Shown: piece after piece, positions 1 through 51,963 of the stretch
How the letters are laid out: every line of letters starts with the position of its first letter
Numbering within the stretch: the stretch's first letter is position 1
Notes under the pieces: model-generated
Seen by the model: the letters and a program-made list of their open reading frames with translations, nothing else
Told to the model about the DNA's origin: nothing
Databases searched by the model: none
IMG/VR virus record: IMGVR_UViG_3300037743_000136
Coordinates: 1-51,963 of that record
DNA: 51,963 nt
DNA from: a virus
Taxonomy: Duplodnaviria; Caudoviricetes
Reading direction: 5' to 3' (one strand)
Program-made: the position numbers and the translations under genes

Positions 1-1246
1 ACGTGCCGATCTCGATAGTCGGAGCATCGAGAACGCCTGTGACTCCAAAGCACGCAGCGGCGAGGCGCGAGGCTACTACGTTCAGACCTGCGACTGTCGA
101 GATCCCTGCCACAACCGCCTTGACCAGGGTGTCACCGTTCGAAGGGTAGGTGAGGGGATCGACCAGGAGATCGACCACGTCAACGTAGATATCGATCTCC
201 TCCGGTCGTGAGAACTTGACCGTATGCTCCAGTCCCTCAGCGTCGAGGGCGGTACCAATTTCGTCGCCGTGCGTCTCAATGCCAGCCGCAACCGAAGCCA
301 GGAGCTGATCCCAAATGTCCTGGTCTTCGCCCCCCTGAACCATGACTTCCACGGAATGCGGTGGCAGCCCGTCAGCGTCCGTCGTGTCAGTAGGGTTGTG
401 GAACACGGTGACCGACGTGACCCCGTCAAGCTCTCCAACGTCGCTTCGAATGGCGTCTACCGGTGCGGTACCGGGGCGGGTTAGCTCCGCAACACGGCGA
501 AGCCTGAGCTCCTCATCGGTCTCAATGTTCCGCCCAAGCGTAGCGTCAAGCAGATTGATCGCCATGTCCCAACCGGTGACCGGGGTCTCGATCTCGGTTA
601 GGTCCCCCGATAGCGCTACCAGTGGACCGGTCTCCACGGACGTTGCCTCGACGTCGACGGCGGCGAGGCCGTCGCCCAGATAGATCCAGGTGACGGTGTT
701 GTCGGCGAGGGTGTCACCCTGGTCGAGCCCATCGGGGTCGGGACCATCGGGGGTGTCACTGGTTCCCGCTACGGAGCACTGCCAAGCGGCATCAGTGCTC
801 GAGACCCGGTCACCGACGGAGTATGCTGTCGACGCTACCCATGCCGTGAGCGCCGCTAGCTCGACGGTCTCGACGGTCTCGAACTCAACGCCGGTGCTCA
901 CCGTGCTCACGCGGGAGCCCTCCCCGACCTCCGTAGTGTCGTCTCCCGTGAGCGTCAGGGTGGCCGTCGACGATGACGCCGGCAGCCTGAGCGTTCCTGT
1001 TAGGGCAGCGAGAGACGCTAGGCGGTCGTCTTCGGCCGCGTTGGGGTCGGTGGCGTGGTAGACTGCTTCGCTCAGCTCCCAGACGGCGGCGATTCTCTCG
1101 GCGACGATGCCGATGATCTTGCCGTCGACGGAGCCGTCAGAGAGATCTACGGAGTTTCCGAACTCCTCGCGGAAGTCGTCATTCATGCCCTCCCGGACCT
1201 CGGGCAAGGTCAGCGAGACGAAGCCGGTTTCAGTTAGACCCGCCAA
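1..1246 (-). CDS. Baseplate J/gp47-like wedge protein (runs off window start)
   Basis: Not in ORF track. Read manually from TTG at 1246: LAGLTETGFVSLTLPEVREGMNDDFREEFGNSVDLSDGSVDGKIIGIVAERIAAVWE...; follows the gp25-like wedge gene. Confidence 0.85.
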   Translation of the reverse strand, partial: MAGLTETGFVSLTLPEVREGMNDDFREEFGNSVDLSDGSVDGKIIGIVAERIAAVWELSEAVYHATDPNAAEDDRLASLAALTGTLRLPASSSTATLTLTGDDTTEVGEGSRVSTVSTGVEFETVETVELAALTAWVASTAYSVGDRVSSTDAAWQCSVAGTSDTPDGPDPDGLDQGDTLADNTVTWIYLGDGLAAVDVEATSVETGPLVALSGDLTEIETPVTGWDMAINLLDATLGRNIETDEELRLRRVAELTRPGTAPVDAIRSDVGELDGVTSVTVFHNPTDTTDADGLPPHSVEVMVQGGEDQDIWDQLLASVAAGIETHGDEIGTALDAEGLEHTVKFSRPEEIDIYVDVVDLLVDPLTYPSNGDTLVKAVVAGISTVAGLNVVASRLAAACFGVTGVLDAPTIEIGT

Positions 1247-1250
1247 GGTA

Positions 1251-1622
1251 TCAGAATCCTACCGCAGTTTGGCCCGAGGTGTCGCCGAATTCGGTCCGTA
1301 CGGCCCAATCCACGGACAATGCGCGGGTTTGGCCGTCAAAGTCAGCCGTCAGAGAAGTGATCTCCACGACGCCGGGGGACTTCAGGAGCTCCGTGCGGAT
1401 GATCTCCCTGGCTCGGGCGCGGTCGAACTTGCGTCCGAGTAGGTCTTCGAAGTAGGGCACACCTTCGTCGAGGTTGAGAAACCACTCGCCACGGAACAGC
1501 TTCAGACGCACTCGGATCCCCTGCGCCACGGCTTCGAGTCCGCTGACGAATTGGATCGGCACGACTAGATCGCCGTCGGCGTCGAGCTTGAAATCGATTG
1601 GTTCGTTAGCTAGTGGCATCAA
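1251..1622 (-). CDS. Baseplate wedge / sheath initiator (gp25/W-like)
   Basis: AVAQGIRVRLKLFRGEWFLNLDEGVPY motif; sits before baseplate J. Confidence 0.8.
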   Translation of the reverse strand: MMPLANEPIDFKLDADGDLVVPIQFVSGLEAVAQGIRVRLKLFRGEWFLNLDEGVPYFEDLLGRKFDRARAREIIRTELLKSPGVVEITSLTADFDGQTRALSVDWAVRTEFGDTSGQTAVGF

Positions 1623-2139
1623 ATACCGCCCAGATTGTCGCCGTGGTTTGGAAGAAGGTATTTGAAAGAGTTCCGAACGGGGACGAGATGATCGACAACC
1701 TGTCCCCGGCGGAGAACGCGATCGTGGCAGTGTCGCTGCCTTGGTTTACCGAGCCAGTCTCCAAATCAACGAACAGATCGGCGTTACTTCCGTTGATTCG
1801 GACGCGGTAGCGGATGTCCTCTGTCGCCGATCCTGCGTTACCGTGGCGCGCGGTTAGGGCGCGAATCTCCCCGTCCGAAGGGGCTACAATCGATTGCTCA
1901 TTTGAAGATACACCCGCTCCGGTAGTAACGGATCCCGGAAGCAGGTAAAGGATGCTGGTAGCGTGAACGTCTCGGCAGGCGAACACGAGCGGCACCACCG
2001 GTCGGAACTGGTTAACCAGCTCGTGAGCGAACGCTCGCCAAACGATCTGTTGCTTCTCTTTGAAAGTCTCCCCAGAGGAAGTGTCGGTCTCCATCAGGGC
2101 GGCTTCGAGGACGTCGCCCAGTGTGTCGGCGTGGCTCAC
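1606..2139 (-). CDS. Hypothetical virion protein
   Basis: Coupled ORF inside the baseplate operon; beta-rich C-terminus. Confidence 0.6.
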   Translation of the reverse strand: MSHADTLGDVLEAALMETDTSSGETFKEKQQIVWRAFAHELVNQFRPVVPLVFACRDVHATSILYLLPGSVTTGAGVSSNEQSIVAPSDGEIRALTARHGNAGSATEDIRYRVRINGSNADLFVDLETGSVNQGSDTATIAFSAGDRLSIISSPFGTLSNTFFQTTATIWAVFDATS

Positions 2140-2705
2140 GAGATTTTGGTCTCCGTCTTGGCCAGGGCGTCGATCTGGGTCTGAAACGTCGTGAACGCTG
2201 CGTTAATTGCCGCGGTGACTCCTCCGCCGACACCCGCCGCGGCGGTAGCGACGGCCGAGATAAACGTCGCCATCGCGGTCATGAACTGGATCGCTTTGAA
2301 GGTCGGCTCGACCAGCCCTTTAGTACCCCATGGGATCGCGATGGCGTCACTCAGGGAATGGCGACGAAGGTCGCCGGGGTCTTTCACGGCGCCGCCGGTC
2401 GGCTTCCACTTGTCAATCGACGACTCTGCCATGATGAGCAGAACCAGATCGCCCTTCGCCACAGGAACGACGATCCGCCCGAGCCCTGCGCCGAAGAAAA
2501 CGACGAGGACATCGGTAATCACCGGAAGTTCGTCGACGGCGTACTCCCCTGACTCGTCAATGAACGAATGACCGATTAGCGGCTTCACCGACGCGCGCTC
2601 GGAGCTCGAGCTGTATGACTCGACCCGTCCGGGGACCATCGTGTGAACGTCGCGTAGGCGATCCTCTAGGGTTCCTGAGAACTGCTGTGTCAGGGACGGG
2701 ATCAC
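2136..2705 (-). CDS. Baseplate central spike (Gp138/GpV-like)
   Basis: VHTMVPGRVESY...PVAKGDLVLLI...SIDKW...RRHSLSDAIAIP; follows the hub gene. Confidence 0.8.
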   Translation of the reverse strand: MIPSLTQQFSGTLEDRLRDVHTMVPGRVESYSSSSERASVKPLIGHSFIDESGEYAVDELPVITDVLVVFFGAGLGRIVVPVAKGDLVLLIMAESSIDKWKPTGGAVKDPGDLRRHSLSDAIAIPWGTKGLVEPTFKAIQFMTAMATFISAVATAAAGVGGGVTAAINAAFTTFQTQIDALAKTETKIS

Positions 2706-3544
2706 AGCGGCTTAGCCTCCACGGAGGTTTCCCACTCCGAGCCGTGGGTGTCGCCGATATGCCGGCAGCTCTCGACCTTGAACAGCCCCTCAACGCTCCG
2801 GGACTGGACGTCGATTCGGCCACCGGGCTGGATCGCCGGGTGAAGGGAGATCGAAGCGTGCAGGGTGGGGGGTTTCTTTGGCTTCTCAGGCGACGCGAGC
2901 TCCGGGGAGCCGATCATGCCGGTATCGGACGAGACGACGATCGGGGCGTCGTCGACGGTGTCGAGGTCGCGGAGAATGACGAGCTGTCCGTCCTGAATCG
3001 ACCACGTCATTCCGAAGCGCGCCATCGCCGCGGTCAGGGCTCGGCTAGCGGAGCCGTGGAGTGCGAGCCCGGCGACGAACTGGCGATCGAATTCCTTGCC
3101 GGTTACTTTCGCCTTCAGTCCGAACTGCTTGGCGACCTCTTTGACCAGGTCCCGGGCGGTAACGCCGGCGCGATACGAGCGGTTTAACCGCGCGTGCCTG
3201 ATAGCTCGCTCGCCGTCGCCGCACTCGAGCCGGGTGACCCATTCGGTGGCGTCTCGCTTCGAGTACGCGAAGCGGAGATCACCTGAGAAGATGCGCTCGG
3301 TCTCGCCGTCGAATCCTGCTTCGAGCCGGACGTGGATTCGCGGTTTCTGTACCAGGGCGCGAGATCTCTCGGCGAGGTTGTAGATTTCGATGACAGCGCG
3401 GTTAGGTTCCTTGTCGAGATTCTTGTCGATCTCGAAACGGATTCGCAAGTCACGGATCGTTACCGAGTTGGTAGTGCGAAAGAACGATCCTTTGACTACC
3501 TCATAGATCGTCAGCGACGCCGTACGTTTGAAGAGTCTAGACAT
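2702..3544 (-). CDS. Baseplate hub protein
   Basis: LRIRFEIDK...IEIYNL...LEAGF...WSIQDGQL...TGMIGSP...HIGDTHG.EW. Confidence 0.8.
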   Translation of the reverse strand: MSRLFKRTASLTIYEVVKGSFFRTTNSVTIRDLRIRFEIDKNLDKEPNRAVIEIYNLAERSRALVQKPRIHVRLEAGFDGETERIFSGDLRFAYSKRDATEWVTRLECGDGERAIRHARLNRSYRAGVTARDLVKEVAKQFGLKAKVTGKEFDRQFVAGLALHGSASRALTAAMARFGMTWSIQDGQLVILRDLDTVDDAPIVVSSDTGMIGSPELASPEKPKKPPTLHASISLHPAIQPGGRIDVQSRSVEGLFKVESCRHIGDTHGSEWETSVEAKPL

Positions 3545-3851
3545 CGCTGTAATAGAGAACGATCACCCGGGTACCGAGATCGTCGAGGGCGGGCTTGAGT
3601 CCGGCGCCGGAAAGGTCGACGGCGAGGAAAGTGCCGGCGGGGCGGTCGGGGTGCGACGTGACTCCGAGCTTGGCTCCCAAGACGATCTTGATTCCCTGCT
3701 TGATGGGCGCGCCCTCGTTCGTGTTGATGTCCATGTACCAGGACTCCTCTCGGGAGTTCCAGCGGACATCGAGGGCGAAGTCGACCCCGTCGAGAGTGGT
3801 ACTCACGCGGTAGTTAGGGATCGACGGAGTGAGCGGTAGTAGCGCAGGCAT
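3537..3851 (-). CDS. Small baseplate protein
   Basis: TLDGVDFALDVRWNSREESWYMDI pattern; between the Dit-like and hub genes. Confidence 0.7.
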   Translation of the reverse strand: MPALLPLTPSIPNYRVSTTLDGVDFALDVRWNSREESWYMDINTNEGAPIKQGIKIVLGAKLGVTSHPDRPAGTFLAVDLSGAGLKPALDDLGTRVIVLYYSDV

Positions 3852-4361
3852 CTAGATTGGCGTCGGGTAAAGGGCGGTGACGGCGATCTTGGCCTGCCTT
3901 GGGGTATCGACCTGGTCGGCGCTCTTGTGCCCTCGGTTGACCTTCTTACGCGCGGGAGGGATCGCTACGCGAACGGTGGTGCGCTCGTTCGTCTTAAGAA
4001 CCACTTCCTTGAAGGTGGCGCGGAAGTTCAGGGCTTCCCCCGTACGCGCGTCCTCGGGGAAAGAGAGCCGCTCGAGAACCATGCTCGTATAGGTACGGCG
4101 AGGAGTCTCGACGGTGATAGGTTCTTTGTCGGCGCGAATCTTCTCGAGGTGGGCGCGTGCGTCGGCGGATGGGAGATCTCCGGTGCGCTCGATGAGTGGG
4201 CTGTCGGAGACGATGCCTTCGATGGTCAGAGAGATCGGTAGGTCGCGAACGTGGTCGGTAACGTCGGCTCCGTCTTCGACCGGGTACTCGGTGATCTCGG
4301 AGTCGAGGGCTGGATCGATCGCCGTGGCGACATCGATTGGGAATCCGGCGATGATCACCAT
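3852..4361 (-). CDS. Dit-like tail tube initiator / baseplate protein
   Basis: SEITEYPVEDGADVTDH motif; immediately after tape measure. Confidence 0.75.
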   Translation of the reverse strand: MVIIAGFPIDVATAIDPALDSEITEYPVEDGADVTDHVRDLPISLTIEGIVSDSPLIERTGDLPSADARAHLEKIRADKEPITVETPRRTYTSMVLERLSFPEDARTGEALNFRATFKEVVLKTNERTTVRVAIPPARKKVNRGHKSADQVDTPRQAKIAVTALYPTPI

Positions 4362-6022
4362 TAGAGACCCAGCTCCCGCATCTTCGTATCCCAGAACTTA
4401 GTGATCTCTCGCTTGGCGATCTCGACCGTCTTGTATGCGTCGGCATTGCCTGCGTGGATCTCTAGCTCGAGATTCAGGGTAGGGGCTAGGCCGCTAATCC
4501 CTGAGAGCTGTCGCGGTGCCTCGGGGACGATGTTGAACTCGGGGACTAGGGGCTGGTTACCTCCGCCCAGCCCCCCGCTCAGATCGTCGAGGGTGGAGCC
4601 AGGACGGAAGCCCAGGGCGCCGCCGTCGTTCCCCTCAAGGTTGCGCATCGCGCGAAGGGTGTCGATGATTCCCTCCGGCACCCCGGAGTCACGTAGCACC
4701 ATCTCATCACGCGCCTCTTCGCCGGCGAGACCCTGCTCGACGATCTCGCGCGGAGATAGTCCTGCCTTACGCCCCTCACGGATCACAGTACTGCGGGCAC
4801 CGCCTGCGACTGCTACAGGATCATCATCTCCGCGGAGGACGTCGACGAAGTGTGCTACGTCCTCGATTGCGCCAACTAGGTCCGACGCAAACCCTAACGC
4901 TGTCTCTAGCGCCTTGCTCATGGCTTCTACGCGCTCGGGTGTAAACGCTTCGGCGACCGCAACCTTTACGTTGTTCCAAGCCTTCTTTACTTTCGCCGCG
5001 CTGGACTTCTGGAACTTGTCGTAATCTTCGGCGACGTCATTAGCGTCCATCGTGCCGGCGGCAAGCTCATCCCAAGCGTCGCGATTTTTCGTCAGCTGGA
5101 TCGTCGCTGCTTCGGCTTCCTTCCGACCTAGAGCGTCGATTAGTAGTGTTGGATCTTTGGCGAGCTTGCTCTCCCCGAGATCCTTCATGATCGCGGAGAA
5201 CGATCGCATCCTCTTAACGCCGTTCTCATCCTTCGTGAATACCTGAATCTTGGCCTTCTCGAGCTTCGCCGCGTTCTTGACGATCGCGCTCATGAGTGAA
5301 CTCAGCTGCGTCGCGGCCTGACTGGCGGAGCCGGCGCCGCGCCGGGTGAGCTGGAGTGCGGCGTTCAGGTTCGCGAGTCCTCCAAGACCACCACCACCGG
5401 CGAAGCGTTCGGAGAGCGGGGCGATCTCTGACATGAGGCCGGCGACGTCCTTAAGCTCGATAGCGCCCGCCTTACCGCCAGCGATCAGGATCGAGAATGC
5501 CTTCTCAAAATCCTTGGGATCGATCTGCATGTTCTGCATCAGCGCCGCTGCCGACGTCGTGATGTCGTCCATACTGGCGCCTGACGCGACAGCGACCCTA
5601 GCAAAAGTCTTCATGGACTCTGACGCGGCTTTACCCTCGCCGGTTAGTGCGATGAACTGAGCAGTTCCTTTGAGCAGTTCTTCCTTGGCGACTCCGGTCG
5701 CCTTGGAGACTTTGAAGATCTGTTTCTGGACTTGATCCATCGAACCCATTGAACCCTTAGACGCGATGTCGAGCCGGGTCAGCTGCTCATTGAAGTTCAG
5801 CGCATCGCGCCCGGCGTCAACCATCGCTCCACCGACACGTCGGGCGGCGTTAGTGATGCCGCTGGCGATGTTGATGCCGAAGCCCGTGCCGATGTTCTTT
5901 TTGAGGCGCTGAAACTTCGACGTAGTCTTCTTATCGAAGTCGTCGATCTTGGCTTTGGCGCGCGCCCACTCGGCTTCGTTGGGTTTGATGCCGAGGGTGG
6001 CGAAGAGTTCGGCGACGTTCAT
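4361..6022 (-). CDS. Tail tape measure protein
   Basis: 553 aa, Ala/Lys-rich and helical; GKAGAIELKDVA motif; after the chaperones. Confidence 0.85.
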   Translation of the reverse strand: MNVAELFATLGIKPNEAEWARAKAKIDDFDKKTTSKFQRLKKNIGTGFGINIASGITNAARRVGGAMVDAGRDALNFNEQLTRLDIASKGSMGSMDQVQKQIFKVSKATGVAKEELLKGTAQFIALTGEGKAASESMKTFARVAVASGASMDDITTSAAALMQNMQIDPKDFEKAFSILIAGGKAGAIELKDVAGLMSEIAPLSERFAGGGGLGGLANLNAALQLTRRGAGSASQAATQLSSLMSAIVKNAAKLEKAKIQVFTKDENGVKRMRSFSAIMKDLGESKLAKDPTLLIDALGRKEAEAATIQLTKNRDAWDELAAGTMDANDVAEDYDKFQKSSAAKVKKAWNNVKVAVAEAFTPERVEAMSKALETALGFASDLVGAIEDVAHFVDVLRGDDDPVAVAGGARSTVIREGRKAGLSPREIVEQGLAGEEARDEMVLRDSGVPEGIIDTLRAMRNLEGNDGGALGFRPGSTLDDLSGGLGGGNQPLVPEFNIVPEAPRQLSGISGLAPTLNLELEIHAGNADAYKTVEIAKREITKFWDTKMRELGL

Positions 6023-6246
6023 CTATCACCCGGCTTCGAGTGAATCGCATCCTCCCAAGCGTCGAGCGTTCGGTACGCTGCAAATGCCTGGCTTAGAGTG
6101 ATCGTTTCCATCTCGGTCAAAGTGATTTTGTCGGCGAGCCAGAGACGCCTGACCATCCACGTGTCAGCGATGTCGTCGTCTAGCTCTAGACGCTTTCCTT
6201 GTCGCTGCCTCCGCCCAGAAACAGAACGGAGGCTTTGGCGAAAAAA
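6019..6246 (-). CDS. Tail assembly chaperone 'T' extension reached by -1 frameshift
   Basis: The -1 frame from the T TTT TTC slippery site (6246-6240) stays open to the TMP start. Confidence 0.7.
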   Translation of the reverse strand, partial: FFRQSLRSVSGRRQRQGKRLELDDDIADTWMVRRLWLADKITLTEMETITLSQAFAAYRTLDAWEDAIHSKPGDR

Positions 6247-6596
6247 TCGCCGTAGTGAACCTCGATCGCGTGCTTGGTCGCCTCTAGTAGGGCGAACATC
6301 TGCCCGGTGAAGACTTGGTTGATCGCTTCGTCGGAGTCGAGCTCGACGAGCTTTCCGTCGACCTCGAGGGTCGCGGAACGAAGCGACTCGCGGGCGAGAT
6401 CCTGAATCGTCTCGGGGTCGAGCTGAGACGACACAAGGATGATGAAAGTGACGGTGTTGAACTCTCCGGTAGCGAGCTGCTGTAGAAACGGCTTGCTCGC
6501 GACCTTCGCGATCCGCGACATGAGGGCGAGAGAACGCATCGCCGGAATGGGGGCGATACGGAGCTTGTGCCCGTTCGAGAGACGTCGAGACTCCAT
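6186..6596 (-). CDS. Tail assembly chaperone (G)
   Basis: Between tube and TMP; ends ...EVHYGDFF. Confidence 0.8.
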   Translation of the reverse strand: MESRRLSNGHKLRIAPIPAMRSLALMSRIAKVASKPFLQQLATGEFNTVTFIILVSSQLDPETIQDLARESLRSATLEVDGKLVELDSDEAINQVFTGQMFALLEATKHAIEVHYGDFFAKASVLFLGGGSDKESV

Positions 6597-6599
6597 AGG

Positions 6600-7031
6600 C
6601 TAGACCAGCGACCCGCCGACGTGGATGTTGAGCTGAGCGCAGAGCAGTCCCCACTCGCGACCACTGGCGGCGTCTCCGTAATCGATGTTCGCGAGGCGCA
6701 CGAGACGGGCGACCGGCGAGGCCACCAGCGTAGTGCCCAACAGGTTCTTCATCATCAGCGGCCCGAAGCCAGAGCGGAACAGCTTGTCATCCCGCGCCGC
6801 GGCGGAGAGTAGATCGTTGGTGTCCGACTCGGCCTTGAGGGTGAATCGAACGGTGCCGCTCTCGTCCGGGTTGTAGACGAAGGTGATGTCACCGCCGGCG
6901 CCGGGCGCCATCGACCAGGCATCGACGCTGCGCTCGACGTTGACGAAGGTGCCGGACATGACTCCGACGATCGGAATCTGACGCCACGTCAGAACGATCG
7001 CCGAGGGATCATAGGTCTTAGGTACGCTCAT
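6600..7031 (-). CDS. Tail tube protein (DUF3277-like)
   Basis: KTYDPS...GAGGD...SGTVRFTLKAESDTND.L...REW. Confidence 0.8.
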   Translation of the reverse strand: MSVPKTYDPSAIVLTWRQIPIVGVMSGTFVNVERSVDAWSMAPGAGGDITFVYNPDESGTVRFTLKAESDTNDLLSAAARDDKLFRSGFGPLMMKNLLGTTLVASPVARLVRLANIDYGDAASGREWGLLCAQLNIHVGGSLV

Positions 7032-7043
7032 TCAGTTAACTCC

Positions 7044-8387
7044 TTAGACCGAGACCAGTCCGGTGATCTTGCTGACCTTGTGGATGGAGCCAGCTCGCCT
7101 CGCCTCCCAATCGATATCGGGAAGCAGGCGGGCCGACTTGTTCGCGTCCGAGACATCGGCGACCTTGGGGACGGTGATAACGGGCTCGGGGTCGGCGGCG
7201 AGAATTCCCTGGTCGATGGCTCGGTCTAGGGAACCGCGCACTTCGTTCTCAATGGTCGCGACACCCGGATCGGTGTATGGGATCTTTTTGGCGAAAAGGA
7301 TCGCGGCGAAGACCGAGGTCCCCATGTCGTCCTCGATCCAGTCGTCGCCTGTGGTGACGTCGATGTAGTCGCCGTCGCCTCTCGTGCCTTCCCACGTGAA
7401 CGAGCGCCCTACCTCGCTCTTGAGGTAGTTCGCGTCTCGGTTCTGAATGTTCGTGCGCTGGGTCGTAGAGAGCTTCGGCGCGGCCACCCCGGCGAGCTCT
7501 TGGTAAGCCCAGGTGATGGTGCCGGGCAGGGCGGGGAGACACTTGCCAAGAACGCGCGCCCCGAGCATGTCGGCCGGCGACGGGTGGTAGTAACCCGAAC
7601 TTCGCTTGTAGCTCGCGGCCTGAATGTCCTCGAGGACGTCGGTCGCTGAGCCTACGACAACGGTCGCGGCGCTCGAGTCATTGACGTCGGGGACATAGAT
7701 TTTCTTCTCGGTCTCGATCCACGCTGCGGCGGCGGCGACGTAGTCGATCGAGTTATACAGGGTGTAAAGCCCATACCAACCGGAGTCAGCTTCGTTGATC
7801 GCGGCTAGGTCGGTCGCTAGGGTGGGGGTCGGCTCGGCGTGGTCCTCAACAATCGAGAGGTCGGCGAGGTTCAGAACCTCGAGAGAGAACCACTCGCCGG
7901 CGGCGTCTGCGGTGACGTCGAAGGTGCCGTCAGCGCCAGTGTCATCTACCGTAAAGTTTGCCCCGACGACAGCTTCCAGGGCGGTCTCGAAGGCGGCGGC
8001 GATGGTCGCGACCGTGTCGGCGCCGTCCGCGGTGACTTCGACCAGGGTTGAAGTCACGCCTTCGCCCTCGACCTGGATCTGATAGACGTGATCCTCGGTG
8101 GCGTGGATGACTTCGAGCGCGTAATTCTTGGTGGGCTTGCCTCCCGCGCGGCCGATGGCGATCTTCGCCGGGCGCGGCGACTGGGCGAACATTCCCGAAG
8201 CGGCGATGTACTCAGGGCTAGTGGTGACGGAGAAGTCTGACGCGACCTCCGTCAGATTCGAGTAGAACCGAATACGCTCCGCGAAACTGGCGTTGCAGCT
8301 CAGAATCATCGGAACGTTCTGAACGGTCTTATCCACGGCGCCGCCCGTGGTGGAAATCTCAATATCGACATGATCAGTCAGCGCCAT
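7044..8387 (-). CDS. Tail sheath protein (DUF3383-like)
   Basis: SPEYIAA..FAQSPRP; PGTITWAY; YIDV...DW; KIPYTDPG; AGSIH. Confidence 0.88.
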   Translation of the reverse strand: MALTDHVDIEISTTGGAVDKTVQNVPMILSCNASFAERIRFYSNLTEVASDFSVTTSPEYIAASGMFAQSPRPAKIAIGRAGGKPTKNYALEVIHATEDHVYQIQVEGEGVTSTLVEVTADGADTVATIAAAFETALEAVVGANFTVDDTGADGTFDVTADAAGEWFSLEVLNLADLSIVEDHAEPTPTLATDLAAINEADSGWYGLYTLYNSIDYVAAAAAWIETEKKIYVPDVNDSSAATVVVGSATDVLEDIQAASYKRSSGYYHPSPADMLGARVLGKCLPALPGTITWAYQELAGVAAPKLSTTQRTNIQNRDANYLKSEVGRSFTWEGTRGDGDYIDVTTGDDWIEDDMGTSVFAAILFAKKIPYTDPGVATIENEVRGSLDRAIDQGILAADPEPVITVPKVADVSDANKSARLLPDIDWEARRAGSIHKVSKITGLVSV

Positions 8388-8431
8388 TGGTTACCCTTTC
8401 GGTACGATACTTGCATGGTGGGGTGTCAGAG

Positions 8432-9685
8432 TTAAGCCAGGGGATTGGAGGGCACGTAGATCGACGCCCCGTCATTCTCTATCTCCACGAATTCAATAAG
8501 GGAACCGGGCTCTGACACGTCAGAGAACATCGAGAGCGTCACGCCGACCTGCGCCCGGGGCTCGAAGACGGATCCCATGACTCCGCCCATATGCTTGACG
8601 GAACCAGACCTGAGGTAGCCCACGCCAGCGGCCTGGAACGCCGCCTGCTGAGTCGGTAGGGCGGCGAGGGCGAGCGTCTTATCGAGCCGGGCGGCGGAGT
8701 TCAGGGCGCCAGTGGCGGCGCCGTCGAAGCACTGGATCGAGAGCACGATCTCCCGTGGCCCGCGCGAGTGGAACGTGACGTCATCGCCGTCTTCGACCGT
8801 GTCTGACCAGTCCGGTCCGTTGCGATTGACCGCGACGATCTTCAGGGTGGCGTGTGTGCCCTCCGGTCTAGGAGAATTCTGACCGGCCCATATGACCTTG
8901 GCTTCGGCGAGTCCTGTGCCACGGACCACCCAGGCGTGGATCGCGTCTTCGATCGTCGTCCAGAATGGGTGCGCTGTCTCGACGTCGAGAGGCGCGTTTA
9001 GAATCTCGGCGACCTGCGCGTCGGTGAGCGCTGGCTGATCCTGGTTCCACGCAGCGAAGTAGCCGACCTCGTAGCCGATCGGCGTCTGCGTGTTACCGCC
9101 AATCGACAGCGCGTGGATCGGCGACAAGTCTGCGGGGGTCACGTTGCCATAGGTGATGGTGTTGCGGCCGAAGCTCGTATCTATATGCAAACGGCCCGAG
9201 TCAGGGTCGATGCGGGTGATGACGTCGATCCAGGCCCCGACATGATCAGGGAGGGAACCGACGCCGACCTGGCGGCTGAATGGACCGTCATCGACGAGGA
9301 TGTTGATCACCTCGCTGGTGCCGTGCGCCTGCGCATACCAACGCGGGTCGGCGCCGTTCTGGCCGAACAGCATCCGAAACGCCGTCTCGCTCGGGATTTT
9401 GACGCGCGCCCATGCGGCACAGGGGCCTGCTCCGGGGTCCATAAAGACATCATCCGAGCAAACGAGGCGGGCGCTGGTGGCTCCTAACTGGATCGCCTTA
9501 CGCCCTGACTCTCCGTCGACGCCGAACACGACCGAGCTGATAGCGTCGAAGTGCCGCTCGCCGCCCGTCCAATCCTCCGCCTGATCCGAGCCCTCATCGT
9601 CCTGACAGGAGAGCCCTACGCCAGGCAGCTGCGCACTGTAGCTATCAGCCCAGTCAGCCGCGCTCTCGGGGTATCGTGTTTTCAC
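8432..9685 (-). CDS. Neck/tail terminator protein with N-terminal LamG-like domain
   Basis: C-terminal ~170 aa resembles a tail terminator (VIWAGQNSPRP, VLSIQCF, FEPRAQV). N-terminal beta-sandwich ends ALTDAQVAEI. Confidence 0.65.
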   Translation of the reverse strand: MKTRYPESAADWADSYSAQLPGVGLSCQDDEGSDQAEDWTGGERHFDAISSVVFGVDGESGRKAIQLGATSARLVCSDDVFMDPGAGPCAAWARVKIPSETAFRMLFGQNGADPRWYAQAHGTSEVINILVDDGPFSRQVGVGSLPDHVGAWIDVITRIDPDSGRLHIDTSFGRNTITYGNVTPADLSPIHALSIGGNTQTPIGYEVGYFAAWNQDQPALTDAQVAEILNAPLDVETAHPFWTTIEDAIHAWVVRGTGLAEAKVIWAGQNSPRPEGTHATLKIVAVNRNGPDWSDTVEDGDDVTFHSRGPREIVLSIQCFDGAATGALNSAARLDKTLALAALPTQQAAFQAAGVGYLRSGSVKHMGGVMGSVFEPRAQVGVTLSMFSDVSEPGSLIEFVEIENDGASIYVPSNPLA

Positions 9686-10011
9686 TCGACCACCTTCGCG
9701 GCGTACGCGCGCCAGTGAGTGTCACCGAAGGCTTCCCACTTCTCGGAGCGGAAGACTTCGAAGGAGTCAGAGCCGATCGCGACGGAGTCTTTCAGGAGTA
9801 GCTCCGTCACGGTGAAGACAGCTTTGATCTCCTCGCCGTGGTGGGACTCGGGGAGAGTCATCAGCTCGTGCCCTCGGACGGGCTGCACGACGGCGTCAAT
9901 CGAGAACGTTGAATCGGAGCCGGGAACGAAACGCCCGGCGACGTGCGAGCCGGCGGCGGTCCGCGTGACCGTGTATGAACCGGTCTTCAGACTGTCGATG
10001 ACTTCGATCAT
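9682..10011 (-). CDS. Head closure / head-tail joining protein
   Basis: YTVTRTAAG...GRFVPG...IDAVVQP...LPE. Confidence 0.75.
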   Translation of the reverse strand: MIEVIDSLKTGSYTVTRTAAGSHVAGRFVPGSDSTFSIDAVVQPVRGHELMTLPESHHGEEIKAVFTVTELLLKDSVAIGSDSFEVFRSEKWEAFGDTHWRAYAAKVVE

Positions 10012-10457
10012 TCGACATCACTCGTGATGGCGGGGACGAGTCGGCCGTCATCGATCAGCGTCTTCGAAGATTTCTTTTTCTCGATCGTCGCCGGTGCGTT
10101 CTCAGGCATGAGACCGGCGGCGATTCGCGCCTTCACTTTCGCTTCGGCCCACACACCAACGCGCTTGAACGCCGTCTTCCAGTTCGCCCGGCCGGCGAGA
10201 ACCAGCTCCGCCTGCTTGGCGATGAACTCGTTGAACTCGCGCTGAAACTCGGGATCGTTGAACGTGGTACGGAGTGGTGCGCGCTCGGGAACGCCAGCGC
10301 GATCGGAGCCGTACTCGTGGATCGCCAGGAGCTCAGCCATCGACAGCCCGTCGCCGTGGTCGCCGGCGCCTTGGAGTACTCCGACCTTCGCCTTAGTCGT
10401 TTTTGCGTGCTTCAGGCTCGTGGCGAGCTTGCGCCACTTGGTGTCATCCCAAGTCAA
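10008..10457 (-). CDS. Neck protein (HK97 gp10-like)
   Basis: KVGV...AIHEYG...VPERAPLR...NAPATIEKKKSSKTLIDDGRL. Confidence 0.8.
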   Translation of the reverse strand: MTWDDTKWRKLATSLKHAKTTKAKVGVLQGAGDHGDGLSMAELLAIHEYGSDRAGVPERAPLRTTFNDPEFQREFNEFIAKQAELVLAGRANWKTAFKRVGVWAEAKVKARIAAGLMPENAPATIEKKKSSKTLIDDGRLVPAITSDVE

Positions 10458-10807
10458 ATAACCATCGGCGCCTTGGTCGCCGGGGGAAGCAGCGACCTGT
10501 AGATCTTGCCGTAGGGCGTGGCGTCAAACAGCGGGTGGCTCCCGGTCGGCGAAAACGCCGCGAACTGGCGGGTAATGCCTCCGGCAGCTTCCATCGTCAT
10601 GGGTCCGCCAATGCCTATGCCCTTACGTCGGACAACCTCCCCGTGGTGAGCGGCGAGGTAGGTTCGCGCGAGCTTCAAGCGCTCGTCGGAGAACAGGGAC
10701 TCTTTCAACGCCGTGTTGACGTGCTCTAGGATCAGAGTCTGCGCGGCGGTCGCTACCGACGAGAGGTCAGGCGCGACAGCCTCGACGTCGGCCCAGGTGA
10801 TCGCCAT
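10454..10807 (-). CDS. Head-tail adaptor (DUF4054-like)
   Basis: YLAAH and TPYGKIY motifs. Confidence 0.8.
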   Translation of the reverse strand: MAITWADVEAVAPDLSSVATAAQTLILEHVNTALKESLFSDERLKLARTYLAAHHGEVVRRKGIGIGGPMTMEAAGGITRQFAAFSPTGSHPLFDATPYGKIYRSLLPPATKAPMVI

Positions 10808-10811
10808 GGCG

Positions 10812-11165
10812 CTACCTCTTGAGGGTTAGGTGTGCCGAGAGGGTGCCGCTACCAGGCGTCCCGCCGTCCGGTACGTACTTGAGCATCAGCCAACGGTGCG
10901 GGATGCTGGCGATAGTCGCTCCCGACGATCCGGTTGATCCGTCGGGAGAGTCGATCGACCCTGAGATCGCCTCCCAGTCGTCATCGTCAACTAGGCTCGG
11001 GTTGGGCAGCTCGCTACTGTGAAGCGTGATAGTCCCGAGAGGATCACCAACCCAGTCGAACCGGAGCGCCGCCAACGAATACGCGACGACTCCGATTCGG
11101 ACACGCTCGGTGTCCGTTTCGATGTCGAGCTCGTCCCAAGGGACGTCGAGGCGGTACAGGTCCAC
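10812..11165 (-). CDS. Hypothetical virion protein
   Basis: Coupled ORF between MCP and adaptor. Confidence 0.55.
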   Translation of the reverse strand: MDLYRLDVPWDELDIETDTERVRIGVVAYSLAALRFDWVGDPLGTITLHSSELPNPSLVDDDDWEAISGSIDSPDGSTGSSGATIASIPHRWLMLKYVPDGGTPGSGTLSAHLTLKR

Positions 11166-11177
11166 TCAGACGACTTT

Positions 11178-12113
11178 CTAGAAGTCGTCGGCGTAGGCCA
11201 TCGACTTCGGGTAGTAGAGCTCGACGCCGCCGATCCTCGCCTCACAGAAGGTGGTGATCAGGTAGCCGCGCGCCTGCGGAGCGAGCTGAGTGAACTCCTT
11301 CGGGATGATGAGCTGGAGCTTGTCCTCGCTGCGCTTGTAGCAGACCGAGCGGGTGACGCTCCCACCGGAGCCGGCGGTCTCGAGCTTCTTGCTGAACTCG
11401 ACGCTCTTGACGCTGAGCGAGTTCTTGAGGAAGTGCTGGAGAACGGTGGTGCTGTCGCCGTCGCCAATGCGGGTGGTCTTCACCTTCTCCTGAAGGGAGA
11501 GGGGCAGGATCATGGTGTCAGGACTCTCGACTTCGTCGGAGCCGTCGATGATCGAGGACTCGAAAGCGAACAGATCGATCAGCATCTCGATCGCGTTCTT
11601 GTCTGCGAATTTCTTCGACCCCTCCGCTCCAACCTTCGGCGTATAGGTGACGGTGTTGCTCTGGTTGAGAATGCCTAGGAGCCCGGTCTCGGCGTGACCG
11701 TTGAAGGCGATCTCGTCGAAGAGCTGCTCAGTGGCGCGGCGAGCGGCCATCGCCTTGCGAGCGTCGAGCGGTAGACCAGCGAGGCGAGCCGCTCGGATCT
11801 CCTGCAGGGTGTAGAAGTACTTGATCGAGCTGCCGAAGACGTCGTGGGTGAACTCACCCGACACGAGATCGGCCACCGGAGCATCCTCACCCTGGTTCTT
11901 CGAGATCACGGCCTTACCGGTCGGCTTGTACTGCGAGTAGCGAACGGTCTCGGCGCCCTCATCTACGCTTCCGTCGACGGGAACCAGACGACGCCCCTTC
12001 AGCTCCGGGAACTGAATGTCGTAGGACTTCCCGCGCACGTGCTCGAGCTGCCGGGAGAGGAAGGCCGACTCGCTGGCATCGAGGCGGAGCTCGGGAAACT
12101 GAAATTCGGGCAT
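11178..12113 (-). CDS. Major capsid protein (DUF2184-like)
   Basis: FLSRQLEHV...YTLQEIRAA...IAFNG...GILNQ...GGVELYYP. Start reassigned to ATG 12113 (AAAGGA SD). Confidence 0.9.
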   Translation of the reverse strand: MPEFQFPELRLDASESAFLSRQLEHVRGKSYDIQFPELKGRRLVPVDGSVDEGAETVRYSQYKPTGKAVISKNQGEDAPVADLVSGEFTHDVFGSSIKYFYTLQEIRAARLAGLPLDARKAMAARRATEQLFDEIAFNGHAETGLLGILNQSNTVTYTPKVGAEGSKKFADKNAIEMLIDLFAFESSIIDGSDEVESPDTMILPLSLQEKVKTTRIGDGDSTTVLQHFLKNSLSVKSVEFSKKLETAGSGGSVTRSVCYKRSEDKLQLIIPKEFTQLAPQARGYLITTFCEARIGGVELYYPKSMAYADDF

Positions 12114-12126
12114 TCTGGTTTGTCCT

Positions 12127-12525
12127 TTAGATATAGCGGCACTCGAGAACGAGTCGGCCGGCCGGCAGGGTTGCGGTCGCGGCCTCTTCGAGATTGAGAG
12201 AGACTTCGTCATCGGCTGCGAAGACTTGTTTCGCGTCGCCCGAGAGGGTGAGCTCGACCCAGGTAGCCGCGGTCAGGGTTCCCTCTTCGCCGGTCTCCGT
12301 TGACCAGCTCGCTGCGACGTCGGTCCCTTCCTTGAGAACCTGGACGGTGAAGAAGTTGGTGGCGTCTTCTGCGAGACCGGTCGGGTTGATGTACTGAGCA
12401 CGATCGATGCGCCATGCACGACCGAGTTTCGCGATGGCGATCTCGGTGGTCTCCGTGACCTGTCCGTGCTCGAACGGTCCTAGTACGAACCGCTCCATCG
12501 TCTCTTCGTTTGGTCGTCGTGACAT
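12127..12525 (-). CDS. Hypothetical capsid-associated protein
   Basis: Between decoration protein and MCP; alternative start at 12498. Confidence 0.55.
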   Translation of the reverse strand: MSRRPNEETMERFVLGPFEHGQVTETTEIAIAKLGRAWRIDRAQYINPTGLAEDATNFFTVQVLKEGTDVAASWSTETGEEGTLTAATWVELTLSGDAKQVFAADDEVSLNLEEAATATLPAGRLVLECRYI

Positions 12526-12537
12526 TCAGTTCACGCC

Positions 12538-13044
12538 TTACGCCTCGTTGGTGAAGTCGACTTCGATGACGGTCAATCCGCCGGCGTCCGTGGTCTCGCG
12601 GAAGAGACCTTGTCCGGTGGCGTCGATCATGTCGGTGCTGTCGTCCCCGACCTCGAGGGCTCCGAGGACCTCGCCACCGCCGGCGACCGCGCGAACCCAG
12701 AGGCGGCTGACGTGAGCGGTCGTCGCCTCTTCGGCGGTGACAACCATCTTTCCGCGGCGGAGAATGGTGAACATGACGCCGGGCTTGAGACCGGTGTCAC
12801 CGAGCTGCGAATCCTTCGCGTAGTCGTGAGAGTGAATCACGAGACCCGCGACCACGTCGTTTTCGGTGGCCGGAAGTAGAACCTCTCGATCGCCGGTGCC
12901 CCAGCAGACGGCGAGACCAAAGGAAATCTCCGCGCTCGACTCCTCGCTGATGACGGTCTCGACGACGTCGCCGGACTGCTCGAGACGCTGGCCGGGGAAA
13001 CCGCGGTCGTAGGTCTGCGAATAGGTGGTCTGCTTACTGGCCAT
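12538..13044 (-). CDS. Head decoration / cement protein
   Basis: QTTYS...GFPGQ...ISFGLAV...ILRRG.MVV; upstream of MCP. Confidence 0.75.
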   Translation of the reverse strand: MASKQTTYSQTYDRGFPGQRLEQSGDVVETVISEESSAEISFGLAVCWGTGDREVLLPATENDVVAGLVIHSHDYAKDSQLGDTGLKPGVMFTILRRGKMVVTAEEATTAHVSRLWVRAVAGGGEVLGALEVGDDSTDMIDATGQGLFRETTDAGGLTVIEVDFTNEA

Positions 13045-13618
13045 TGTTGGGACCCTTCCAGGCGTTGCGGTTGCGCTCGATCATTGCGTCCCGACGAGCC
13101 TTCTCGTCGGTCAGGGCGTCGGCTCGACCGCCACCGCGAGCGGCGGCGTTGGCCTTCAGGGACTCTTCGGCGCGCTCGATCGCGGAGTCGTAGCGGGCGG
13201 TCACGTAGTCATCAGACTTGGTGTCGTCGATGACGACGTCCTCACCGTCGACCTTGCGAATGACGGCGACTCGGAGGTCGCGATCGGTCATCGACTCGAT
13301 GCCGTCCTCGCTGCCGAGAATGCTCTTGGCTTTCGACTCGAGGTCGACCCGGGCGCGTACCGCGGCGGCCACCGTCTGATCGGCAGCGGCTCGGGCTTTC
13401 TTCTCGTTCGACAGCTGGGTGTCCAGTCCGTCGGCGCGGGCAACGGCCTGATCGCGCTCCTTGCGGAGCTTCGCGAGGGCATCGCTCTCGGAGTCGGCGC
13501 GGGCATTGTCGCGCTCCTTGCGGGCGTCGTCTCGCTCCTTCTCGGCGGCGTCGGCCCGCTCCTTCTCGGCCTTCACGCGCTCGAGCGCGGTGGCGAGTTC
13601 GGCTTTCAGTTTCTCCAT
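13034..13618 (-). CDS. Capsid scaffold (coiled-coil C-terminal half of a DUF2213-type protein)
   Basis: Coiled coil with RAD repeats; KSDDYVTARYD; AGGAG SD upstream. Confidence 0.75.
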   Translation of the reverse strand: MEKLKAELATALERVKAEKERADAAEKERDDARKERDNARADSESDALAKLRKERDQAVARADGLDTQLSNEKKARAAADQTVAAAVRARVDLESKAKSILGSEDGIESMTDRDLRVAVIRKVDGEDVVIDDTKSDDYVTARYDSAIERAEESLKANAAARGGGRADALTDEKARRDAMIERNRNAWKGPNNGQ

Positions 13619-14275
13619 TTAAAGACTCCTGAGGGTGTCGAGGTAGCAATCAGCCAGAGGCATGAGAGCGTCAATGCGCGCCTGCCTGGCGGCGCACTCG
13701 GAACAGTCGGGGGGCGTCGGTGCGGGGTCGGACATCACCGCGGTATCGGCGCCGTCGGCGGCGTCCATGCGAACGCGGGCGGCCTCACCGGCTCGGGCGA
13801 TGTCAACGATCGCGACGTGGTTGCCGCGAATGTTGGTTTGCTTGGCGTCGTAGAGCTCACCCTCGGGGGTGACTCCTGGGGTATCGTCGAGGTCGACCGT
13901 GTAGCCGCAAGAGAGCTGAACCTTTCCGGCGTTCATCTTGGCGACGGTGCCAGCGTCATAGACGACTAGCCCCGCGGCGACGAAGTCACCGTCCTGACGA
14001 ACGCTCTCCCCGACCGAACCAACGGCGAATTTCCTGGCGTTGTTCGCGTCAACGGAAACCGGCGGGTGGTCATCGGTGACCGGCACCATTTCGAATGACG
14101 CCAGAGAATCTTTGTTGAAGACCTCTTCAGCAGGGCGGTATTCACGACGCTCGGTTCCGTCAGAATTCTTGTAACGAAAGACTCCGGTGCGGGTCAGCAG
14201 TCCGTCGACGCGGAGGCGCCCGTCCCTGAGCCGTTTGGCTGGGCGGAGCGATCCAAAGTCAAGACGAAACGCCAT
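13619..14275 (-). CDS. DUF2213 prohead protease-like domain
   Basis: TRTGVFRY...EYRPAEEVF...PVTDDHP...LSCGY...NHVAIV..ARAG. Confidence 0.85.
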   Translation of the reverse strand: MAFRLDFGSLRPAKRLRDGRLRVDGLLTRTGVFRYKNSDGTERREYRPAEEVFNKDSLASFEMVPVTDDHPPVSVDANNARKFAVGSVGESVRQDGDFVAAGLVVYDAGTVAKMNAGKVQLSCGYTVDLDDTPGVTPEGELYDAKQTNIRGNHVAIVDIARAGEAARVRMDAADGADTAVMSDPAPTPPDCSECAARQARIDALMPLADCYLDTLRSL

Positions 14276-14355
14276 CTGCAATGACCGTGCCACGTTTGAC
14301 AGCGCCGGTTAAGCAGAAAGTGTGCCAACACACAAATTTGAGCGCTATTCCCAGG

Positions 14356-14799
14356 TTAGCGGACGACAGCTATCCCATAGTAGGGCTGGCCGTCGGTGCG
14401 CTGAGCCCTGGTGGCACGCCATCTTTTGAGCAGACTCCGGGGGCTGACGGGCTGAACCAGGTCGCCGACCGACTCGCTATCGACGATCAGACAGCGACCC
14501 GCACACCACCCGATGACGGTCACCCAGTGGCCCCACCGGTCAACGCAGAGAATGAGCGGCATCATAGGGGACAGGGACGAGAGCCACGCTCGAGCAGCGT
14601 TCTGACAGTCAGAAGAGAACTCTGCCGGAGCCAGTCCGATCGCGTCGACGGCAGCGATTATCCCGTGCTCGTCGGTGCCCTCGTCGTCGGTGCCTGCGAG
14701 TTCGGCCGCGCGTGCCTGACCGACGCGGATCCCGTACACGGAAGCGGCGTTGACCACGGCGGCGGGGCCACACCAGCTATCCCGCTTTTGCGCCTGCAC
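14356..14799 (-). CDS. C39-family cysteine peptidase-like protein
   Basis: Q....WCGPAA (Cys), GHWVTVIG (His), IVDS (Asp). Confidence 0.75.
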   Translation of the reverse strand: MQAQKRDSWCGPAAVVNAASVYGIRVGQARAAELAGTDDEGTDEHGIIAAVDAIGLAPAEFSSDCQNAARAWLSSLSPMMPLILCVDRWGHWVTVIGWCAGRCLIVDSESVGDLVQPVSPRSLLKRWRATRAQRTDGQPYYGIAVVR

Positions 14800-15034
14800 G
14801 TCTGACCCCGACGTATGACCCTAGCCACGAGCCGGCGAGACCGGCGGCGATGACAATCCAGTACCCGGCCACCGCGAACAGTACCGCGCCCCACGTGACG
14901 ACCTCGAGGGCGACCGCGATGTTGGCGCAACGTGCGGCGCGTCGTGACTCGCGCGCCTCTTGCCAAAGTACCGACAGGTAATCGGTCAAGGCGGAAACGA
15001 CGAACCAGCCCAACGCTAGTCCGACGTCGATCAC
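14777..15034 (-). CDS. Small multi-TM membrane protein
   Basis: About three hydrophobic segments; GTG overlaps the upstream stop. Confidence 0.65.
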   Translation of the reverse strand: MIDVGLALGWFVVSALTDYLSVLWQEARESRRAARCANIAVALEVVTWGAVLFAVAGYWIVIAAGLAGSWLGSYVGVRRAGAKAG

Positions 15035-16083
15035 GAGAACACGTCGGTTGCGGTGTCGAAGACGGGCTCCGCCCAGCACCGGCAAAGCACTGGTTCGCCG
15101 GGGAGTTCGCCGTGCGGCGGGTTGTCGTAAGAGAAGCGCTTGCCCTCGAGGTGATAGTGACTCGGGCGCGCGGACGGGAACGCGCCACCGGGCGTACCGC
15201 GCACGCGACGATCACGAGACGTTCGCCAGATGAACTCGGTAACGCCGAGATCCTTCTGTCGGGTGGCGTTGGTTTGACCGTAGAACTTGCCGACCTGGTC
15301 GCGGGCGATCAACTTCGCGCGCTTGCGTCCGAAGCCATACTCCGATTCGACATCCTTCGCGATGTCACGGTGGAGCTTCCCCGCCGTGACTCCGCGAGTG
15401 ACGACCCCTCCGACCTTCGCCGCGACGTCTAGCGGGATGCGTCGGATTAGCTGCGTGTTCTCGGCCACGAAGCCCTCCATTGTCGAGGCGAGACGGCGGT
15501 CATTGATGAAAACATCAATTCCGAACGCAGCGCGGATCTGCCGGGCTAGCTGGCTCTTTTGGTGGATCTGGACAGCGTTCGCGAACCGGAGCGCCAGGTT
15601 CTCGATCTCCTCGTTACTGAGCGAGCGGCGGAGCACGCTCTCGGCGAGGGCGATCAGCTCCTGGATCCGTGTAGCCTCGCCGGCGTCGGCGCGCTCGGCG
15701 CGGTTGTCCTCAAGGAGTCTAGGGAGCTCGGAGAAGAGCGGCTCGAAGACGATCTCGACCCGACGCACGTATCCTGCGAGCGCCCGCGCGTAGTCCTGCG
15801 CGATGCGCGCGGGGAGCTGCTGGCGTGGTAGACGCCCGCTCCGCCGGACAGGATTCAAGTCATCAATCTTAGCGACCGCGTCATCTCGTTCTGCACGAAG
15901 CTTGGTCAGTTCAGCGTCGTATGCTTGACGCTTTTGTCGAGACGCCCCAATCGCGTTGTGTAGCGCCGCCTCAGCTGCGTCGGCTCGGAGCTTCTCTGAC
16001 TTGGCTAGAGCGAGGGCGTTTGCTAGCTCCTTCTCGGCGATAAGGCGCGCCTCTTCGGCTTCTAGTTCGGCTTGCGTGGCCAC
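15031..16083 (-). CDS. Minor head protein (Mu gpF / SPP1 gp7-like)
   Basis: RAKLIARDQVGK...WRTSRDRRVR...PGEPVLCRC. Confidence 0.88.
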   Translation of the reverse strand: MATQAELEAEEARLIAEKELANALALAKSEKLRADAAEAALHNAIGASRQKRQAYDAELTKLRAERDDAVAKIDDLNPVRRSGRLPRQQLPARIAQDYARALAGYVRRVEIVFEPLFSELPRLLEDNRAERADAGEATRIQELIALAESVLRRSLSNEEIENLALRFANAVQIHQKSQLARQIRAAFGIDVFINDRRLASTMEGFVAENTQLIRRIPLDVAAKVGGVVTRGVTAGKLHRDIAKDVESEYGFGRKRAKLIARDQVGKFYGQTNATRQKDLGVTEFIWRTSRDRRVRGTPGGAFPSARPSHYHLEGKRFSYDNPPHGELPGEPVLCRCWAEPVFDTATDVFS

Positions 16084-17609
16084 TACTCGTCACCGGAGGG
16101 CTCTTCGTCCGGGGGATCGTCGCCGCCCTCACCCTTGGCGGCTTTCGCCGACTCGATCGACTGGCGGAGGGCGAGCTCCTCAGCTTCCTTCGCCTCCTGC
16201 TCGAGTCGCTCGCGCTCGGCGAAGTCGACCGAGGTCTCGAAGGAATAGTGATCGGTGCCGAACCGGCTCCGGGCGCAGTCCTCGGGGGAGTAGACCATTG
16301 CCCCCATGTAGATTTCATCGGTCTTCGCCTGGTTCAGGCGAGCTACGCTCTTGTCGAGATTGCTCTCCTGCCACAGCGGGCGGTGCTCGATCGTCCACTT
16401 CTCCGGCTTGAGCTTCAGAGCGTGGAGCGCGATCTCGACCAAGCGCTTGACGGCCGGGGTCAGCTTCTTTTTCTGCATCGCCCCGACGCGGTCGTAGAAG
16501 AATCGGATATCGCTCTCGCCGGTGGCGTTCATGCCGCTCGGGGGCTGGCCCATGAGAAGGGTCAGCGGCATGTCCGCGGCGGCGGCGAGCATCGCGCTGA
16601 ACCGGTCGAGCATCTCCGGCATCCCGGTGATCGGGGTCTGCTGCCGACCGAACTCGTCTTCGGCGTCGATGATGACGGCGCGAGCGAAGCTTCGCGAGAG
16701 CTCGACGGCCTTCGTACGGACCTTGATCTCGTCGTCGCGATCCTCCGCCATAGCTGCGCCGAGTCCGCTGATCTTGTAGACTGCTTGCGCGAAGTCATTC
16801 AAGAGAACGGCGGCGGCGTCGAAGCCCATGCCGTGATCGACCAGGATCCGGTAGACGCGGGACAGGACCGAACCGCCCCAGCCGTTCTCTCCCTGCGCGT
16901 GGTCGTGCCTCGATACCCGGATGCCGGTGAACGCAATCAGACGGGACTCGTGAACGTAGAGCAGCTCGGGGGCGCTGGCGCCGCTCGAGCTCGGGCCCTT
17001 GGCGCTGGTGTTGATCTGGTAGATCTCAGGCTTGCCGAACTTCGGGGCGCGCGGATCGTTGTACCAGTATTGAGGGTAGATCTCGTGCGGCTCGAACGTC
17101 GTGAGCCAGTCGAGGGATCGAACACGCTCGGGGATAAGCGGCACCGACAGATCGCGGTGGTCGGTAACGCCGATAAGGATCGCCCCGCCTCCGTACGCGC
17201 GCTCGTAGCTCAGCCCTTCGTGGAGCGCTTCACAGGCTCCGATCTCGTCGAGCAGGGTCTCGACTTGCTCCTGTTGCTCTTTGACATCCTCAGCATCGCC
17301 CGCGAAGACGACGTCGAAGCCCTCGCGGAGCATCTCGTTCGGCCACGTCTCGACGATGCGGGCGGCGAGCGGGTTGCCGAGCCAGAGATCCTGGGCCTCC
17401 TGGCGGTCGACGGCGCAGTGGCGGAAGTCGGAGGCGGTCCGCTTGTCGTAGCCAATCGTCCCGACGCCGGTCAGAGCGTTGACCCAGCCGTCGCGGCGAT
17501 CGCTGTCGGTTCTCTTATGGTTGGAGTTCCGCGGTCTGCCCGGCCCGCCGGGGTTACCCTTGGCGAAGCGGCCGTTTTTCTGACGGTCCTCCGCCGTTTT
17601 TCGAGCCAT
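16083..17609 (-). CDS. Portal protein (DUF1073-like)
   Basis: ERAYGGGAI, VHESRLI, GWGGSVL, MPLTLLMGQPPSGMNATGESD..FYD. Confidence 0.9.
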   Translation of the reverse strand: MARKTAEDRQKNGRFAKGNPGGPGRPRNSNHKRTDSDRRDGWVNALTGVGTIGYDKRTASDFRHCAVDRQEAQDLWLGNPLAARIVETWPNEMLREGFDVVFAGDAEDVKEQQEQVETLLDEIGACEALHEGLSYERAYGGGAILIGVTDHRDLSVPLIPERVRSLDWLTTFEPHEIYPQYWYNDPRAPKFGKPEIYQINTSAKGPSSSGASAPELLYVHESRLIAFTGIRVSRHDHAQGENGWGGSVLSRVYRILVDHGMGFDAAAVLLNDFAQAVYKISGLGAAMAEDRDDEIKVRTKAVELSRSFARAVIIDAEDEFGRQQTPITGMPEMLDRFSAMLAAAADMPLTLLMGQPPSGMNATGESDIRFFYDRVGAMQKKKLTPAVKRLVEIALHALKLKPEKWTIEHRPLWQESNLDKSVARLNQAKTDEIYMGAMVYSPEDCARSRFGTDHYSFETSVDFAERERLEQEAKEAEELALRQSIESAKAAKGEGGDDPPDEEPSGDE

Positions 17610-17633
17610 GCAAGATCAGTACCAGAGATCGGG

Positions 17634-17659
17634 GGAATAGTTCAGGGCTCCTGTGCGTC
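17634..17659 (+). promoter_or_regulatory. ECF-sigma-type promoter (GGAAT-N18-GTC)
   Basis: Ends 9 nt before ATG 17669; same pattern at five other sites. Confidence 0.6.
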
Positions 17660-17668
17660 ATACAGAGC

Positions 17669-17866
17669 ATGAGTAAAGGTGGCGCAAGGTTGGGAGCCGG
17701 CCGGAAGAAGAAGGCTGACGCCCGTACGATGGTCCTGCAGGTCCGTCTGTCCCGCGCGGAGCTCGATTCCGTCAGAGAAACGGCCAAAGCCCACGGGATG
17801 ACCCCGTCTGACCTCGTTCGGACGGCTTTGGGGCTGCGGACTTCGTTCGCCCCGGTCGATTTCTGA
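17669..17866 (+). CDS. Ribbon-helix-helix DNA-binding protein with GGAR.GAGR N-terminus
   Basis: VLQVRLSRAEL..V...A...GMTPSDLVR. Confidence 0.75.
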   Translation: MSKGGARLGAGRKKKADARTMVLQVRLSRAELDSVRETAKAHGMTPSDLVRTALGLRTSFAPVDF

Positions 17867-17876
17867 CGTTTTTCGC

Positions 17877-17911
17877 TTGCGGGCCACGATTTAGTGGGTA
17901 TACTGAGAAAT
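17877..17911 (+). promoter_or_regulatory. Sigma70-like leaderless promoter
   Basis: TTGCGG-N16-TATACT-gagaaat-ATG; near copies at 25439 and 25872. Confidence 0.7.
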
Positions 17912-18109
17912 ATGGACAGCGCGATTCACAGAGCCCTCAACAACTCCCTCATCACCGGCGACGCGGCCACCGTCCACGTTTCTGACATCAACTCGGCCCT
18001 CGCCGTCGCTATCAAGATGCTCAGCGGGGCGGTCGTGGACCGTCTTTACCGCGACACCGTCGACCTCTACACCGACGGACGCCTCTGGCTGCGGCTGGTG
18101 GCGGCGTAA
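17912..18109 (+). CDS. Hypothetical protein
   Basis: ATG 7 nt after TATACT; coupled to the next gene. Confidence 0.65.
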   Translation: MDSAIHRALNNSLITGDAATVHVSDINSALAVAIKMLSGAVVDRLYRDTVDLYTDGRLWLRLVAA

Positions 18110-18384
18110 TGGCATCTGTCGGTGATATCGCCCTGGAGATAGTCCGGGCGTACGCTCGAAAGGATTACGACAGCGTCTCCCTCTGGGAGCGCTCGGCTCG
18201 GGATGCTGCTGTCGCCGGAGAGTCGTGCATCTGCACAGGGTTTATCGGCGAGCGCGCCGCGGAGATCAGCGCCAAAGCTCTCGAGCTCGCCAAGGAGATC
18301 GAGTCCCGCTGCACTGTCGAGCGGCTGGCTCTCCCGTACCTCTGGGAGTATCGTCTGGGGCAGGTTTTGAAAGGTGGGTTCTGA
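18109..18384 (+). CDS. Hypothetical protein
   Basis: TAATG coupling. Confidence 0.6.
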   Translation: MASVGDIALEIVRAYARKDYDSVSLWERSARDAAVAGESCICTGFIGERAAEISAKALELAKEIESRCTVERLALPYLWEYRLGQVLKGGF

Positions 18385-18734
18385 TGCGATTGATCTGGTC
18401 ATACCCTGGTGGTCGTCGGTGGGAGATCACCGAAGGGGTTGAGTTATCCGTCCAATACCTCAGACACAAGGGGTTCTGTGTCTGGGGCCTGGAGTTCCGA
18501 GGATTAGTGGTCGGGATCGATAACATCTCGTTTGTCCGCATCGATCGGGGCGTAGTCGCGGCGGGATCCTACCCGAAGTTGAGCAGCTGGCTAGTGTTGG
18601 ACGACACTCAAAGGCAGCTCGACGAAGCGATCCGCTGGCTAGAAATCATCGCAGACGGAACGTGCGATCACCGTCAGGGGCTCTGGTGCTCTCACTGTAG
18701 GGCGCAGAAAGCGCTTAAGTTGGTGTCGCCTTGA
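18384..18734 (+). CDS. Hypothetical protein with C-terminal CxH...CxxC
   Basis: TGATG coupling (MRLIWS...). Confidence 0.55.
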   Translation: MRLIWSYPGGRRWEITEGVELSVQYLRHKGFCVWGLEFRGLVVGIDNISFVRIDRGVVAAGSYPKLSSWLVLDDTQRQLDEAIRWLEIIADGTCDHRQGLWCSHCRAQKALKLVSP

Positions 18735-18862
18735 TCATCCCAATCGAAGGCTTCCTGTTCGACCTCGATGACCCCGACGAGCTAGAGCTAGTTTGGGAGC
18801 TCGCGGAGGGCGGGAGAGTCGACCTGGACACCGATCCTAGGTATACTGAGAACGTCGCATGA
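18731..18862 (+). CDS. Small acidic hypothetical protein (43 aa)
   Basis: Read manually: LIIPIEGFLFDLDDPDELELVWELAEGGRVDLDTDPRYTENVA; 4-bp overlaps at both ends. Confidence 0.5.
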   Translation: MIIPIEGFLFDLDDPDELELVWELAEGGRVDLDTDPRYTENVA

Positions 18863-19287
18863 ACAAACGACAAAAGTCGGAGATCTTCAAGTTTCTGGGC
18901 TGGGGGCCTCAATCAGCATTCGCGGTAGCGTGCTGGCTCCATGGATCCGACACCGCCTTCAGGGACGAGTCCCACCTAGAGACCCTCGCGTACCTCACAT
19001 CACTAGAGGCGGTCGGAGAGCTCGAGAGGGACGCTCAGGGGCGCTGGTGTCTCCCGCGCGAGCCCGGGAGCCCTGGGCGCCCCCGCGGGCGCGGCGCCGG
19101 CGTGCGCGACCGTACGATCCCCGTCAAGGTCACCGCCACGGAGATCAAGCGATGGAAGGCGGCGGCGAAGACCTCGGGCGAGAGCCTGTCGGGGTGGCTG
19201 CGGTCGGCGCTTGATGAGGCGGCTCAAGACACTAAGGCAAGGGCGAAGGAACTCGAGAAGTATCTCAAGAGGCGGAGGAAATCATGA
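18859..19287 (+). CDS. DNA-binding protein with C-terminal RHH
   Basis: PGRPRG...TIPVKVT..E...WKAAA...GESLSGWLRSALD. Confidence 0.65.
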   Translation: MNKRQKSEIFKFLGWGPQSAFAVACWLHGSDTAFRDESHLETLAYLTSLEAVGELERDAQGRWCLPREPGSPGRPRGRGAGVRDRTIPVKVTATEIKRWKAAAKTSGESLSGWLRSALDEAAQDTKARAKELEKYLKRRRKS

Positions 19288-19475
19288 GCGATAAACCACA
19301 CTGGATCGATGAGATGTTCGAGGAGACCGGAGAGCGAGACCTGCTCGCCGAACTCGGTCACACCCTGATTGACGGCACTCCGTGCCGGCGGCGATGGTGG
19401 ATCCGCTACAAACTGGCGCCCAAGAAGTCCGACGCTATGAAGCGCCGAGGAGATTCACCGGGCGATCTTCGATGA
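19284..19475 (+). CDS. Hypothetical protein
   Basis: GGAGG SD and ATGA coupling. Confidence 0.55.
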   Translation: MSDKPHWIDEMFEETGERDLLAELGHTLIDGTPCRRRWWIRYKLAPKKSDAMKRRGDSPGDLR

Positions 19476-19490
19476 GGCGGCGGAGGAAGT

Positions 19491-19673
19491 ATGAGTGACC
19501 CTTGGGAGACGGACTACCGCAAGCTATGGCGAGCGGCGTACGGAGCACACTTCGCTCTGAGAGCGTTTCAACTCTTGTCGCAGGGTGTTACCCCAACAAA
19601 CGAAGACTACGACGAGTTTGCCAAGGAAGCGCAAACCGTAGCGACTAAGGCCGCCGGTAGGGCGGCGGTATAG
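19491..19673 (+). CDS. Hypothetical protein
   Basis: GGAGG SD. Confidence 0.55.
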   Translation: MSDPWETDYRKLWRAAYGAHFALRAFQLLSQGVTPTNEDYDEFAKEAQTVATKAAGRAAV

Positions 19674-19684
19674 GGAGAAGACTG

Positions 19685-20227
19685 ATGGGACTCGACGTAA
19701 CAGCATTCAGCAAGATCAAACCGGCAGACCCAACGGCGATCGCCAAAGCGAGCGACGATCTCCGCGCCAAATATGGTGACGTTTACCTAGGCGACGTCGC
19801 CGACGAACTCGGCGCGGCTTGCATTCAGCCGGAGCTGCTGGACATAACCGCCTACCACTACCCCGCGCAGGTCGTAGGTCTCGAAGCAGGTGTCTACACC
19901 TACGACGGTGAGTTCTCTTGGCGGGCTGGCAGTTACGGTGGTTACAACGAGTGGCGTCGAATCCTCTGCAAGCGCGTTCTTGGGGTCGGTCCTGAAGTTG
20001 TGTGGCCGGAACTCGGGTCTTTTACGGGCCGACCGTTCGTCGAGCTGATCGCATTCTCGGACTGCGAAGGCTACATCGGCGCAACAGTGTCTGCGAAACT
20101 AGCCGCCGACTTCAGCGAGTGGCAATCTCGCATTGATGACGTCGACGAGTGGTGGTTAGGCAGTTACGCATCGTGGCGGCGAGGCTTTGAGATTGCCGCT
20201 GACGGTGGCTTCGTCTACTTCCGCTAA
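19685..20227 (+). CDS. Hypothetical phage protein
   Basis: GGGAG SD; MGLD...RAGSYGGYNEWR...FSDCEG.IG. Confidence 0.7.
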   Translation: MGLDVTAFSKIKPADPTAIAKASDDLRAKYGDVYLGDVADELGAACIQPELLDITAYHYPAQVVGLEAGVYTYDGEFSWRAGSYGGYNEWRRILCKRVLGVGPEVVWPELGSFTGRPFVELIAFSDCEGYIGATVSAKLAADFSEWQSRIDDVDEWWLGSYASWRRGFEIAADGGFVYFR

Positions 20228-22023
20228 AGCTTAGTCCGCTGCAGGGCGCGCTCGCCCCGCAAGTACGAAAGCCCCATACTAAGGCTATCTACCTGATCGT
20301 CGTGGGAGCCATTCGGAAAGACGGCGGTCTCATGGATGAAGTCATCGAGCCAGGGTGCCGCCATCGGTAGTAAGACGTTACCGCCCTCGACGATACCCAC
20401 GACCGAGAACGCACGGGACTCCTTCGAGACCCCCTTCGGATCCCAGTCCACGATCCCTGATAGATCGACCCGGAGCTCCACGATCACGTCGGAGCCCGCG
20501 GCCTTGTCCTCGATGACTAGCGTCGACGTGGGGTACTTCTTCCGAAGCTTGCGCGCCGCCGCCTTCATGTCGAGGATGTCCATCGGGGCGGTGATGTTGT
20601 CTAGGATGTATCGGTGAGGACCGCACTCCCCAAAGACCAGCATCGACGTTCTCGACCCCGTGACCGTCTTTTTCGCCGAACAGTCAACGGCAATGATGAT
20701 CCGGCGGAACGTCGGCAGTGGCTGACCGGGGTCGTAGTAGCGCCACCAGACTTTCTTGAACATCCCACCTTCCGCCGGCGCGGGTCGCTGTTGGTGCTGA
20801 CCAGCGAAGTAGTAGGAGCCTTTCGCCTTCTCCTCGGTGAGCGTCTTTCCGCCGAGCCGGGCAGGGTGAAGGAGCTCCCCGGGCTCGCGGTGGTCGTACT
20901 TCCCCAGGATGCTCGACTCGTTCCGGCAGTCCTCGCACTTACAGGCTAGCTTGTTCGAGGGCTGACCGAGCGACGGCTCGAACTCCGTCGGCAACCTGAC
21001 GTGACGCCACGTGCTCTGCGCCAGGACGTGCCCAGCCCAGTCATCTTCGTGGAGCCGCTGCATGATGCCGATGCGGAGACAGCGCTTCCGACTGTTCACC
21101 CGGTTCTCGATCGCGGTGTCCCACTTATCGTTGACACCGGTTCGGATCAGCTCGCTATTGGCTTCCTTGGCGTCGAGGGGGTCGTCGATGATGATGATGT
21201 CCGAGCCCTCGCCGGTGATCTTCTCGTTCGTCGTCGCTGAGTGTCGCTCGCCTCCGACGGAGTTCTGATAGAGCTCGATGGCGTCGATGTCCGGGCGGAT
21301 CTTCCACGCCGGATCGAAAGCTTGCTGGTACCACTCCGAAGAGATCAGGTCGCGACTCGCGCGGGCGGCCTTAGTTCTGACCTTGCCGTTGCCGGAGAGG
21401 TATCGGATCTTGATGCTTGGATCGTGGAGCCATAGCCACGCCGGAAAGAAAACGCCGCAGATTTCGGTTTTCAGACTGCGTGGGGGGACGTTGATCAGTA
21501 GATTCTTGTCATCGAGCTCGTATGTCTCTTCGTTCTCTGGATCCCGGAGCGCTTTGTCTCTGACGTCGAGAAGCTTGAAAGCTAAAAATTGAAGGTGGTC
21601 ACAGATCGTTTTGAGGTGCCAGTTCCAGCTGAGTGGCTCGCCTGGGTGGATCGTCTCCCATGCCTGGCGCACGAACTCGTGCAGCGCTTTCTTCGCCTCC
21701 GGTCCACGCCGCTTCGCCTTGGCTTTTTTGATGCGCTCGAGTCGGTCGGCGAGTTTCCTCAGCTTCGCCGCCTGGATTCTCTCGAGTCTGGCCTCGAGGC
21801 TGTCTGATCGCTTCTGGGAGAGCGGGACTACGGGAGGGTATTGTTTCCCGGTAGTGTGTGAGTCTGGCAGCTCACTGTCGTTGACGGCGCTCCACCTCAG
21901 CTCAGAGAGCCACACTTGCTGGTCTTCATGATCTAAACCTTCCCAGTTCTCAGGAAACTTTAGCGGAGGGCAGATCGGGCATGAGCCGACCTTCGCAACA
22001 AGTAGTTTGTGTGTGCAGCTCAA
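20224..22023 (-). CDS. terL: Terminase large subunit
   Basis: INVPPRSLKT, IIIDDP, MQRLHEDD, QQRP, IEDKAAG, FPNGSHDDQVD. Confidence 0.95.
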   Translation of the reverse strand: MSCTHKLLVAKVGSCPICPPLKFPENWEGLDHEDQQVWLSELRWSAVNDSELPDSHTTGKQYPPVVPLSQKRSDSLEARLERIQAAKLRKLADRLERIKKAKAKRRGPEAKKALHEFVRQAWETIHPGEPLSWNWHLKTICDHLQFLAFKLLDVRDKALRDPENEETYELDDKNLLINVPPRSLKTEICGVFFPAWLWLHDPSIKIRYLSGNGKVRTKAARASRDLISSEWYQQAFDPAWKIRPDIDAIELYQNSVGGERHSATTNEKITGEGSDIIIIDDPLDAKEANSELIRTGVNDKWDTAIENRVNSRKRCLRIGIMQRLHEDDWAGHVLAQSTWRHVRLPTEFEPSLGQPSNKLACKCEDCRNESSILGKYDHREPGELLHPARLGGKTLTEEKAKGSYYFAGQHQQRPAPAEGGMFKKVWWRYYDPGQPLPTFRRIIIAVDCSAKKTVTGSRTSMLVFGECGPHRYILDNITAPMDILDMKAAARKLRKKYPTSTLVIEDKAAGSDVIVELRVDLSGIVDWDPKGVSKESRAFSVVGIVEGGNVLLPMAAPWLDDFIHETAVFPNGSHDDQVDSLSMGLSYLRGERALQRTKL

Positions 22024-22535
22024 TCGAGCGACTCCAGGAACGCGGCATTCTCTGGCGCAGTCTCTTGGAGGTACTTCATGATGCGGACAAAATTACCGAC
22101 AACCTTGATCTTGGTGTCGCCAAGGTATCCGACCATCAGGTTGCACCTGTAGCAGAGTATGCCTCGTATATCAGATAACGATATCCGAGGACCTTTATGG
22201 TCATGATCAGTTGCCCAAGACTTGTTTTTTCTACCAGACTCGGTCTTTTTGCAAAGGGCACACCTTCTCCCCTGCTTCTCGAATAGCTTCTTCCAAGCGT
22301 GTGGTGTAAGCCCGTACCTATTGAGTGCCGTTAATTCTGGCGTCCCTTCGATCCGCGCGGCTTCCAATTCGGCATCGAGTCGCTTCCTATTGGCGCGACG
22401 CTCTTCAGTCAACCTTCTTCGCTCGTCTCTTTCGGCCTGGGTCAGGCTCGGTTCCCTGGGGCTACATTTCAGGCAATTCCGGCGATTCCCGTGCTCCTTG
22501 CTGATGTCCGCCCCGCATTGGTTACATGCCCTCAA
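22020..22535 (-). CDS. Endonuclease VII-family (homing-type) nuclease
   Basis: RYGLT...QGRRCALC...TDHDH...RGILCYRCN; N-terminal CxxC...CxxC. Confidence 0.85.
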   Translation of the reverse strand: MRACNQCGADISKEHGNRRNCLKCSPREPSLTQAERDERRRLTEERRANRKRLDAELEAARIEGTPELTALNRYGLTPHAWKKLFEKQGRRCALCKKTESGRKNKSWATDHDHKGPRISLSDIRGILCYRCNLMVGYLGDTKIKVVGNFVRIMKYLQETAPENAAFLESLD

Positions 22536-22701
22536 GTCCCAACGCCTTTCTAACCAGATCAGAAATGCTCATTCTGTGAGCTCGAGCCGTTTCACGCACC
22601 GACTCCAACTCGTCAGATGTCATTCGGATTCGGAGAACCTCTTGTCGCGGTTCGCCCGCCACACAAGGTCTCCCAGCTCCTGCTCTTGCACCGCCTCGCA
22701 T
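22522..22701 (-). CDS. RHH DNA-binding protein, paralog of 17669..17866 (not in ORF track)
   Basis: Read manually: MRGGARAGAGRPCVAGEPRQEVLRIRMTSDELESVRETARAHRMSISDLVRKALGLEGM. Confidence 0.8.
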   Translation of the reverse strand: MRGGARAGAGRPCVAGEPRQEVLRIRMTSDELESVRETARAHRMSISDLVRKALGLEGM

Positions 22702-22703
22702 CT

Positions 22704-22934
22704 CTATTTAACGCCCTGGCGACCAAGAGTATTCCGTTGCCACGGAAACAAAGATTTCTGACTGATCGATCGGTGTGGGTACAGATTCTTACACCGATCT
22801 GATCGATCGTCGGCGTTCGTTGCGCGCCTGGGGGGCCCACCCCCCACCCCCGGGTCCGCCGCCGCGATCGGGGGGGGTGGGCAGATCGGGCACGAGCCGA
22901 CCTTCCTCACTAGCAGCGCGTGTGTGCAGCCCAC
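22704..22934 (-). pseudogene. Orphan copy of the terL 5' end
   Basis: MGCTHALLVRKVGSCPICPP versus TerL MSCTHKLLVAKVGSCPICPP, then diverges. Confidence 0.6.
22710..22735 (-). promoter_or_regulatory. ECF-sigma-type promoter (GGAAT-N18-GTT)
   Basis: Ends 8 nt before ATG 22701. Confidence 0.65.
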
Positions 22935-23590
22935 TACGGCCTTGCTTCCTTCGCTCGTCGCCTCGCCATGGACACGCTACACCCGAGCTCGTCGGCGATA
23001 GTCTTCCAACTGCACCCTTGCTGACGCATGTCGCGCACGTCGTCGGCGCTAGGACCCTTACCCTTAGGCCTCCCTAGCGTCTTTCCTTTGGCCCTAGCCC
23101 TCTCGAGCCCCAACATGGTGCGCTCACGTATCAGATCGCGCTCGAACTCCGCCACAGCAGCTAGCACCCCCAGGAGAAGCCTTGACATGGCATCACCGCC
23201 CGGCTTGACGTCGAGCCCCTGTGTGACGGCGACGAAGCGAACGCCGGCGCTGGCGAGCGCCTCGATGTTGGCGAGGACGTCGAGCGAGCTGCGCCCGAAG
23301 CGATCGAGCTTCCACACCGCCACGGCGTCGATTTCACCCTTCCTAGCGGACTCAAGGACTCGTTGTAGCCCCGGACGGCCGTTCCACGCCCCGCTGGCGG
23401 TCTCCGTAACGTCGAGCGCTACGGAGCCTCCCTGTCGCTCTGCCCAGCCCTCGAGCTCCTTGCGCGCTAGCGTCGGGTCCTGGTCGAGCGTCGAGACGCG
23501 GTGGTAGATCCCGACGCGAAGCCCTGTCGAAATCGGGGCGTCAGAGACGCTAAAGCTAAGCGTGCGAGAAGTAGGGATTGAGTTGCGCAT
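22934..23590 (-). CDS. Small serine recombinase (resolvase/invertase) with C-terminal HTH
   Basis: YHRVST.DQ, SGA..RPGL, VWKLDRFGRS, AEFER.LIRER, LGRP. Confidence 0.92.
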   Translation of the reverse strand: MRNSIPTSRTLSFSVSDAPISTGLRVGIYHRVSTLDQDPTLARKELEGWAERQGGSVALDVTETASGAWNGRPGLQRVLESARKGEIDAVAVWKLDRFGRSSLDVLANIEALASAGVRFVAVTQGLDVKPGGDAMSRLLLGVLAAVAEFERDLIRERTMLGLERARAKGKTLGRPKGKGPSADDVRDMRQQGCSWKTIADELGCSVSMARRRAKEARP

Positions 23591-23625
23591 GGATCGAGTA
23601 TGCTGGAACCAACCGTTATCGGCAA
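23591..23625 (-). promoter_or_regulatory. Sigma70-like leaderless promoter of the recombinase
   Basis: TTGCCG-N17-CATACT-6 nt-ATG. Confidence 0.5.
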
Positions 23626-23629
23626 CCCC

Positions 23630-24121
23630 TCAAGACTTCCGCTTCGCCTTCTTTTTGGCGAAGGCGATGTCTCGGTTGCGCTGCTTCTCGGCGGCCTCGA
23701 GGTCGGCGAGCGTTAGGGTCCTCGGCGCGGGCAGAGACTTCGGCTCTTCGATGATCTCGACGTCGATGATCTCCCCTGAGAGCTGCGCGCGGGCGAGCGC
23801 TTCCTCCGCCTCGAGTTCCTCGAGGGTGAGGCCATCGAACTCGGCGTCGACCTGGGCGACCTCGATGACCTGGGCAGGCTTCTTGAAGCCCCGCTCGGCG
23901 AGCCACGTGGCGGCGGCGACTCGGATCTGCTCGGAGTGCGACTCGAAGACGAGTCGGTTCATCTCCATCACTAGTGCGTGCTGATCCGTGTATTTGCGGA
24001 TTGTCTCGGCCAGCGAGGTCGTGGAGCGGGGGCGGCCGCGGGGGTTCGGCGAGGGTCCGCCCTTGCGCCAGGCAGGGTTCCCCATGGGCTTAGGTGCCCG
24101 TTTTTGTTCATGATCAGACAA
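23630..24121 (-). CDS. terS: Terminase small subunit (DUF5681-like N-terminus); start uncertain
   Basis: WRKGGPSPNPRGRP, WLAERGF.KP, LTLEEL; upstream of terL. Confidence 0.75.
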   Translation of the reverse strand: MSDHEQKRAPKPMGNPAWRKGGPSPNPRGRPRSTTSLAETIRKYTDQHALVMEMNRLVFESHSEQIRVAAATWLAERGFKKPAQVIEVAQVDAEFDGLTLEELEAEEALARAQLSGEIIDVEIIEEPKSLPAPRTLTLADLEAAEKQRNRDIAFAKKKAKRKS

Positions 24122-24139
24122 CGTTGGACAAAGTCTAAC

Positions 24140-24219
24140 ACCGAATGATCATTCGGTAAATGCGGTCTGACCACTCAGGCCCGTTGTCGAACGGTCATTC
24201 GGTAATTGTGGTCAGACCA
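24140..24219. repeat. 18-bp palindrome plus 25-bp direct repeat upstream of terS
   Basis: ACCGAATGATCATTCGGT at 24140-24157; 24149-24173 versus 24195-24219 match at 22/25. Confidence 0.8.
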
Positions 24220-24358
24220 ATTGGGCGTACGATAGACAGAGTCTAAACGTATTACGCGAAAGTGCATTCGGCGTGTAATACGTGGTAGGAGAGGTTTTCT
24301 GACGCCGAACGGAAAAAATCAGCCCTAGTGTAACCTGGCTTACATAAAGGTATGAACC

Positions 24359-24675
24359 GGAATGAAGACAAAAGGCGAATCGCCCAACCTTGCGGTATTA
24401 TTGGGAAATCAGCGTTTGTCTTCATTCCCGGCAAAAAAGGGCGATTGGACCTAAGTTCAGGTAACCATTAACTTCTCTTCATTCCCGCTCGAAATTGAAA
24501 ACGCTCGTCAAATACCTCGTCATACGGTCGCCTTCATTCCCGGGCAGGGTATGAAGATTCGCCTTTAATAACGTGAGTTTAACTGTCTTCATTCCCGACC
24601 CTATCTTCGTTCCGGGAATGAAGGCCTGTCTTCATTCCCCCACCCCCACCCTTATAGGGTGGGTGGAATGGAGAC
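24359..24675. repeat. Iteron-like array of about 10 GTCTTCATTCCCG-type repeats in both orientations; candidate origin
   Basis: Copies at 24359, 24418, 24475, 24530, 24548, 24585, 24603, 24613, 24628 and 24665; locally AT-rich non-coding DNA. Confidence 0.8.
24570..24595 (-). promoter_or_regulatory. ECF-sigma-type promoter facing terS
   Basis: GGAAT-N18-GTT whose -35 element is one array repeat. Confidence 0.45.
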
Positions 24676-24778
24676 GATCGAAGAGGATTGAGACCACGAT
24701 CAGGTAAGAAATTTTTCACCACAGGTTTATTTTCGTGCGCGTCGGAATTTTCTCTGACCGTATTTCGTTTTCCTGGTC

Positions 24779-25030
24779 ATGCTCACTGACACTGACATAG
24801 CGATACTCGAGACCCTCGAAGATGCTCTATGGCTCCGCTACCCAGACAAGCGAAAGATGACGCAGGCCGCCATTAGGGCTAGCGTTCACGGGAATCAGGA
24901 GCGGGTAAACGTCGCACTGCATGACCTCTGCCGTCGCGGGCTGGTCGCTCGGAAGATGCGTGGCATCAAACCCATGGGCTGGGTGATCACCGAAGCCGGA
25001 CTCAAGTCGACCGTCTCACCAGTCGCCTGA
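24779..25030 (+). CDS. Stand-alone winged-helix protein, paralog of the primase-helicase C-terminus
   Basis: 40/67 identical, ungapped, to the C-terminal domain of 50525..51963. Confidence 0.8.
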   Translation: MLTDTDIAILETLEDALWLRYPDKRKMTQAAIRASVHGNQERVNVALHDLCRRGLVARKMRGIKPMGWVITEAGLKSTVSPVA

Positions 25031-25111
25031 AGCCCTGAGCGCCCCCGTAACGCAAGCGCGCCCGACCCCTTCCGAGGACCGGGCGCGAGCGCCGAACGTG
25101 CTTAGGAGCGA

Positions 25112-25438
25112 CTAGGCGGCCTTGACGGGTCGCCAGTTGGCAACATCCTTCACCGCCACCCGAACCACCTGCCCCCGAGGACCAGTGAACCCGATCTCCG
25201 TGTTGTGGTTGATGCGGTCGAAGCCCCACCGGTATTTTGTCGCCGCCTCTTCCGCGTGCCCGTCCACGTCCGGGACCCAACCCTTCCACACGATCATCTC
25301 GATCCCCTTCGGTGTCACCCAGCGAGTTCCGGGCGTCATCTGTACGGCGACGGCTCCGGCCGGGGAGGCTGCAAGCTTCGCCTGACGCTCGGCGTAGGTG
25401 TTGGCGGTCTCGAGGGCGGCGGTGTTCGTGTTGTTCAT
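25112..25438 (-). CDS. Hypothetical protein (leaderless)
   Basis: ATG 7 nt after TATACT. Confidence 0.7.
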   Translation of the reverse strand: MNNTNTAALETANTYAERQAKLAASPAGAVAVQMTPGTRWVTPKGIEMIVWKGWVPDVDGHAEEAATKYRWGFDRINHNTEIGFTGPRGQVVRVAVKDVANWRPVKAA

Positions 25439-25473
25439 AATTCTCAGTATACCTGGTAAATCAGGCAGCGCAA
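25439..25473 (-). promoter_or_regulatory. Sigma70-like leaderless promoter
   Basis: TTGCGC-N16-TATACT-gagaatt-ATG. Confidence 0.7.
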
Positions 25474-25604
25474 GAGGAATCGTCAGAAAACTTTCTCGCC
25501 CTCAGGTTACGGGTATTGTCGTCTGACGTCCCGGGGCTCCACTCTAGGATAGCAGCAGCCCAGAAGTCATCGTCGGTCTCGTCGTGGCGTTTGTCGTCGT
25601 CCAT
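25461..25604 (-). CDS. Small acidic hypothetical protein (47 aa)
   Basis: GGGAG SD; MDDDKRHDETDDDFWAAAILEW...; its 3' end overlaps a promoter. Confidence 0.45.
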   Translation of the reverse strand: MDDDKRHDETDDDFWAAAILEWSPGTSDDNTRNLRARKFSDDSSCAA

Positions 25605-25613
25605 GGCGGCTCC

Positions 25614-25871
25614 CTACGGGTTCGGGTGCTGGAACGAGCCCTGACCGTGAAAATCGGCGTACTCGTCGATCAGACCGAGGCGGTGCGCGAGATTGATTCC
25701 GTGAGAGTCACCGACGCCGCGGAAGTGATCGATTGCGGTCAGGTAGCCAGCGGTGAAATCGGCGGTGTGAGAGCGCTCGAGCTCGGCGCGAGGCTGAACG
25801 CGATCCCTGTCGATCGCCTTCATGCCACAGATGAAACCGCCCCGGAACGCTGTGCTGTTCGTGTTGTCCAT
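25614..25871 (-). CDS. Hypothetical protein (leaderless)
   Basis: ATG 7 nt after TATACT. Confidence 0.65.
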   Translation of the reverse strand: MDNTNSTAFRGGFICGMKAIDRDRVQPRAELERSHTADFTAGYLTAIDHFRGVGDSHGINLAHRLGLIDEYADFHGQGSFQHPNP

Positions 25872-25906
25872 GTTTCTCAGTATACCCACTAATTCAGGGA
25901 GCGCAA
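25872..25906 (-). promoter_or_regulatory. Sigma70-like leaderless promoter
   Basis: TTGCGC-N16-TATACT-gagaaac-ATG. Confidence 0.7.
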
Positions 25907-26062
25907 GGGGAATCCGTCAGAAAACGACCCCGGGTCCGATTTTCTTCCGAATCGGAAAAAACGGTCAGAAAACCCTTGCAAACGGAGGGAGGACTGTCGT
26001 ACGTTGCTTAGACCGCCTCGTACCAGGTTCACCTGACAATCCACACCGGAGAAGTTTCTGAC

Positions 26063-26749
26063 ATGATGGTCATCACGAGAAAGACTCTCGAAACCCTGCT
26101 CAAACGTTCATGCCCGTCGAAAGACGACACGCGGCGGCATCTCATGGCGCTCCGCTTCGAGGGCAGCTCCTGTGTTTCGACCGACGGTCACCGAATCCAC
26201 GTGCTCCCGGTCGCCTGCGACGGTGAGATCACCGCTAACGTCCCTGTGTGGGCGATTCAGGCGGCTCTGGCTGCCCTCGATAAGGATCAGGCGCCGATCG
26301 GTATCACCGCTCTCGCGGGCAAGATTGCGATCGACTTCCCCGGCCGCGACGGGAAGAACACGATCCGCACCCACGGCGACAGCTTCCCTCCCTGGCAGCA
26401 AGTCACCTCGAGCGGCGCGCCCGAGGCGACACTCGCCGGGAAGATCAGCGGGCTCCTGAAGCTCGCCCGAGGCATAAAGGCGGAAGCGATCGTGTTCGTC
26501 GGGCAGGGTAACTGCAAGGTCGCCGTCTTCGCTGAGGGCGACCCTGGAAATGTCGTCGTGGTCCTCGAGTGTGATCAGAGTTGGTCCGGCAGAGTCGGAC
26601 TCAATCCTCGATACCTGGTTGACGGTCTCATGGCGCTCAAGTCCACCGGATCGACCGAGTGCACCCTCGATGTCCACGGCGAGCTCGAGCCTGTCAAGCT
26701 CGAGGGCAACAGCGGCGGGGTGGTCGTCATCATGCCCCGGAGAGTCTGA
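26063..26749 (+). CDS. Beta sliding-clamp-like protein (two domains, 228 aa)
   Basis: VSTDGHRI, FPPWQQV, GLNPRYL.DGL, VIMPRRV match DnaN domain II-III motifs. Confidence 0.8.
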   Translation: MMVITRKTLETLLKRSCPSKDDTRRHLMALRFEGSSCVSTDGHRIHVLPVACDGEITANVPVWAIQAALAALDKDQAPIGITALAGKIAIDFPGRDGKNTIRTHGDSFPPWQQVTSSGAPEATLAGKISGLLKLARGIKAEAIVFVGQGNCKVAVFAEGDPGNVVVVLECDQSWSGRVGLNPRYLVDGLMALKSTGSTECTLDVHGELEPVKLEGNSGGVVVIMPRRV

Positions 26750-27330
26750 TGCGCCACCAGCACGACACCATCCCCGGCGACGTCTCCCTGTGCCAGTGCG
26801 GGCAGGGCAGGGCTCACCTTACCTGCGACTGCTTCGGTAGGGCTCTCGAGCACCGTCGCGAGCTCTACGCCCGGGCACTGCAGCTCACCCGCAACCGCGC
26901 CCTCGCCGAGGACGTGTTGCAGGAAACCCTGACCCGGGCGTTCGGTGCCTGGGAGCGCTTCGACGGGCGGAACGTCCGTGCTTGGCTTCACCGGATTCTG
27001 ACGAACGCATTCATTACGCACTGGCGGTCGGAGTCCCGAGGGCGGATCGCTAGGGATCGCCTTCGGCGTGAGCTCGATGAGGCGGTCGGGCCGGATGTCC
27101 CTGAGGGCCTGTCAGACGAAGTCCAGGCCGCGCTCTTGTCGCTGCCGATGTGTTACTGGTCGGTGATCGTCCTGGCAGACATGAAGGGCGAGAGCTACCG
27201 CCGGATTGCTGAGATGATCGGCGCCCCGATCGGGACCGTGATGTCTCGCTTGTTCCGCGGACGGCGGCTCCTTCGCTCGGCTTTGAGTGAGTACGCTCGT
27301 GCGGAGTATGGGCTGTCAGGCAGCATGTAA
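26749..27330 (+). CDS. ECF sigma-70 factor (SigH/SigR-like)
   Basis: AEDVLQET..RAF, NVRAWLHRILTNAFI, SYRRIAEMIGAPIGTVMSRLFRGRRLL; TGATG coupling to the clamp gene. Confidence 0.88.
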   Translation: MRHQHDTIPGDVSLCQCGQGRAHLTCDCFGRALEHRRELYARALQLTRNRALAEDVLQETLTRAFGAWERFDGRNVRAWLHRILTNAFITHWRSESRGRIARDRLRRELDEAVGPDVPEGLSDEVQAALLSLPMCYWSVIVLADMKGESYRRIAEMIGAPIGTVMSRLFRGRRLLRSALSEYARAEYGLSGSM

Positions 27331-27343
27331 CGCACCTTGCCAG

Positions 27344-27378
27344 AATTCTGGCTGGCGGCGTTCGCGGTAGCCAGAATT
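27344..27378 (+). terminator. Hairpin downstream of the sigma gene
   Basis: AATTCTGGCT/AGCCAGAATT 10-bp stem overlapping a GCCAGAATTCTGGC palindrome; no U-tract. Confidence 0.35.
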
Positions 27379-27509
27379 ATGCTGACCGGTGAGGACTCCT
27401 GACCGCCCCAGATCGCTACAGTGTCGCGAAAGAGATCACCAGTGAACCCCGCTTCCCTGCGAATTTGCTGATACCGGATCCGGACCGGGTATTGCTTTAT
27501 TCCGACTCA

Positions 27510-28289
27510 ATGTCGAAAGTAACCCGAGACGACCTGGCAAATCTCATAAACCGCGCCCTGCGCCTGCAGGAGAAGTCTCTAGAGCTGTATGGAGAGCTCT
27601 CTGACAAGTTCGAGGAGCTCGAGCCGAACGGTTATAGCCGCGTGCCGGACTCCCCTGACACGCCGGTGCACGACCGCGTGCTAGAGATCGTTTCGAGTTC
27701 TGACAAGGGCGTGACCTTCGTCGATTTGGTCACCGAGATCCCTGCTCCCTTGGCGGTGTTCGAGGCGTGCGAGCATCTCGTGGCGTCGGGTTTGGTTCTG
27801 AAGCTCGGAGAGCTCCCTCCTAGATTCTTCCGGCCGGATCAGGGAACGGTCGACGTCAGCCTACTGCAGTCAGACTACAAGAGCGTCCACGTCGGCGACA
27901 GCCGTAAACTGCTCGACGCAGCCCGGCGACTATGGTCAGAGTACCCTTGGACGCAGAAAGACGTCATGCGTTTGACCGGCGCCACGACCACCGGAAAGGT
28001 AGACTCTCGCCGGCAGACACTCGAGGGCGAGGGACTGGTGAAGCTCGAGCGCGGGCGCTACTTCCTACCGCCGGCCGGTCAGAGGCGTCCTCTGGAGATC
28101 CCCGGTCGGGAGAAACTCACAAAGCGCACCCGTCTGAAGAAAGGACGGCACCTAGAGCGCGGCGAGGTCTTCGACGTCAAACGCGCTAGGGATCTCCTCG
28201 AGAAGGGTCACACTCAGAGCGAAGTCGCCGACCACCTCGGCGTGAGCGTCTCTAAGCTGCTTCGCTATCTTCGTCTTCGGTCTCGGTGA
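27510..28289 (+). CDS. Multi-HTH DNA-binding protein
   Basis: C-terminal ARDLLEKGHTQSEVADHLGVSVSKLLRYL; internal wHTH-like segments. Confidence 0.7.
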   Translation: MSKVTRDDLANLINRALRLQEKSLELYGELSDKFEELEPNGYSRVPDSPDTPVHDRVLEIVSSSDKGVTFVDLVTEIPAPLAVFEACEHLVASGLVLKLGELPPRFFRPDQGTVDVSLLQSDYKSVHVGDSRKLLDAARRLWSEYPWTQKDVMRLTGATTTGKVDSRRQTLEGEGLVKLERGRYFLPPAGQRRPLEIPGREKLTKRTRLKKGRHLERGEVFDVKRARDLLEKGHTQSEVADHLGVSVSKLLRYLRLRSR

Positions 28290-28440
28290 CGTCGAGCTCT
28301 ACGACCCGGTCGACGATCGCCTGAGCGATCTCGAGCGCGTCGTCGGCGATCGCGTCAGGGTCATTCGAGCCCTGGCGGATGAACTCGCAGGCGAAGCGAG
28401 TGGCTAGGGAAATGTACATTTCTTGATCGTCTCGAGTCAT
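28252..28440 (-). CDS. Hypothetical protein
   Basis: AAGGA SD; ECF-type promoter at 28490-28516. Confidence 0.6.
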   Translation of the reverse strand: MTRDDQEMYISLATRFACEFIRQGSNDPDAIADDALEIAQAIVDRVVELDVTETEDEDSEAA

Positions 28441-28489
28441 CAGGGAGTCCTTGTTCGGTGTTATTCGTGTGACCTACGGTACCGGTTTT

Positions 28490-28516
28490 AACGTTGCCTA
28501 CCATCAGGCTTATTCC
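28490..28516 (-). promoter_or_regulatory. ECF-sigma-type promoter (GGAAT-N19-GTT)
   Basis: Intergenic, faces the gene starting at 28440. Confidence 0.55.
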
Positions 28517-28559
28517 CGAGAAGGCGCTGATATATCAGCTAGATGCCAGACATAGTGGA

Positions 28560-29078
28560 TTAATCCGCCGCTCCTGCAAAAACCCTGATCGGCTTAAGTC
28601 GACCCAGGTGGAACAGCCCGATCCCGATGGCGTCGATGGCGTCGTGATCGTTTTCCTTGAGCAGAGCCCAGAGTTCGAGCTCGGCGTCATCGAGGCGGGA
28701 GCGAATCCGCCGGCTCCTAGGGCTCTCTCTGCAGTCCCCCTCCGTCGCCTTGGGAATCCCGTTCGACCACGTCTTGGGCAAGTAGGAAGTGATTGTGGCG
28801 CCAATGAGAGCCCCTACGGCGACTCCCACTCCTGCCATCGGCGGCATACTCTTCGCCGGAACCTTCGAGCGGTCGCCGCGGTAGATCTGAGGCCACTCGG
28901 TCACGAGCTCGGCGACGCCGGCAGGGAGCGTGTCGGCGATCTTCAGTGCCATCTGCCGGCAGCGCTCGGCGACGTCCCCGGTGGACCGGAGAGTAACGCG
29001 CTCCACGTGGACAAGTCTCTGACTGACGAATGTCGCCACCCCACAGGAACGGACCGACGGATCGAGGGCTACTATCAA
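28560..29078 (-). CDS. RuvC-like Holliday junction resolvase
   Basis: VALDPS...G.A, VTEWPQ, P.TW, HDAIDAIGIG; TTG start overlaps the upstream stop. Confidence 0.75.
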   Translation of the reverse strand: MIVALDPSVRSCGVATFVSQRLVHVERVTLRSTGDVAERCRQMALKIADTLPAGVAELVTEWPQIYRGDRSKVPAKSMPPMAGVGVAVGALIGATITSYLPKTWSNGIPKATEGDCRESPRSRRIRSRLDDAELELWALLKENDHDAIDAIGIGLFHLGRLKPIRVFAGAAD

Positions 29079-29305
29079 CGCCGCTCCCGTTCCAGTCGCT
29101 CCAGCGTCTTCCTGCGCTCGCGGTCGAACATGTAGGCGACGAAGTGTCGGTGAACCCCGAACGCAACCAGGACGCGATCCAGCGCCCACACGGAGACTTG
29201 AGCAGCGAGCCCTAGAAAGACGGCGAGACCGCACAGCCCGACGCCGGCGAGGGCGATCCACTGGGCGATCTCAAGCATCGTCAGGGGCGTCCGTCCCGCC
29301 TTCAC
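29075..29305 (-). CDS. Small membrane protein
   Basis: Hydrophobic segment followed by a basic tail. Confidence 0.55.
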   Translation of the reverse strand: MKAGRTPLTMLEIAQWIALAGVGLCGLAVFLGLAAQVSVWALDRVLVAFGVHRHFVAYMFDRERRKTLERLERERR

Positions 29306-29510
29306 AGCGCTCGACGATCAGGAGCCAGAGATCGTCAGTCAGATCGCTGATCTCGTCGGCCGTCATCGAACCGGGACCGTACTGAACCACCATGCTGTTC
29401 AGCTTGTGGATCAAGTCTTCGTCGGGCTCCCAAGGCTTACGCTTCGGAGCCACGGTATCGAATGAGAATCCGACTGTGTCAAAGATGCCGTGGGGATCGA
29501 TGGGGTTCAT
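29271..29510 (-). CDS. Hypothetical protein
   Basis: ATGA coupling. Confidence 0.55.
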   Translation of the reverse strand: MNPIDPHGIFDTVGFSFDTVAPKRKPWEPDEDLIHKLNSMVVQYGPGSMTADEISDLTDDLWLLIVERCEGGTDAPDDA

Positions 29511-30826
29511 GACGCTTTCTCCTGTGTAAAAGATTCTGACTCGCCTAGAACGTGCTCAATCCGCGCCTTGGCGATCTCGCAATACTCCGCGCTCTGCTCG
29601 CAGCCGATGAAGCTCATGCCTTCCTCGAGGGCGGCAACACCGGTAGAGCCCGAGCCGGTGAACGGATCCAGGACCACACCGCCCGGCGGCGTGATGAGCC
29701 GAATGAGCCAGCGCATGAGATCGAGCGATTTCACGGTCGGGTGAAAGTTCTTTGCGCCGCCGTTTCGCCCGGCACCTGCGCGGGGATTCTTCGTGCCCTT
29801 GCTGCCGTCTTTGCGCCCGGTGGCCTCGCCGCCGCTCTTGGTCTCGAGTCCCTCGCAGCCCCGATCACGCTCCTTGCGGTGTGGTTTGGCGACGTAGAAG
29901 AATCGAGAGGCTCCGTCCTTAGGTGCTCCGCTCTGACTGTCCAGCTCGGCGACCGGGCAGCCCGGCGCGCACTGAACGACCTCGGTCGCGACCCCGACCG
30001 GCTCACAGTCCTGGGAATGGGAGAACGTAAGGTGCGCGGGGAATCTCCCTTCTGAGGACGGCGTGTAGGGCGCGCGGTGTTCAGGCTTGAACCCGTAGCA
30101 ATTAGACGAACCAGAACCCTCATCGCCACTAACTCCGTACTCGGTACGGTCCCCGACAGGGCGACCGATACGGCAGCCGTCGATGTTCAATGCCCCGGTT
30201 CCGTGCTCCAGAAGATTCTTCGCGATCGTCCCCTTGAAGGGCTTTCGCGCGAGCCACCAATCTTCACAAGCGGGCTTAAGCGCCGTTCCCCAGCCCTCCC
30301 ACTCACGGGCCTCTGGGGATCCGGCGGTGGTCGGTGTGGCGTGGTACGTTGGACGAAGGACATCGTTTCCGTGCCCCTCGCAAGGGTGCCCGTCGTCGAG
30401 GTACTTGCACTTGGTTGACGTGCGACCTGCAGGAGCGCGAACAGCCCCCATAAGGTTGTCGATATCGAGCGCTACGTTCCTCGACTTCGGAAACCCTGTT
30501 CCGAAGAAATGGGACACTCGATCGCGGATCTCGAACCCAGCGAGCTCGAGCGCCGTCGCCGTCCAATGAGACGTCCTAGGAATCGCCCAGACCAGAGCGT
30601 GACCGCCGGGCTTCAGGGCGCGGAACGACGGCGCGAGGGTCTCCGCGAGCCAGGCGACCCACTGGTCGCGCCCGCCCTTGTCGCCGTCCCAACCCTTACC
30701 CATAAAGCCTATGCCCGCAGGTGGATCGGTGCAGATAGCGTCAACCGAGTTTTCTCCGAGGAGCCCCAGGTCAGCCGAGTCGCCGTTCAGGAGCACGACC
30801 CGATCGGTGTGAATGATCGGCTTCAT
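29507..30826 (-). CDS. DNA N4-cytosine/N6-adenine methyltransferase (beta class)
   Basis: TDPPAG, HPTVKS, VLDPFTGSGSTG. Confidence 0.9.
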   Translation of the reverse strand: MKPIIHTDRVVLLNGDSADLGLLGENSVDAICTDPPAGIGFMGKGWDGDKGGRDQWVAWLAETLAPSFRALKPGGHALVWAIPRTSHWTATALELAGFEIRDRVSHFFGTGFPKSRNVALDIDNLMGAVRAPAGRTSTKCKYLDDGHPCEGHGNDVLRPTYHATPTTAGSPEAREWEGWGTALKPACEDWWLARKPFKGTIAKNLLEHGTGALNIDGCRIGRPVGDRTEYGVSGDEGSGSSNCYGFKPEHRAPYTPSSEGRFPAHLTFSHSQDCEPVGVATEVVQCAPGCPVAELDSQSGAPKDGASRFFYVAKPHRKERDRGCEGLETKSGGEATGRKDGSKGTKNPRAGAGRNGGAKNFHPTVKSLDLMRWLIRLITPPGGVVLDPFTGSGSTGVAALEEGMSFIGCEQSAEYCEIAKARIEHVLGESESFTQEKAS

Positions 30827-31302
30827 ACGCCGTCAAGAAACCTGTAAGGGATGGGGTTGAAACACGCATCGTCGTTCGTTTCGATCTCCTCACCGGGGAA
30901 ATCAGCGAAGTCGTCGACCAGCCTTCCAGCGACCTGGCAGAGTCCATCGAGCTGCAGGTGACTACGAATCGTCTCGGACAGCGACAACGTGATCCGTTCG
31001 TCGCAGCTAGCGCAGCGGGTAACCCCTCTGTAGAAGAATTTCGCAGGGTGCTTGCACTTCGCCGGATCGTTCAAGACCTGGTAGTGAGGATTGCCGGGGC
31101 AGGGACGGGTAGTCCTAAACCTTTCCCCGCAGACCCGACACCGAGAGTCCGCGCCCCAGTCATGAGCCCGACCGACCGGCTCGGTCTTCTCACGATTGAC
31201 GGCCTGCGGCACCCCGTCGCAGCCCGACAGACAGCGAACGTAGGAGCCGATCACGACCTCACCCGGGTGACCGCAGGGCGCCGGTTTACGCGCGCCGTTC
31301 AT
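30823..31302 (-). CDS. Cys/His-rich zinc-finger-like protein
   Basis: CGH, CxxxC, HxW...CxxC and CxH...CxxC patterns. Confidence 0.55.
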   Translation of the reverse strand: MNGARKPAPCGHPGEVVIGSYVRCLSGCDGVPQAVNREKTEPVGRAHDWGADSRCRVCGERFRTTRPCPGNPHYQVLNDPAKCKHPAKFFYRGVTRCASCDERITLSLSETIRSHLQLDGLCQVAGRLVDDFADFPGEEIETNDDACFNPIPYRFLDGV

Positions 31303-31448
31303 AGCAGCCACGACACGATCAAGGTAGCGACGGCGACCAGCCCAACAAACGCCGTGGGGCTCTCGAGGACGCGAACCGCCGGCGAACGGAAGGTCACGCG
31401 TTCGAGCTCCTTGCATTCAGGGGACTCGACCTCTCTTCTGAGCTTCAT
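31299..31448 (-). CDS. Small C-terminally membrane-anchored protein (49 aa)
   Basis: Read manually: MKLRREVE...FVGLVAVATLIVSWLL; ATGA overlaps at both ends. Confidence 0.5.
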   Translation of the reverse strand: MKLRREVESPECKELERVTFRSPAVRVLESPTAFVGLVAVATLIVSWLL

Positions 31449-31645
31449 CGAGCGCTCTCTGGCCAGACTGACTCCATGACGTCGGCGATCTCTTCGTCGT
31501 GTGCTTTCGCCGCGAGCATCACCAGTGCCTCGGTGTATGCGAGATCGAGATCGATTGATCCCAACTCCTCCAAGGCGGAATCACGGTCGGGGTGGAAATC
31601 GGTCGCCGCCGTACGGATCAGTTCGATAAATTCTGCGTTCGTCAC
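31445..31645 (-). CDS. Hypothetical protein
   Basis: GTGA coupling. Confidence 0.5.
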   Translation of the reverse strand: MTNAEFIELIRTAATDFHPDRDSALEELGSIDLDLAYTEALVMLAAKAHDEEIADVMESVWPESAR

Positions 31646-31788
31646 TTCGACCCCTTTCGAGCTTTCTTCGCCGCCTTCTTGCGGCGTTTGATCCATTTCC
31701 CGAGCGCCGTGTCGATCTGCCCGCCAATGGCGGTACCAATCGACCAGCCGCAGGACTTCGCGGCTTCCGTCAGAAACTCCCTGATCAG
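31642..31788 (-). CDS. Small basic hypothetical protein (start uncertain)
   Basis: Fills the gap after polymerase; Lys-rich tail. Confidence 0.4.
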   Translation of the reverse strand: MIREFLTEAAKSCGWSIGTAIGGQIDTALGKWIKRRKKAAKKARKGSK

Positions 31789-32837
31789 TTTGGAACCCAC
31801 GGGATCAACCTTCCTTCGGAGTAAACAGGCTCGGCGCCCTTGTACCACCGCCGCATTAGAGCCGGTGGGGCGGTCGCGGCGTCCGCGAGATCAGGGCAGA
31901 ACTCCTGCAGCGTCTTCACCATGATTTCAGACACCCGCTCCGCGGCGTCCGCGGCGACATCTTCAGGGCTCTCTCCGATGAATTCGTCATGCTGGAATAA
32001 AATCGACCTTGAGCCCCAGAGAGGCGAAGAGCGGTCCGTGTAGCACTCTTTCGCGATCCGGCAGAGTGCTTCCTTCGCAGCGTCCGCGGCGAGTGCTTGG
32101 AAATAACCGTTTGCGGCCTGGCAATATTCCAAGTTTCCTCTGACGCGGTCAGAGACGTGTTGGGTGATCTCGCCGTTCAGACCGCTGATGTATTTCAGAT
32201 AGGGACGGTTCTCCGGCCACTTGATGAACCACTTGTCGCGCAGACCCTCGCTGACCACGATACAGTGCCGGCACGTCGGCGGGATCTCTCGAGCCCGGTA
32301 GCCCCACTCCGTGACCATCTCTTCACCACAGCGCTCGGCGCCGTCGACCAACACGCAGAACCGAATCCCCTTGTAGCCCCGCGTGCCTTTTTTGTCGATC
32401 TCGACCGGACCGTTAGGGCAGGCGGTCGAGCCCTGCCCGTCGGAGCGGTAAGTGATGACCAGCGTCACCGCGCCACCGCCGCCCGGGTAAAGGAAGTTCG
32501 GCGGCTTCGACGCTTGGCGAATGTCGTCGAGAAACCCGCCCTTCTCACGGGCTAGCATCTCCTCGTAAGAGACGCCGGCGATGGTCGCTCCTAGGGCGTC
32601 GTGGACCTTGATTCCGGCGTTCAGGGCGTTGGCTAGCTCGCTATGCCCAACGATCCAGAGACAGCTCTGTGCGTGCGTGACGAGCTCGACGCCGCCCCAG
32701 TCAACGGAGAACAGCAGGTGATTAGGTCTCGCGACGAAGCAATCCCGAATGCCGCCCTTGCGGGGGAGCTGCTGAATCACTCCCCCGTAGGACGCGCGTC
32801 CCGTCGCCAGGAGCGGGTTAGGGTTTAGCGTTAGCAC
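31785..32837 (-). CDS. Family A DNA polymerase, C-terminal (palm/fingers) part
   Basis: ATGRAS, IRDCF, motif A DWGGVEL, motif B RQASKPPNF, FQALAAD..K, motif C HDE. Confidence 0.88.
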   Translation of the reverse strand: MLTLNPNPLLATGRASYGGVIQQLPRKGGIRDCFVARPNHLLFSVDWGGVELVTHAQSCLWIVGHSELANALNAGIKVHDALGATIAGVSYEEMLAREKGGFLDDIRQASKPPNFLYPGGGGAVTLVITYRSDGQGSTACPNGPVEIDKKGTRGYKGIRFCVLVDGAERCGEEMVTEWGYRAREIPPTCRHCIVVSEGLRDKWFIKWPENRPYLKYISGLNGEITQHVSDRVRGNLEYCQAANGYFQALAADAAKEALCRIAKECYTDRSSPLWGSRSILFQHDEFIGESPEDVAADAAERVSEIMVKTLQEFCPDLADAATAPPALMRRWYKGAEPVYSEGRLIPWVPN

Positions 32838-33130
32838 TATTCACCACCCCTGAGCGAACTGGGTCTGCGGCTGATCGATTTCCAACTCTGTCCAACAGGT
32901 TTGGCGGGAGCGCTGTTACCCTCCTGCAGGAAGTCCTCGAACGAGAGTCCTCGGTTCAGGAACTCGCGCTTCAACTTCGGCAGGGCGATCAGAAGGATCT
33001 GTTTGATCCGTTGCTTCGTCACCCCGAAGTGAGCGCCGATCTGCCAGAGCTGCATCGGACCGTTGACCTCGATCACCACGTGGAGACACTCACCGGAGGG
33101 CAGGGAACATGACTCGTCGCACTCATGCAC
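32837..33130 (-). CDS. Sigma-70 region-4-like HTH protein
   Basis: MQLWQIGAHFGVTKQRIKQI...ALPKLK. Confidence 0.65.
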   Translation of the reverse strand: MHECDESCSLPSGECLHVVIEVNGPMQLWQIGAHFGVTKQRIKQILLIALPKLKREFLNRGLSFEDFLQEGNSAPAKPVGQSWKSISRRPSSLRGGE

Positions 33131-33312
33131 TAGATGTCCCACTCGTAGGCTGCTCGGTGTGCCGCCTGGAAGGGCTCTTGACCTTCCTTGAGCCCTCCAA
33201 TGAAGTAGGCGAGCCACTCCACCAGAAGCCCGTGCTTGATCGCTTCCTCGATGATCACCGCGATGTCTTCCGCGACTTCGAACGGGATTGGTGTTTGTCC
33301 GGCGCTAGGCAT
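33130..33312 (-). CDS. Hypothetical protein
   Basis: Coupled 60-aa ORF between the polymerase halves. Confidence 0.55.
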   Translation of the reverse strand: MPSAGQTPIPFEVAEDIAVIIEEAIKHGLLVEWLAYFIGGLKEGQEPFQAAHRAAYEWDI

Positions 33313-34552
33313 TGTCGAGCCCCGATTTCAAGAATGGGATGTAAGTGGTCCGCAATTTGTCTTTCTCGGAGAAGTCAGCGAACGCCATCAGGAGCTCGTC
33401 GCCGGACTCGGATAGAGGGTCTCGCCCCGCGGCGACGTCGCCGGTAGGCGTCCGAGGGACGGAAGCGGAATCGAGGTCGATCCCCGTGCCCCCACACCCC
33501 GGGCAGTGCTTCTTATTCTTTGGGTGATCGACCTTGCCAGTGCCTCCGCAGGGCTCGCAGATCTCGACAGCCAGACCGCTCCCACCGCAAGGCTTGCACT
33601 TCGTCTGCCCCGGAACCTTGCCGCAGCCTCCGCACGTCACGCACTCACCTGAGCAACCATAGGCGCGAGCCAGCATCGACTTGATCAGGACGGTGTTTTT
33701 CTTCTCCGCTCCGGTCTTCGCCGAGACTTCCGGACGGCCGTCTTTTCCAAGTTTAAAAAACCCGGCGGATATGAACATCTCCAGATTCTTCGCGCGCTCC
33801 TCGGTGACCTCGCGCTCGAGATCGTCGACCGCCTCGCCATCGATCGCGAAGCCCCAGGCAGCCCCCAGGGCCATGCAGAACGCCGCGTATACCTGTCGGC
33901 TCTGGTCGTGGAGATTGCGGCTCTCCCACTTGCTGCCATCGCCACGGGGCCACAGACCGTGCTGAGCGAGCGCAACCTCGAGGGTGTTGACGGCGTCGTC
34001 GATCGGGTAGATCCGGGCGTCGGCCGGCCACTCCTCGATCGGGATGTCCTCAAGCAGCGCGTAAGACTTCCGCCACCGGTCGTTTACCTTGGCGTTGGTT
34101 CGCCCCAGCACGAGCTCCACGCACGTGGCGAGGCTGTAGCGCGTCGTTTGCTTGCCGGTGTCGGGGTTGATCAGCGGCCCGCCGTCAGGGCTCTTTCCTA
34201 GATGCCCCTCGGCGATCGCGTGCAGCGCCTCGCCTAGCTGAATGTCCCAGATCTCGCCGCGGTCGAGCTTGGCGAAGATCGGCTTTACCGCGTCGTATCC
34301 CCTTTTCATCCATTCGTAGGCGCAGACCAGAAGATCGTAAGAGATATTGGCGCCCACTAGAATCGACTCTGACGCGAGGATCGCCTTGAAGAGTTCAAGC
34401 GTGGCGTCTCGATTCAGAATCGTGCCCTGAATCTTCCCGTCAGAGATAGCGGCGACCGAACCGCAGACCAGAGGCGGCGCGGCTAGCCCGGGCTGGATTA
34501 GGTGCGTTTCCGTATCGAAGGCGACGAAGCGGGCGGGGTCAGTCACCAACAT
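33305..34552 (-). CDS. Family A DNA polymerase, N-terminal (3'-5' exonuclease/thumb) part with zinc-finger insertion
   Basis: ExoI FDTET, ExoII GANISYD, ExoIII YPIDDA, GFAID; four CxxCGGxG repeats; KLRTTYI. Confidence 0.85.
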   Translation of the reverse strand: MLVTDPARFVAFDTETHLIQPGLAAPPLVCGSVAAISDGKIQGTILNRDATLELFKAILASESILVGANISYDLLVCAYEWMKRGYDAVKPIFAKLDRGEIWDIQLGEALHAIAEGHLGKSPDGGPLINPDTGKQTTRYSLATCVELVLGRTNAKVNDRWRKSYALLEDIPIEEWPADARIYPIDDAVNTLEVALAQHGLWPRGDGSKWESRNLHDQSRQVYAAFCMALGAAWGFAIDGEAVDDLEREVTEERAKNLEMFISAGFFKLGKDGRPEVSAKTGAEKKNTVLIKSMLARAYGCSGECVTCGGCGKVPGQTKCKPCGGSGLAVEICEPCGGTGKVDHPKNKKHCPGCGGTGIDLDSASVPRTPTGDVAAGRDPLSESGDELLMAFADFSEKDKLRTTYIPFLKSGLDNA

Positions 34553-34820
34553 TCACCTCGCCACGGTGACCTTTAGTGCAGTAGATTTCTTGTTCGTCGA
34601 CGTGCTGCCAGAGGCGATCGAACCCGAGCGCTAAGACAGCGTTAGTTTCATCATCTGTCAACCAGTCGCGCAACTCCAGCTCTACGCTCCGGTCGTATTG
34701 GTCGACCCTCGACATGTCGATAAGCTTCCCGTTGAGCATCTTGAGCAATGTCCTTACCAACTCCCCCTCAGCGGCGTCGAAGGCCAGGAATGCTTTGAAG
34801 TAGCGTTCGGCTAGACTCAT
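34539..34820 (-). CDS. Hypothetical protein
   Basis: ATGA coupling (MSLAERYF). Confidence 0.55.
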   Translation of the reverse strand: MSLAERYFKAFLAFDAAEGELVRTLLKMLNGKLIDMSRVDQYDRSVELELRDWLTDDETNAVLALGFDRLWQHVDEQEIYCTKGHRGEVNVGD

Positions 34821-35014
34821 TTGGCCCCAATCCACTGCTCCTCGGGGTCGAGGGCTCGGAGAACATCGTCGCGCACGCGGTGCAGACTCCGGTGTGAAGT
34901 GACTCGAAGCCATTCTCCGCCGTCAATGCGGTACCAGAGCCGCCCGCAGGCCGGCGCCATCCCACCCTCACCAGGAGGGTTACCACTAGACGTCGCTTGA
35001 ATCTCGATGATCAT
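34817..35014 (-). CDS. Hypothetical protein
   Basis: ATGA coupling. Confidence 0.55.
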   Translation of the reverse strand: MIIEIQATSSGNPPGEGGMAPACGRLWYRIDGGEWLRVTSHRSLHRVRDDVLRALDPEEQWIGAK

Positions 35015-35193
35015 CTCCGCCCGTCCGTCAGAAGTTTGGTGCTCTCCTCTTTGAGTCCGAGAAGATCGGCCCTGTTACCGTTCGCTGCGGACAGCGCGAG
35101 CAGAGCGATTGCGGTGACCGTCTCGCCGGTGATCAGGAAAGCGAGAGCCCCGCCGAGAAGCGCCACAGAGTAGACTTGGAGAAAGAATCTCAT
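35011..35193 (-). CDS. Small membrane protein
   Basis: Two hydrophobic segments. Confidence 0.55.
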   Translation of the reverse strand: MRFFLQVYSVALLGGALAFLITGETVTAIALLALSAANGNRADLLGLKEESTKLLTDGRR

Positions 35194-35765
35194 AGTGAAA
35201 GCTCGTGGTAGCGGAGAAGAAAGGCGACCTCGGCGCGCTCCGGGGAGAAGCCTTCGATCCTGAGGTGGTTATCCCAGAGACCGTTCATGAGCGGCTCGGA
35301 AGTAACGCCCTTCGACCGGAGATAGCAGGCGCCGTTCGTCAGGAGCGCGAGACACTCGTCGACGACAATCCCGCTATCGGCGGCGTGGACCGCGGCGGCG
35401 GATTCCGGCGTGGACTTGACGCCAAAGCGCTCATAGATCGTACGGGAAACGGTTTTCTCCAGCGTGCGAAAACCGAGCATGACACTCAGTGACTTGAGCT
35501 GTTTAATCATGTCCCCCACGACTGCCTCGCTGGCGTCGTGCATGAGACCTTCGAGGGCGTATTCCTCCGGAACGAGCCGGCTGACGTGGATCGAGTGCTC
35601 CGCGACGGTGTACGTCACCCGGGTAGCACCGCCGTACCGACCGCAGCCAAACGCCAGGTGATGCGCGATGTCCTCGATCTCGAAGTCCTCGGGGCGGGCG
35701 TCGAGCGGGTACCAGAGACGCCCGGTAAATGTTGGCATCGAGGGACCTAATCGGAGTTCGCTCAC
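35190..35765 (-). CDS. HD-domain nucleotide phosphohydrolase (YfbR/YfdR-like)
   Basis: IEDIAHHL...RYGG...YTVAEHS...LMHDASEA.VGD. Confidence 0.85.
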   Translation of the reverse strand: MSELRLGPSMPTFTGRLWYPLDARPEDFEIEDIAHHLAFGCGRYGGATRVTYTVAEHSIHVSRLVPEEYALEGLMHDASEAVVGDMIKQLKSLSVMLGFRTLEKTVSRTIYERFGVKSTPESAAAVHAADSGIVVDECLALLTNGACYLRSKGVTSEPLMNGLWDNHLRIEGFSPERAEVAFLLRYHELSL

Positions 35766-36034
35766 AGCGAGTAACTCCCCAGCGACCGGGTCAGTCCGAT
35801 CTGCTTCGTCTCGTCGGTGATCTCGTTATGGTGCTCGTAAACGTAGGCGCCGAAGATATGCACGCGGCCGTCGACGACTTCCTCGAGACGCTCGAACTCG
35901 ATTAGCTCCCAGCCACCGATCCCGTTGCACGGGAAGGGGAGAAGTGCCGGCGGAGCTTTCCGACCCTCGAGGATGAAGCCGTTGCTGACTGCCAGGTACA
36001 TCAGACGCGCTCCGGCCATGACCACTCGCCCCAC
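35762..36034 (-). CDS. Hypothetical protein (start may be 36002)
   Basis: Fills the operon gap. Confidence 0.45.
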   Translation of the reverse strand: MGRVVMAGARLMYLAVSNGFILEGRKAPPALLPFPCNGIGGWELIEFERLEEVVDGRVHIFGAYVYEHHNEITDETKQIGLTRSLGSYSL

Positions 36035-43160: not shown

Positions 43161-45008
43161 TTAGAACGCCGGAGAAAACTCCGATATTCCTGCAATCAAT
43201 TTCTGTTCGGCTCCGATTGTCGCCTGGACGTAAGAAGCCCGTAACAGCGCTTTATCTATCTGTTTTGCTAGCTCTGGGGTGTGGGCATAGTACCACGTCA
43301 GAACACCCTTTTTCTGACCGGATCGGTGCAGGCGCCCGAGCATTTGCTCCCAGTCCGTCGCCGACGCCGGCGGATGACCTACGAGCTGCCGGTGGAACTT
43401 GTACTGTAGGCCGTCCCTGCCCCTGCCGTGGCTCTTGATCGACGCCACGATCGAGCGGTCACCGAGCTCCCTGCCGATGCGCTCGCCGGCGTCCGGGCCC
43501 CCTGTGTGGAGTGGTAGCTCACCGATCTCCGCCACCCACAAGCCAAACGCGCGCTTGTCGTACCAGACGATCCCGGGCTCCTCGCGAGCCCATGCGGCGG
43601 CGTCTTCGGCGAGGTAGGGATGCAGCCGCACGGCTTCGGTGTCCGGGTCGCGGCCTTTGTTGACCAGCGGCTTCGCCTTGATCCAGCGCTGGAAATGCTC
43701 CGATCTCCAATGAGGCAACGGCTCTTCGGATTTCTCCGTTGGAGCGTACCAGAGATCCTTCTTACCGTCCCTCGGGTTGGCGTGAGCTCGAGCGGCGGCG
43801 CGGGCGACCAGGTCAGGCGAGTCTAGATGCGGCCGGGGTCGCTGCAGCATGTCCCGCACTTCCCGCCGCCATGACTTCCGAGCCGCGAGCCACTCTTCGA
43901 TCTGCGCCTTGGTCTCGCCGTTCCTGAACCGCCACCGGTAATAGAATCCGCAGGCAGCTTGCGCGGAAATGCGGAAGAATGAGAGCGGATCGACGATAGG
44001 GTCACCGTCTGGCCGCTCCCACTCATCGCGGATTTTCTTCAGTGCTTCGGCGACCACGGCGGGGATCGTCGGCGCTGGACGCTCCTCGATGACCAGTGAC
44101 ACGTCGACCTGCTTCTTGGTGCTCGTGACCACACCCGGGGTCTCCGTGAGTCTTCGGTGAATGGCTGAATGAATCGTCTCGGCGCCTTCCATCAGGGCTT
44201 TGAGAGCTCCAGGGGGCGCCAGGAATTCGGCCGGGTCGATCGCCTTCGCCCAGTCCTCGACTACCTCAGGGTTCATTGGCAACGGAGAACCGAACTTTAG
44301 CGCCATAGCGCTGAGATGATAATAGTCCCGGATCGAGCTGTCGGTCAGAGATCCCGACCAGCCACAGAACCGGGTTTCTTCGTGGTCGGCGAAGTAGCGC
44401 GTTACTCGCCGTGTCCGTACCGCGGTGGCGTTGCGAATGCAGTCGCACTCGTCGGCGATGATGGTGTCCGGCCGCAGACTCTCGAGAAACACGGTCGCAT
44501 CGGCGCGCGAGAGCCGCTCGTAACTCATGACGTGGAGCACAGGAGCGCCGGGGACCCTGGCACGCCAGTCTCTTCCCTGAATGACCATTTCAGGGACGGC
44601 GAAGTGCTCCCTGACCAGTCTGTATTCGAGAATGATTTGATTGATGAGCTTCGCCGGCAGAAGCAGGAGCGCAGTCTTGCAATCCCGCATCGCCAGCGGC
44701 GTCAGAATGTCGAGGATCGTTTTTCCGTCGCCGACGTTGATCGGTCCGAGAAGTCCCTGACGGAGCCCTATCTCATAGAGTGCCCAAGCCTGGGTAAGTC
44801 GCAGTCGCTCGATACAGGGCCGTCCGGGGCTGATCTCGGCGCACTGACATGACGGGTTGTCGATGGCGTAGCGCTCGGTGATCAGCTCGATAAGCGCCTC
44901 GCCGGTGAGGTGGTCGGGCTTCGGCCGGCGCGGGAGTGCCAGGATTCTCTTTAGATCTTTGCTAGGTAAGACTGGCGGCTTGCACCATTGATCGCGAGCG
45001 TTGTACAC
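43161..45008 (-). CDS. Superfamily 2 helicase
   Basis: VGDGKT, SYERL, IIADECD, SGS, GRDGLQ, WEQMLGRLHRSGQ. Confidence 0.85.
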   Translation of the reverse strand: MYNARDQWCKPPVLPSKDLKRILALPRRPKPDHLTGEALIELITERYAIDNPSCQCAEISPGRPCIERLRLTQAWALYEIGLRQGLLGPINVGDGKTILDILTPLAMRDCKTALLLLPAKLINQIILEYRLVREHFAVPEMVIQGRDWRARVPGAPVLHVMSYERLSRADATVFLESLRPDTIIADECDCIRNATAVRTRRVTRYFADHEETRFCGWSGSLTDSSIRDYYHLSAMALKFGSPLPMNPEVVEDWAKAIDPAEFLAPPGALKALMEGAETIHSAIHRRLTETPGVVTSTKKQVDVSLVIEERPAPTIPAVVAEALKKIRDEWERPDGDPIVDPLSFFRISAQAACGFYYRWRFRNGETKAQIEEWLAARKSWRREVRDMLQRPRPHLDSPDLVARAAARAHANPRDGKKDLWYAPTEKSEEPLPHWRSEHFQRWIKAKPLVNKGRDPDTEAVRLHPYLAEDAAAWAREEPGIVWYDKRAFGLWVAEIGELPLHTGGPDAGERIGRELGDRSIVASIKSHGRGRDGLQYKFHRQLVGHPPASATDWEQMLGRLHRSGQKKGVLTWYYAHTPELAKQIDKALLRASYVQATIGAEQKLIAGISEFSPAF

Positions 45009-45012
45009 GAAG

Positions 45013-45303
45013 CTAGCCGCCGCGACGGTCTAGAGATGTCTGGACGGGATCAGTAGGGCACTCGACAAACCAGTACGTCGACCCGCTTTTGGTGCAGAAT
45101 TCCCACGTAGGCCACCTGCCGCGCTCGAATCCTGTAGCGTTTTTCCAGTCAGGATATTTGCGGCGCGAGAAGCTGGTAACTTTGCTCGTCACTATCAACC
45201 CGCCTGAGTCGTCGTAGAACAGGAAGCGCGATCCAACGGTCGGGGCTTCCCATGACTTTCCGGTGACGGTTTCCCCGCCCTCTTTGGTCAGGGTACCGGT
45301 CAC
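45013..45303 (-). CDS. Hypothetical protein
   Basis: PTVGSRF...IVTSKV...TKSGSTY; GTGA coupling. Confidence 0.6.
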   Translation of the reverse strand: MTGTLTKEGGETVTGKSWEAPTVGSRFLFYDDSGGLIVTSKVTSFSRRKYPDWKNATGFERGRWPTWEFCTKSGSTYWFVECPTDPVQTSLDRRGG

Positions 45304-45575
45304 AGCGGCTTCGCTCCGGGCTGAGCGGTCGGCTCGTCTCCCCAGACCTCTTGACGAGTCTCACGGATCTTGGCTAGCCACTCGTCGTCTGACAGATGAC
45401 TCGATCCGGTGCCAGGATCGGTCACGTCGATGGCGTCCCGAATCAGTCGAGCGATGTTGACCGCCTTCGTGGCGATCTGAGCGTCGGACACTCTCTCGGC
45501 CAAGATCCTGTTTCTCGCGTAACCACTCGTCACGAGTTTCGTCGCCATCAGGGCGATTAGTTCCCGGTCGGTCAC
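45300..45575 (-). CDS. Hypothetical protein (GAKPL cassette 3)
   Basis: N-terminal domain paralogous to 45994..46362. Confidence 0.65.
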   Translation of the reverse strand: MTDRELIALMATKLVTSGYARNRILAERVSDAQIATKAVNIARLIRDAIDVTDPGTGSSHLSDDEWLAKIRETRQEVWGDEPTAQPGAKPL

Positions 45576-45997
45576 AGCGGCTTCGCCCCGGCGCGGATGA
45601 TCACTAGGTGCGAGTTGACATCGATGATGTCATAGACACTAAATAACAGTTTGTTCACGCACCCAGGTTCTCTCTCTGGGTGTTTTGCGAAACTCCAGTG
45701 ACCCGCTCCCGCATCTCTTACCAGACCGTAACGGAGAACAGCGTCCCGATCCTTGTACCAAACCTCAACAGTCTCGGGCTCCAATGCGGTCTCGGTAGTT
45801 TCCTCGGTCTTCCAGCTCAGGCAGACCGGGAGATCGTCGAATAGGTTAAGGACGCAGTTCGAGTAATCCCCGCCGCCGGGGACGTGGATCCAGATACGAG
45901 TGTTGGCCGGCGCGAGCTTCAGGGCCTCGAGGAGCTCCTCGCGAGTCTTGCACTCGGCGCGGTGCTCGGTGACGGTTCGTCGGGTGGCGGTGATCAT
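45572..45997 (-). CDS. Hypothetical protein (GAKPL cassette 2)
   Basis: C-terminal domain paralogous to 45994..46362. Confidence 0.65.
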   Translation of the reverse strand: MITATRRTVTEHRAECKTREELLEALKLAPANTRIWIHVPGGGDYSNCVLNLFDDLPVCLSWKTEETTETALEPETVEVWYKDRDAVLRYGLVRDAGAGHWSFAKHPEREPGCVNKLLFSVYDIIDVNSHLVIIRAGAKPL

Positions 45998-46362
45998 AGC
46001 GGCTTCGCTCCGGCGCGGATGAGGGTGCTGTCTCCGATCCGGTCTTTTACGTCGGACTCATGAAACGTGAAAGGTGTTTTGAAACAGCTGGTCGCGGGAG
46101 ATTTTTCGAACCACCACCCGCCCGATCCGTTGTCGCGGACCTCGCCATTTTCCAGAGCGTGATCCTCCCAGTACAGCGTGACTGTGTCCTCGGGTGGGGG
46201 TGGGATGCGCTCGTCAACCGCTTCCAGAATCCCCAGAGCGAGAATCAGCGCCTTCGATGCGATCTGCGCGTCAGTCGGGCTCTCCGACATGATCTGGTTT
46301 CTCGCGTAGCCGCTGGTGACGAAACTGACCGACATGGCGGCTAGCAGATCGCGGTCTTTCAT
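45994..46362 (-). CDS. Hypothetical protein (GAKPL cassette 1)
   Basis: Shares a domain with each of the next two genes. Confidence 0.65.
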   Translation of the reverse strand: MKDRDLLAAMSVSFVTSGYARNQIMSESPTDAQIASKALILALGILEAVDERIPPPPEDTVTLYWEDHALENGEVRDNGSGGWWFEKSPATSCFKTPFTFHESDVKDRIGDSTLIRAGAKPL

Positions 46363-48293
46363 CGCATCCCCCTGGTGTACCCGCCGGGGGCGCAGCGTGG
46401 GCGGATCGCTTCGGCGACCACGGAGGCGAACTCAGTGCGCGAGTCGATGACGTAAACGCCGGGCTCGAGCTCGGACTCGCGGACCAGGGCGGCGAGGGCG
46501 CCTTTCCACTTGCCGAACGCGAGCGGCGACTTCTCCGGCGCGCAGCGGATATCAGCCGCCCCGCAGTTCTCGGCGAGCTTGGCGGCGAGTTCATCGGCCC
46601 AGCGATCGAGGGACTTCGCCGGGACCTCTGGGTAGCAGTCCACGAAGACACGGATTCCGTCGTCGGAATACTGGACGATCTTGGCGTTGGCGGCGCTGTC
46701 TTTCAGCTTGCGCCACTTGTCAGCGTCTTTTCGCCATGCCTCGATCTCTTCGGCTGTGTGCGTGCCCTCGCCGACCGTCATAAAGACGGGGCCGGAGGGG
46801 GCGATCACTGTGTTTTTTCGCAGTCGCTCGATCTCAGCCTCGAGGACTTCGGCGGCGTTCTGGCGGTCTTTCTTCCCACATTTGCTCCCCTTGAGCAGCT
46901 CCAGAGCGGCGGCGACAGGGCTCTCGGCAGCGGCGCACGCTTCCGCCACGGCTTCCGGCGTCGAGTGACCTTTGACGGGGTCAGTCACGACATTCGCTGC
47001 CTTGCCGATCAGGACGGAGTCATGATCGTAGATCAGGATGGAATCACCGACGACCGGAGCGGGCGAGAACCCCTCGACTGGCTCGGCTGCGAGCTCCGGT
47101 TTGCTCTTCGGGGCGTCCGGGGGCAGGATGGCGGGAACGCCGGACATCGCCCGGATCTCCGGGGGGGTCGCCGAACCCTTGCCAGCCAACTCCTTCACCG
47201 AATCCTTGAAGCCGGGCTCCGGGTCGGGGACGTTGAGCTCCTGGGCGAGCTGCACGATCTCAACGGCCTGCGAGAGCGTCGCCTGCGCCAGGGTCCCATA
47301 AGGGGCGGGGGCGTTGTGCCAGCGGGCGGCGGCCTCGCCGGTGAGATTCGGGATGCCATGACCGGAGCGCACGATCTTGTCGACGGCGAGAACGAGTTCA
47401 CCGAAGGTCGGACCGTCAGGGATGTTGGCGGCGGCGGCCTCCGCGGCTTTCAGCTGGTCTTTGATGGCGGCGAGGCCGGGGATCTGTAGCAAGCTCATTG
47501 GTGTATCTCCTGTTAGGTGTGCTGCGCCGGCGGCGCCGAAGATGTCGACCAGAGTCTGGTCTCGGGATGTCGGGCAATACGTGGCGTGAGGGCAGCCGCC
47601 GTATGCTTTGCAGGATTTCGTATTCGCCGGAACCCGAGAACATTCTGACTCGCGGGCCCAGTCGATCATTGAACGCGCCACGCCTTCGACTCTATTCCAG
47701 CGACGAGAAATCTCTGACCGAGTGACGGCGATTGATTTCTTTTCTGACTTGCGAACCTTCGTCGAGAAATAGACGTGCGTCAGGCGGATCTCGGGGGCGC
47801 CGAAGTGTCTGGCGGCCCACTCCCCGTAAGCGATCATAGGGATCATGTCGGGGAGCTTGTTCGACGGCGTGGCGTAATCGAGGTTCCCGGTAAATTTCCA
47901 GTCTCGGATCTCGACGGACTTCGGCAGGCGAGGAATCACCAGGTCGATGTAGCCGACTACCGGAATCCCCGAGGCGGTCAGTTCCCCGTCGTCGATGGAG
48001 TGCTCGATCAACAGAGCCAAGTCTTGGTCGGGGATATAATGCCTTCCGGCGAGGATCGTCCGGTCGAGCGCCTTCTGTCCCGTGCGCAGGTAGTGCTCGA
48101 TCTGTCCGTGCCCGTTGATGCCAACGGCTTGACTCTTGGATGTCGGCTCCTTCTTTCCGGCGACTTTGTTGAACCACCAGCGACGCGGACAGCCCCCGTA
48201 TGACTCGGCGTCGGCGCTGGCGATCTGGCTGGGGCTGAGGTACTGGATAACGCCGTCGACGACGGCCTTGCCTCGAGTCCAGACTCTAGGCAC
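46359..48293 (-). CDS. PD-(D/E)XK (RecB/Cas4-like) nuclease with long C-terminal extension
   Basis: LSPSQI..GCPRRWW, IE, GYIDL, DWKF, CKAYGGCPH..YC; GTG start overlaps the upstream stop. Confidence 0.8.
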   Translation of the reverse strand: MPRVWTRGKAVVDGVIQYLSPSQIASADAESYGGCPRRWWFNKVAGKKEPTSKSQAVGINGHGQIEHYLRTGQKALDRTILAGRHYIPDQDLALLIEHSIDDGELTASGIPVVGYIDLVIPRLPKSVEIRDWKFTGNLDYATPSNKLPDMIPMIAYGEWAARHFGAPEIRLTHVYFSTKVRKSEKKSIAVTRSEISRRWNRVEGVARSMIDWARESECSRVPANTKSCKAYGGCPHATYCPTSRDQTLVDIFGAAGAAHLTGDTPMSLLQIPGLAAIKDQLKAAEAAAANIPDGPTFGELVLAVDKIVRSGHGIPNLTGEAAARWHNAPAPYGTLAQATLSQAVEIVQLAQELNVPDPEPGFKDSVKELAGKGSATPPEIRAMSGVPAILPPDAPKSKPELAAEPVEGFSPAPVVGDSILIYDHDSVLIGKAANVVTDPVKGHSTPEAVAEACAAAESPVAAALELLKGSKCGKKDRQNAAEVLEAEIERLRKNTVIAPSGPVFMTVGEGTHTAEEIEAWRKDADKWRKLKDSAANAKIVQYSDDGIRVFVDCYPEVPAKSLDRWADELAAKLAENCGAADIRCAPEKSPLAFGKWKGALAALVRESELEPGVYVIDSRTEFASVVAEAIRPRCAPGGYTRGMR

Positions 48294-48415
48294 TAAGGAC
48301 TCACCAATAGTGCGAAGACGAACGCACCGAGCGCAAACCCAAAGATCGTGCCGTAAAGGACCCCGAGCGCCATCGAGAGACGTCCGTATCGCACCCACTG
48401 ATCGACGTCGTTCAT
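48293..48415 (-). CDS. Small membrane protein
   Basis: Single hydrophobic helix. Confidence 0.5.
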   Translation of the reverse strand: MNDVDQWVRYGRLSMALGVLYGTIFGFALGAFVFALLVSP

Positions 48416-48657
48416 TGCCTGCCCTTCTTCACCACGGTCGTGTTGTGGATCTCCGCGGCGAGATCCTCGATGTCGTCTTCGAGGGCGCAGAACTCGCACT
48501 CAGGATCGTGTCCGCAGTTCTCACAGCGAGCAGAGTGACCGCGACACTTCCCGTAACGGACGACCAAATCGGTCGCCTTCTCTCCTCTGTCAGCCAGCTC
48601 GAGCAGACCTCGGAGGAACTCGTAGCGGGTCTGCCACGCCTGCGAGAAGCGGCTCAT
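48412..48657 (-). CDS. Cys-rich hypothetical protein
   Basis: CRGH..CENC..CEFC; ATGA coupling. Confidence 0.55.
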   Translation of the reverse strand: MSRFSQAWQTRYEFLRGLLELADRGEKATDLVVRYGKCRGHSARCENCGHDPECEFCALEDDIEDLAAEIHNTTVVKKGRQ

Positions 48658-49145
48658 TTGTGCTGCCCGGTGCCGTCGCCGTTCAGGTCCCACTCACGCG
48701 AGCGGTTGATCGCCATCTTGCGATCGATGGCTTCGTGGAGATCGAGACCGAACGCCCCTGCCAGAGCGTAGAGAACGATCACGACGTCGGCGGCTTCGTC
48801 GACGGCTTTGCTGGACATGTTCTCCGTCATCAGGTCTTCCAGCTCGCGCCACTCCTTGCGTGCGCGGCAGAAAGCATTGAGCGGTGTTACCGAGCCGAAC
48901 GTGTCTCTCTGCCACTCGGTAATCGTGCTCTGGTCCTCTCGAGTGCGACCGAATCGTTGGAACAGTTCCGACACGGTCAGTCGCTCACGCGAGAGGCTGT
49001 TGTGGAGTTTGGTGTTTACTTGATGGTATTCGGCGATCTCGTCGTCAGCCTCCTGGAACAGCGCTTCCACCTCTCGGGCTCGGGAGACGTCGAATACGCT
49101 TTTCCACTTGCGAAACCTCTCGCGAAAACTCTCGACGTAGCTCAC
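48654..49145 (-). CDS. MazG-like (DUF550/MazZ-type) nucleotide pyrophosphohydrolase
   Basis: EWQRDTFG...KEWREL...EAADVVI...KMAINRSREW. Confidence 0.8.
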   Translation of the reverse strand: MSYVESFRERFRKWKSVFDVSRAREVEALFQEADDEIAEYHQVNTKLHNSLSRERLTVSELFQRFGRTREDQSTITEWQRDTFGSVTPLNAFCRARKEWRELEDLMTENMSSKAVDEAADVVIVLYALAGAFGLDLHEAIDRKMAINRSREWDLNGDGTGQHK

Positions 49146-49744
49146 AGCAGCCCCCTGAAGCTCGTCGCCGCTCCGCCGCAGAGCTGCCCGTTAGAGCAGC
49201 GCCGGTAATGCGTCACGATGCCAACGAGAAACCCCCTCGAGTCATAGATCGCACCGCCGGAGTTACCAGGCTCAGTAATCGCCGAGTGCTTCATGTCGCC
49301 AGGCTTGGGTCCCCAGGATTCAACCCAGCCGCAGCGACGGACGCGATACGGCGACGCACCGACCAGACATACCCGGTCGTCGATCTTGGGCTTCGGTCCG
49401 TACTGCACCACCGACCCTTTGAGCTCGGGAACGTAGAGCTTCGCGATGTCCTCGGCTTCGTCGGCGACCAGGAGCTCCGCCTTGTACGTGTTACCCCGCC
49501 AGTCATCGATCGCGATCCCGAGCTTGCCGGGGCAATCGACGACGTGGTTCGCGGTGATGACGGTGAAGTCCTCGACGATGACCCCGCTCCCTCCCGCCAT
49601 GAACATTTGATCGCCCACAACGCAGATCGCTACGACCTTGACGGCTCCGGCGACTTGCTCCGCAGGCGTTCGGCCCGGCCGGGATTCCCCTGCACGCGGG
49701 TAGGCGCAGGAAACGACGAGAAGGAGAACGGTCAGAAGTTTCAT
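49142..49744 (-). CDS. Trypsin-like (S1) serine protease with lipoprotein signal peptide
   Basis: MKLLTVLLLVVSC; GSG, TANHVV, DIA, PGNSGG. Confidence 0.85.
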   Translation of the reverse strand: MKLLTVLLLVVSCAYPRAGESRPGRTPAEQVAGAVKVVAICVVGDQMFMAGGSGVIVEDFTVITANHVVDCPGKLGIAIDDWRGNTYKAELLVADEAEDIAKLYVPELKGSVVQYGPKPKIDDRVCLVGASPYRVRRCGWVESWGPKPGDMKHSAITEPGNSGGAIYDSRGFLVGIVTHYRRCSNGQLCGGAATSFRGLL

Positions 49745-49752
49745 AGTCAGAG

Positions 49753-49779
49753 AACGCCGGAGCCGTCAGAAATTATTCC
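49753..49779 (-). promoter_or_regulatory. ECF-sigma-type promoter (GGAAT-N19-GTT)
   Basis: Ends 8 nt before ATG 49744. Confidence 0.6.
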
Positions 49780-50528
49780 GACGACGCCTCGAGTTCTCTG
49801 ATAACCCAGCCAACGACCTCCGCGCACTGCGGAACGACCGAATTTCCTAGCGCTTTGAGACGGTCCACTCGATCGGGAACCCCATCATCCACTCCACATA
49901 CAGGGGGGACAGGAGGCCGCCAGCCCTCCCAAGAAACCCAACCGGAGCCGGGAGGCGTGCGCGCTTCGCCATCGTGTCCAGGCTCGGGCGCTCCTTGCCC
50001 ACCCGCCCCGCCGCGCCTCCCTTGTTCGACCCGTAGCGGCTCGCCGACGGCGTGGGCAATAAGAAAGACGCGCCGCCGTAGGTGAGGAGCCTCAACATTC
50101 GCCGCTGACAGAGGGAGCGGTAGCGTTTGGAAGCCGAGCTGTCCCAGGCCGGCGGTGACTTGATCGACCCAGCGCCGGGCGCCGGAGGCGACGTTCTCGA
50201 CGACGACCCACCGGGGGCGCAGCTCACCGATGACCCGGGCAAACTGAAACCACAGTCCCGAGCGCTCTCCAGCAAGGCCCGCGCCCTTGCCTGCGCCAGA
50301 GATGTCCTGGCAGGGGAAACCGCCACAGATGACATCGACGGGGCTAAGGTTGTGCTTTCCGACTGTGCAGACATCATCGAACCTTTCAACGTCAGGCCAG
50401 TGACGCTCGAGAATGAGACGGCAGAACTCCGATTGCTCGACCTGCCAAACCGTGTGCCCGAGCCCCGACCATTCGAGACCAAGTTCGAGCCCACCGATGC
50501 CGGAGAATAGCGAACCGATCCGCATCAT
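49773..50528 (-). CDS. DNA cytosine-5 methyltransferase (alpha polypeptide)
   Basis: FSGIGG, GFPCQD, ENV, RRRVF, LGNSVV. Confidence 0.92.
   Translation of the reverse strand: MMRIGSLFSGIGGLELGLEWSGLGHTVWQVEQSEFCRLILERHWPDVERFDDVCTVGKHNLSPVDVICGGFPCQDISGAGKGAGLAGERSGLWFQFARVIGELRPRWVVVENVASGARRWVDQVTAGLGQLGFQTLPLPLSAANVEAPHLRRRVFLIAHAVGEPLRVEQGRRGGAGGQGAPEPGHDGEARTPPGSGWVSWEGWRPPVPPVCGVDDGVPDRVDRLKALGNSVVPQCAEVVGWVIRELEASSE
49847..50335 (-). CDS. Alternative-frame beta polypeptide of the C5 MTase (start uncertain; 50098 also possible)
   Basis: LLPTPSAS...LSPLYVEWMMGFPIEWT, motif-IX-like, nested in the alpha gene. Confidence 0.65.
   Translation of the reverse strand: MSSVAVSPARTSLAQARARALLESARDCGFSLPGSSVSCAPGGSSSRTSPPAPGAGSIKSPPAWDSSASKRYRSLCQRRMLRLLTYGGASFLLPTPSASRYGSNKGGAAGRVGKERPSLDTMAKRARLPAPVGFLGRAGGLLSPLYVEWMMGFPIEWTVSKR

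Positions 50529-51963: not shown

Follow-up and report, generated by a model that had tools for sequence, protein, structure and literature searches.

A small gene in the genome of a sediment phage encodes, free-standing, the winged-helix domain with which the primase-helicase of the same phage ends. Judged by its sequence, this solo gene is a true paralogue of the helicase tail and a real gene kept by selection, and among close relatives it appears as an optional accessory cassette in a hot spot, not as a core part of origin control. It lies beside a large repeat array, for which the chances of being the replication origin are about evenly balanced. We tentatively favour a reading in which the product copies the DNA-binding tail of the initiator without its motor, would sit on the repeats and would thereby damp loading of the helicase, either that of the phage itself or that of incoming relatives.

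The window, meaning the whole stretch of DNA that was analysed, is the entire virus record IMGVR_UViG_3300037743_000136 (51,963 bp). Its source is a temperate tailed phage from sediment with its own replication genes. Genes are cut at both ends of the record (a baseplate-like ORF at 1–1246 and the primase-helicase at 50525–51963) and, despite a CheckV completeness of 100 %, the record is without about 7.4 kb found in a sister record, G001, which is circularly assembled, complete and 57,653 bp long, with direct terminal repeats. The comparison set consisted of three genomes, namely the window, G001 and G002, with both relatives coming from one metagenome. The window is syntenic with the two relatives at 75–95 % nucleotide identity, with many swapped cassettes. 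A tRNA search found none, and a search of Rfam gave one sub-threshold match to a miRNA family and nothing else. The genes that surround the locus are the following.

24121 down to 1, minus strand: packaging and structural genes
23630–24121, minus strand: first gene of this leftward block, with weak small-terminase/DUF5681 similarity (E 0.0027 and 0.0016, both below curated cut-offs)
22934–23590, minus strand: small serine recombinase with a Resolvase domain (E 2e-36), between the terS-like gene and EndoVII/terL
26063–26749, plus strand: clamp-like protein
26659–27330, plus strand: sigma factor
31785–34552, minus strand: DNA-polymerase pieces
40040–41119, minus strand: tyrosine integrase

The minus-strand block runs from the weak terS/DUF5681 candidate, for which an in-frame ATG at 24085 is the likelier start, through the small serine recombinase and endonuclease VII to terL. 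Several methyltransferases are also encoded in the window. The serine recombinase, a candidate multimer resolvase or invertase, is 98 % identical across all three phages. The clamp-like protein has merely 29–32 % identity with its counterparts in G001 and G002, and a 274-aa protein with a C-terminal HTH_7 domain (27465–28289, plus strand) is 94 % identical in G001 and is replaced in G002 by a 28 %-identical homologue. The divergence of these two proteins indicates that replication-region genes are swapped as alleles within the phage group. Three copies of a CGAA-N6/7-TTCGG palindrome, which look like operators, lie just upstream of the terS-like gene (24140–24157, 24188–24203 and 24257–24271), the first two within a 39-nt direct repeat. 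The second palindrome is swapped in G001 for a different long palindrome, which recurs inside the G001 methyltransferase gene.

Paralogy was examined between the solo gene and the end of the primase-helicase gene.

24779–25030, plus strand: solo winged-helix gene, 83 aa plus stop, without internal stops, paralogous to the helicase tail
50525–51961, minus strand: primase-helicase gene, 478 aa, 5' end cut by the contig end, AAA_25 match with E 1e-28
50528–50779, minus strand: C-terminal winged-helix tail of the primase-helicase (truncated-ORF residues 395–478), from which the solo gene derives

In a BLASTP comparison with the 478-aa truncated primase-helicase, the solo protein aligned to residues 401–475 with 42 of 76 positions identical and one gap near the C-terminus (E 9e-23); the gap-free identity of 40 in 67 claimed by the sequence-only reading is contained in this alignment. 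A six-frame search of the record with the solo protein gave exactly two matches, the solo ORF itself and 50552–50767 on the minus strand. The helicase tail is thus 25.5 kb from the solo gene and the array, and on the other strand than the solo gene. The label primase-helicase rests on the AAA_25 match and on PHROG DNA-primase families that matched the N-terminal 300 aa of the full-length helicase of G002 (P0004, 707 aa; E 1.2e-14), the PHROG scan having covered these 300 aa and 30 proteins of the window.

Helices were predicted in the solo protein at residues 4–19 (H1), 29–36 (H2), 40–52 (the recognition helix, H3) and 72–78 (H4), with wing strands at 56–61 and 64–70. In the AF2 model (pLDDT 71) three helices form a bundle that is followed by a beta-hairpin wing, an arrangement that places the protein in the winged helix-turn-helix fold class. 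The closest folds were generic small winged helices, comprising regulators and centromere binders (MepR/MarR, IclR, ArsR and TubR) and the Rio2 N-terminus. Foldseek gave TMq values of 0.6–0.67 to MepR, TubR, RosR and Rio2 N-terminal domains (best E 0.028), and ESM Atlas structures gave TM values of 0.74–0.80 to small wHTH clusters; among the Foldseek and ESM Atlas matches none had E <= 0.001 and none was P4. The protein scored 14 bits against MarR_2 (PF12802), for which the cut-off is 27 (E 0.057), and matched PHROG 2440, annotated as 'transcriptional regulator', weakly (E 2.6e-4). A profile search of PDB sequences with the tail family gave three chance-level matches (E >= 1), none of them P4.

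Domain identities were used to place the duplication. The two solo proteins, from the window and G002, are 65 % identical to each other and 53–55 % identical to the helicase tails, while the tail is 42 % identical to that of the next helicase lineage and the solos are 34–35 % identical to that same tail. The solos are sisters by identity, which suggests a single partial duplication in this group of phages, after which the copy changed faster. Since a tail with the same GW..T..GR wing motif was found in 10 of the 13 more distant helicase homologues aligned, the tail is ancestral in the helicase family and the solo derived. The more distant helicases (P0010–P0022) have about 40 % identity. A further helicase, P0009, is 70 % identical, carries a D12-class Dam methyltransferase fused at its N-terminus and has a different C-terminal tail. 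The helicase tails of the three phages show two conservative differences, both outside the recognition helix. The hydrophobic core and the wing are conserved between solo and tail; in both solos the wing strand is derived and more basic, reading ARKMRG in place of the S/AQHLLG of the helicase tail. Differences between the solos are concentrated where the recognition helix begins (ERVNV in the window, VTLDA in G002), and there the window solo keeps the exposed Gln-x-Arg-x-Asn of the helicase tail.

The family of solos and tails is tiny. When a profile of solos plus tails was run exhaustively with HMMER against 1.84 billion representatives, six proteins reached E <= 0.001. Two of these are weak matches; the true members number four, namely the solo, the full-length helicase, the solo of G002 (annotated with a start that is too early) and a C-terminal fragment of another helicase. 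A tblastn search of 50,697 phage records with the solo protein gave no match, and a word-indexed search of 5.8 billion proteins returned the solo itself only. Scans of viral contigs with the solo protein, the tail alignment and P0009 found nothing beyond G001, G002, the fragment P0006 and the record, and a scan of metagenome contigs with the tail alignment gave 106 pattern matches, none of which was confirmed. Genome contigs scanned with the helicase alignment yielded eight loci in Proteobacteria and Myxococcota MAGs, all N-terminal or cut matches. The possibility that the solo is the relic of a helicase gene decayed in situ was rejected, as its reading direction leads away from the array, its start coincides exactly with the domain border in two lineages, and selection acts on it.

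Between the window and G002 the solo gene has a dN of 0.269 and a dS of 0.675 (omega 0.40), with more synonymous than non-synonymous differences (Fisher P 0.001). The helicase tail in the same two genomes has a dN of 0.011 and a dS of 0.245 (omega 0.04), so that the omega of the solo is 10 times that of the tail. When 70 random substitutions were simulated, the expected amino acid identity was 49 % with a 99.9th percentile of 60 %, as compared with 64–65 % observed; a random ORF stayed open in 16 % of these trials. The solo has the same start and a conserved core and wing in two lineages separated by a dS of 0.68. The sequence-only reading had proposed dN/dS as a check on decay, and the outcome points to a functional gene, not a decaying one.

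The solo gene is set between a conserved leader and a stable stem.

24675–24778, plus strand: leader between the array and the solo start, 76–81 % identical among the three phages
25032–25109, no strand assigned: GC-rich stem after the solo stop (-41.3 kcal/mol, z -4.9; stability reached by none of 200 shuffles)

G002 carries its solo at the same place. The homology of its cassette spans 24493–25111 of the window with 73.7 % identity, beginning within the array and ending shortly after the stem, and includes the stem, which is terminator-like without a T run. G001 has no copy of the solo (one match at E <= 10, the helicase tail) and keeps the array, its hairpin, the 100-bp leader and the position of the ATG, which there opens a Dam-type methyltransferase gene (PF05869, E 4e-15). 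Absence from relatives had been named as a ground against the sequence-only reading; the gene is missing in one of the two relatives and present in the other. Because G001 keeps the array without the solo, the solo is optional and not a fixed part of the function of the array.

The retention in G001 of the start codon position and leader before an unrelated gene suggests that the slot has working expression signals. As had been remarked from the sequence, no AGGAGG-like Shine–Dalgarno (SD) sequence precedes the solo. An SD-like 4-mer was found at 19 of the 76 longest-ORF starts in the record (background 12 %), and with few starts carrying such a word its absence from the solo says little. No promoter was recognised in front of the solo by a sigma-70 consensus scan, and several cassettes near it look leaderless. 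An ORF antisense to the solo is not conserved.

Small moron-like cassettes in these phages share one promoter design, consisting of TTTCTGACG, 7 nt, TTGCGC, 17 nt, TATACT, 7 nt and ATG; these look leaderless because TATACT is 7 nt from the ATG. They are located in the window at 17860–18109 (plus strand), 25923–25614 (minus strand) and 25489–25112 (minus strand), and in G002 (L008) at about 16469–16720. The N-termini of the minus-strand cassettes are alike, with M-(D/N)-N-T-N in the two of the window and M-M-N-T-P-N in that of G002. One cassette of this type is inserted in G002 between the terS-like gene and the array.

The gap between the terS-like gene and the solo ORF is 657 bp and contains the array with its hairpin.

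24359–24674, both strands: repeat array of ten units of the TCTTC(A/G)TTCC type, a candidate origin or other nucleoprotein assembly site
24645–24663, no strand assigned: hairpin in the array, with a 7-bp GC-rich stem and a 5-nt TTATA loop, conserved in the three phages

Six units start on the plus strand (24419, 24476, 24531, 24586, 24604 and 24629) and four on the minus strand (24359, 24548, 24615 and 24665), with a spacing of about 55 bp. TCTTCRTTCC with at most one mismatch was found 16 times in 51,963 bp as compared with 7.6 +/- 2.5 times in shuffles, and 10 of the 16 matches were within the array, a stretch of 316 bp in which about 0.05 would be expected. All seven exact copies of CTTCATTCC in the record fall inside it. 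No other repeat cluster in the record is as dense as the array, and no other lies outside the listed ORFs; only two further clusters reach four copies of an 8-mer, both within long ORFs by coordinates. Its GC content is 45–49 % versus about 62 % for the record, and the ten 300-bp segments of lowest GC all start at 24101–24551. The solo ATG is 104 bp past the last unit (a one-mismatch unit ending at 24674), in line with the distance of about 100 bp given by the sequence-only reading, and 140 bp past the last exact unit, which ends at 24638.

The stability of the array hairpin (-20.1 kcal/mol, z -1.8) is not exceptional. The hairpin word is also found in three other viral contigs (L015 12856–12874, L018 7840–7858 and L016 136–154), lying in L015 and L018 just after an apparent primase-helicase gene (by translation in L015, by homologous DNA in L018) with other short repeats flanking it. 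The hairpin was rejected as an origin signature, as about 1–2 matches are expected by chance and the single metagenome match (L037) is a plain bacterial terminator.

Unit positions are conserved in the three phages and unit sequences differ, as expected of protein-binding sites, for which positions are fixed while sequence changes. The units are CTTCATTCC in the window and CTTCGTTCC in G001; G002 combines CTTCATAC and CTTCGTTCT with a palindromic TCTTAAGAC type, the last forming a second unit type interleaved with the common one; the dominant unit differs by phage (CATTCC, CGTTCC or mixed). Co-variation of helicase tail, solo and repeats had been proposed as a check; in these three genomes the tail is nearly invariant whereas the arrays are pairwise only 61–65 % identical. 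This is not the co-variation expected of the tail as a specificity-determining binder. Single arrays contain both A and G variants, which leaves room for a binder that tolerates either. The changed helix of the G002 solo together with the extra palindromic units of the G002 array hints at co-change of solo and array (n=2).

Several properties of the array argue for an origin, namely that it is the dominant repeat cluster, has the lowest GC and is located at the junction of two gene blocks in a phage whose helicase has a predicted DNA-binding tail. The combination of a repeat cluster unique in the replicon with an AT-rich stretch is that of an iteron-type origin. Against this, the array does not adjoin the helicase gene, and no strand-composition switch of origin sign was found at the array. 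The cumulative GC-skew maximum of the window is at 21,867, 2.5 kb to the left of the array, and in G001, read in the orientation of the window, cumulative skew peaks locally at about 18–22 kb and bottoms at about 42 kb, some 20 kb away. The skew extreme near the array therefore has the sign of a terminus and a theta-type origin at the array is unsupported. A partition site was judged unlikely, given that no ParA/ParB-like gene was present among the 31 PHROG-scanned proteins and that a tyrosine integrase is encoded. The array is also a poor candidate for a res site of the small serine recombinase encoded two genes away, as the core of the unit is not palindromic like res subsites and the spacing does not fit.

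The mechanism that we tentatively propose starts from the partial duplication of the primase-helicase gene, of which the C-terminal winged-helix tail alone was kept. The resulting cassette (conserved leader, gene and terminator-like stem) occupies the swappable slot beside the single large array. The solo protein may bind the CTTC(A/G)TTCC units, or a subset of them, that would also be recognised by the helicase tail; the window copy shares its exposed Gln-x-Arg-x-Asn with the helicase. With these sites covered by a protein that has no motor, loading of the helicase at the candidate origin would be damped. The protein could be directed at the phage itself, through silencing in the lysogen or copy control, or at incoming relatives. 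An elaboration of this proposal that we consider unlikely is that the solo is an origin decoy, a swappable moron expressed from the prophage that would settle on the origin of related incomers or poison their helicase and so confer immunity at the level of replication, with helix and repeat types co-diversifying; the VTLDA helix start and new palindromic units of G002 are the hint in this direction.

Among the other explanations, that of a co-opted transcription regulator, which is somewhat unlikely, takes the solo to be a small regulator that represses or activates promoters near it (that of its own cassette, of the packaging/late operon to the left or of the morons to the right), unrelated to replication, with the array perhaps serving as its operator set. 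The nearest folds are MarR/IclR/ArsR-type and the weak family matches, to PHROG 2440 and below the cut-off to MarR_2, are to regulators. The solo is furthermore the first gene of a divergent intergenic hub holding the three palindromic operator-like sites, and its fast evolution with recognition-helix changes resembles that of immunity-region regulators. However, G001 keeps the array and the upstream region of the late operon without the solo, the leader of the solo itself has no palindromic operator, and the window solo retains the exposed recognition-helix residues of the helicase tail. Packaging could also explain the array. Sites of the pac or cos type are often found directly upstream of packaging genes, and the array immediately precedes the terS-like gene, behind which come the resolvase, EndoVII and terL. 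The array would then be a pac or cosB-like site read by the small terminase on its left, and the solo would merely have landed in an adjacent cassette hot spot and act elsewhere, for example at an origin at some other site. The units flank a central dyad, the right-hand slot is swappable (with the Dam methyltransferase in G001 and other small cassettes in G002) and GC skew gives no support for an origin. This explanation is nevertheless improbable, since the small terminase is only weakly assigned, with E about 2e-3 falling short of curated cut-offs, and its sequence shows 93 % identity among the phages, except for a swapped N-terminal stretch in G002, and so does not track the array.

The solo could instead act on protein and not on DNA, pairing with the helicase tail as a winged-helix heterodimer and altering its affinity or oligomer state at the origin. 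The analogy is with P4 Cnr, which acts on the origin-binding domain of alpha, and the conserved hydrophobic core and wing of solo and tail would suit such pairing; the basic wing strand ARKMRG looks like a change in DNA contact and not like a pairing interface. This alternative is improbable, slightly more so than that of a packaging site. Finally, the solo might be a functionless remnant, the helicase 3' end having been copied by illegitimate recombination and the frame having stayed open by chance, as did 16 % of the simulated ORFs. Its absence from G001, the lack of an SD and of a recognised promoter, and an omega 10 times that of the tail are consistent with this. The synonymous excess, an identity above the 99.9th percentile of the neutral simulation, and the persistence of start, core and wing in two lineages all argue against it, as does a third variant, roughly 87 % identical from the array-end hairpin to the solo start, in a second sediment study. 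A remnant is therefore very improbable.

If the solo does compete at an origin, it would represent a simple and evolvable form of replication control or block, in which the site-reading domain of the initiator is duplicated and the motor omitted. The phage would then provide a natural matched pair of a full initiator and its DNA-binding-only twin, which could help to find the origin of this uncultured phage group and to study the drift of initiator specificity.

The closest precedent is the satellite phage P4, in which Cnr acts by pairing with the tail of alpha. Yeo in 2002 reportedly described hetero-dimerisation of winged-helix proteins, and Ziegelin in 1997 is said to have dealt with the mechanism of Cnr. 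The remark in the sequence-only reading that no described system of this layout was known to it was hence too strong. The term 'P4 alpha-like' was apt for the layout of a C-terminal tail on a primase-helicase and did not extend to the motor, which is AAA_25/RepA-like and not SF3 (D5-type) as in P4. The solo and tail are without a sequence match to the P4 structure 1KA8, which is also not among the best 50 Foldseek matches listed. The helicase is thus, on these comparisons, not a homologue of P4 alpha, the likeness being one of layout only. Published extracts describe the alpha layout with its C-terminal winged helix (PDB 1KA8; PMC2777425) and the control of plasmid copy number by cnr (PMC8628076). 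Both replicons, as far as these extracts describe P4, have a primase-helicase with a C-terminal winged-helix tail and a small separate protein from the same replicon, which in P4 regulates replication via the tail or origin. Like Cnr, the solo is a small separate protein related to the initiator tail. Unlike Cnr, whose similarity to the tail is remote at best, it is an obvious recent paralogue; it is located by the array on the other strand and far from the helicase gene, whereas cnr is upstream of alpha in the replication operon; and it is optional among close relatives.

The array resembles P4 ori/crr, the Rep-ori of SaPIs and the system of pRN1 ORF904, so far as PMC2777425 describes them, in having many copies of a short repeat on both strands, a low GC content and a helicase that ends in a predicted DNA-binding tail. 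It differs from them in being away from the helicase gene and in its unit spacing, which in those systems is about 1–2 helical turns. Iteron origins of self-loading primase-helicases differ further from the present case, in which array and tail showed no co-variation in the three genomes and the sign of the GC skew is wrong for an origin. A search of the literature for a phage 'initiator-domain decoy', with supplements outside its scope, found nothing relevant. DNA-binding-only repressor forms are familiar from papillomavirus E2-TR/E8^E2, IS1 InsA and the Tn5 inhibitor, which occupy the same sites as the full protein and act as a competitive or dominant-negative brake. The solo is like these in keeping the site-recognition domain only. 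They arise, however, from the same gene through internal starts, splicing or frameshifting, whereas the solo is a separate, diverged and horizontally swappable gene with a putative role in competition.
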